Source: Octopus vulgaris | Taxonomy: Eukaryota | Direction: 5' to 3' | Length of the DNA stretch: 64,000 nucleotides | Assembly (NCBI GenBank): GCA_951406725.2 | Contig: OX597817.1 | Coordinates: 175,956,001 to 176,020,000 of the forward strand | Shown: positions 1 to 64,000 of the stretch, in pieces | Layout: every line of letters begins with the position of its first letter | How positions within the stretch are numbered: the first letter of the stretch is position 1 | Notes under the pieces: generated by a model | Told to the model about the DNA's origin: nothing | Databases searched by the model: none | Seen by the model: only the letters and a program-made list of their open reading frames with translations | Made by a program: the position numbers and the translations under genes

Positions 1-96
1 ATATACATAAAATTATTCTCAAACACGCGTGCGCGTTCTCTCTTTCTCTCTCTCCCCATCTCTCCCTTTAAATCTCCCCCCTCTCTCTCTCACACA

Positions 97-189
<93 letters not shown>

Positions 190-548
190 GCACACACACA
201 GGCGCCAGTAAAATTGTGTGATTAAGAAGCATGCTTTGCAACCACATGGTTTCGGGTTCAATCTCACAGCACGGCATATTGTGCAAGTATATTCTACTAT
301 AGCACTGGGCCGATCAAATCCTTGTGAGTGCATTTAGTAGACGGAAACGGCATTTAGTAGACGGAAACGTCGCATGTGTGTTTCTGTGCGTGTATGTCTT
401 TCTCTGTCCCAACCGTTTGACAACCGATGTTAGTTTGTCTGTAGCATCACAAAGTAGCTGTTCAACATATGAGTTGGTCAGATTAAGACTCAACATACTG
501 GAATCGATTTTTTCGAGTAAATTCAACGGTTGACACAAGTAAAGGACT

Positions 549-606
<58 letters not shown>

Positions 607-798
607 GGGCGTGGCTATGTGGTAAGAAGCTTATTTTCCAACCACATGGTTCCGGGTTAAATCACACTGCGCGGTTCCTTGGACAAGCGTCTTTTACTAC
701 AGCCTTGGATCAACCAAAACCTTGTGAGTAGATTTGGGGATTTGGTAGACGGAAGCTGAAAGAAGTGCGTCGTATACATACATACATACATACATACA

Positions 799-876
<78 letters not shown>

Positions 877-925
877 TATACACACACATATGTATGTATG
901 TATGTATGTGTGTGTGTGCGCGTGC

Positions 926-957
<32 letters not shown>

Positions 958-1225
958 GTGTGAGTGTATACACACACATACACACACGCATATATATGTA
1001 TGTATGTATATATCTATGCCTTTGTGTCTGTGTTTGTCTCCATCACCATTTGACAACCGGTGCTGGTGTGTTGATGTCCACATAACCGAGCGGTTCAGCA
1101 AAAAGAACTGCTAGAATAAATAGTAGGCTTAAGAAATAAGTCCTGAGGTCGAGTTGTTAGACCAAAACTTTTGAAAGCGGTGCTCCAGCATGGCTGCAAT
1201 CAAATGACTGAAACGAGTAAAAGAA
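607..1225 (+). mobile_element. tRNA-headed SINE, family A, with internal microsatellite linker
   Basis: Head ggcgtggctatgtggtaag...ttccgggttaaatc (A/B-box-like), body to gaagtgcgtcg, internal (TACA)n/(TA)n/(TG)n, then 3' half ending gcggtgctccagcatggctgcaatcaaatgactgaaac. The same layout recurs elsewhere in the window. Confidence 0.8.
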
Positions 1226-1240
1226 AATAGAAGTAAATAT

Positions 1241-1295
<55 letters not shown>

Positions 1296-1297
1296 AC

Positions 1298-1360
<63 letters not shown>

Positions 1361-1371
1361 CATACATACAT

Positions 1372-1422
<51 letters not shown>

Positions 1423-2013
1423 CATACATACATACATACATACATACATACATACATACATACATACATACATACATACATACATACATACATACATGCA
1501 TACACACATACATACATACATATACTTTCGTGAGTAACAATTGTTTCAAGCTGTTGAATTTGTCCCATTTTATATGAATTACTTTCTAAATTATTCGATT
1601 CGAACTCTAAATTATTTGGGCCGAGTTGGATTCGTTCTATTTATGGCTTTTGTACTCGAAAGTTCATTCTGCTATCTTCTTTGCCTCATAACTATATATA
1701 TATATATATATATATTACAATACGTAATGTGTTATCACATTACAACAAGGCCGGCGCTAGGAAGTGCGGGACCCAATTAGAGAATTGTCAGTGGGGGCCA
1801 TTATTCCACAAAAGCTGAAGATTGATGTTTTATGCTTCGTGTAGAACGCCAGTCCCCGCCAAAAAGCGGTGAGGGCTTGAGGCTCCGCCAATACTTACAA
1901 TAATATACTGACGATTCATCACAGCGTCCTCCGCTCGAAAGAGTCCGCGGGGCCCAGCGGGGCCCAATTGTTAATTGGCTTAAAACCGGCCCTGGTCATC
2001 AATATATATATAT

Positions 2014-2226
2014 CAGGGAATGCTAAAAAGTTCCCGGCTTTGGGGAAAAGAAAATACTGAAGGAACAGTTAATTTTTCTATTTAACATATTCCCTCCTCA
2101 AATTCACACACCTATAGTAGCAGCCCTTCAGTTTTTCTAAGCCCTGTAAAAGAACTCGGAAGGTTGGGCCATCAAACAAGCCTTTCGTGGCTCCCTTAAA
2201 ACCAGGAACTTTTCAGTACCGTTCGT
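2014..2226. mobile_element. mariner-type MITE
   Basis: Imperfect TIRs tgctaaaaagttcccggcttt / aaaaccaggaacttttcagtac, TA context, no coding capacity. Confidence 0.55.
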
Positions 2227-2802
2227 GTATATTACACGCTATATGTATTTACACTTATTCCTCTTGCAATTATACTACTTGATATATTCCACTATTCCAT
2301 TATTCCACTATTCTACTATTAACTTTTGTATTGAAACTACTTGAGAGATATCGTGTATTCAACTTTATCCTATTTACGGTGCATGCGTGTATTTCCTGAT
2401 TTAAGCAGTACGAAAAAAGCAAAACAAAACAAAAAACAAAACAATATAATTTGAAAATATAGAATGAAAATTTGGACGGCCAAGGTGGGTTGGTGCCACC
2501 TTATATCTTTTCAAGAAATATTTCTCTTCAGAAACTTTTGCACAAAATGTATGAAATATATTGTTAAAATGCACAACTTTTGCATAAACTAAACATGCCG
2601 TCCCATGAAAACCTTTAGAAAATATATGTAACCGATTAGTAAGATCATAGACCTACGCGGAAACGTATATATTTTTGTAGTTTTGAATACGTAAACCAGA
2701 TTTATGAATTTATGAAGAACATTTATTGTAGAAAATAGCAAAGTAGAATAACGTATGAATCATTAACTACAATATGTCGTACGTAATAAGAGTATCAAAC
2801 AT

Positions 2803-3420
<618 letters not shown>

Positions 3421-4424
3421 TACATATGTATAATAATTACTAGGTTTAATGAAAAAGACAAAAAAGGGACTGGGTTCAATTCGTTCAACTAAAAAGAAAA
3501 AAAGAAATTTCAAAGCGGTGCCCCAGCATGGCCGCTGACCAATGACTGAAAGAAATAAAAGAGAGTTCAAAGATATATAATGCCGTTACATCGGCTGCAC
3601 ACGTTACTACAAGGAAACATGTGTAAAACTAGAAATAAATTTCAAATGCTTCATCTATTGCAAAATATTTACGTATTATGAAAAAAATTCTTTCTCATCG
3701 AAGCTGCAGAAAGAAATAACAAAAAATTAAACTAATAAATTATTTACATTTTTATGAAATATTTTTGATATGCAAAGTTCATTTTGTTTACCTCAAAACG
3801 AGATAAAGACGTAATAAAGAATTTTGGAAATATCAATCTTTGCAAGGTCCAAGGAAAGATAACTCATGCACACAGGAAATCGAAATTATTTACCTTGATT
3901 AATAAAAATTTAAAAGACCGGCAGATCCAAAACCAGTTTTGTCTCCAACTGCCAGAAAAAAATAAATAAATAAAAAAAAAGGGGGGGGGTGAGAGGCGGC
4001 TTTTCTCTCTCTTTTTTATTATTATTTAGAAGGGAAACCATTGTCCATGAACCACTATAGGGCTTCACAGAATGGCAGATGGGTGGAAGGTATCTTCAAA
4101 CTGGAAACATTGCCGGATGCTTACGACACGTTGGGCCCCGCTAAATCCGCTAAAAACTGTTAAGGTGCAAGATTGTGGTGTTAAACATGGTGATGGGTTA
4201 AATTTTCCACCCAATTAGGCCATGACGAGATTTGAACTTAGAACGTAAAGAGGTGATGTAAATTCCATCCCTAGGAACTATGTTCGACTTTCTTACAGTT
4301 CCCCTAATACCACCACTATTTTCTCTACCCCCAAAGGATAAAAGGCAAAGTTAACTTTAGAGGGATTTGAACTTAAAGCACGCTCTAACAATTTCGCCAA
4401 TCTAACAGTTTAATTGTTTTAAAT

Positions 4425-4808
4425 TTTTGCAGAAGGCCAGCGATTTTAGGCAGTTGATTACACCGTCCTCAGTACCTGAACGGTACTTTATTTTATCGAT
4501 CCCGAAAGGACGAAAGGAAAATGCGACATCGGTGGAATTCGAACTCAGAATATAAAGAGCCGGAAGAAATATCGCTGAGCAAATTGTTCCCCGCACTAAC
4601 AGTTCTATTAGCTCGTCGCCTTCATTAGGCAGAAGATCTAAAATTCCGTGTGGGGGACCTTGTCGATTAGAGCGACGTTTATGTTCATCTGGTACTTATT
4701 TTATCGCTGTTGAGAAGGAAAGCCGACCTCAGTGAATTTGAACGAGAACGTGAACAGCTGGGAGAGATTCCGTCCGGTAGGTTAGGGATTCAGCTAGATC
4801 ATCACCTT
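4425..4808 (-). mobile_element. two adjacent degenerate SINE family B copies
   Basis: Shared motif tattttatcgaycccgaaagga-gaaagg-aaa-tcgac-tcggyggaatttgaactcagaa also seen at 9961-10188 and 10788-10997. Confidence 0.65.
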
Positions 4809-4837
4809 AATTAATTATTTCTACTATGAAGCATGTG

Positions 4838-5160
4838 AAGGTGCATGGCTCAGTGATTAGAGCATCGGGCTCGCAATCAGGAGGTAGTGAGTTCGATTCC
4901 TGGATCAGGCTGTGTGTCGTGTTCTTGAGCAAGATACTTTATTTCACGTACTCCAGCTCACTCATCTGTAGAAATAATGAGTTGCGACATCACAGGTGCC
5001 AAGCTGTATCGGTCTTTACCTTTCCCTTGAACAACATGAGTGGCGTGGAAAGCGGGGCTGGTATGTACGGGCGACTGCTGGGCTTCCATAAACAACCTTG
5101 CCCTTGTAGGAGAACTTTCTAGATGCAATCCCATGGTTTCATGACCGAAGGTGACTTTTA
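4838..5160 (+). mobile_element. tRNA-headed SINE family C (CORE-like central segment)
   Basis: A box tggctcagtga, B box gttcgattcc, then gtgttcttgagcaagatacttt resembling the CORE segment. Homologous copies at 25628 and 42463. Confidence 0.75.
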
Positions 5161-5164
5161 CCTT

Positions 5165-5380
5165 TACTATAGGTACACGGTTTAGAATTTTAGAGGAGGG
5201 ATTAAGTTGATTACATCGACCCAGTACTTGAAAGGTACTTTATTTTATCGACTTCGTAAGGATGGAAGGCAAAGTCAATCACAGTAGAATTTGAACCCAG
5301 AACGTAAAGACGGACGAAATGCCGCTAAGCATTTTGGCCAGCGTTCTAACCATTCTGCCACCTCATCTTCTTCGCCACCT
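5165..5380 (-). mobile_element. SINE family B copy
   Basis: Matches the family B consensus seen at 10788-10997. Confidence 0.7.
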
Positions 5381-5688
5381 TAATAAGAAGACGAAAAAAT
5401 AGAATTTTCATCCAAATACTTCTTTCTTCAGCATAGCGTTGCATTTAAAAAATGTTTTAAAACCTACTCATGACTGTGTGCAGCCACATGATTACAGGTT
5501 CAATCCTACTGTGCGGTACCTTGGCAAGTATTTCTAGTATAACACTGGCCGATTCCTACTTGTGAGTAAAATTAGTAGACGGAAACTGTATAAAAGTGCG
5601 TCACACGCACATCACACACATGTATGTATATATATGTGCTAACCATCCACGAAGCTATAAGAGATATGGAGCAGAGTCAAACCGTTAT

Positions 5689-5756
<68 letters not shown>

Positions 5757-6339
5757 GTGTGTGTGTAGGCTAGTATTTAACGTTTGCTTTTAGATTTAAG
5801 ATTTTAAGAAATCAGTCCAGTTTTCAAACTGTGATCGCCCGACCCACAAGAAATAGCAGTCACACTTCCCTCATATTACACCCTGCCGTCTTCAGAAATG
5901 AAAGACACACTGGGCAGTAGATATTTTGACCAAAGTGAGAACCTCTCTGTGGTCGATCGATACACTAGAAATAGCGGCCACCATAATAATAGCTTCAGAT
6001 GCAACGAAAATTATAAAGTGTCTCGGCAAAGACAAGTATTTACAAAAAATCTGAACCAAAAGAAAAATAGAGATCGATCGCAAAGAATCACCAAGTAATA
6101 CAAACTATATGGGTTGTGGGAAGAATCTCAGAGTGTAGTAGAATGCAGGCACCATGATGAAAATAGACAGTACAAACAAGTGAAAACCCTCCTTCAAAGA
6201 CAGAAGGGCTGAAATATTAAACTTCACATAAAATATCAGAATTAATTAAATATGTATAATATAGCTACAAAAAACGTTTTCGTTTTCTTTATCACTTCTA
6301 TGATAGTATATACATAAACTGTGCATTACTCTCAAATTT

Positions 6340-7063
6340 CATCCAAACGCAACCGACATGTTAGCGGCGAGAATGGCCCTTGACAATTTTTTTGAGGCGA
6401 AACACGAAGGGTTCGTTGTCGGAGCTAAGGCCCGTGCGCTAAAACACGAAGGAACTAAAGCCGTCCGATTGGCTCGAACGGTAGAGACACGACGTGGAAA
6501 GAAAATAACGACAAATTCTTTGACGGATCGGAACGGACGTGTGCTATTCGGTTCTGAGAAGATGTGTGCGGATTTCCAGCAGTACCTTGCATGGCTGTTT
6601 AGAAAGGCTGATGGGGCGACGACGGTAGCGTACTTTACTTCGTACCTAGACGGCTTACCACGGCTCTCGGTGACGGACGCGAGATGCTGCGAAAAACCGA
6701 TTACAGCCTCTGAAATACGAGAGGCGATGAGTGATTGCACAAGTCACAAATCGTCCAGTTTGGTTGGTCACCCTACGAATTCTATGTTTTCATGCCAGAT
6801 TTGTTTGGTAGCTTCTCGGCAGATGTCCACAGTAACTGACAGCAGAACGTGATACTTCCCAGCGCTGTTAGTTGGGGTGTGGTAACACTACTGAGAAAGG
6901 ATGCCGACAATGGGTACGTGCTAGGGAATATTCGGCCCATAACTCTATTAAACAGAGAGTTTTAAGATCTTGGCCAATGTGTTAGCGAAAAGGTTGGCGC
7001 TTGTCGTCGGTAGTCTGGTAGGGGAGGCAAAAACGTGCGTAGTCCCAAACAGGTCTATCCAGG
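6340..7063 (+). pseudogene. L1/Tx1-clade LINE ORF2 fragment (pre-RT and RT N-terminus)
   Basis: YLDGLPRLS..CEKPITASEIREAM, then frameshifted PYEFY, GVVTLLRKD, NIRPITLLN, KILANVLAKRL. These are typical L1/Tx1 RT motifs. Confidence 0.75.
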
Positions 7064-7640
7064 TCTATAAGAGACGCCACGACAATATAGCCAGGCTTGT
7101 CCATTGGACACTTTGCAACAAGTATGGGCTTGCGAGAGCAAAAAATTGATACGACCACAAACCTGAAGGCATCGTCGAAAATAGAAATGCAACGATCCTA
7201 TAGGATTTTATGATTCAGTGCGACCATGAGATAGAGAATAGGAAGCCGCACATAGTCTTAATTGAGAAAGAAAACAAACTATGCTGGATCATAGATATGC
7301 CATGCCTAGCTGACAACAAAATATGCTATAAGGAAGAAAGAAAAGTTGAGAGATATCACAGGTTAGCTTGGGAAGTTAAGCAGTTGTGGTCGATGAAAAA
7401 GGTAGCTGTAGTACTAATGAATGTCGGAGCCCTGGGAACAATGAACAAAAAGTTCGAGAAGTACGTGGAACAAATAGGGGCTGCATTAAGGGTGGAGCAC
7501 TTGCAGAAAACAGCACTGCTTGGAAATCGCTCGAATATTCCGGAAGATGCTCGAAAAATAAGAGGTGTTATCTTAGTTCACTGGTAGTGAATAGCTGACA
7601 CTGTAGTACATCTCCAGCGTCGGAAGCTGTGCAAAGGCAA
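7064..7640 (+). pseudogene. 3' end of an RLE-endonuclease LINE (R4/Dong-like)
   Basis: YKRRHDNIARLVHW (RHD motif), RKPHIVLIEK (decayed PD), IID, VGALG. Followed by a (CAA)n/(TAA)n tail. Confidence 0.75.
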
Positions 7641-7642
7641 TT

Positions 7643-7678
<36 letters not shown>

Positions 7679-7702
7679 GCACTAACAACAACAACAATAA
7701 TG

Positions 7703-7736
<34 letters not shown>

Positions 7737-7741
7737 TAATA

Positions 7742-9788
7742 AAGCCGTAACTGAAGACAGCCACAGAAAGAAGAAAGGCCTCAGTATGGCCTGGATTGAC
7801 TACAAAAAGGCGTTTGATAGCATCCCCCACACATGGATCCTCGAAACACTAGCCATTAACAAAGTAGCACCAACAATCATAAAATTCATAGAGCACTCTA
7901 TGAATAAATGGCAAACAGTCCTACACCTCCAAACAAAAGAGGGACTCATGAAAACCAAAGACATCCCCATTAGAAGAGGAATTTTCCAGGGAGACACGCT
8001 CTCTCCACTCCTTTTCTGCTTGGCACTGTCACCTCTATCTGATATGCTAAATAGAACTGGATGCGGATATAAATGTTACGGCAAAACGATCAGCCACCTT
8101 TTATATATGGATGACCTAAAACTATACGCTGCAAATGACAAACAGCTGGAAACACTATTAAAGACAGTTCATGGATTTACCAAAGAAATAGATATGAAAT
8201 TTGGATTAGAAAAATGCGCCAAAGTAACCATGAAAAGAGGAAAACTAGTTAAGAGTAACAACATCACACTAGATAAAACCAATGAAATAAAAGAATTAGA
8301 CCAAAGCTAAACTTACAAATACTTAGGAATCCATGAACTAGATAAGACACAACACACACAAATGAAAGAGAAAATAAAAAAAGAATATTATAGACGAGTT
8401 AGATCAATACTAAAAACAGAGCTCAATGCTAAAAACAAGAAAATAGGTATCAACACTTTAGCTGTCCCAGTTATAAGTTACAGCTACAATATCCTTAACT
8501 GGACACGAAATGAACTGTCCAAAATAGATAGGAAAACAAGAAAAATACTGACAGGATCTAGGATGCATCACCCAAAATCTGACATAGAAAGACTATATAT
8601 ACAACGTATAGAAGGTGGTAGAGGCCTTATACAGCTGGAAAACTACTATAAAATAACCACCATAGGACTGCAAAAATATCTACTTCAGAAGGAAGGAAAA
8701 CTGATCCAGATAGCAGCAAAACACGAGCGAAATAAAAAACTGTTCTCAGTATTTAAGGAAGCTGACAAATACAAACAAGAAATCATACCACCTAACGAAG
8801 AAGAAGAAGAAGAAGAAGATGATGAAGAAACAACAAAAGCTATAAAACAAATGAAATCCAAACTAAAAATAGAACAGCAACGAACCATGATAAAACGATG
8901 GCAAGAAAAGCCCCTTCATGGTAAATACTGCACTAAACTAAACGCAAAAGAAATAGACAAAGAAAAATCCCAGCAATGGTTGAGAAGCTCAGGACTCAAA
9001 GCAGAAACAGAGGGATTTTTAATTGCAGCACAAGACCAAAGCCTCCCCACCAGAAATTACCAAAAACATGTAATGAAAAGAAATATTACAAGTAACTGCA
9101 GAATATGTGGAGATGGACAAGAAACAATAAATCATATTATCTCTAGCTGCCCAGTCCTGGCTAAGAAGGAATATATTCACAGACATGACAGAGTTGGAAC
9201 CTACATACATTGGAAGCTATGCCAACATTATGGAATAACAACAGAAAAAAGATGGTATAGGCACACACCAGAAAAGGTCACAGAAAACGAGAAAGCAACC
9301 ATACTCTGGGATATGCCGATACACACAGATAGAGAAATTAAGGCCAACAGACCAGATATAGTTGTCAGAGATCATGAAGAAAAAAATGCTTTCTAATTGA
9401 TGTATCAATACCGGCAGATGACAACGTTTCTCTAAAGAAATGGAGAAACTCTCAAAATACAAAGACCTGGAAATAGAGGTAACTAGAATGTGGAATCTGA
9501 AAACAGAAACAATTCCTATCATAGTAGGTGCATTAGGCATGATAAAAAAATATTCAGACAAATACATAACAAAAACACCAGGACTTACAAACACATATAA
9601 CATACAGAAAATTGCACTACTAGGCACTGCACACATCCTACGCAGAACACTTTCCATACAATAACCATCAGAGCATCACAACAAATCACAGCACATACCC
9701 AAGGCACACAGAGCTGCGCTCGGTAGTGAAGTGAAAGCACGCTATAAAAATACAACTACTGAATAATGATAATAATAATAATAATAAT
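7742..9788 (+). mobile_element. 5'-truncated R4/Dong-type non-LTR retrotransposon (RT, CCHC, RLE)
   Basis: WIDYKKAFDS, GIFQGDTLSP, HLLYMDDLKL, CRICGDGQETINHIISSC, RHD, NRPDIVV, IIVGALG. One in-frame TAA at 8308 and two 1-nt deficits in A-runs (about 9383 and 9434). (TAA)n on both sides. Confidence 0.9.
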
Positions 9789-9794
9789 ATTATT

Positions 9795-10188
9795 ATTTCT
9801 ACTATAGGCACAAGGTCTGAAATTTTTAGCGGAGAGATCTAGTCGATTACATCCACGCCAGTGCGTAACTGGTAATTAATTTATTAACCCAGAGAAGATG
9901 AAAGGCAAAGTCGACCTCGATGGAATGTGCACTCAAAAGTAGCGACGGGCGAAATACCTATTTCTTTACTACCCACAAGGGGCTAAACACAGAGGGGACA
10001 AACAAGGACAGACGAACGGATTAAGTCGATTACATTGACCCCAATGCGTAACTGGTGCTTAATTTATCGACCCCGAAAGGATGAAAGCAAAGTCAACCAC
10101 GGCGGAATTTGAACTCAAAACGTGAAGACGGATAAAATACCGCTAAGCATTTCGTCCAGCGTGTTAGCGATTCTGCCAGCTCGCCGCT
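9795..10188 (-). mobile_element. two tandem SINE family B copies
   Basis: Two consecutive matches to the family B body. The head reads ggcgagctggcagaatcg...gagttcaaattccgcc on the minus strand. Confidence 0.75.
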
Positions 10189-10194
10189 TTAAAG

Positions 10195-10257
<63 letters not shown>

Positions 10258-10312
10258 GAAATATTAAAATTACTAAGTCTCTCTAAAAGAGATTACGGCA
10301 GCGTTACTGGAA

Positions 10313-10718
10313 ATTAATTGTTATCGCCATATTAATATGGCAATCTTATAGACATAAGACTAAAGCTGTCGTTGATTAGCTCCATGAGGCCATCGCCTTA
10401 AGCTAGCTATTTGATACACAAACTGTATCCATTATAACCTTCGAACAAGGGAGGTCAGCCGCTTCACACTGCCAGTCAGACAGCTACAGTCGCGTTTCAG
10501 GGTCTGACTACGCTACATTGACAAAGGGCAAATACCCTGAAACGCGTCTGTAGCTGTCTGACTGGCAGTGTGAAGCGGCTGACCTCCCTTGTTCGAAGGT
10601 TATAATGGATGCAGTTTGTGTATCAAATAGCTAGCTTAAGGCGATGGCCTCATGGAGCTAATCAACGACAGCTTTAGTCTTATGTCTATAAGATTGCCAT
10701 ATTAATATGGCGATAACA

Positions 10719-10724
<6 letters not shown>
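10313..10724. repeat. near-perfect fold-back (191-bp arms, 30-nt loop) overlapping a degenerate hammerhead motif
   Basis: 10313-10503 is the reverse complement of 10534-10724. 10512-10554 reads gctaca-TTGACAA-aggg-caaata-ccct-GAAA-cgcg-TC-tgtagc. Confidence 0.9.
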
Positions 10725-10753
<29 letters not shown>

Positions 10754-10787
10754 TAATAATAATAATAATAATAATAATAATCATTAT

Positions 10788-10997
10788 TACTGTAGGCACA
10801 AGGCCTGTAATTTGGTGGGAGGGGACCAGTCGATTACATTGACACCAGCAGTATTTCACTGTTGCTTGATTCATCGACCCCGAAATGATGAAAGGCAAAG
10901 TCGACTTCGGCGGAATTTGAACTCAGAACGTAAAGACAGGACGAAGTGCCGCAAAGCATTTCGCCCGGCGGGCTAACCACTCTACCAGCTCGCCACC
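10788..10997 (-). mobile_element. SINE family B copy with (ATT)n tail
   Basis: tRNA-like head on the minus strand, central tcgactttgcctttcatc-tttcggggtcgat segment, tail running into (TAA)n on +. Confidence 0.75.
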
Positions 10998-11024
10998 ATA
11001 TATGGCAATAATAATGATAATGAT

Positions 11025-11610
11025 TTCATTTATTTTCCTCAAGGGCGAAAGATGAGGGGGACAATACAAAGATAGACATAAAGTACGGAGGTTTATATAT
11101 AATGAAATGACAAAAAAGGAAAGAAAAGAAGTATACACAGGATACACTGAAAAAGAAGGGACACATGCATAGCATGAAAAAGCTTTTAAAAAATGTGGCG
11201 GGAAATATGATAGAGATGTGGTCCTCCTGATACAGGAAGGCCTCTAGGGATAATCGAGGAACCCCACTCACCGAAATTTCCTTGAACCCCTAGGAGCAAA
11301 TGCCCTCTCTAATTCCTTCTTTCCGACTCACAGGTCTACACTTAGAGAGTTACCACGCATTCTTGCCATTTTCGTAACTTTCTTCCAGCTTTCAATAAGC
11401 TCACACGAGGACAGCACTTCCCTCTCTGCTCTCAATTTCCTTTTCAAGTGAAACTTGAAGAAGTCAACGAGAGCTCTACCAAAGAGGAATGTATCTGTCC
11501 TCATACCTTTCAGCCTTGTCCACCAAACAACCTCTTTCGCCACAACCACCGGACAAGGAAAAACTGCCTTGCCGGCTGGATTGAAGGAGGGCGGCGGAGC
11601 GAGCGACACT
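11025..11610 (-). pseudogene. Tx1/L1-like LINE 3' end (ORF2 C-terminus plus 3' UTR)
   Basis: VVVAKEVVWWTR...FFKFHLKRKLRAERE..W resembles Tx1 ORF2 C-termini. T-rich UTR ends in aaataaatg. Confidence 0.55.
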
Positions 11611-12495
11611 TAATAATTTGTGTCACGTCTGGGGTTAGATGTAATTATAGTTAATGTGTTGACTGGCATTCATATTAATCCGGTATTCTATAACGTAGTT
11701 GATTAAGATCCATTTATTTAATGAAAATTCTTGCTTATGCCGACACACATTATGATTTGTGTCGTGTCTGACGCTAGATGCAATAATAATTAATCTTGAC
11801 TAATATTCATATTAATTCGGCGTACTATAATGTAACTCATGAAGATCAATGTTTTTTAACGAGGTTCTTTTCTGGGCATCTTCTACCTACACTTTGTCAA
11901 GTCATTACCACACATTTCCTGTCAACAACCTTCCCGTCCTTCGACTGCTCACAATCAACAATATGTTGCCTGACGACGGGCCAAATCGAACATAAAAGTC
12001 TTGTGTTACAAAAATCTTCTATAACTTTTTTCACACTCAAGTGAGATAATTTATCTCAGAATAGTCTTTCTCATTTAAATTGGGAACTAATTACAAGGTG
12101 TGAGTGAACATATTAATGATGCTGACGAATCGGTTGTCATTCACTGGGAGGCAGACAGACAGACAAACACCAATAGGTCATAATGATTAAATATTAGTAT
12201 TTGAAATATTATCGATTAGAACATTAAACAACAGTGGGATAATCACATATGAGATAAAACAAAAAATCATATCAATCGATAATTAATATTACATTTTCCG
12301 TCAGCAACTACGGAAGACCATTCCAGAAATGTCTTACGTTTTCAAGACTTGTCACCAAGACAAAATGGTATATATGTTGGTGTGAAAAAAAGAAAAAAAG
12401 AAAGAAAAAAAATGACAGTAAATTTGGCAGGCAAATTTAATCAGTCAGTATTCCTACTACTCCGCACTCAGAGTATAGAAAATATGGTGAACAAA

Positions 12496-12876
12496 TCTCT
12501 CTATATATAAAGCTGAAGTTGTCTGTGTATGGCAGGTTTGGTAGCCTTCAACTAACACTATCTCCTCTGAGACCCTGCGGCGCAAGTTGACCAAAATTGA
12601 GAGTATGATAGAAGAAGGCCTGCTCTTCATTCCAATTCAAATCGGACCCTGTTAACACCAAAAATTATTTACATCAAAAAGGTGCTTTTATTCTATGAAA
12701 ATCTCTATTTTTTACGATTTTCTAACTGTTGTGTCGCCATTTTTCGGTGTATTTCAACCAGAAAAATGTTCACTTAAAGAGAATAACAAGCTACATAATG
12801 CAAAGTTTTTACTTTTCAAAAATATCAATTCTAAAGGGTCGAAACAAACCCGAGCAACGCCGGGCGATACTGCTAG
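12496..12876 (+). mobile_element. non-autonomous Helitron
   Basis: 5' TC after A, subterminal hairpin cccgagcaacgccggg, 3' CTAG followed by T, no TSD. Confidence 0.8.
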
Positions 12877-13202
12877 TTATAAATAAAGTAGCAGATTAAT
12901 ATTGCTTTCGTCGGTTAATATAAGAGACAGCATTTGTTGAAGGCTCTTCAGCAAAGCATAGCCTGTCCGTCAGTTGCCCAGGTATAAGCTGAGCATTATT
13001 AAATATGACAAAATGCGTAGATTGTTGTTTGACGCAGTTGCCGAGGAAGAACAAAAATATTAGTCATCGAATAATTGTTACATTTTTTTAATCGTATATA
13101 TAAATATACTTCAGCTGCTTCATGTACTAATCAATAAATGTTTTCACCTACATAACTGTTTAATTATTAGGTGGATGACGTCAAGCACAAATTTAGTCAG
13201 AC

Positions 13203-13264
<62 letters not shown>

Positions 13265-13289
13265 CATATATACACACACATATATATTT

Positions 13290-13650
13290 TTTATTTGTTT
13301 CAGTCATTTGACTGCGGCCATGCTGGATCACCGCCTTTTGTCGAAAAGATTGACCTCAAGATATATTCTTTGTAATCCTAGTACTTATTCTATCGGTCTC
13401 TTAGCCCGAACCGCTAAGTTTCGGGGACGTAAACACACTAACATCAGTTGTCAAGCGATGTCGGGTGTAGAAATACACATATGCACGCACAAACAGATAA
13501 ATATATACATATATACATAGTTTCCATCTATCAAATCCACTCACAAGGCTTTAGCCGGCCCGAGGCTATAGTATAAGTCGCTTGCTTAAGGTGCAACGCA
13601 GTGGGACTGAACCCGGAACCATGTGGTTGGGAATCAAACTTCTTACCACA
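13290..13650 (-). mobile_element. SINE family A copy
   Basis: Reverse complement of the family A head and tail, with a short internal linker. Confidence 0.75.
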
Positions 13651-13671
13651 CACACACATTCAAGACTATTG

Positions 13672-14093
13672 GGATATTTTCGGTTTGAACGGCAGTTTTT
13701 TCTAGCGGTGTCATATGAAATTGTCACCCATAATTACGACCCCAGAATCGATCTATTGCATTTCAATCTCTTTTAGGGTTAGGGTTAGGGTTAGGGGTGG
13801 GGGAAGGGTATCTGTTTTTCTTCACAAATGTAAATAAGCCAAATCTGTTTCTTAAACGAGGGACATATTCATACGGCACAGAATGCTTTTTAACTCAATA
13901 GACGTCATTGATTGGTTGAAATTGCAGAAATTGAAGAAAAACAACAACAAATATCTTACAAACTATAGAATTTTCTCAATAAAGCCAAGAGAAAAAGATG
14001 TTTTATAAACACATTCTACCAGTATACGAAGTTTAAAATTTTTTAGTTACCTGGAAATCATGTTAAAAACTGCCGTTCAAACCGAAAAGGTCC
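13672..14093. mobile_element. MITE with 29-bp TIRs, 8-bp TSD and internal (TTAGGG)n
   Basis: TIRs ggatattttcggtttgaacggcagttttt / aaaaactgccgttcaaaccgaaaaggtcc. TSD gactattg at 13664-13671 and 14094-14101. Telomere-type repeats at about 13772-13797. Confidence 0.9.
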
Positions 14094-14805
14094 GACTATT
14101 GTGTTTGTCATCAATACTTATCAATCCATTGCGTGAGTGAAGAAGAGCATGTCGATCAAAACGTGCTTACTACATAGGGAAACTGTTCGATTGATGTCGA
14201 ATGTAGATGTTGTCTTACAGCAAGCCGACAAATGAACTTTATACATCTGAACTGTATAGATACAAAGTTAAAACTTGTGATTTGTATCGCACAACACCCA
14301 GTCTTTCTTGAATGTCGCGCAGAGCACATTCGCTATAGCAACTTCCTTCTCAAACGAAGTACGTGAGTTTCGAAGAAAATTTGGAACATGCTAACCAATC
14401 CTAGTCTTCAAGTCAGCAACTTACCATCTTAATAAAAGAAATTAAACAATTGGGAATGTAGTCATATATAAAAATGTTATCCTAGATAACAAAATGACCA
14501 GATGGAAACGGCTGAGAAGTCTTTGATCATCGTAGATACGCTCGATCCGAGTAAGACCTTGGGCTAAACGATGACATGTCTATTCAGATTAATTATTCCA
14601 GTGTAGTAATTCTAAGAATACAGAAATACAGCAATATGTAAGATGAATATACAAATAGCCTTTTTTCCCCCACTGAATTATAAGTATGACAATCTCTTCT
14701 GTAGATCTATAGAAACCTAAGAATGTCAATATATACTTATACATATGCGCGTGTCTGAATGTGTGCGTGAGTGTGTGTGAGTGTATGTGCATGTATATGT
14801 GTGTA

Positions 14806-14852
<47 letters not shown>

Positions 14853-14931
14853 TCACACATATATATATATGTACATACATACATATATATGTGTATATAT
14901 ATATGTATGCACGTATATAGGATGTATACAC

Positions 14932-14981
<50 letters not shown>

Positions 14982-15081
14982 TAGCATTAATAATGAGAAT
15001 GGAGATTTGCACATCAGTAATTTATTTTACTCGCTCTACTCTTTTGCAGCTATTTACAGCATGACTTACTTTGTGTGCATG

Positions 15082-15136
<55 letters not shown>

Positions 15137-15319
15137 TAAATTAGAGATAAAACCACTTTTAGGTAAATCAAACAGGGAAAAACATAAACCAAAACATAGA
15201 AATAAAATTAATATAATATACAAAATATATAAAATATAAAATTCAAAATTTAAATTATTTAAATTTAAAGTTAAGTTAATAATTTAAAATTATTAATTTA
15301 TATTTATAAATAAATTTAT

Positions 15320-15365
<46 letters not shown>

Positions 15366-15396
15366 AATGGAGTCGAACGAAGATTTTAACAAAATT

Positions 15397-15491
15397 CCTT
15401 TACTCTCGACACATGTTTCGAAGACGGCATACTTTTAATTCCGAAGGAATAAATGGTGCATTATGCCATCTTCTCATCAGGAAAGATAAGG
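15397..15491 (-). ncRNA. type I hammerhead ribozyme in inverted pLTR (intact core)
   Basis: Minus strand: ctttc-CTGATGA-gaagatggcata...tatgccgtcttc-GAAA-catgtg-TC-gagag. Confidence 0.85.
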
Positions 15492-15664
15492 AGCCTCTTT
15501 CAGCCACAAGACGAACAGAATTTTTGATGATTGCCTACATGGTGACCAAAGTGATAATAAGTGTTTTTTAAAATAATCCGTTATAAGCAATGACGTCAAA
15601 AATGGGTAGAAGGAGGAAGTAGTAAAAATAGGTAGGGGACAATATGTATGCCGTATGTACAAAT

Positions 15665-17740
15665 GAAGACGCAACCGTTGAACCCCAGACAACCAAGATT
15701 CATCTTAAAGGACCACAAACAGAACTTTCATACCAACTTTCATACCAGCATTGCGGCTCATATGCCCTTTTAGTTCAGACATCGGTACCCTTAGTAAATA
15801 CATATTAGATAAGTATATACCTATATTAATTAATAAATTAAAACTTAGCTTATGGTCCAACTCTGCTCAAGTCGTAGAGTGATTTACTTCTATTACCGAT
15901 AAGGCCAACACAAAATTTATACAATTCGATATATCTAGTTTCTACCCTTCAATCAACCCTAGTGTACTTAATAAGGCCCTATGGCACGCACACAATAAGG
16001 CAGGCCTCTCAAGGGATGAAATTGATGTGATATTGGCAGCTAGAAAATATTTCATACAGTTCGATAGCAAGTTGTGGGTCCGCAGGGATACCCCCAACGT
16101 GTTTGATGTACTAATGGGAAGTACAGACAGCGCCCAGATAGCCGATTTGGTCGGAATTTATATTCTCTATGAAATGGCCGACCAATTCCCGGACATCTGT
16201 GGGGGTCTTTATCGCGACGATTGTCTGCTTTACCTCCAGAATGCTTCGAACCAAAAAATACAGAAGATTAAGAACAGATTAGTTAGGTTTTTTAGTAGAA
16301 TATGCTTGAGCATAGTTTTTGACGATGAGTTAACTAAAGCCAACTTCTTAGACATTACCCTCAATCTGCAGAATACTCATACTTCCCTTATCATAAACCT
16401 TCTACTAATCTTAAGTATATCAGCATTTTCAGTAATCATGCCAAGCCAATTACCGATAATTTAGTTAAAAACATTTCTCTGAGACTGTCAAAATTATCTG
16501 CTAATGTCGACATCTTTAACCAAAAAGCGGAATTCTATAACGCCGCCTTGTCAAAAGCCGGTTATAAGGAAAAAGTATCATACATCGACCCAGCTCATTC
16601 TAAACCAACACATGCTTCTCAAGATAGGAAAACCACTCGTAATAAAAATAATGATTTCAATTATAATAGTGCCAGCACCCCTGTACATAATGTAAATCCT
16701 TTACGGACTAGGGGAGGTAAGCGCCACCCAACTCCAAATTTCCAACACAGAAATTTTCCCCTTACTGTCACAAATAACACTAAGAACAATTCTAAGTCTA
16801 CAAAAAACTGTATCTGGTTTGTAATATCTTTCGGAAAACAAATCAAATCGAACCTTCCCTTGCAGTTCCGTGAAGCCATTGCTAGGAACTTTCCCAGTAA
16901 TTCTAGATATCATTCTATTATCAATTCACACAAGGTAAGAATAGCATTCTCTAACACTAGGAATCTTTCGCAAATTATTGCTTCCCATAATAACAAGCTG
17001 CTAAACCAAGATTCTTCACCCGGGGGTTCCAACACTAATCTTACTAATTCCAACCCATCATACAATCATAATAATAGAAATAGTATTGATAGTAACAGCA
17101 TTCGTAGCAGCGTTAGTGTTAGCAATGATAATATTAATAAAAGTATTAGTCGGGTTGATAACAACGGTAATGTTGATGGTAACAACAACAACGGTTCTAT
17201 TGTCGGGGATATAACTGGTTGTAGTGCAATTAATAATAATAATAATAATAATAGGAATAGTGTAGTTGTTAACGCTAGTAGTAATAAAAACAACAATCAT
17301 AACAATAATAACTCTGTCTCGATCTCGGGCGAAAACCCTAACAGATTAAAATTTTTGTCTAGTAATTCCAAAATTAAGAATTCCATTTACCAGTGTAGAA
17401 TTTCTTCCGGTACCGATGTCTTCTTCTATATAGGTGCGACAACTTCTCAGTTATCCAAGAGAATTTCCAATCATTATTCGACTTTCCGAGATAAGAAAAA
17501 ACGACATAGTACAGGACTGAGTAAATTAGTTTGGCGTCTTAAAGACAACAATATAACTTTCAAGTTGGATTGGTTTATATTGTCTGTATCCTTTCCTTTT
17601 GATAAGGGCAGAAAATTTTGTAACATTTGTAATTCTGAACTCTTCTATATCCTTTTCGCCAAGGTTCCCCTAGTAAACACACTCATAGAAAAATCGTAGA
17701 AATGTAAGCATTGGCAAAAACACACTTACCACTCATATAA
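15665..17740 (+). pseudogene. PLE ORF (RT-thumb-linker-GIY-YIG), frameshifted
   Basis: Track ORFs 16027-16464 and 16548-17699 plus an upstream disrupted frame. Indels at about 16375-16450 and a stop before KCKH. Confidence 0.85.
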
Positions 17741-18260
17741 ATGATATAGATAACCACTGTAGTTTTAACAATTAGCTTCACGCCCACACCACTGCCATAG
17801 ACAAATTCTTTCCTATGCCTTCGAACTTTCTTTCTGCTCCGTTATATGTTCCATTGGTACTAAATATCTTTGACGTATGTTTATATCTCTATCTCTCTCT
17901 CTCTTTATAACACGCACAATCAAACACAGACACAAATTTTACACCTTACTACTAAGTATATTTGACGTTTGTATCCCTTACACACACAATAACACATACA
18001 CACACACAGACACAAATGCAGTTATATACACACTCATACACATACACAAACACTCGCACTCATTAACACAAGCACACACCCGCACATCCCCGTACATACG
18101 GCAGACATATTGTCCCCTACCTATTTTTACTACTTCCTCCTTCTACCCATTTTTGACGTCATTGCTTATAACGGATTATTTTAAAAAACACTCATTATCA
18201 CTTTGGTCACCATGTAGGCAATCATCAAAAATTCTGTTCGTCTTGTGGCTGAAAGAGGCT

Positions 18261-18355
18261 CCTTATCTTTCCTGATGAAAAGATGGCATAATGCACCATT
18301 TATTCCTTCGGAATTAAAAGTATGCCGTCTACGAAACATGTGTCGAGAGTAAAGG
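18261..18355 (+). ncRNA. type I hammerhead ribozyme in 3' pLTR (stem II closing pair mutated)
   Basis: CTGATGA 18272-18278, GAAA 18333-18336, catgtg-TC with predicted cleavage after 18344. The stem II base is A/C instead of G-C. Confidence 0.8.
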
Positions 18356-18732
18356 AATTTTGTTAAAATCTTCGTTCGACTCCATTCTTTCATTTATTTA
18401 TATAAAAAACACAAATTTCCACACAAGAACCCGGAGTTTCTACTCTTGACAGGTCGCTTCAACCGTGTTTTCTGACGTGAATTTGCTACCCAGGTATCGG
18501 TCAAACGAATTTTCCATGCTAAGATAATTCATTCACCTACTTAAATATATATATATATATATTTATTTTTATTTTTATATTTTATTTACTTATTTATTTA
18601 TTTTTTTATTTATTTATTAAATATATATAACTATCAAAAAGTATTAAAAAGTTTAATATAAGAATGTCAATATATACCTATACATATGCGCGTGTCTGAA
18701 TGTGTGTCTGAGTGTGTGTGAGTGTATGTGCA

Positions 18733-18763
<31 letters not shown>

Positions 18764-19148
18764 ATGCATATATATATATATACACACTCACATATATATA
18801 TTAATACTTTTTAATACTTTTTGATAGTTATATATATTTAATAAATAAATAAATAAATAAAAATAATAATAAATAAAAAAATAAAAATATATATATATAT
18901 ATAAATTTATAAATATAAATTAATAATTTTAAATTTTTAACTTTAAATTTAAATAATTTAAATTTTGAATTTTATATTTTATATATTTTGTATATTTTAT
19001 TAATTAATTTTAATTCTATGTTTTGGTTTATGTTTTTCACTGTTTGATTTGCCTAATAGTGGTTTTATCTCTAATTAATTTATATTTATACTGTAAAATT
19101 AGATTTAATCCTAAATCTAATTTTTCCCTGTAAGCTTGGATTTACTCC

Positions 19149-19190
<42 letters not shown>

Positions 19191-19191
<1 letters not shown>

Positions 19192-20542
19192 GGGGGTTGG
19201 ACAAAATGATGGAAGCATCTAGCATCGTAGCATCATAATTTTGAAATATCTATAAAACCGTCAAAAGCTTGTTTTTTTTGCATTTTTTAATTTATTATTA
19301 GTGTTTCTTATTATATTTTGCTAAAATTGCTGTTCCTTTTCACATATCATCAGAAAAAGGTAATTAAAATTCCTTAAAATGACAGATCTGTCGAACTTTG
19401 AAAGAAGTCAAATTGTTGGTGCTCGTATGGCAGGCACTAGCGTAACGAAAACAACCGAAATACTTGGTCTATCAAGAAGTACTGCCTAGAAAGTAATGAC
19501 AGCCTTTGAGAAAGAGGTAAAAACCTCCTCGTCGAAACAAAACTCCGAAAGAAAACCAAAACTTTCAGATAGGGACCGTTGGACTCATACTTGAATTGTT
19601 AGAAAGGATCACAAAATACAGCTCCCAAAATTACTGCAGAGCTTAATGAACACCCCGAGAACCCAGTTTCCATAAAAACTGTTTGCACAAAACCAGATTT
19701 CACGGTAGGGCTGCAATCAGAAAACCACTACTTTCAAAAACAAACGTTGTAAAACGTCTAGATTGGAGTAAAAACCTACAGAATTAGTCCCTAGAGCAGT
19801 GGAAAAATGTTATTTTCTCGGACGAGTCATCCTTTACCTTATTTCTGACCACCAGCCGAGTATACGTGTGGAGACAGCCAAAAGAAACATTTGACCCAAA
19901 CTATTAATTCTGCCATGTAGGGAAACCATTGGGTCGGCAAATTTCCAAGACATACACCCGCCCCAGCACCAGATCATCACAGATCCTCCGCCATGTTTAA
20001 CAGTTGGACCAACTGTTAAACATGGCGGAGGATCTGTGATGATCTGGTGCTGGGGCGGGTGTATGTCTTGGAAATTTGCCGACCTAATGGTTTCCTTACA
20101 TGGCAGAATTAATAGTCAAGACTATTTAAGCATTTTATCTGATCAAATTCATCCTATGGTTGCGGAAACGTAATATTTCAGTATGATAATGCACCAATTC
20201 ACATAGCTAGAGTTGTTACTGAATGGCACAAGGAACATTCTAGTGAAGTTGAACATCTTATCTGGCCACCACAGCCCCCAGATCTCAGTATTATTGAACA
20301 TTTATGGGGCATTTTAGAAAAACAAATAAGGTGTCGATATCCTCCACCATCATCACTACAAGAGCTGGAAACTGTTTTAGCTGAAGAATGGACAAATATT
20401 CCTTTGGAAAGAATTCAAATTTTGTACGAGGCCATACCTCGTAGAATTCAAGTTGTAATTACTGGCAAAGGCGGTCCTACCCCATATTAAAATAAATTCG
20501 TTTGAAATTTTAAGGTGTTTCTATTATTTTGTTCAACCCCTG
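19191..20542 (+). mobile_element. Tc1-family DNA transposon, decayed transposase
   Basis: TIRs cgggggttggacaaaatgatggaagcatct / aggtgtttctattattttgttcaacccctg. MTDLSNFERSQIVGARMAG from 19380, FSDES, DNAPIH, WPPQPPDLSIIEHLW, GGPTPY*. Confidence 0.9.
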
Positions 20543-21229
20543 AATATATAATGAATAGATCTATATGTACAGGTTCAATAAAAAGAGTAATCTATCTAAC
20601 AAGAGTAAATATTGTTTTTAATGACCACCTCACATATATGGCCCACTCTACTAAAAGTTTCACGCACATGGAACCCACGTACGTTCATTCAGGCGGTAGC
20701 TATACCATCGGACTTAAATACTGGACCGAATTTAAAAACGAGACGAAAAAAATCAAGATTAGGCGGATTATGTGGAAAATACCGTTAGGCTGGCTATACA
20801 GAATGTAAACCTCGATAATGCGACGATCGAATGATGTGAAATCGGATGGAAAAGCTTTTGGATGAAGAAAATTTATAAGAAATGTAAGGAATGATAGAGC
20901 AGTTTTTAAAATGGGTGTATGTACAAAATAATATACAAATCGTATTATATAAGAATATGTTTTTTTTTAAAAGGTGGCATATGCAAATATAATCTACAAA
21001 TACTATAAATATAAAGGAAATGTAAATAAAGAGAGAATATGAAAAATATATATATATAATATAATAATATTAAAACATATATCGAAATATTATAAAATGT
21101 AATAACAAATAATAAAAATATGAATACGAGTTGATATGCTAGCATGAATATATATATATATATAGCCGCTAAGCTGCACAAGGTAAATCAATTGGTAACC
21201 AGGTTATCAAGCACGGGTGGCATCTACCA

Positions 21230-22255
21230 GTTTTTTTAAAGAAATTTTTGTATATGTTTGCAAGTACTAAAAATCTCGGATCATGAATTCAAGATCGAGT
21301 TTGGGAACTTGGATCTAAATAGGATATGCGCCCTTCTGCCAAACAGAGCCTGCATTTATTAGAACCTTTTTTGTATGGTGTAAATTTTTCTATAATTTTC
21401 CATTTAATTGTATATGGTATATTCTTTCGTTTCAGTTCCCACATATAGCTGGACAATTTCGTGATATTGCTATTCTCGCCTTAACGGAAAGTTGATAAGT
21501 GGTTTGTATAACGTTTATATCTTATTGGCTATGTTATTGTTGTTATGGTTTGCAATCACATCAGCCCCGCATATAACTGATTCTGTCTTACATTGTTTAT
21601 CAAGCGGGAAAAACTCTGGTTCTCGACAGTTGCAGCCAGTTTCCCTTTCCTGACGCTGGCTTTTCATATTAGGACAGCAACTATATAAAAGCTTCACTAA
21701 ATTCCTATTGAACAATTTTCTGAATTTATGGTCATTCGTGAAGTGCTTCTCCGTAGGCGCAAGGGATTTCTTGCCAATATTTGTTTTAACATTGAGGGCA
21801 AAAAGAGGGGCAAACCAAATAATCTTTCTAGACATATTCCTATGCTTTGTTTTATCACTGTTGATGCTTTGATTATCATTATTAGGGGGTTTGTAAACTA
21901 ATTTTTCCCTAAATCCGGTGTTAGCCAAAGCTTTATTGTAATATAGTGCGGCCTTATCAAGAATTTCCTCAGAGGACGAGAGAGATGACACTCTTTTGCT
22001 AATATTCTCTATTAAGTTTCTAAAACGCCCGGTGGGTGGTACGACTGCTTATGTATGTATGTAAGTTTTTCACTTACTTTGTGAAACGGCTTGTAAGAAG
22101 AAGTTAGGTTGAATGGCACATCTAAATAATCTACTACAGTAATTTTTAGTCCCAAATAACTAAAAGTAGAAATTAACTGCTTTCTGAATTTATCTAATGC
22201 TCGACCGCGAAACACGTGGGAGACAATCAAACTGTCATCCCGGTATAGTCCCACA
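21230..22255 (-). pseudogene. Penelope-like element fragment (RT C-terminus, CxC linker, GIY-YIG)
   Basis: GLYRDDSL, YKPFHK, HPP, IIWF, YSCCPNM, GCNCR, CRLCLAE. Confidence 0.8.
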
Positions 22256-22289
22256 TCTATATGTATGAATGCATAGATATATATGTAAG

Positions 22290-22320
<31 letters not shown>

Positions 22321-22547
22321 GCGCGTGTGTGTGCGTACGTGTGTGTGTATGTGTGTGTGTTTCATTCAATGGTATTTTCTTAAGATGAACATGATGTTCA
22401 TACACCCACCGACTACAAAAGATCCCCAACATACACACTAATGCACATACACATATACCTTTATGTGTGTGTGTACACGAGCGCACACACTCAAACACAT
22501 ACTGAGTACACAAAACACTTATCTGTGTGTATATATCTATCCATTCA

Positions 22548-22579
<32 letters not shown>

Positions 22580-22622
22580 AATAAATAAATCGAGTTAAAC
22601 GCAGGTGTTATTCAAATTCTTT

Positions 22623-22706
22623 TGCTTCTGACCCATGTTTCGAAGATAACACTGGTATTATTTCAAAGAAATAAAACAATGTAATCTTCTCTTCAGGGAA
22701 ATGAAG
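22623..22706 (-). ncRNA. hammerhead ribozyme motif in a solo pLTR fragment
   Basis: Minus strand: CTGAAGA-gaagattacattg...cagtgttatcttc-GAAA-catggg-TC. Stems I and III are imperfect. Confidence 0.65.
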
Positions 22707-22944
22707 AAATGAAACTCGTCAATAAGACATTTTAACAAGGAGTTACACTTTTTTTTTACTTGTGTGATTTTTGTTACCCTGGTAACTATTTGTCTGTTTT
22801 TCCGTGTTAATTGTTAACAAGGGAAAAATACACACATCTATTTATATATACATAATACATACATACTACATGCATGCATATATTCACACTTATAATTAGG
22901 ATAAATTTAAAGTGTGAAATATTTGTAAATGTATAAAAATGCAT

Positions 22945-23555
22945 TTATGTCATTATTCTGTTAATTTCAAGATTTCTTACCAATAGAGAAAGAACCGGTT
23001 TCTAAGCTAGCTAGATCCAAGACCTCTTCTTTGGAATTTCATCATCAACAACAGAGTATTTTTGTATGAATGTATTTTTGTATGTATGTTTTATGTATGT
23101 ATTCTCATGCATAGAGTTGCATATCTAGACATGCTCATATATATTTAAATGATAAACTTCTGGAAAGTTTTACAGATTTTTACACTTCCAGTGATGAATT
23201 GGATCTGTAGTCCTTGAATGTATGTATGTACATACATATGCATGTACATATGTATGTATATATGTATGTATGTCTGTCTGTATGTATGTATGTATGTATG
23301 TATGTATGTATGTATGTATGTATATGTGCAGATCTGTATATTTTGTTTTATGTATGTATTCTCATGCATATAGTTGCATGTCTAGACATGCTCATATATA
23401 TTTAAATGATAAACTTCTGGAAAGTTTTACAGATTTTTACAGTCCCAGTGATGGACTAGATTTGTAGTCTTCGAATTAGCTTTCTCCTCGCTGATTTTGA
23501 GAAGCCTAATTTCTCGAGATTGGTATTTAGGCAGTTTGTTACATATCCCACGGCC
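22945..23555 (-). mobile_element. 3' end of an RLE-type LINE, partly tandem-duplicated
   Basis: IIGAVGYVTNCL...GTVKICKTFQKFII*. About 23090-23215 duplicates about 23350-23470. The same 3' UTR recurs at about 47020-47140. Confidence 0.6.
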
Positions 23556-23756
23556 CCAATAATCTAATATTTTCCTATCCTTCCTTAATACCAGGTCCCA
23601 TATACTACTCATATCTACACTCAGTCTGCAGTTGTGCAGCACATATACTAGGACACAACAACCTCCTAAGCAGACCGAGTGCAGATGTGAGTAGCATATG
23701 GGTACTGGTATTGAGGAAGGACAGGAAAATATTAGATTTATAAGCCCTAAAATTCG

Positions 23757-23920
23757 GGCATATGGCGTAGTGGTTAAGAGCGTGGGATACAAACCCCAAG
23801 ATTCCGAGTTCGATTCCATGCATTGACGTTAATAATAATAACATCTAAAAAACCCAGGTTCGAAATTTCCCCAAGACACCCAATGCAAGCTGGCGGGTAT
23901 ATGAGCCGAAACGTTATCTT
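23757..23920 (+). mobile_element. tRNA-like head followed by a decayed hammerhead-like segment
   Basis: A box tggcgtagtgg, B box gttcgattcc. Downstream gct-ggcgggtatatg-agc-cGAAAcgtt with a corrupted upstream core. Confidence 0.4.
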
Positions 23921-23924
23921 ATTT

Positions 23925-24225
23925 ATCTTCGGGCTTATCCTTCCGATGGATTTCATTATAGAGTGTCCTAGCTACAACGTCATGTCTCATTGGCAGATAA
24001 TACCATGATGACATTTTCGGACAATGACTTATGATGTGGGTGTTATCTTCAATGTGGACACCATAAAATCTGCATCTGTTGTCACACTTTATAAAAAACA
24101 ACAGCCTTACCTCGTAAGATGGTGCAAGGGAAGAAAGGTGGGAAAAATAGTAGAGATGACAAGCATCGACGATGCATCGGACAAGAATGGCAGATGTTGT
24201 GAGCTTCGAAAATAACAAATAGCAA
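23925..24225 (-). pseudogene. RLE LINE fragment (CCHC knuckle and RHD)
   Basis: CRFYGVHIEDNTHIISHCPKM...MRHDVVAR. Confidence 0.7.
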
Positions 24226-24269
24226 GCAATCAAGACAAAAAAAAAAGAAAGCTTTTAGGAAGAGCATCA

Positions 24270-24650
24270 AATTAAAGCTCCTGAAGACACTAGTGTAGTC
24301 TGTTTTACTGTATGGATGTGAGAACTGAATTCTAAAGGCGAATAAGAGCCAAACTCAAGGCATTTGAAGCAACATGATACCGAAGTGTACTGCGGATCAA
24401 CTGGACTTACCATCGAAGAAATGAGGAAACAAAGAGAGGATTATTGGTAACGGTCAGGAAGAGTTGGTTGTAGTAGTTTGTACACGTTACCAGGAGAAAC
24501 CAGTACCTCAGCACTCACACCCTAGAGAGAAGAATCAATAGGAAACGAGGGAAAAGGAGACCGAAAAGACACTGGCTGGACGAGACCAAAGAATGGACCG
24601 GAAGACTTCTGGCTGAATGCGCAACTATAACTAGAGCCAGGAATAAATCC
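24270..24650 (+). pseudogene. RTE-clade LINE C-terminal fragment
   Basis: SVLLYGCE, FE..YR.VLRINW, RGKGRPKRHWLD-like motifs across frames. Confidence 0.65.
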
Positions 24651-25448
24651 AGTTGGTCAATTCTAGATGTTTATTTATTTTTTTTTACAGAGCATTGCCA
24701 CCAGATACTATCCGACTTTTGGAAAGATTATAGATAGCTCGTTTCGTTTTTTCCACATTCTTGTAAAAACCCATTTTTCATTACCTGCGATCGTTCTTTT
24801 GAAAAATGTGATGTTTTTGTAACGTTTGAGCAGAGAATAAAAGATGGAAACGTGGTCCATTAATATTTTTCTGTTAAATTATGAGGTAATCAAACAAAAT
24901 AGCGATACGCGTATCTAAGTGTTTTTAAATGCCTCATAACATTCATATGAAATATATGAAGAATCTCTGCGATGCCTTGTATCATGTGACCAAGATTAGT
25001 CTTGATTAGTGTTTCGATTTAGTCATTAACAACTTTACTCATCATCAACAACTATAGGCATGCCAGAACGTCCAGTCTTCCACATAAACAATTTCATTCC
25101 TAAAGCTAGTGAACCACTTACGAACAGTCGTCTCAGCTATAGCATCATCCCCATAAACTACACAGAATTTCTTTGCTGTTTGCAGCGTTTTTTTTCCCAT
25201 TTCGAAAATATTTCATTTTTCTCCCTTTCAACTTTTAACGTAACAGCAATAGACATAAATTATCCACACAGTAATCGTATAAAGACGTGTTCAAATGTCA
25301 CCTTTCAGTAAAATATATATGCCTTTGTCACATGAGAAACGGAATCATGTTTTTAAAGGCCAACAATTGAAAAATGGTACGAACTTTTCTGCAAACCCAA
25401 ATCATATATATATGCATGCATGCATTTAGATATAGTTATGTACAAAAG

Positions 25449-25531
<83 letters not shown>

Positions 25532-25627
25532 ATGTGTGTGTCTGTGTGTGTGTATGTGTGTGTGTGTGTATGTGTGTGTGTGTGTGTGAAGGTGAGTGCC
25601 AAAATAGAGAAAGTGTGTTTGTGTGAT

Positions 25628-25942
25628 GACGCATGGCTCAGTGATTAGAGGTTGTGAGTTCGATTCATGGACCGGGCTGCGTGTTGTGTTCTTGAGCAAG
25701 ACACTTTATTTCAAGTTGCTTCAGTTAACTCAGCTGTGGAAATGAGTTGCGACATCACTGGTGCCAAGCTGAATTGACCTTTGCGTTTCCCTTGGATAAC
25801 ACCGGTCACGTGGAGAGGGGAGGGTGGTATGCATGGGCAACTGTTGGCCTTCTATAAACAAGCTTGCCCGGACTTGTGCCTGGGAGGGTAACTTTCTAGG
25901 TGCAATCCCATGGTCAGTCATGATCGAAGGGGGGGGTCTCCT
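25628..25942 (+). mobile_element. SINE family C copy
   Basis: Homologous to 4838-5160. Confidence 0.75.
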
Positions 25943-25960
25943 CACAAATATATATATATA

Positions 25961-27585
25961 CTAGCATTATGATCCGTCGTTGCCGGGTCATAGTGCTAGT
26001 GCATGTATATATGTGTATATATATGTGTACATATTACATGTACATCTATATATATACATCTACACATAAAATACAAAATACAAAGTTATATCTTGATATC
26101 GCTAGTGATAACAATACTCAAAATATATAACAGACTGGAATTGTAGGCCCGTCTCTTGCAATTTCGATCAATTGTATCTTGTCCTCCCTCTTGTATAGAA
26201 GTGTGGCTACAATCCAGCCTACCTCTACTTCTGGGGGACATTTTTAATTTTTACCCGGGACGTCCTACGTCCCAGATATAAAGGTAAAAATAAAATATTT
26301 CCACTTTGCAAGGTTCGAGTCGAGTACTCCCTTGCATGCTTCGTTGACTCGAACCTTGCTTCTATTGTGGCGAAATTACCACAAGTATCTGGTTAGATAC
26401 TTGATATCTTCCATAGTCGCACCAAGACACTTTTGGATAGTGCTTTCCTCCAGGTGTTCAAATTATTTTTTTCTCTACATTGTATACTTTATAGACAATA
26501 GTCTTTTCTTTAATTTAATTTTTTATTTTGTTTGGTGGTGTTATCCTAGATTCATTGTCTTTGTCGGTGATCAATCCGAAATAGGTTTGTATTTCTTCCA
26601 TTTTAATTTTAATGAGTTCGCGCCCGCCGACGGCTGCAGTGAATTTCACTTTTGGACTTTCTTCTATCGAAGGCATTTTAACAAAAATGCTTCCGTATAA
26701 ACGGTGAACATATTGTCAATTTCCCCAAACAGGGACACAATTCAATTTTTAAACAATAACCAAAGCTCCTTCTCCCAAAGGGGGCGGGGGTTATGGTTTA
26801 CAATTATTTAACAAATGCAACACAACAACGTTTCACTTTCGAGGAACCAACAAACGTGATAACAATAGTTAAACAGTAATAATAATAACAAGCCTTACGG
26901 TGAATCGAAAAGCAGCACGCAGTTGAAGCTATAGTACTTTATGTAAAAGAAATAAACCAACAGCAGTACTCAATAGAGGTGGCTGTTCGAGAAAACAGAC
27001 ATTACATACAGCCAAACTTCATATAGATACTTAATGCTAGCAAATTAGCAGATAATCTAATGTAAGAGTCGTGGTAAAAGGTATGTGCACAGCTCCATCT
27101 GGACTATTCCATTTCTGCACACTAATTTTATTTTTAATTTATTCCCATTCATGTGTAACCACTTATTCAAGTTCAAGTCATTGATGCAATTTTATACCAA
27201 TTGCTATTTTTACTTTTGTTATGTTACGATTTAATTATTATATTATACTTTAGTTTGATTTTAATCATTACTTACTACATATAATTCAATTGTTATTATT
27301 ATCTCTAATTTTTATTGTTAAAGTGAAAGTATCTGACATAAAATAGAGAAATGTTTTTGTTTCACTTTTAACACGTAATACTGAAATAGTGGAGAAGATA
27401 TGATATTACTATGGGCTCGCTCTAGGCAAGAAGTTGAACATTTTTGCCCATGAAACTACATGGACCCTAAGTAAGGCATGTGTAAAATTTGAATGAAATT
27501 GGTTGTGTAATTCTCAAGTTTTAGGGAAACACACAGAGGCAGACAGACAGACAGACAGACATTCTCAGTTTTATATATACAGAGA
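25961..27585 (-). mobile_element. non-autonomous Helitron (1.6 kb) with internal captured sequence
   Basis: Minus-strand 3' end gacccggcaacgacggatc...CTAG. The 5' end tc..tatatataaaactg..tgtctgt is similar to the other two Helitrons. Confidence 0.65.
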
Positions 27586-27673
27586 TTGTGTGTGTATGTC
27601 TGTGTATGTGTGTATATATGTATATATATTTGTGTGTGTGTGTGCGTGTGTATGTGCGCGTGTGTGTATGTGT

Positions 27674-27713
<40 letters not shown>

Positions 27714-28262
27714 ACAAAACTCTTGGCATCTGAATAAATAATTTCTGCAGATCAAAATAATACCAATACTAATAATAGTCCTTTCTGCAATTGGCACACG
27801 GCCCAAAATTGCGTCGGTGAGAGTTAGTCGATTTCATTAATCCCTGTGCTTGACTGATGCTTATTTTATCGACCCCAAAAGGATAAATGACAAAATCAAC
27901 CTCAGCAGAATTTGAATTTGGAACGTAACGCCAGAAGCGTTTTTATCCTTTTACGGTAGCGATTCAGTCAGCTTACAGCCTTAATTATAGCAATGAGAAT
28001 AATGATATCTTATATATAGTCATAATTATTCTCGGAACAATTATGTAAAGGCTTTCCAAAAATCCAATTTTGACATTAGAGAGAAACAGAACGCTTTCTC
28101 ACCCTCAATTTATGCTTCGAAGATTACAATCTACGAAGCATAAGTTTCCAAATGTAAACAACTGTACATTTATTCATATTATACATATTTGCAATGTTAT
28201 AATTTACTCTGTATTTTACATGTATGAATATATATATGTATATACGTCTTGTGTGTGCGTGC

Positions 28263-28326
<64 letters not shown>

Positions 28327-28548
28327 ATATTCATATATCATTTGTTTACTAGTTTCAGTTGCTGGACTGCGACCTTTCTGGAGCACAACCTTGGAAGGTT
28401 TCAAGCGAAGCTATCGTTCTAAGCATAGTGCTTACTCTGTCGGTCTCTTATGCCGAAACGACAGGTTACAAGAACCTAAGCAAACCAGCACCGGCTGTCA
28501 AGTGTTGGCAGGACAGACACTAATGCGCACACATAGACATATGCATAC

Positions 28549-28582
<34 letters not shown>

Positions 28583-28601
28583 CACACACATATATACACA
28601 C

Positions 28602-28656
<55 letters not shown>

Positions 28657-28750
28657 GATCTGAATGATATGATATATATATGTAAAAAATGTAATATATA
28701 AATAAATATCTGTAAATATGAACCATCCGATCTTCTGATTACCTCATTTC

Positions 28751-28782
<32 letters not shown>

Positions 28783-28913
28783 CGCACGCATGACGTTAGT
28801 CCTTCAGTTTCAATCTACTAAATCCACTCACAAAGCCATACTTTTACAGACAAGTGTGAGAGGGTGTGTATTTATACACATGCGTGCGCGCGCATATATA
28901 TGTGCACAAAATC

Positions 28914-28962
<49 letters not shown>

Positions 28963-29024
28963 GCCTACATATGCATATGTATATATATATATGTATTTAT
29001 ATGTATACATATACATATATATAT

Positions 29025-32000
29025 GAATCTAGCAAATGAATCTAGCAAAAGAACTGGAAAAAAACATCCGAGCTATCACCCACCACCATCCACCACTATT
29101 ACCCCACTGCACATGCCATTAAAAAGCAATCAAATAAACAAATCACCAAAACAATTAAAACCATTCACTCTCGCCTCAACATTTCTGCTTAATGCCCAAG
29201 GCATCAGCCCTTCCACCAATACACAAAAATGGAAGATAAGATTCCTGGAGGACTGGGTCGAGGCCCATCCAAACCACATCCCTTTCTTCGTCCTCACTGA
29301 AACCCATCTTAGTGACCTCCACTTGGAAGCCGAGGTGAAAGTTAAAAATTTCAAAACCATTCGTGCTGATCGTGCTGGCAGAAGAAAGGGTGGGACTGCC
29401 ATTTATGTCCATGATTCATTCTCAACAGAAGCCATGAACATATTTTCCAATGGGTACTGCGAAGCAGTCGCTGTATTCAGTCAAACCAACAACTTAACAG
29501 TAGTTGGGCTCTACAGACCACCCCAAACGCCCCTACCATGCTTCAAGGAATGCCTCAGCAGCATAAAGTGTTTCATTCAGCAGTGTCAACCTGACAACAT
29601 TTTAATGATGGGAGACTTCAACCATCCCGGGGTTGACTGGTCTACAAACAGTCTGCCGCCAGGTTCTTCTCTCTCAACCCCTGCAAGGGAGGCAGTGGAA
29701 TCGCTTCTTGACTTCATGGATGACTTCTTCTTGTCCCAACTGGTACTCGAACCAACGAGATGTCACAAAAAGGTCTTAGACTTAATTTTCAGCAATCACA
29801 CTGATACTATCCACAATATTGCAGTGGAGAAAACCCTACTCTCCGACCATGACATGGTTCTCTGTGATCTGAGATTTCACTTGCCAAAATGCAAAACAAA
29901 TGTCATCCCTCCTGTTCATCCATTTGACACTATGGATTTCCACAATGCAAACTGGGAAGCGATCAATAATGATCTTGCACAAGTCGATTGGTCCTTCACG
30001 CACACATACACACCCACTAACATCAAAAAGTCCTGGCAGTCACTTGTAGACACCATCACGAACATATGTGCAAGACACACCCCATTAAGATCTGCAAACA
30101 AATCTAAGTGTCGAATCCCTAGAAATAGAAAATCTCTCATAAGGAAAATTAAAAGAATCAACAAAAAGATCAACATGCTGAAATACTGTCAACAGCAACA
30201 CACCAACCTGACTGCCATCTCGTCGCTAGATATTAAAAAACATAAACTCCAAAACAACATGATGTCTATCATCAATAGTCAGCGAAGAGCTGAAGAGGCC
30301 TGGGCCATTGAGAAGATCAAACTCAATCCCAAAGTGTTCTTTTCATTTGCAAAAAAACATAGAGTCACTGGTTCTACTGTTGGCCCTCTGATTGATGAAA
30401 ATGGTACTCTTCAAGACAATGCCAAAACCATGGGAGAGATATTGCAGAAACAATATTGCTCTGTTTTCAGCAATCCTGATATGACTGATCTGGGCTGTAT
30501 CAGTGATGTTACTCCCCAATACACTTTATCGGACATAACATTTGGCGCTCCTGATGTCTTAGCAGCAATAAAGGAAATGAAGCATAATTCAGCAGTAGGT
30601 CCCGATAGGTTCCCTGCTTGTGTCTTGAAGATGTGTCAAAACCAACTTGCACCCCCTCTAGCCAATCTGTGGCGGAACTCACTGGATGCTGGATATATAC
30701 CAGAAGACCTTCTATCCCAGTCTGTTGTCCCAGTTTTCAAAAAAGGAAACAAATCGCTTGCCGTGAATTACCGTCCAATCTCACTCACCTCCCATATCAT
30801 CAAGGTATTTGAGAGGGTGCTGAGATCGCGTATGACTCACTTCCTTGAGAGTCATAATATGCTGAACCCCAACCAGCATGGATTCCGTAATGGGAGAGAT
30901 TGCCTGACGCAGCTACTGCATCATTTTGATGACATTTTGAGAGCCTTGGGAGAAGGTTCCAACACTGATGTCATCTACCTTGATTTCAGCAAGGCCTTCG
31001 ACAGGGTTGATCATAAGATCCTTCTGAGAAAGCTGTCCAATATTGGTGTCACTGGAAAGCTGCTGCAGTGGATCAAGTGCTTCCTGTCTAACAGAACCCA
31101 ACATGTTGTAGTCGAAGGAGTCAAATCCAGCCCAGCCAAAGTCAGCAGTGGTGTCCCACAAGGCACTGTGTTGGGCCCACTTCTCTTCATCATCTACATA
31201 AATGATATTACTGACACCATCAAACACAGTAACATCAGAACCTTTGCTGATGATTCCAAGCTCCAGAAGGTCATCAATGGCGTGGATGACCGAATAAACC
31301 TTCAGTCAGACCTACTGGCTGTTGTCCAATGGGCGGAAAAGAATAACATGTTGCTAAATGAAGACAAATTCGAACTGATCCACTTTGGAAGGGAGGACGC
31401 TCTGAAACTCCCATACTCTCTTCCTTCTGGAGAAATTCTCATGGCATCCAACAACATCAGAGACCTGGGAGTAACAGTGGACAACAACATAAGCTGGGCT
31501 ACACATATAAGCAGCAAAGTTGACATGGCCCGCAGAATGTGTTCCTGGATTCTCAGAACCTTCCAGTCGAGAGATTCCCACGCTATTATCCTTCTCTTCT
31601 TCACTTTTGCCCGACCCCACCTTGAATACTGCTGTCCACTGTGGTCTCCCTACACAAAGCAAAATATTATGAGAATTGAAGCTCCCCAAAGGTCAATCAC
31701 AAAAAAAGATAGATGGCATGTCAGACCTTGACTACTGGGGTAGACTAGAGAAGCTAAATTGTATTCACTCCAACGACGCCGTGAACGCTACATTATCTGT
31801 ATGATGTGGAAAATATTCCATCAGCACTGTCCGAATGATGTTGGCATCACCTTCAAAATGCATCCAAGGCTTGGACCACGTGCCATCCGTCCACAACAAA
31901 AATCTAAATCGCATCACGTAACGACAATACGGCACAACTATTTCACCTCAATTGGACCCGCTCTCTTCAACATTACACCAGGACACGTCAAAAAAGAAAC

Positions 32001-32204
32001 TGACCACACAAAATTCAAGAAGTCTTTGGACAAATTCCTTCAAACAGTACCGGACAAACCACCCACACCCGGATATGTCTCCGCAAACAATAACTCTCTG
32101 CTCGAATGGGCCTTGGTGCCCAAATCCTGAACTGAAAGACTTCGGCAGGTGGTGCTATTAAGTTAGACATGGCCTGGGCCAATACTGGCCAAAACCTTTC
32201 TAAG

Positions 32205-32205
<1 letters not shown>
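29025..32205 (+). mobile_element. 5'-truncated CR1/L2-group LINE (APE and RT), nearly intact ORF2
   Basis: LLNAQG, LTETHL, GLYRPP, MGDFNHP, LDLIF, SDH; NYRPISLT, YLDFSKAFD, GVPQGTVLGP, FADD (31243-31254), YSLQRRRERY. Embedded in (TA)n. Confidence 0.92.
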
Positions 32206-32273
<68 letters not shown>

Positions 32274-32350
32274 TGATTGATTCTAGTTTCAGCTCACGAG
32301 CTGTAACCATGCTGGGGCACCGCCATTTGGTGTTGCTACATGGTTTTACT

Positions 32351-35330
32351 TCACGAATGCTTTTTAGCAATTGCCATTTGGTGCATGAGAGAGTTCGATG
32401 CAGCTGCCCTCATCTGCACCTCCTGCCGTGAAGTTGGTTCATCTGGGATACCTGACAAGAAGAGATCCAGTTTCATTTTAAAGACATCTGCATCAACCCC
32501 ATGCAGGTCTCTTAGGTTCTTCGGGAGGATATTGAAGAGCTGTGGGCCTCGGAAGCCCAGGCTATCACAGTATCTTGTCCTACATCTTGATGGCAAATTT
32601 GGAGTCCTTGACACCACGCAGTGGCGCCCAGTTCTGGCATTTGTGTAACTCTAGATGCCAAAGTTTGGGACAAGTCCTTCCAGGATCTTCCAGATGTATA
32701 TTATGGCATATCTTTCTCGCCTACGCTCCAAGGAATAGAGTTTTAATCTCTTGAGTCTTTCCCAGTAGCTTATATTCTGCACAGAGGCTATCTTCTTCGT
32801 GTAGCTACGTTGGATCGCCTCAAGTTCTGTGATCAACTTGACACTGGATGGTGACCATAGCTGAGAGCAATAGTCAAAGTGGCTTAGGACAAGTGTCCTC
32901 CAGAGGACCATCATGGTTTCTTGTTCTCTTGTTCTAAAGGTTCTGAGAATCCATCCGGCCAGTCGTCTACATTTCATTGCCAATTTAGCAACATGTACAC
33001 GAAAGGTTGCGTCATCACTCATGTAAATACCCAGGTCACGCACTGATTGTGCCTCTGGGATTGTAATTCCTCCGGGTCCAGTGTATTCATTGGGTATTGC
33101 ATTTAGTTTTGCATGCTGATAGCATAAAGCTTGAAACTTTTCAGCATTGAACTGCATGCTATTCTTTTCAGCCCACTTGTATATTTTGTCCAGCTCACAC
33201 TGCAGGCGTTTAGTGTCCTCAGGGTTCTGTATTGCCTGTGAAACTTTTGTATCATCTGCATAACTTGTGATCGTGGCTCTCTACGTGGCTGAGGGCATGT
33301 CTGAGAGGGCCATTATGAACAGTAGTGGTCCCAAAACAGTGCCCTGCGGAACACCGCTCACTATTTGCGTGTTAATGGAAGTGCCCATGGCTACTACCAC
33401 CTAACTTCTATCTTTCAGAAAGTCATGAAGCCATTCTCCCAGTTTTCCAACTATGCTAAGATCATGCAGTTTGTGACATATCATTCCATGATCGACTTTA
33501 TCAAAGGCCTTTGCAAAGTCGAGATATATCACTTCCACATTTGAGTGGTTGAGCAGTCGTTTCAGCACCCAGTCATAGTGTTGTAGGAGCCGAGTTAAGC
33601 AGCTTCTTCCTGGTCGGAAACCATGTTGGGTGTCAGGCAGCAAGTCATTTTCTTCAAGGAAGGTGATTAGTTTCCTTCTGACTATTCGTTCCATGACCTT
33701 GCTGATGTGTGAGGTCAGAGAGATAGGTCTGTAGTTCTTGGCCTCCGCTCTGCTACCTCCTTTATGAATAGGGCATATTTTACCTTCCTTCAGTTTTCTT
33801 GGAAGTTTGCCAGTTGCAAGGAAGCTCTGAAAGAGGAACTGCAGTGGTCTTGCTAGGACTCTCTTACATACTTTTAGGAGGATTGCCGGGAATCCATCGG
33901 GGCCAGTAGCTGAGTCTGTTTTCATTTCATCTATAGCCTTTATTACATCGTCTTCCTTTATATCGATGTAATCTATCGTCGCTGCCTCTGACTTTATATC
34001 TGCAGTGGTAAAGAAGTCAGTTGGATTGCTGATTTGGAAATGCCCAAGGGGTGGAGTGAAAACACTCTTGAATTGCTTATTCAGTATTTCACTTACCCTC
34101 ATTGGTTTCCTGTGAGTGTGCCATCCTTTTCAAGGAGTGGTCCTATCGTACAGTGCACCGTAGCTGTTTCTTTGGCATACCTGTAGAAAGCTCTGGGGTT
34201 AGATTTTATGTTGTCTATAGCCCAGGCTTCTTTGTCTGCTCTTTCCTTTTCATGGGAGAGTTGCAGACATTTTTCAATTTCCAACAGTTTTATTTTCAGG
34301 CGGGACTTTTCACTGCTTTCAATTTGTTTGTTTAGGCGATTTGAAATTTTTGTACGCCGTCTCATTAAAATTTTCCTCTCTCCGGGGATTTTGTTCTTGT
34401 GTACAATGGCCTTTCTCTCTGTGACACATTTGTAGCATATGGCTTGCATTACACACATGAATTGTTGAAGTTTCACGTCGATGTCTCGCGAGGAGAGACA
34501 TTCAGGCCAGTTTTGTTTGAGGATCTCTTTCTCAATTTGTTTCCAGTTTGCCTTATGGAAGTTCAAGCTGGAAAGATTCTGAGGGTTTCTTGTAGGCTGC
34601 ATGTCCATGCTTTCCTTTGGCCCGTACATGGTCAGCTGTACCATGTTGTGATCCGAGAGTAGTGTCGGTGTCACTTTCACATTATGGATGAGATCCATAT
34701 TATTTGTGAAGCAGAGATCCAGTGTGTTACCTGCCCTGGTTGGTTGGAGTATTACTTGCTCCATGTACAGGGTGTTGATGAGGTTCAGGAGGGACCTCGC
34801 CTGTCCTCGTTCACATCTTGTAATTCCTGGGAGAGAAAGGCCCTCGGGCCATCTGACATTGGGTAGATTGAAGTCTCCCATAAGAAGTACACTTATGTGT
34901 TGTTCTAATGTGATTAGAACTTCTATTTTTATAAAGCAGTCTTCAAACTTGCCTACATGGCTTGGGGCATCTGGAGGGCGATATGTAGCACACACAACTA
35001 CATCAAGTTGCCTTATATGTACAATTAGTGTGTCACACACCGAGTTTGAGTATGACAAAAGGACCTGGGGTGTGAGGTCCTCACGGATGTACATAGCAAC
35101 TCCTCCATGACTCCTTTCTTTTCTATCGGTCCGTAGTACAACATACTGTGGTATGTGTAATTCCGCATCTGCTATGTCCGGTTTCAGGTGCGTTTCCGTA
35201 AGTGCTATGCATAAGGCTTGATTGCATGCAACAAAGTCTCTCAAGAACGGGATTTTTGTCCTGTTACTGAGTGTTTGCAGTCCTCTGATGTTCAGTAGGA
35301 GCATCGAGGTGAGGTGTATGCTGTTGCCGG
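32351..35330 (-). pseudogene. LINE ORF2 (APE-RT), disrupted
   Basis: LLNIRGL, LTETHL, YRPP, MGDFNLP, SDH, YLDFAKAFD, SYADD, LYSLERRRERY. Several stops and frameshifts. Confidence 0.88.
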
Positions 35331-36197
35331 CGGTGTCCACCTTGGGTCTATTTGCTGTGGTGGTCTTGTATATTGTGGGTAGTCCCATCTGCGAGCTTGG
35401 GTTTGATGAAGCCAGGTTAGCTGCTGTACAATCTTTTGTGCCATGCACAAAAAAGAGTCTTGTTCAGCAGCTGCCCTTTCAACAACATCATGTTGGCCGT
35501 TTGTGGCACGCACCACATCTACGTACCTCCGTTTTGGGGCAGGTGGTGCGTGGTCCATCCCTTTTCCTTTTGTTAGTTTGTTTCTGGTCTGTTTCGTGTC
35601 TCTGCGGCAGGGTCCCCGATGTGCAAAACGGCAGCCTGCACCTTCCTCTCCATGCCAGCAGGTACCTCTCAGGTAGAACCTACACACCCGTGTGCGCTGT
35701 TTGTTTCTATCCTTTTTGGTATATGGATAGTCAGTTTTACTTCTATTCTTGGCTGTTTCATTTTTTGGTTTTGTTTGAGTTTTTCTTTTAGTTTTTCCTC
35801 CTTTTATTTCTTCTTTGGGTTCTTCATCTCCATGGCTTTTGGTGCTGGTAGGAGCACTTGCACTTGGGTTTACTTCCCGGGCAGGTTTCTCACTTGAAAC
35901 CTCTTCCCGGGTGTCTACTAGGTGGGGATGACTTCTTTCATCAGCACCCGTGTCTCCATCCTTGCCATCTTTACTTTGTTCCTTCTCAAAGATGGCATCA
36001 AGCGTGCTAATGTGAGATCTTATAAGTGCATAGGAGAGTATAAACTCCTGCTTCTTCCGCTCTATCTGAGCTATTGTCCTTTTATAACTACCGCTCCTCA
36101 GCGCAGCTGTAATTATATTGTTAGGATTATCTCCGTCGGCGCATTGCCAGGTTCGTACGAACAACGCCAATTCGTCACGTCTCCAGGTTCTGGACAT
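35292..36197 (-). CDS. LINE ORF1 protein with CCCH zinc finger
   Basis: 301-aa open frame directly upstream of and overlapping the APE frame. Contains CRFYLRGTCWHGEEGAGCRFAH. Confidence 0.7.
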   Translation of the reverse strand: MSRTWRRDELALFVRTWQCADGDNPNNIITAALRSGSYKRTIAQIERKKQEFILSYALIRSHISTLDAIFEKEQSKDGKDGDTGADERSHPHLVDTREEVSSEKPAREVNPSASAPTSTKSHGDEEPKEEIKGGKTKRKTQTKPKNETAKNRSKTDYPYTKKDRNKQRTRVCRFYLRGTCWHGEEGAGCRFAHRGPCRRDTKQTRNKLTKGKGMDHAPPAPKRRYVDVVRATNGQHDVVERAAAEQDSFLCMAQKIVQQLTWLHQTQARRWDYPQYTRPPQQIDPRWTPPATAYTSPRCSY

Positions 36198-36204
36198 GTT
36201 GGAT

Positions 36205-36730
36205 ACTCTATATATTTATCTATCTAATTATGTTTAAAATTTAATAGTGTGATAGAGGGCAGAGAAGACGTAGAGAAAGAAAGTGACGGTGTATTTAGAG
36301 AGATTGAGAGCTGAGAGAAGATAAGAAGATATTTTATTTATTTATCTATCTAATTATATCTATCTAACTATATTTATTTATCTATCTAATTTATCTATCT
36401 AATTATATTTAAAATTTAATAGTGTGATAGAGGGTAGAGAAGAAATAGAGGAAGAAAGTGACTGTGTATTTAGAGAGATTGAGAGCTGAGAGAAGATAAG
36501 AAGATATTTTATTTATTTATCTATCTAATTATATCTATTTATCTATCTAATTATATCTATCTATTATATCTAATTTATCTATCTAATTATATTTATTTAT
36601 CTATCTAATTTATCTATCTAATTATATTTAAAATTTAATAGTGTGATAGAAGGTAGAGAAGAAATAGAGAAAGAAAGTGACTGTGTATTTAGAGAGATTG
36701 AGAGCGGAGAGAAGATAGTGACTATATATT
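36205..36730. repeat. three tandem units in the putative LINE 5' UTR
   Basis: tttaaaatttaatagtgtgatagarggyagagaaga...gagagaagata at about 36233, 36407 and 36627, separated by variable tatcta spacers. Confidence 0.8.
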
Positions 36731-37663
36731 TAGAAAAATTGAGAGGCTGAGAGAGGAAAGATTGTTTGACAGAGAGAAGTGGAGAAGCGAAGAGACAAGG
36801 AAAGATTGAACGGCTGAAAGAAGAGAGATGGTGTGATAGAGAGAAGTAAAGAGACAGATAGAGAAAGAAAAGAAAGAGAGGAGGTTACGAAGCTGATATA
36901 AAAATGAAAGATTAAGAAAATCAAAGATTATTAACAGGAAAGCTGAAATAGAAAATAATAGATTCTGAAATAGAGACGGAAAGATTATTAAAGTACACGT
37001 CTATGTATATATACGTATATATACACGTGCACATACATACACATACATACACACATATACAAATACAGAGAGAGAGAGGAGGTAGAAGAAAGAAAGTGAG
37101 GAAAATATATTAAAATATATTAAAGTGGGGAAAAGAAGGAGTTATATAATTCTAAAACTAATTACAAGAAGATAGATGTATGAAAGCGAAACAGAAATTG
37201 AAAGAGAGTTATTCTCAGAATGTAAACAAAGATGGCTTCGTAAATTTTAACGGAGATGCTAGCTTAAGTTAAAGGGAAATAAAATAATAAATAAAATATG
37301 AAATAGAATATGAAAGCAATACTTATCATAAACGGTGCAGTCTAGACCTTCGTGCTTTACGGAATTATTATTCCTTCACAGGAAAAATGCTTCTTTTTCT
37401 TTCTTACAGGAGATAAATTAATTTAATGAGTTGCTACCATATGCGTTTTCGGCGAAAAAAACCTACTGTATTACATTTGGCTTCAGGCAAAATATATTAC
37501 GTTTTTGATTAATATATTTTTAATTAATGTATTTTAGTAGACTTTATGAGTTAACAAAGTTCTACGTTTTGTTACTTTCAGTAGATTATTTCGCCGATTT
37601 ATGCAAACCTTTCTGTTTTTCCACAGAGCAAAAGCAAACACGTCCTTCCTCTGCGAAAACCGG

Positions 37664-37702
<39 letters not shown>

Positions 37703-37806
37703 TGTATGTATACACGTCTTTATCTACTATCTTTTATTTCACGCACTCATATTTTTTTACATATATATATATACACACATGTATATTTATATCCATAGTA
37801 TGTATG

Positions 37807-37856
<50 letters not shown>

Positions 37857-37860
<4 letters not shown>

Positions 37861-39378
37861 AAATGGATAAATGTTACGGATTATTCAAAAGATAACCGAT
37901 ACCTGGGTAGCAAAAATCACAACAGAAAAATCACGGTTGAGGTTACGACCATGGGGTCTCAAACCTGTGCCTTAGTGCGGAAATTTGAAGTTTATATATT
38001 TAGTGTAGGAAGAAATGGAGCTGAACGAAGATTTAACAAAATTCCTTTTTATTATTTTCTACATATGTTTCAAAGGCTGCAAAGTCCCTAATTCGGATTG
38101 AATAAGGAGACCATTTTGCAGCCTTCTCTTCAGGAAAATCCAGGAACTTAATTCTCCAACAAAATGCACATCAAACTTTTCGACAAACGCTCGCGAGGAG
38201 CCCATGGGATAAATGGCACAAAACTGTCTCTCAATATGCGTTGACGCCAGGCTGGGTGAAAGCCGACGAAAAAGTCCGTTGAGATAGATCAAGGTAAAAA
38301 TCCGGCTAACAGGGGGGAGTGTTACAGGAAAATCAAAGAGTGTGAATGTATTCTGTATGACTGGTGTTAATATTCGAATTGTTTTAAGAATGAGTGCTAT
38401 AGTGTTTGAGTGTGAGAAATTGCCTACATGTATGTGTGTGTGCGCCTATGTATGTGTGGCAGTGTGTTTAGAAGGCTGCAAGGGAGAGAGATATAGCAGC
38501 TATTAATGGTCAAGCAGCTGAAAGAAACTGTGTCTGTGTGTTCCTCTGTAACCAGTTGGTAGAGGGATGGAATGTCAACAATGGGAGGATACAGTGACAT
38601 CCCTGAAAGCAGTTGTAGATAAGTAGCAGTTCTTACGCTAATAGGGGAGTGACTTACAAATTTAATTCAAAATTTCTTTCTTTTCTTAGGAAATCAAGGG
38701 GTTAACTATCTTAGACTTCATTGGAATGCAAGAAATGTGTGCCGCTTCCAGTGCGGGCATCTAAAAGAATTTTGCACAATCGAGTTAACAAGTTGCCCTC
38801 GGGCGAACAGAATATGAAATAGTTCCGAGTTGCAAAGATTACAGATTCTTTTGCCTCTATCAAACGGTAAAGACACCGATAAAATCGACCATTCCAGTCT
38901 AAAGGTTGAATTCGCGTTCTTCAAACGCCAGACTAATTTACTTAGTCCCGTAGCGTGTTGCTTTCCAAAATCGCGAAACGTTGAGAAATGATTCGATATT
39001 CTAACAGCCAATTTCGATGATGAAGCTCCGATATACATGTAGACATCTGAATCAGTATAAACTGTGCACTGGTAAATGGCGTTTCTAATATTGGAATTAC
39101 TAGATAAAAACCTTATTCTATTGGGGTTGGCTTCCGATATTAATACGGCGTTCTTATTACTATGATGATTGTAAAAACTACGTCTGTCTTCGACATTATT
39201 CACCCCATTATCATTACTATTTAATGCAATATCGCCTGTATACTCCCTGCCACTGAGAACGCTGTGATTGCTAATGTCCGTGATACTACTGCTGTTAAAA
39301 CCGCTGCTAATATGTAGAAAATAATAAAATAATAAAAAGGAATTTTGTTAAATCTTCGTTCAGCTCCATTTCTTCCTA

Positions 39379-39382
<4 letters not shown>
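37857..39382 (-). mobile_element. 5'-truncated Penelope-like element (GIY-YIG, pLTR, short inverted pLTR)
   Basis: ORF 38718-39203 AIYQC..YIG..R..H, CNLC.SE, CPH is homologous to the 17330-17740 domain. About 39330-39382 is the reverse complement of about 38002-38054. (TA)n flanks. Confidence 0.88.
38055..38139 (-). ncRNA. type I hammerhead ribozyme
   Basis: Minus strand: attttc-CTGAAGA-gaaggctgcaaa...tttgcagccttt-GAAA-catatg-TA-gaaaat. Confidence 0.82.
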
Positions 39383-39431
<49 letters not shown>

Positions 39432-39575
39432 GAATGAGAGAGAGAACGACAGACAGACAGTGACAGAGGTGACATAGATAGATATGCATATATTTTTATC
39501 TTATATATAACTTCTAATAATTTATATAAACATATATATCTTATATATTTTTTATATATATGTATGTATATATTC

Positions 39576-39694
<119 letters not shown>

Positions 39695-39721
39695 CATACA
39701 CTCACACACATATATATATAC

Positions 39722-39763
<42 letters not shown>

Positions 39764-39764
<1 letters not shown>

Positions 39765-40216
39765 GGTGAATTGAAGAAATGGAGCTGAACGCAGATTGAA
39801 CAGAAATCGTTTTATTTCATTCTACACGTGTTTCGAAAGGCACAATTTACCAAAATCCGATTGAATAATGGGACCATATTGTGTCTTTCTCTTTTGTTTT
39901 TTTCCAACGGATTTCCTATTTTCTTCCTGAAGAGAAAGACACAATATGGTCCCATTATTCAATCGGATTTTGGTAAATTGTGCCTTTCGAAACACGTGTA
40001 GAATAAAATAAAACGATTTCTGTTCAATCTGCGTTCAGCTCCATTTCTTCAATTCACCAATAATATTTTAATTTCAATTATCCGCACCAACGAACGGTTG
40101 CAACACCATATGGTTGTACCTCCAACCGTGCTGTTTACTGCTGTGATTTTTGCTACTAAGGTATCGGTTAAACTTTTGATTAATCTACTACAAGATTATT
40201 CATCTTTCTATTTCAC

Positions 40217-40220
<4 letters not shown>
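39764..40220 (+). mobile_element. non-coding inverted pLTR pair (130-bp arms) with 3' extension
   Basis: 39764-39893 is the reverse complement of 39930-40059. The downstream sequence resembles the pLTR ends at 18360-18545 and 37857-38050. Confidence 0.85.
39917..40010 (+). ncRNA. type I hammerhead ribozyme (intact)
   Basis: tattttcttc-CTGAAGA-gaaagacacaat...attgtgcctttc-GAAA-cacgtg-TA-gaataaaata. Predicted cleavage after 40000. Confidence 0.85.
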
Positions 40221-40282
<62 letters not shown>

Positions 40283-40798
40283 TGCCTTTCACACTTCGTG
40301 AACTTGGCCATCAATGGCTTTTGTGAGAGTGAACAGTGTAATATAGAAGGAATTAAAGCGATAACAATTTGCAAAGTTTAAATTATATTTCTTTCTAGTT
40401 TGCATGCTGCTAGTATACACATAGTTGCAAAGAAACATTGAAACTCTTTGTCTGACTGAGAAGATGAAACATATAGCATGTGTGTTTGCTATGCGCTGGG
40501 TAGTCACTCATCGGAAAATGTAAGACGTTTGGAACAAAATTTTGTTTTCCTTGTATGTAATAAAATAATTTTACTCTTCTCCGCAAGATTATTTTAGTAC
40601 TTACCACACGTAATAACTACACGTGTCTTATTGAAATTTGGAATAAAGTTGGTATGGCTATGATATTACTGATACCTGTACTAAAACTGCACAATACCAT
40701 TATATATATAAATATATACACTTGTTTTGCAAGATTCTTGATGTGAAATCGTGTGTTGGAACAGATGTCTAAACTGGCAAATATGACCATTCCTAAAT

Positions 40799-40889
<91 letters not shown>

Positions 40890-40893
40890 ACAT

Positions 40894-41082
40894 AACTAAA
40901 CACTTTTAAACTTCGTATACTGGTAAAATGTGTTTATAAAACATATTTTTCTCTTGGCTTTATTAAGAAAATTCTATAGTTTGTAAGATATTTGTTGTTT
41001 TTTCTTCAATTTCAACCAATCAATGACGTCTACTAAGGTGAAAACATTCTGTGCCGTATGAATATGTCCCTCGTTTAAGAAA
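40894..41082 (-). mobile_element. internal fragment of the 13672-14093 MITE
   Basis: Reverse-complement match to about 13847-14050. Confidence 0.75.
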
Positions 41083-41487
41083 CCTGTCTTTTACTGTTTA
41101 TAATTTGTACCGTCGTTACTGTCCTGTTTTTGTTACCATTTTTACCCCTCTGCGAAAAGATCTCAGAATTTTAATTGATTTGCTTTTCGCAGGAAGGAAA
41201 GTTTCTTGTCGAAGATACGTCTCGCTTTTATCCTTCGAAACGTAGAGTAGATGAAACCATAGCGACTGAAGAAGGGATTTTTTCTTTGTGTTAATTGTCC
41301 TGTACTCTATTTTTTTGTTGCTTTAAAAAAATCTCCAGTTCCTTTGGTTTGTGTCTATGTTTTCGTTTCTCATTGTGTTCGACGTCCTTTTGGTGTCCTG
41401 CTCTCATATATGCGTGTATATGTACATGTAGAGATAGGTACGTACATATATGTTTATATATATGCATATGTTTTATTTTATTTATTA

Positions 41488-41540
<53 letters not shown>

Positions 41541-41546
41541 TGTATG

Positions 41547-41617
<71 letters not shown>

Positions 41618-41937
41618 TTATGCGTCTCGAAACATTCGTTATTACCGTATTCGTCCAAATTCGGTGTTAATTCATAAGAAATTTCCCCCCTCTTCAGCGG
41701 CAAATACGAAATTGGACTCAATTCGGTAATAACGAATGTTTTAGAAATTTCTAACGGCTTGTTTCAAGATGCATAAATTATAATGGTTATCGACAATTAT
41801 TTGTTTCGGCATATTTGGCATTAGAATTTTTCTTCTGCCCTTATCTTGTAAATTATATATAAATTTTACCTTTAAAGGCATTTTTTGATATGCTGGCCAT
41901 TGATAAAATTTTTTTCCCGAAAATTTTTTATCCTATA

Positions 41938-42027
<90 letters not shown>

Positions 42028-42420
42028 ATTTAGGAATGGTCATATTTGGCAGTTTAGACAACATCTGTTTCAACACACGATTTCACATGAAGAATCTTGC
42101 AATGCAAGTGTATATATTTAAATTTAGAGAGACTTAGTAATTTTAATATTTCTATTATATATATATATATATAATGGTATTGTGCAGTTTTAGTACAGGT
42201 ATCAGTAATATCATAGCCATGATATATATCTTTAGAAAGAAATTAAGATTAATGTAAAAAAGAAATAAATCTGAAGCAAATTAACACCAAATATATTGTA
42301 CGTGTGTTTTTATTGGCTAAATTGGCAACACGACCATTCCTACAAACTCGCGAAAGAAGAGAAACAGAGGTAAATACAACATCTATTTCAATACACGATT
42401 TCACATCAAGAATCTTGCAA

Positions 42421-42458
<38 letters not shown>

Positions 42459-42462
42459 GGTA

Positions 42463-42791
42463 TTATGGCTCAGTGGTTAGAGCATCGAACTTACGATCGT
42501 GAGGTTGTGAGTTCGAATCCCGGACCGGGCTGTGTGTTGTGTTCTTGAGCAAGACACTTTATTTCACGTTGCTCCAGTTCACTCAGCTCTAGAAATGAGT
42601 TGCGACGTCACAGGTGTCAAGCTGTATCAGCCTTTGCCATTCCCTTGGATAACACTGGTGGCGTGGAGAGGGGAGGCCTGTATACATGGGCGACTGCTGG
42701 CCTTCCATAAACAACCTTGCATGGACTTGTGCCTGGGAGGGTAACTTTCTAGGTACAATTCCACGGTCAGTCATGACCGAAGAAGGTCTCA
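42463..42791 (+). mobile_element. SINE family C copy
   Basis: A box tggctcagtgg, B box gttcgaatcc. Homologous to 4838-5160. Confidence 0.8.
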
Positions 42792-42805
42792 AGTACAGGT
42801 AGCAG

Positions 42806-42840
<35 letters not shown>

Positions 42841-42841
<1 letters not shown>

Positions 42842-43353
42842 TAGCAGTATCGCCCGGCGTTGCTCGGGTTTGTAAGGGAAATAACTATATAAGCATTTTT
42901 AGAGAGTTACTTCCCTTATAGATGCCAATTCGGGCTTTCTTAGCCATTTCTGTTTTGGTATCTTCAAGCCATGAAGTCGTTGTTCTAAAAGAACGCTGGT
43001 CTCCTTGACAACGCTTTACGAGGTTGATTTCCTTACACTCCCTTCCCCACAGCTTCACGAGGGAGGGAAGAATGGGGAAAAGCAAACAGGTGCAGGTGTG
43101 TCCATGGACGCCAACTCCGCCGCCATCGACACACGAAAAATTATGCATTAAAATGGAATAAAAAATGATGTTAAATTATTTTTAAAATCGTAGACTCATC
43201 GTAGACGCGCGCTAATACTCAGACGGGCTCGATATGAATCACGACTAAGATACCCGAATTTGGTTAAACTGCACCGCAAAATGTGGGAGTAGTTAGGAAT
43301 CCAAATCGAAGGGGACAGACACTCACACAACTACAGTTTTATATATATATAGA
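42841..43353 (-). mobile_element. non-autonomous Helitron
   Basis: The 3' 31 nt are identical to the 12496-12876 end (aaacccgagcaacgccgggcgatactgctag). Similar 5' end, different interior. Confidence 0.8.
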
Positions 43354-43475
43354 TATATATATATATATGTATATGTATAAAATCTGAAAAATCTGTATGC
43401 TAGGCTACTGGTTTTAAATTGATATTAATTAAATTAATATTCAATTTATCTCCCTCATTATTTAAATGTTTAAAT

Positions 43476-43523
<48 letters not shown>

Positions 43524-43643
43524 ACAATCAAGGAACGGCCATAATAGGCCATTCACCCACTAGAAATAACAGCCAAAGCTTCAACCGCAAATAAAAATTA
43601 ATTCCGTAAACCAGGAGAAAATTTAAAAAACATTTACCCTGTA

Positions 43644-43750
43644 ATTTCTTATACGATATACCGTTTCATCTGCTGATTAATGGTAAACTAACCTGATTAA
43701 ATTAAATCAAGCCAATCTTCCACAGGCCCTCAGATTCTTCAGTAAGAAAT
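43644..43750 (-). ncRNA. type I hammerhead ribozyme, copy 1
   Basis: Reverse complement of 44748-44854. Confidence 0.85.
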
Positions 43751-44136
43751 AGCCCAAGTCGGAACAGATATTTTCACGAGGCATTTCCGACCTTGCCAAG
43801 TTTATATCTGACCTAAAATTTTCAAATCGTCGCACTCGCGCCAAATTTATCGGCAGCAAATAAATATAAGCCGTCGATTCCATTACGGAATTAATCAGAA
43901 AATTCATAATTAATCAATATAGGGTGGCAAAAAAAAATTTTGTAGAATTCTTTTGCCACCAGCGGCCTAGTGGGAAAAAATTAAATAGTCATAGACCATT
44001 TTTAAGTTCAACATCAACAATCAAGGAACGGCCATAATAGGCCATTCACCCACTAGAAATAACAGCCAAAGCTTCAACCGCAAATAAAAATTAATTCCGT
44101 AAACCAGGAGAAAATTTAAAAAACATTTACCCTGTA

Positions 44137-44243
44137 ATTTCTTATACGATATACCGTTTCATCTGCTGATTAATGGTAAACTAACCTGATTAAATTAAAT
44201 CAAGCCAATCTTCCACAGGCCCTCAGATTCTTCAGTAAGAAAT
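44137..44243 (-). ncRNA. type I hammerhead ribozyme, copy 2
   Basis: 493 bp from copy 1, same sequence. Confidence 0.85.
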
Positions 44244-44747
44244 AGCCCAAGTCGGAACAGATATTTTCACGAGGCATTTCCGACCTTGCCAAGTTTATAT
44301 CTGACCTAAAATTTTCAAATCGTCGCACTCGCGCCAAATTTATCGGCAGCAAATAAATATAAGCCGTCGATTCCATTACGGAATTAACCAGAAAATTCAT
44401 AATTAATCAATATAGGGTGGCAAAAAAAGTTGGCTGTTATTTCTAGTGGGTGAATGGCCTATTATGGCCGTTCCTTGATTGTTGATGTTGAACTTAAAAA
44501 TGGTCTATGACTATTTAATTTTTTCCCACTAGGCCGCGGGTGGCAAAAGAATTCTACAAAATTTTTTTTGCCACCCTATATTGATTAATTATGAATTTTC
44601 TGGTTAATTCCGTAATGGAATCGACGGCTTATATTTATTTGCTGCCGATAAATTTGGCGCGAGTGCGACGATTTGAAAATTTTAGGTCAGATGTAAACTT
44701 GGCAAGGTCGGAAATGCCTCGTGAAAATATCTGTTCCGACTTGGGCT

Positions 44748-44854
44748 ATTTCTTACTGAAGAATCTGAGGGCCTGTGGAAGATTGGCTTGATTTAATTTA
44801 ATCAGGTTAGTTTACCATTAATCAGCAGATGAAACGGTATATCGTATAAGAAAT
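44748..44854 (+). ncRNA. type I hammerhead ribozyme, copy 3
   Basis: atttctta-CTGAAGA-atctg...cagat-GAAA-cggtatatcg-TA-taagaaat. Predicted cleavage after 44846. Confidence 0.87.
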
Positions 44855-45240
44855 TACAGGGTAAATGTTTTTAAAATTTTCTCCTGGTTTACGGAATTAA
44901 TTTTTATTTGCGGTTGAAGCTTTGGCTGTTATTTCTAGTGGGTGAATGGCCTATTATGGCCGTTCCTTGATTGTTGATGTTGAACTTAAAAATGGTCTAT
45001 GACTATTTAATTTTTTCCCACTAGGCCGCTGGTGGCAAAAGAATTCTACAAAATTTTTTTTTGCCACCCTATATTGATTAATTATGAATTTTCTGGTTAA
45101 TTCCGTAATGGAATCGACGGCTTATATTTATTTGCTGCCGATAAATTTGGCGCGAGTGCGACGATTTGAAAATTTTAGGTCAGATATAAACTTGGCAAGG
45201 TCGGAAATGCCTCGTGAAAATATCTGTTCCGACTTGGGCT

Positions 45241-45347
45241 ATTTCTTACTGAAGAATCTGAGGGCCTGTGGAAGATTGGCTTGATTTAATTTAATCAGGT
45301 TAGTTTACCATTAATCAGCAGATGAAACGGTATATCGTATAAGAAAT
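45241..45347 (+). ncRNA. type I hammerhead ribozyme, copy 4
   Basis: Same motif. Predicted cleavage after 45339. Confidence 0.87.
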
Positions 45348-45569
45348 TACAGGGTAAATGTTTTTTAAATTTTCTCCTGGTTTACGGAATTAATTTTTAT
45401 TTGCGGTTGAAGCTTTGGCTGTTATTTCTAGTGGGTGAATGGCCTATTATGGCCGTTCCTTGATTGTTGATGTTGAACTTAAAAATGGTCTATGACTATT
45501 TAATTTTTTCCCACTAGGCCGCTGGTGGCAAAAGAATTCTACAAAATTTTTTTTGCCACCCTATATTGA

Positions 45570-45621
<52 letters not shown>

Positions 45622-45622
45622 A

Positions 45623-45659
<37 letters not shown>

Positions 45660-45703
45660 GTGTGTATGTGTGCTTGTATATAAAATAGATACGTACCTAC
45701 ATG

Positions 45704-45772
<69 letters not shown>

Positions 45773-47389
45773 TGTGCGTGTGTGTGTATGTGTGTGTAAT
45801 TATGTATGTTTGCATGTATTCCAACGTAAAAATGTCTAAAATCTTCTGCTCTTGCACTTGATTGAAGTTAAATGTCATTTTGAGCCTCAAAATGCTAATG
45901 TAACGCCTTTTTGATAACCGAAAGAACAATAAAACCTTTGCAATTAAATCAATAATTCAAGTTTCACGCACACTTGTAATTTCTCTGGCATTTTATGACT
46001 TGAAAATGCAATAATAGGACTCCTGCGGATTTCAGCCAATAAGAAATCTAACTGTTGACACAAAAATTGCTAGAATTATTGATATGTTTAACAGGAACTA
46101 TTGAGACCAGTAAATTTCATTAAGCTGGAAATGCATCGAAACCGACTCGAACAAGAAAGTGGCTACTCAAAAGTTCTTTCAAGCCGAACTAATCTTTCAA
46201 CACTTTTCATTTGATGAAACGTAGAATTCATACCGGTAGAGCAAATCTATTGACTGATACTAAAATTACTGTGCCTTTGGGTTAGAAACTAGTACGTCAA
46301 TGAGAAAGTCAGCATTTACTTCTTTTAAAACTCTAGAGATTAAATTTGGTTATATTTCGATCAATAATGTGTGCCTTTCTACTGTTCTCTTTTACAGAGT
46401 AAATAGAATGCTATTTCTAAACATGATAACCGTAAATCTATACGGAAAAGAAGCTTTCTTGTCTGTCAGTATAGAATCCTGTTTTTTTCCTTCTTAAAGT
46501 AGCTAATAAAATCTTAGAGATTAAAAACAAACCACGCTAAAGTATGATGCTATTTTACTTCATCTATCTCTTCGACTGTGGTGCTATATTTGCAAAAATC
46601 ATCGGTTGAGTTTGTGTTTTATAGTTAAGTGATGGCAGCGATGGAGCCCACACATACTTAATCTATTGAATAGGTTTTCCAAGAGTGTCCAGTATACAGC
46701 CCGCAGCAATGTTTATTACGGCCTTGGGTTGTATTTTATTAAAGAAATACTATTTTCTTTCAGCTTAAAAATATTCGGCTATGTGTGTGTGTGTGCGTGC
46801 GTGCATGTGTGCGTATGTGTGTATGTATACACACACACACACACACACACACATACACACACACAGATACACACACACACACACACACACGCACACATAG
46901 CATACATACTGTCTCCCCAAGCCCGACTAAGTTACGGTTTAACCCTGGGCTGATTCTACTTTGCCATATTAGTGCACCTTACCCACTCTAAGGACTCTTA
47001 CTTAATAGGATTATATGTGTATATGTCATTAATCAGTTTTATTTCAAGATTTCTTGCCAATAGGGAAAGAGCTGGTTTCTAACCTAGATCCAAGGCTCAG
47101 TCATTGGAATTTCAACATGAAAAACAGGGTATTTTTGTATGTCTGTATGCATGTATGTATGCATATATGTATGCATGTATGTATGTATGTATGTATATAT
47201 GTATGTGTGTGTGTGTGTATGTATATGTATATGTATGTATGTGTGTATATATGTGTGTATGTATGTGTGTATGTATGTACATATGTATGTATGTATGCAT
47301 GCATGCATGTATGTATGTATGTATATACGTATGTATGTATGTATGTATGTATGTATGTATGTATGTATGTATGTATGTATGTATGTATG

Positions 47390-48708
<1,319 letters not shown>

Positions 48709-48709
<1 letters not shown>

Positions 48710-48868
48710 CGTATTTTAACGTGTAAAAGGAACCCTTTTTTGTCAAAAATTAGGTTAAAAAAATATGAGAGTTTCTTATACATGGATAGTATTATAATCT
48801 CATAAAAAACCTTTTTCCCAAATTTTAACCCCCCAAAATTAGGGGGATCCTTATGCACGTTAAAATAC

Positions 48869-48870
<2 letters not shown>
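48709..48870. mobile_element. Tc1/mariner-superfamily (pogo/Tc2-like) MITE
   Basis: TIRs ccgtattttaacgtgtaaaagga / tccttatgcacgttaaaatacgg within (TA)n. Confidence 0.75.
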
Positions 48871-48929
<59 letters not shown>

Positions 48930-49030
48930 TGCTGTGTGCAGATATACATATATGTATATATATATATAAACACACGTACATACATACATATAAACATAAA
49001 AACACACGCACATACATATATGTGCGTATG

Positions 49031-49116
<86 letters not shown>

Positions 49117-49242
49117 AAATTTAAATTTAAAATAATATGGTTGAAAATTGATTAATTTGATTAATATCAATTTAAAACCAGTGGTCTAGCATATAGAAAA
49201 ATTTGAAGATTCAGAAAAATGATATTACTTACATATAAGAGG

Positions 49243-49509
49243 GATGACCACTAAGTGAACATCCATTATGCTAGGAGTCGACCCCTATGGTCTTACCACT
49301 AAGAAAGGAATGTTCTCAAGAAAATTTAGCAGACGGCAGACCGTAAGTGAGCAAGACTAGTGAAAAGATACAAAATATATTTTGTATCTTTTCATTAGTC
49401 TTTTCATTAGACGGTCTGCCGTCTGCTAAATTTTCTTGAGAACATTCCTTTCTTAGTGGTAAGACCATAGGGGTCGACTCCTAGCATAATGGATGTTCAC
49501 TTAGTGGTC

Positions 49510-49512
<3 letters not shown>
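49243..49512. repeat. 270-bp loopless palindrome
   Basis: Centre caaaata|tattttg at 49377/49378. Arms match apart from a short patch. Confidence 0.9.
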
Positions 49513-49591
<79 letters not shown>

Positions 49592-49617
49592 ATAATATCT
49601 ATATCTATCTATATATC

Positions 49618-49659
<42 letters not shown>

Positions 49660-50191
49660 CAAACATATACATGCACTCACACACACGTCGAATAGTTAAA
49701 TAAAAATAGAAATAACCAACAGGAGAATTTCAAGAGACGTTCACAGTTAATATTATTAGTCTGAGGGTAAAGGAAGTAAAAGTGTGCCTTTGTGTACATG
49801 TTCGTCCCCGCCACCACTTGACAACTGGTATTACTTTGTTTACGTTGCACATAATTTAGCGGTTCGGCAAAACACACCGATAGAATAAGTAGCAGACTTT
49901 AAAATAAGTACTGAGGCAATAAAGGCGATGTGCCAACATGTCTGTAGTCCTATAGCTGAAACCCTTGCAAAAACAAAGACGACAGAAGGAAATTAATAGT
50001 ACTAATCAGTTTACTTCTCCAAATTCTTCAAACTTTACTATAAGCACAAAGCCAGAAATTTTGTGATGCATGTGCCTGCTGTACCCATATCAGATGGGTA
50101 GGCATGATGGGTATACTGGGCTCCGTATATTTTACCCCAGTGTTACTTTGATGGCATGCACTACTCTCTCACTCAATAATAATAATAATAA

Positions 50192-50390
50192 TCCTTTCTA
50201 CTGGAGGCACAGGACCTCATATTTGTGGAGAGGGGACTAATAGATCACATCGACCCCAGTGTTTCACTGGTACTTCATTTATCGACTCCGAAAGGATGAA
50301 AGGCAAAGTCGACCTCGGCGGAATTTGAATTCAGAACGTAGTGACGGGCGAAATACTGCTAAACAGATAGATAGCCCGCAGCCTTAAATG
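50192..50390 (-). mobile_element. SINE family B copy
   Basis: Family B consensus match, with the tail merging into (TAA)n at 50175-50192. Confidence 0.75.
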
Positions 50391-50664
50391 AGATAGTAAT
50401 TATGAATTAACATTTATATTACCTGAGCCCTTGACAGCTTATATCAGCTTATATCATAGTGGGACCAACATCGTCTCAACCGTCACCAGGAGATCATCAG
50501 ACAATTTTCGACTTTCTCCAGCCTTGTCAGTGCTGTATACATCTTAGTCACGAGCCAAGACAAAGCTTGTCTTCGATATGTAGAAGAGATTGAAAGACAC
50601 ATATTGCAGAAAGTTATTTGGCTCAACATCTGGCGTTATCGTGGGCCACTGCGGGAGCTTTTTA

Positions 50665-51081
50665 TCTTTTATTTTTATTTGTTTCAGTTATTAGACGGTG
50701 GTCATGCTGGAGCATACCGCCTTGAAGAATTTTTAGTCAAAACGAAATGATTCCAGTAGTTATTTTCTTTTTGGTACTTATTCCATTGGTCACTTTTACT
50801 GAACTGTTAAGGTACAGAGGACGTAAACCTACCAACACCGGTTGTCAAGCAATGGTGAGGAAAACGCAGACACAAAGACACGCACGCACACACAAGCACA
50901 CACACGCACACACATACACACGATAGGCTTCTTTCAGTTTCCGTCTATCAAATCCACCCGCGAAGCTGTGGCCGGTCCTAGGCTATCGTAGAAGACACTT
51001 GCCGAAGGTCCTACGCAGTGGGACTGAACCTGGAACCATGTGGTCATGTGGTTGGGAAGTAAGCTTCTTACCACACAGCCA
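50665..51081 (-). mobile_element. SINE family A copy
   Basis: Reverse-complement head and tail with an internal (CA)n linker. Confidence 0.75.
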
Positions 51082-51937
51082 TATCTATGAAGAAATTTTC
51101 TCTCGGACAAAAACACAGCACTATGCCTTTTATTGCTGTATATACTTTAGGTATGTGACATAGATGGCTATTTTAATTTAATGTTGCTTCAATTGCATAC
51201 ATAGAGTTATTTCCCAGCGCAGTGGCGTTCTGTAATATTAGCGAATGCATTATTCATTGTTTCCTACATATGGTGATGGGCTCAAAATAACTGAAACGTT
51301 GAGACGAAGTTGGTCTCCGATATATATTGTTTTTAACACATGTCTATAAAGAGATGTTCTCTCAGACAAAAAAACACAGCATCGTATTCGTCAACGTTAT
51401 ATATAGCTTAAGCATGATGCATAAACGGCTATTTTGAAAAAATCAGCATTTTCAATAATATATTCTGATGGCATTTGGTAGACACGTTACTTTCAAATTC
51501 CGCCGAAGACAGCTTTTTATTTCATTCTTCGGACAATGAAAGAAATAAAAGTAGTACAGAGGGTTGATTCAATGGATTTTTGCAAATATTTGCCATGCAG
51601 TTTATTGATTGAATCGATTTCAAACACAAGTATAAGACAATGAAACATTAAACAAACGACTTTGACGAAAGAACAGTAGAGAACACAATTGTTTTATGAT
51701 ATTGTGCTTTGTCCTTGTTGGTTCTCAACTCAAATGAATATTGGTTTTACTCGTCGTATTTTCAAGGGCAACACATTAGTTAATATTTTTGCATCAATAA
51801 AATAACAGTCTAATAGTTGATTCAAAAGACACTAGTTATAATATGCCCAGAATCGGTTATTCAACCGAACTGCAAACAGTTTCAGTGTAAAAAAAATATC
51901 TTTGAATTCTATTAAAATAATTTGTTATATAGAAGTA

Positions 51938-52284
51938 CAGGCAGACCTTACTTGCGCCGGTAATTGGTTCCAAGACATGCGACTTAACTAAAAAAGCGGA
52001 ACAACGTTTTAAAAGCACGACAAACATTATAAAAAATTTATTAGCTCATATCTGTAATAATAAAAGGTTTGTACATATTTTTATATGTATTTTTTTTTAT
52101 TTTCCTTTGCAGTATTCGTTTCAGGTGTGTTTATAGTCTTTTATGCTTTTAAATGTTCTGATAAACCGACGGAAATTGAGATTTATTTTTACAAGTAATT
52201 TCTTTAACCCCACTCCCATAAAAAAAATACCTTCTAAAAACGAAAAGGATGTAATTTGAAACGACGTAAGTTGAGGCATGCCTG
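51938..52284. mobile_element. Tigger/pogo-like MITE
   Basis: TA-caggcagaccttacttgcg ... cgtaagttgaggcatgcctg imperfect TIRs. Confidence 0.55.
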
Positions 52285-53108
52285 TTGTCTTTAATTCGCA
52301 GCTAACGGTTTACTGAATGTATAACTTGAGCACTGACTTGCTTGATAAAGAATTAATTCCCAATAGGAAAAAAATATTATTATTCTTTCTTTCTTTTTTT
52401 TTCTTTCTTTCTTTCTCTTTCAATAATTAACTTTCGATGTTAACACCCACATACAGATACTGTAGCATGAATTATTTTATGAAGTGCTTTATGATTTTTA
52501 AAATATCGATTTCTTACATAGACACGTGACCTCACATTTTGGGGGATGAGAATAGTCGATTAGATTTATCTCACTACTTGATTTGTGCTTTATTTTATCG
52601 ATCTTCTCGCAGGTTGAAATACATATATCTCTAGCAAGATTTGAACTCAAAACGTAAAGGTAACACAACTAAGTACATCGATGTACCGATTTTGCCCCCC
52701 GACTTATTTATCTTTATTTCATTCTGGTTTATACAATGCATTAGGGTTGTCATTGGATGGCTCTAGCGGCATATCAGTTGCTTGACCTTGATTGAACTCT
52801 TTTCTGTGACTGGTTTCTCGTTACCCATCTCATGGCCCGATATAGCCAATTCAGAGAGTGGACAGGATAGAGAGAGAACTATAGGCAAGAGAGAGTGAGA
52901 GAGAGAGAGGGAGTTAGAAATAGTGAAGATAGAGATAGGGAGTGAGAGAGAGAGAAATGGAAAGAGGGAGAAAGAGATCACTGTACTAGACTGGCATTTT
53001 ATCGAACTCATAAGGGTACAAAGTAGCAAAAAAAAAAATAAAATAAAATAAAGCAGACTTAAGCGTGATTTGAAACCGAACATAAAGAGCCAGCAAAGAT
53101 GCCACACA

Positions 53109-53196
<88 letters not shown>

Positions 53197-53271
53197 TAAC
53201 GCTGAAACTATTCTAGTAATTCAGCGACGTTTTCTATGAAACTATACCCTTTTTTTTATTATTATAGGCAC

Positions 53272-54135
53272 AAAGCCTGGAACTTTGCCGGAGAAGGCTA
53301 GTCGATTACATCAACCCCAGGGCTCAACTGATACTTATTTCATTGGCCCCGAGAGGATAAATGGCAACGTCAATTCCGGGCAGCATTTGGACTCAAAATG
53401 TAAAGTCGGAAGAAACGCCGCAAAGCAGTTTTTCCAGCGCAGTAACGATTCTGCCAGCTTTGCCGCCGAAACTAGTTACATAACATTGGTTTCAAATTTT
53501 GGTACAAGGCCAGCAATTTCAGGAGTGAAACAGTTACATCGACCCCCAGTGCCCAGAAGTATGAAAGGAAAAGTCGATCTTGGTGGAATTCGAACACAAA
53601 ACGTAAAGACAGACGAAATGATGCTAAGCATTTTGACCGGCTGCTAACGATTCTGCCTGCTTGCAGCCTTGTTAGTTCCATAATATTAACACCTAATTTC
53701 ACGTTGCAATCCACTCATTTTTAGATATCATTTATTCCATACATATAAATGAAAGTAGTTTTTAGAATGTTCTTTTCTTTCATCTGCGGGTTTTAAAAAC
53801 AGCTCCAGTTCTCTCTGCATCGTCTTTTCTTAGCCAAATAAGTATCAGTTAAATACTAGAGTTGATTATATTGACTATCCCCTCATCTTTCAAAACAGCA
53901 AACTTTGTACAAGAAAATCAGAAACTGTCATAATTGTTTATGCGGTTAGCTGGCAGAATCGTTAGCACGACTTACGGCATTTCTTCTGGCTTTACAATCA
54001 CAATTCAAATTCCGCCGAGGTCGAATTTGCCTTTTACTCTTTCGAGGACGATAAAATAAATGTCAGTTGAGCATTGGAGTCGATCTAATGAACTCCTCCT
54101 TCAAAATTGCAAGCCTTGTGACAAAAATCAGAAAC
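53272..54135. mobile_element. cluster of degenerate SINE family B copies (two minus, one plus)
   Basis: Matches at about 53272-53468 (-), 53490-53670 (-) and 53945-54135 (+). Confidence 0.65.
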
Positions 54136-54589
54136 TATTTTTATTGTTTAGCACTAAGGTAGCATTCATCCTGTCATCTGCCTTGAATGCGTTCTAGCTT
54201 TAGCCATTCTATCCAATGCAACTTTTTTTCCAGATATTGAATAGCAAGATCTAGAACTAAATTTACCAATGGGCCCGTCTATATTTAAGACGGCAATATG
54301 TGAATTTTAAATCGATTTGGTTTCTATTTATAAGTAATCTAAATAAACAAGTATGAACACGAACCTTTCGTTTACATATCTTTACTCCAAGAATAGAAGA
54401 ATGCACAAATGATAGAATAGAGGAATAGAAGAAAAATACACGAAGATCGAAAAAAAAGAACCATGAAAAATACAAGTTTTTCTGAAGAGGAGAGTCATGT
54501 AGTTAATTATTAATTAAATAAGACGGCAAAATTGCTGAAATTGAATCAACATCATTCTCACACATTGAGAAATTATGACAACGAGAAAC

Positions 54590-54675
<86 letters not shown>

Positions 54676-54789
54676 AACCTAGGTACATTATGGTATAAAT
54701 CGATATAGTTCTAATGATTATCAGTTCGGCGTTTTGTAACATCAAATGCAAACTAATAGAGACAGACAAACAGACAGATACCAGACAGA

Positions 54790-54802
54790 CAGATAGATAG
54801 AT

Positions 54803-54842
<40 letters not shown>

Positions 54843-54924
54843 ATAGATAGATAGATATAGATAGATAGATAGATAGAAAGATAGATAGATAAATAGATAG
54901 ATAGATAGAGTGAGAGAGAGATAA

Positions 54925-54989
<65 letters not shown>

Positions 54990-55022
54990 AAGATAGATAG
55001 ATAAATAGATAAATAGATAGAT

Positions 55023-55089
<67 letters not shown>

Positions 55090-55098
55090 TAGACAGAC

Positions 55099-55174
<76 letters not shown>

Positions 55175-55215
55175 TGATAGATAGAGTGAGAGAGATAGAT
55201 AAATAGATAGATAGA
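54790..55215. repeat. (AGAT)n/(AG)n compound microsatellite
   Basis: Direct reading. Confidence 0.95.
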
Positions 55216-55833
55216 GATTGAGAGAGATAATGTGTGTGAGAGAGAAAGCGAAAGAGAGAGAGGGGGGAAGAGAGACAGGGAAGACAGTAAAAAGGTGAAA
55301 ATGAAAGAATAAAGAGTAGAATAAAGCAAAAGAGTTGGAAAATTAAAGGCTCTTTTAGCAAATCTCTTTGATTCCTTCTCTGTTCTTCCCTTCTCTTTTT
55401 AATCACAGACACGCAGAAATACATCTGCATATGCGAACACAACATATTTTACACATGCATGGACAAATATATTCTTAGACACATGAACATTCACTTATTC
55501 AAACATGCATATTTATATATAAACATCTAACGTATATGCATGCATAGATGTGAGGATGCGAACATGCATACAATAATACGTGCATATGTGCAAACTTGCA
55601 TGCATGTGTACATGCAAACACACGTTGATACATATATGCAAGCGTATTCGTGCCTACATACATGCATACATGGATGCAGTCATCATGCATGCATGCGTAG
55701 ATGCACACATGCATGCATGCATACACAGGACCGCGCGCATATTCAAACATGCATGCATGCATACATACTTATATGCAAACATAGACATAGATACATACAA
55801 ATACTCACATGAATACATATACATACATATACT

Positions 55834-55925
<92 letters not shown>

Positions 55926-56112
55926 CAACGTGCATAAATATATCCATGCAAAGATATACACGCATGCACACAAACATGCACACAAACATGCACACAAACA
56001 TGCACACAAACATGCCTGCATACATAGGTACATGCGTGCATATAAACAAGCATAAATACATACATAGTTGCTCATAAATATAGAGACAGACAGGCATACA
56101 TACTAAACACCT

Positions 56113-56161
56113 CTATACATACATACATATATACATAAACACACGTACATACATACATATA

Positions 56162-56255
<94 letters not shown>

Positions 56256-57235
56256 CACACATATATACACACATACATACACACATACATACATACATAC
56301 ATACACATACATACATACATACATACATACATACATACATACATACATACATACATACAGACAGACAAGCATACATACATACATACATACATACATACAT
56401 ACATACATACATACATACATACATACATACATACATACATACATACATACATACATACATACATACATAAACACACGTACATACATACATATATACATAC
56501 ATACATACGTACATACATACATACATACATACATACATAAACACACGTACATACATACATATATACATACATACATAAACACACGTACATACATACATAT
56601 ATACATACATACATACATACACACATACATACATACATAAACACACGTACATACATACATACATAAACACACGTACATACATACATATATACATACATAC
56701 ATACATACATACATACATACATACTTACATACTTACATACATACATACATACATACATACATGCATACATACATACATACATACATACATACATACATAA
56801 ACACACGTACATACATACATATATACATACATACATAAACACACGTACATACATACATATATACATACATACATACATACATACATACATACATACATAA
56901 ACACACGTACATACATACATATATACATACATACATAAACACACGTACATACATACATATATACATACATACATACGTACATACATACATACATACATAC
57001 ATACATACATAAACACACGTACATACATACATATATACATACATACATAAACACACGTACATACATACATATATACATACATACATACATACATACATAC
57101 ATACATACATACATACATACATACATACATACATACATACATAAACACACGTACATACATACATATATACATACATACATAAACACACGTACATACATAC
57201 ATATATACATACATACATACATACATGCATACATG
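56113..57235. repeat. (TACA)n array with higher-order variant units
   Basis: Recurrent aaacacacg marker, often in pairs 38 bp apart. Confidence 0.9.
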
Positions 57236-57504
57236 CACACACGCACATACATACATACATGCATACATACAGACGTTCATAATTAAACATATCGCGTTGC
57301 ACACACACATACGCACTTACAATCGTACACACACACACACGTACACACGCACACAGACACACACACACATACACACACATACACATATATACACTCACAC
57401 AGACACATACACACGCACGTACGCATTTATCACACCAGTACACACAAGCATGAGCACACATTTAAACAACCGCGCGAGCAAATGTTAAAGAAATGGTAGC
57501 AGCA

Positions 57505-58185
<681 letters not shown>

Positions 58186-58429
58186 ACTGACAACAAAAAA
58201 ATAAGGAAATGACAAAAAGCCCAATCGATAGTTAGTAATGAACTATCACAACACACAGAACACTCAGATTATGACCTTGTTTTGATTGGAGAAGTTCCTG
58301 TGAAAATAGCAGACAACTGCGGTGTGTTTAACTATTGTGCTATCAAGCAGCGGACGTCCCTGTTTGTATTTTTAACTCATTTGTTTTGGTTTTAGTGTGT
58401 ATGTTTAAAGGAAGGTGGGGAAGAGAGTA

Positions 58430-59605
58430 GGTGAAGAAAGTGAAGATGAAGGAGAATGAGGAAGAGAAGGAGACAAAGAGAGTGGAGGAGATGAAGAAGA
58501 AAAAGAAGCAAAGAAGAAGAGGAGAGGAGGTGGAAGAAGATGAGGAAGAAGAAGAGGAGGCAGAAGGATAGTTGGTGGAAGGGGAAGAAAAAGAAGAAGA
58601 GAAGGAGAAGAAGAAGAAGAAGAAAAAGTAGTGGATGGGGAGGGGGGAGAAAGAAAAAGAGAAGGAAGAAAAGGAAGTAGAAGAAGAAAGAAGAAGAGGA
58701 CGAGGAAGAAGAAGAAGAGAAGGAGAAGAAGAAAAAGAAGTAAAGGGGAGGAGGGGGAGGAGGAGGAGAAAGAAGAGAAGGAAGACGAGGGAGAAAAGGA
58801 AGAAGAAGAAGAAGAAGAAGAAGAAGAAGAAGAAGAAGAAGAAGAAGAAGAAGAAGAAGAAGAAGAAGAAGAAGAAGAAGAAGAAGAAGAGGCAGAAAAA
58901 GAAGAAGAAGAAGAAGAAGAAGAAGAGGCAGAAAAAGAAGAAGAAGAAGAAGAAGAAGAAGAAGAAGAAGAAGAAGAAGAAGAAGAGGCAGAAAAAGAAG
59001 AAGAGAGAAGAAAAAGAAGAAGAAGAAGAAGAAGAAGAAAAAGAAGAAGAAGAAGAAAAAGAAGAAGAAGAAGAAGAGGCAGAAAAAGAAGAAGAGAGAA
59101 GAAAAAGAAGAAGAAGAAGAAGAAGAAGAAAGAAGAAGAAGAAGAAAAAGAAGAAGAAGAAGAAGAAGAAGAAGAAGAAGAAGAAGAAGAAGAAGAAGAA
59201 GAAGAAGAAGAAGAAGAAGAAGAAGAAGAAGAAGAAGAAGAAGAAGAAGAAGAAGAAGAAGAATAAAAAGAAGAAGAAGAAGAAGAAGAAGAAGAATAAG
59301 AAAGAAGAAGAAGAAGAAGAAGAAGAAGAAAAGAAGAAGAAGAACGAAGAAGAAGAAGAAGAAGAAGAAGAAGAAGAAAAAGAAGAAGAAGAAGAAGAAG
59401 AAGAAGAAGAAAAAGAAGAAGAAGAAGAAGAAGAAAAGAAGAAGAAGAAGAAGAAGAAGAAGAAGAAGAAGAAGAAGAAGAAGAAGAAGAAGAAGAAGAA
59501 GAAGAAGAAGAAGAAGAAGAAGAAGAAGAAGAAGAAGAAGAAGAAGAAGAAGAAGAAGAAGAAGAAGAAGAAGAAGAAGAAGAAGAAGAAGAAGAAGAAG
59601 AATCG
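58430..59605. repeat. about 1.2-kb purine-rich, (GAA)n-dominated tract
   Basis: Direct reading. Long pure GAA runs from about 58800. Confidence 0.95.
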
Positions 59606-61000
59606 AAAGAATGTTTGAGGGATCCAGAGAATATGAAGAATCAAAAAAAAAAAGAGGAAAAAGTAGAGGAAATGATTAAATTGAAGAAAGCAGCAAAGAC
59701 TGAGGGGGAAGGATGCAGAACGAAGGAGCATTGATGAGAAGCTGCAAATGGCGGATAGGAAGATGATGAAGAAGTTGACATAGATGAACAGTAACCGTAA
59801 CGTAGCTGGAACAACAACAACAGCAAACAATGTAGAATGAGAATCGCACATGGCTCGAGGATAAGAGTAACTGTGATATGGTAGCAACACTACTAAATAA
59901 ATAAACGAATGATGCTGATGCTGATAATGGTAATAATGATGAAGACGACGACGACGACGACTGTGATAATGACGACGACAATGGCTCTGAAGGCAATAAT
60001 GATGAGAGCGAAAATCATAGTGGAAGATGATGATAATGAGGAAAAGGAGAAGTAGTAAGAGAAATGAAGATGATGACGACGGCGACAATGGTGATGATAA
60101 ATTGATGTTGGTGATGTCAGATTCCATCTGTTACAGATGGCATGTGTCACAGCTTGTGTCACATTTGGTTCGTAGATGAATCTATACCGGCCAACACCAC
60201 CCATTTTAGAACTGTCGATTTTTTCCTGGTGACGTTGCGGTATAAGCTGGTTTGTTGGTGATAGCTGCTTTTGAATGTATTTTCTGTTAGCCCTATATAG
60301 CAGGTTGACAATGTTAGAGGATATACCACTGTGGAACACTGTATTTCTTTCAAACATATTACCCTTCATAGCGCAAGTATCTAAGCTACGACACTTTCAT
60401 GTTGGTTATTCTCGTTGTTAGCGTTATTGCTCCTAATACAGCTAAATCTCCCTTTTATACTTTTCGTGTTGAACAGTTGGCAGAATTGATTACTAAGAGG
60501 GAGTGATTTTGCAGAACTTTATTTTACTCAGACGGTGTACGGTGGGTTGTACCATATCACATTTTTATTCCTTCAGCAGTCGTATATGCCTCTGGTGAAT
60601 ATTTTATTTTGTCTTAGTGGTGATTGCGTTGCAGCGTCTCGTCTAGTATTTTATGGCTTTATTGAAAGTGGCATCGTCCGAGGATAAGAAAATTTAAAAT
60701 CTTACTGATGTTCGGAAATTGTTTTGATTTTCGTGGTGTTGTTTTGTTTTCTGTATGAATCATGGGAGCCCAAGGAACAGTCCAAGAAGATTTTTCCTTG
60801 TCAATTTTGCTTCAACTATCATCTTCAGGCCCAATCAGCTGAAAATTGCGTGCTAATTGTAAGTCCGCTTACATCATTATCCTTCATTAATCAATCATTA
60901 TGTGTACAAACTCTCACTTTATTCGTCGGACTGATTTTGAAATCAACCCTTACAGCCACACTTGTATACATAAATGCACACACACACAGATATAATTATT

Positions 61001-61098
<98 letters not shown>

Positions 61099-61519
61099 TG
61101 TATATATGAATAATATGTATATGCATATATACATACATCTAAACTGGAATGAAACAGCATGTTGTTTGTCTATCTCCTTAACTTCTTGGAGATGTTAGGT
61201 ATAATTATACTAATGTGTCTATCTGTTCTAATTTAATAAAATTCCACGTCTTTGTGCAGCTGAAGATTGCTCTGCATTTTAAATTGATGTAATGATTGCA
61301 TTGTTCAATTAAATGGAGCTGCATGAAACGATCGTACTGCATTACCTCAGGATATCCTTGTTGCATATTTGGATTTTAATTACCTTACTTTGAAAGTGTA
61401 TGGATAATACTGTGCTAAATTCTGGTGCCTCAACTTAAGTACCATATTCATCTGAGTCTCTCTCTCTCTCTCGCATATCATATATGCATGCATATATGAT
61501 ACACATACATGTATATGTA

Positions 61520-61686
<167 letters not shown>

Positions 61687-61937
61687 GCATATATATGTAT
61701 ATATACGTATATATATATATACATATATAAACATATATGTATATAAATGATAAATAATTATATGTTATTGCTGTTTATCTGCATATAAAAGAAATGAAAT
61801 ATCAAAGAATATTGATAAAACATAACTTTCATATAAATGAAAGTCTATCGCAATCTGTATGAATTTATGATAGGAAATGTGTGACGGATCTGCAGATCAA
61901 CTTTAGAAAAAATACATAAGACTTGGGGATAGAACAG

Positions 61938-62063
<126 letters not shown>

Positions 62064-62109
62064 TGTGTGTACATATATATATATATACACACATATATAT
62101 TCATATATA

Positions 62110-63531
62110 CAGTTGCGGCCAAAATGATCAGAACGGTTGAAAAAATAACAAAATAATCAAAAAGTGACAGAGAATGCTGGAATTATTTCATATCTAGTGT
62201 GAAGCCCTTTAACTTCAATCAAAGTTTGACATTTTGACTGCATGGAGAAATTAAATTTTCAATTTATTGCTGGGTGATCTTATTCCATTCTTCCTGAAGG
62301 GCATTCCATAATTGCTCGGTTGTTTTAGGATTTCTGGCTTTCAAACGTTCTCCTAGAATATTCCACACATTTTCAACAGGATTGAGGTCTGGGCTTTGAG
62401 CAGGCCAATCCATAACAATAACCTTTTCAGCCTTGAGGAAGTTCATGACCACCTTAGCCTTGTGACATGGGACATTGTCCTGCATGAATATGGGTGGTCG
62501 GTTAGTTGAATTTCTCAGCACAGGCAAGACATGATCTTTTAGAAGTGAAGTTTTTTATAAACTCCTGCATTTACCTTTCCATGTTTTCGCAGCAAAAGGG
62601 CCCACAACATCTCCAGATATCATCCCCCAAACCATGACACTTCCTCCACCGAATTTAACACTAGTCTTAAGGCATTTAGGTGACAATTTTTCACCTGCTT
62701 TTCCCATCTGAGCCAAATAACATAGACTTAGATTCATCACTGAAATGCACCGTTTGCCATTTTTCTTGAGACCACAACACATGTTCGGTTGCAAAGGTAA
62801 GACGACACTTTTTATTTTTGGAGCTGATCAGTGGCTTCACTGCAGGTGCTCTTGCTTGTAGGTCATGTTCAACTAAAGGACGAGACACAGTTTTTCGAGA
62901 TAAAGTTTTCTTCAGTACATTGCTCATTTCCCGAAAAACAGCAGCAGCAGTTTTAAATCTGTCCTTTTTAACCAACTTTACCATAGCATGATCTTCTCTC
63001 TTGGTCGTTTTTCTTGGCCTACCTGTAGACTTTCTTGCTTCACACGAACAACAATCATCGTAGACCTTAAGAATACCGTGAACAACACTTTTTGACTTGT
63101 TAACAATCTTTGCAATAGACCTAATACTTAAATTATCCTTCTTTCGAAGCTTAATAATCTGCTGACGAATTGGTAACGGAGTAAGTGGCAATTATATTAA
63201 CAAAGTACACTGCAAATATTCTTACTAATGTTTAGTAAACGAACCGTCACATAAACAAATTCAAAACATTAGAGTTTGACGGTTAAATATACTAAAACAT
63301 GGAGTAAAAGCAACCGTTCTGATAAATTTGGCCGCCATGGGTTTTGCAGTAAATCACTAAATCATCCATAACTTTTTTATTATCCTCTCAAATTACACCA
63401 AAATCTCAGACAATAACAAATAATATCGTAATTATTGTCTGTGAAAATTATAGAATATAAAACAACTTTGATAAAAACTTATACCTACTTTTCTGACGAA
63501 AACAATGCCGTTCTGAACATTTTGGCCGCAA

Positions 63532-63534
<3 letters not shown>
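62110..63534 (-). mobile_element. Tc1-family transposon (IR/DR-type end), frameshifted DD34E transposase
   Basis: TIRs cagttgcggccaaaatgatcagaacgg / ccgttctgaacattttggccgcaactg with TA flanks and an inner repeat at about 63313-63337. HTH, TGRPRK, FSDES, KFGGGSVMVWG, QDNVPCH, SPDLNPVEN. Confidence 0.92.
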
Positions 63535-63580
<46 letters not shown>

Positions 63581-63847
63581 GAAGGCAGACACAAGACAGA
63601 GACAGAGAGGGATATTCAGATATACAGACGACAGACAAGCAGACAGGCAGACAGAAGGATAGATAGACAGGTAGATACAGACATAGAAAAAAGCACGGAA
63701 AGAGATAGGTGGGGGAGGAGAAAAGAGAAGGATATAAAGAATGAAAAATCTCTATTGTCAACATTTGCCAATCTTGCTCAGGTCTCACACAACAGTTTGG
63801 GATTTTCGTGTTATTCTTTCTACTGGAATAGCAGTCTTTACTTTGCA

Positions 63848-63962
<115 letters not shown>

Positions 63963-64000
63963 TGGATGGATGCATATATGTGCGCGTATGTGCATATCTT

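Follow-up and report, generated by a model that had tools for sequence, protein, structure and literature searches.

Paired 3' ends at two fixed sites in inverted insertions of a 493-nt hammerhead-bearing repeat family of Octopus vulgaris

Insertions of a 493-nt hammerhead-bearing repeat in the Octopus vulgaris genome carry a distinct footprint: two arms are fused 5' to 5' and nearly always end at two different fixed sites of the unit. This footprint is the new element of our analysis. The literature we searched holds no account of strict pairing of two start sites, nor of a genomic pile-up at a ribozyme cut site. Judged by its sequence features, the 493-nt family itself fits as a young dispersed family within the known class of animal non-LTR retrozymes. 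Our literature search returned no description of this 493-nt family, and supplements or repeat databases outside that search may list related repeats. Statements drawn from PMC4209133, PMC7229834, PMC8557442, PMC3846280 and 10.64898/2026.07.22.740005 refer to the available parts of these sources.

The locus lies in a 64,000-nt stretch of contig OX597817.1 (positions 175,956,001 to 176,020,000, forward strand), which we call the window. We number the unit so that phase 1 is the first base 3' of the predicted cut site, and we call the two positions at which arms end site A and site B. Along the window, the locus is composed as follows.

43479..43521, no strand: left (TA)n target
43520..44428, minus strand: B arm of 1.84 units, running from phase 210 (5') to site B at phase 132, where its 3' end meets (TA)n
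43644..43750, minus strand: type I hammerhead motif, H17 at 43652
44137..44243, minus strand: type I hammerhead motif, H17 at 44145
44429..44429, no strand: 5'-to-5' arm junction, 1 nt between arms
44430..45577, plus strand: A arm of 2.33 units, running from phase 76 (5') to site A at phase 239, where its 3' end meets (TA)n
44748..44854, plus strand: type I hammerhead motif (helix II long, helix III palindromic), H17 at 44846
44847..45339, plus strand: predicted 493-nt monomer, cut site to cut site
45241..45347, plus strand: type I hammerhead motif, H17 at 45339
45472..45577, plus strand: "tail" of about 107 nt between sites B and A, present only at one outer end
45575..45658, no strand: right (TA)n target

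A preliminary description of this stretch had reported two opposed arrays of about 1.8 and 2.3 units inside (TA)n, and our measurements agree (1.84 on the minus strand, 2.33 on the plus strand). The left and right arms are 99.7% and 99.6% identical to the monomer, respectively. The predicted cleavage positions lie 493 nt apart on both strands, as had been described (H17 at 44846 and 45339 on the plus strand, 44145 and 43652 on the minus strand). The absence of a reverse transcriptase (RT) or transposase from the unit was also confirmed. The longest ORF on the circularised unit spans 68 codons from stop to stop, and the unit lacks the ORF with RT and GIY-YIG domains that defines an autonomous Penelope-like element (PLE). 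A search for Pol III promoter elements in the unit returned one A-box-like match per strand and no B box, and we claim none. The monomer RNA folds better than 100 of 100 shuffles (z = -5.66 as a linear molecule, z = -5.4 as a circle), and the hammerhead region folds better than 200 of 200 (z = -4.36). When 16 units were compared, 11 of the 110 consensus pairs of the monomer fold had changed on both sides.

Each motif consists of an 8-bp helix I, CUGAAGA, a 5-bp helix II base closing a 58-nt insert, GAAA, a near-palindromic helix III and GUA. The core (CUGANGA, GAAA and NUH) and helices I to III, the features of a type I hammerhead, are all present. A descriptor scan of the whole window found four identical motifs in the element, in keeping with the claim that every full unit has an intact type I ribozyme, and two unrelated motifs beside PLE fragments. 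The hammerhead search proposed in the preliminary description thus succeeded with a descriptor and failed with Rfam models: over the element, Rfam scans returned matches that were due to microsatellites or to chance, and none to a hammerhead. This failure probably stems from the long helix II. Since hammerheads with a long helix II escaped Rfam here, similar families elsewhere may be under-counted. Further motifs of this kind, belonging to other families, lie near fetched loci (L011:1204 and L084:355).

We assessed covariation on 35 of 64 distinct hammerhead regions, namely all 16 multi-copy regions and 19 single ones, drawn from diverged subfamilies and an older sister family. Across these regions 94.2% of stem cells were paired, compared with 33-50% in slid controls. 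Doubly changed pairs were found at 3 of 8 positions in helix I and 2 of 6 in helix III. Their count was not above that of shuffles (72/500), most stem changes being single events between the two families, with few independent events; it is also an under-count for helix II of the sister family, which is misaligned in this alignment. Position N7 takes all four bases across copies, H17 is A or C, and the sister family has C at position 4. A candidate GGC/GCC pairing between loop I and loop II (a helix I/II pseudoknot) is 98% paired but invariant and is therefore uninformative.

Four variants of helix III occur, and in each its 10 nt form a palindrome or come close to one. The central pair is A-U in some and G-C in others, and such a pair forms only between two molecules. 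The calculated energy of helix III is -0.2 kcal/mol as a hairpin versus -13.6 kcal/mol as a duplex, and the pairing probability of helices I and III in the circular fold is low (0.05-0.27). That a palindromic helix III leads to dimeric hammerhead cleavage is established (PMC4209133). Taken together, the alignments suggest that compensatory changes keep helix III palindromic and that the hammerhead is under selection. We consider it probable that the hammerhead cleaves in vivo.

A monomer search of the 2.8-Gb genome returned 950 candidates, with at least 221 matches in the 40 that were scored, and the family is dispersed on more than 20 contigs. Genome-wide, an exact 27-mer across the cut site occurs 812 times and its reversed control 0 times. 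Exact motifs joining an arm end to TA occur 670 times for site A, 241 times for site B and 0 times in controls, which indicates at least several hundred insertions. A single-locus artefact, which the preliminary description had named as a possible refutation, is ruled out by the 812 exact 27-mers and the matches on more than 20 contigs. Full-unit copies of the core family are 97-100% identical among the matches listed, and related subfamilies stand at about 88-98% identity. The older sister family has a 488-nt unit, 74% identity, 2570 candidates and the same anatomy. The copy number, the 97-100% identity, the (TA)n-bounded arms and the covarying stems support the earlier proposal of a young, non-autonomous, hammerhead-bearing tandem retroelement. 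In sequence runs labelled as five other organisms, 31-54% of the words sampled are shared with the unit. Assembled contigs of four runs that we guessed to be RNA cover the unit partly and at low depth, and carry no strand, end or circle information.

To map arm ends we used the window locus and the 39 loci with the highest scores, a choice that favours long arrays but no type of end. These 40 loci have 78 arms: 37 end at site A, 37 at site B and 4 elsewhere. Site A lies at about phase 239 (232-244) and site B at about phase 132 (123-138), 107 nt apart. This difference in fixed phase between the outer ends is absent from the preliminary description. The (TA)n flanks that had been suggested as a check were found almost without exception, with 73 of the 74 A or B ends running into TA. 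Among 32 inverted pairs, 28 combine A with B, one is A+A, none is B+B and three have another end. The pairing recurs in other sets: A+B was seen in 13 of 14 further short loci and in 3 of 3 inverted pairs in long arrays, and where 20 loci were chosen for an A end, the partner arm ended at B in 12 of 13 pairs. In the sister family, searched with an A-ended query, no second arm ends at A, and 10 of 11 end at phase 126-149.

The 5' ends behave differently from the 3' ends. Across the 40 loci they vary over the whole unit, and the longer arm can be either A or B. Arm junctions show overlaps of up to 19 nt or inserts of up to 41 nt, with an overlap of 2-19 nt in 16 of the 32 inverted pairs. The start phases that the preliminary description wished to see surveyed are thus variable for 5' ends, while the 3' ends are fixed at two sites and not random as plain rolling circle predicts. 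A tandem with an inverted, 5'-truncated copy and a tail at one end, a feature of PLE-mobilised insertions, is present. Both start sites lie 13-18 nt 3' of hairpins kept in both families (window 45340-45577; phases 99-118 and 184-222). These hairpins sit inside one domain closed by a conserved helix and are candidate protein-binding elements.

We next consider where copies stop. The stop rate was estimated from complete position lists of three exact marks on one contig, C1. For 21 of 88 phase-48 marks there, the array does not extend across the cut site within 66 nt, and 34 of 62 phase-455 marks survive the next 407 nt. The stop rate just 3' of the cut site on this contig is 2.8 times that elsewhere (p = 4e-5). 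Read by sequence, 20 of the 21 non-crossing marks stop at phases 1-42 and one just past the cut site. Outermost marks stop in 17 of 52 cases, compared with 4 of 36 for inner marks and a baseline of 9% (one-sided Fisher P = 0.023; contig C1 only). Genome-wide counts at phase 475 (812) and phase 335 (527) are confounded by subfamily variants and were left out of this estimate, which we also prefer to a gap statistic of 7/21 that was hand-read with a post hoc threshold. The stops are smeared over about 40 nt with few exactly at phase 1, and in the long-array set 1 of 64 5' ends falls within 2 nt of the cut. Both arms stop just 3' of the cut site in 11 short inserts, which were chosen for that pattern. 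Two inserts stop at phases 458-468 on both arms, inside the ribozyme, and this looks like a structural stall.

If a structural stall caused the stops, they should appear in every round, and if a partly cut multimer were copied, stops should be equal at each crossing. A stop excess in the first round only would be expected if cut linear RNAs and closed circles were both copied. First-round copies do pile up at the predicted cut site, with the inner-versus-outer contrast coming from one contig.

Sequence variants provide a view of template identity. We excluded L059, which holds two adjacent insertions. Variants are homogeneous within loci to a degree well beyond that of shuffles (422T 41/42, against a shuffle mean of 13.1 and maximum of 21; 47A 43/43; 55C 40/43; 173T 43/43; 344C 40/41) and concordant between the two arms (422T 27/27; 47A 29/29; 55C 28/29; 173T 21/21; 344C 26/26). 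The cut-site junction is exact in 181 of 183 crossings. These data indicate that arms do not come from random RNAs or sloppy jumps. Arms reach about nine units, and the unit closes head to tail on itself. Subfamily variants fill whole arrays of 6-10 units, which implies a one-unit bottleneck for new variants. Assembly polishing or later conversion could also produce unit homogeneity.

A few loci depart from this purity. L040, L043 and L044 are mosaics of sister haplotypes, with 131T at rounds 0 and 5 in L043 and L044 alike, and L114 has a partial 3-unit pattern (305T in rounds 1, 4 and 8; 142T in rounds 3 and 6). A multimeric template, later recombination or conversion, or assembly error would also fit the mosaic arrays. 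At L220:164-1591 a full-length A arm faces a B arm in which a deleted unit of about 240 nt (phases 393-140) occurs twice in identical form. The B-arm units lack phases 141-392 and hence site A, and the private variant 13A is common to both arms. The simplest reading of this single case is that a deleted mini-circle was read 2.4 times beside a full-length RNA of the same donor.

PLE fragments in the window, with weak RT and GIY-YIG matches below Pfam cut-offs, led us to two young PLE families with open frames of 899 and 717 codons. Both co-occur with the 493-nt family. The 899-aa copies of PLE-899 are 97.4-99.8% identical. PLE-899 carries RIRW and DKT without CxCX5C, while PLE-717 carries RWK, DKT and CxCX5C, which are described as Hydra-clade motifs. 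We selected 30 PLE-899 loci by their outer end. Among these, each of the 13 inverted arms whose 3' end is visible has it at phase 56-70, and the partner arms end at about phase 227. For PLE-717, 8 of 10 inverted two-arm loci clearly have one long-site and one short-site end, and 2 are unclear. Both young Hydra-type PLEs therefore obey the same paired-end rule as the 493-nt family. The PLE-like insertion anatomy that had been proposed for the locus is thus found in autonomous PLEs of the same genome.

Several related insertions lie in the window itself. A short two-arm insertion of the PLE-899 3' end (39761-40226) ends at phases 227 and 62 in (TA)n, 3 kb from the element. A Hydra-like PLE copy (15362-18390) has a 299-nt inverted arm, a long-helix-II hammerhead, and RT and GIY-YIG parts in two frames. 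The interval 37830-39380 holds the 3' fragment of another PLE of the Hydra-like group, with hammerhead H17 at 38060 on the minus strand, and a decayed fragment at 21515-22048 is the one that led to PLE-717. Position 4 of the hammerhead-like core is C in PLE-717, a feature it shares with the sister retrozyme family. Other mobile elements in the window are a 969-codon frame with endonuclease and RT domains (28822-31731), a broken second LINE-like element on the opposite strand to that frame (32651-36215) and an RT-bearing non-LTR element, split over two frames and inserted at an (AAT)n/(AAC)n tract (7591-9396). A 166-codon frame (62691-63191) resembles the N-terminus of a Tc1-type transposase.

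We also looked for the PLE that would mobilise the 493-nt unit. Compared with the 3' regions of PLE-899, PLE-717 and the two older window PLEs, the 493-nt family gave no match above shuffles (38-172 of 200 were as good); these four regions make up the comparison. The sister family has a 35-nt motif in common with one older PLE (window 37830-39380; 0 of 200 shuffles), with 17, 30 and 168 of 200 shuffles for the other three PLEs. A degenerate motif built from this 35-nt stretch occurred in a single place, L205. A Hydra family with TA preference, Hydra-1_Obim (2507 bp, (TA)n), is listed for an octopus (PMC8557442, File S1). On the whole we lean towards a Hydra-type partner.

We compared the family with known systems. 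It is like animal non-LTR retrozymes (PMC7229834; 10.64898/2026.07.22.740005) in having non-coding, low-GC tandem units, each with one type I hammerhead, that are dispersed in the genome. Structured RNA, a palindromic helix III, co-occurrence with PLEs and the absence of LTR structure are further likenesses. Unlike them, it has a 58-nt helix II extension, a motif invisible to Rfam and strict (TA)n targeting, and inverted two-arm inserts with fixed paired 3' ends are not among the features described for retrozymes in the available parts of those sources. Animal non-LTR retrozymes yield RNA circles (PMC7229834); for the 493-nt family such circles are predicted. The species assayed or screened for retrozymes are, in these sources, coral, mussel, axolotl, 31 vertebrates and 3 insects (PMC7229834; 10.64898/2026.07.22.740005), and one of nine predicted retrozyme dimers cleaved (10.64898/2026.07.22.740005).

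Hydra-clade PLEs (PMC8557442) share the (TA)n target, a hammerhead near the 3' end, partial tandems, an inverted 5'-truncated copy and a tail at one end. The 493-nt unit differs from them in having no ORF and no significant match to PLE-899 or PLE-717. Its tail is 107 nt, compared with the 30-40 nt described (PMC8557442), about 67 nt in PLE-717 and about 160 nt in PLE-899. Tandem-plus-inverted structures and tails were already known for PLEs (PMC8557442, PMC3846280). An Anolis Poseidon PLE studied in vitro (PMC11167929) is alike in that two internal RT start sites bound a tail and the target is AT-rich. In that system both strands are cut and extended, the protein is predicted to be a dimer, the hammerhead is dispensable in vitro, the start site is the same on both strands, and RNA-seq revealed no ends at the cut site (PMC11167929). 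In contrast, 493-nt inserts almost always use one A and one B and show a first-round pile-up at the cut site.

L1 twin priming, in which two primed cDNAs are fused 5' to 5' and give an inverted 5' part, bears a formal resemblance to these inserts. In the 493-nt family, however, the second start is fixed, and the arms overlap by hundreds to thousands of bases and do not abut.

The 493-nt element is probably a non-autonomous retrozyme. Self-cleavage and circularisation are predicted for its RNA, which a Hydra-type PLE RT/endonuclease likely copies into DNA. Tandem transcripts would be cut by the hammerhead acting as a dimer via its palindromic helix III. The enzyme would then nick both (TA)n strands, with one cDNA starting at A and one at B. 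With a cut linear RNA as template, both cDNAs would run off at the cut site and give short inserts; with a ligated circle, they would continue for up to about nine rounds. Microhomology or short fill-in would then join the two cDNAs. We hold target priming at (TA)n by a PLE to be very probable. Circles have been proposed as templates before (PMC4209133, PMC7229834), and we somewhat favour them as the templates of long arms here. The least secure part is that each event uses two RNAs, so that the two arms come from two RNA molecules of one donor locus, which we regard as possible but doubtful. As a tentative general model, PLE integration may be a paired two-template reaction, in which two ribozyme-processed RNAs of one donor, held together via the palindromic helix III, are primed at different fixed sites by two (TA)n nicks, and circles template the tandem copies.

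A PLE might instead copy only uncut linear multimers, with the hammerhead a passenger or protein-assisted accessory and the cut-site stops being RT stalls. Hammerhead mutants do insert in vitro and unprocessed RNA is the main substrate of the anole PLE (PMC11167929), and the two inserts that stop inside the ribozyme on both arms, the 131T mosaics of L043 and L044 and the partial 3-unit pattern of L114 could all be read this way. However, the stop excess is confined to the first crossing, with inner crossings at baseline (4/36, 9%), and arrays of 6-10 units filled by new variants need a one-unit bottleneck. The L220 tandem of an identical deleted unit and the retention of the hammerhead core while N7 and the stems change also speak against it, and we judge copying from uncut multimers alone unlikely. 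It is very improbable that the inverted arm owes its origin to self-priming on an antisense template, or to the first cDNA folding back on itself, instead of to a second target-primed start. Such an origin has been proposed for head-to-head structures of rotifer Penelope (PMC3846280), and short junction overlaps are common here (2-19 nt in 16/32). Yet the longer arm can be either one, and the second arm has a fixed end site of its own in (TA)n. At L220 the second arm also has a rearrangement that the first lacks and was therefore not copied from the first cDNA.

The unit might also be the mere pseudo-LTR of an autonomous PLE elsewhere in the genome, a possibility that the preliminary description had set against its own reading. 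In Xenopus, 24 of 57 retrozyme families match known TEs, 21 of 22 being PLEs (10.64898/2026.07.22.740005), and the PLE families examined here are a subset, with a Naiad type of TA preference listed for octopuses (PMC8557442). Against this stand the arms themselves: 20 of 20 site-A loci, chosen regardless of ribozyme, and four long arrays have no PLE ORF next to an arm, and with the 40-locus set included none was seen attached in the 40 + 24 loci examined. Arms in the 40-locus set end in (TA)n or at the central junction, with 4 exceptions that have no common flank, and the unit closes head to tail on itself in arrays of up to 9 units. We therefore hold the pseudo-LTR origin to be remote. A locally expanded satellite or an assembly artefact is refuted as the main explanation and retains almost no probability. 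Near-identical tandem and inverted units are hard to assemble, and polishing can homogenise them, but such an origin is at odds with the spread over more than 20 contigs, fixed end phases, locus-specific haplotypes and an older sister family of the same anatomy. The reading we prefer thus remains PLE-type copying of a ribozyme-bearing RNA from two fixed start sites.

How PLEs build tandem and inverted copies, and what role hammerheads and RNA circles play, is an open question on which this footprint bears. As a young family of short, abundant elements, it allows insertions to be counted as products of the reaction. These insertions set three constraints: start sites used in pairs, a first-round pile-up at the predicted cut site, and haplotype-pure arrays across arms. 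Intact candidate enzymes in the same genome make the model directly testable. If the paired two-template model is true, the 493-nt RNA and the intact 717- and 899-aa proteins of the same genome would constitute a natural minimal system.
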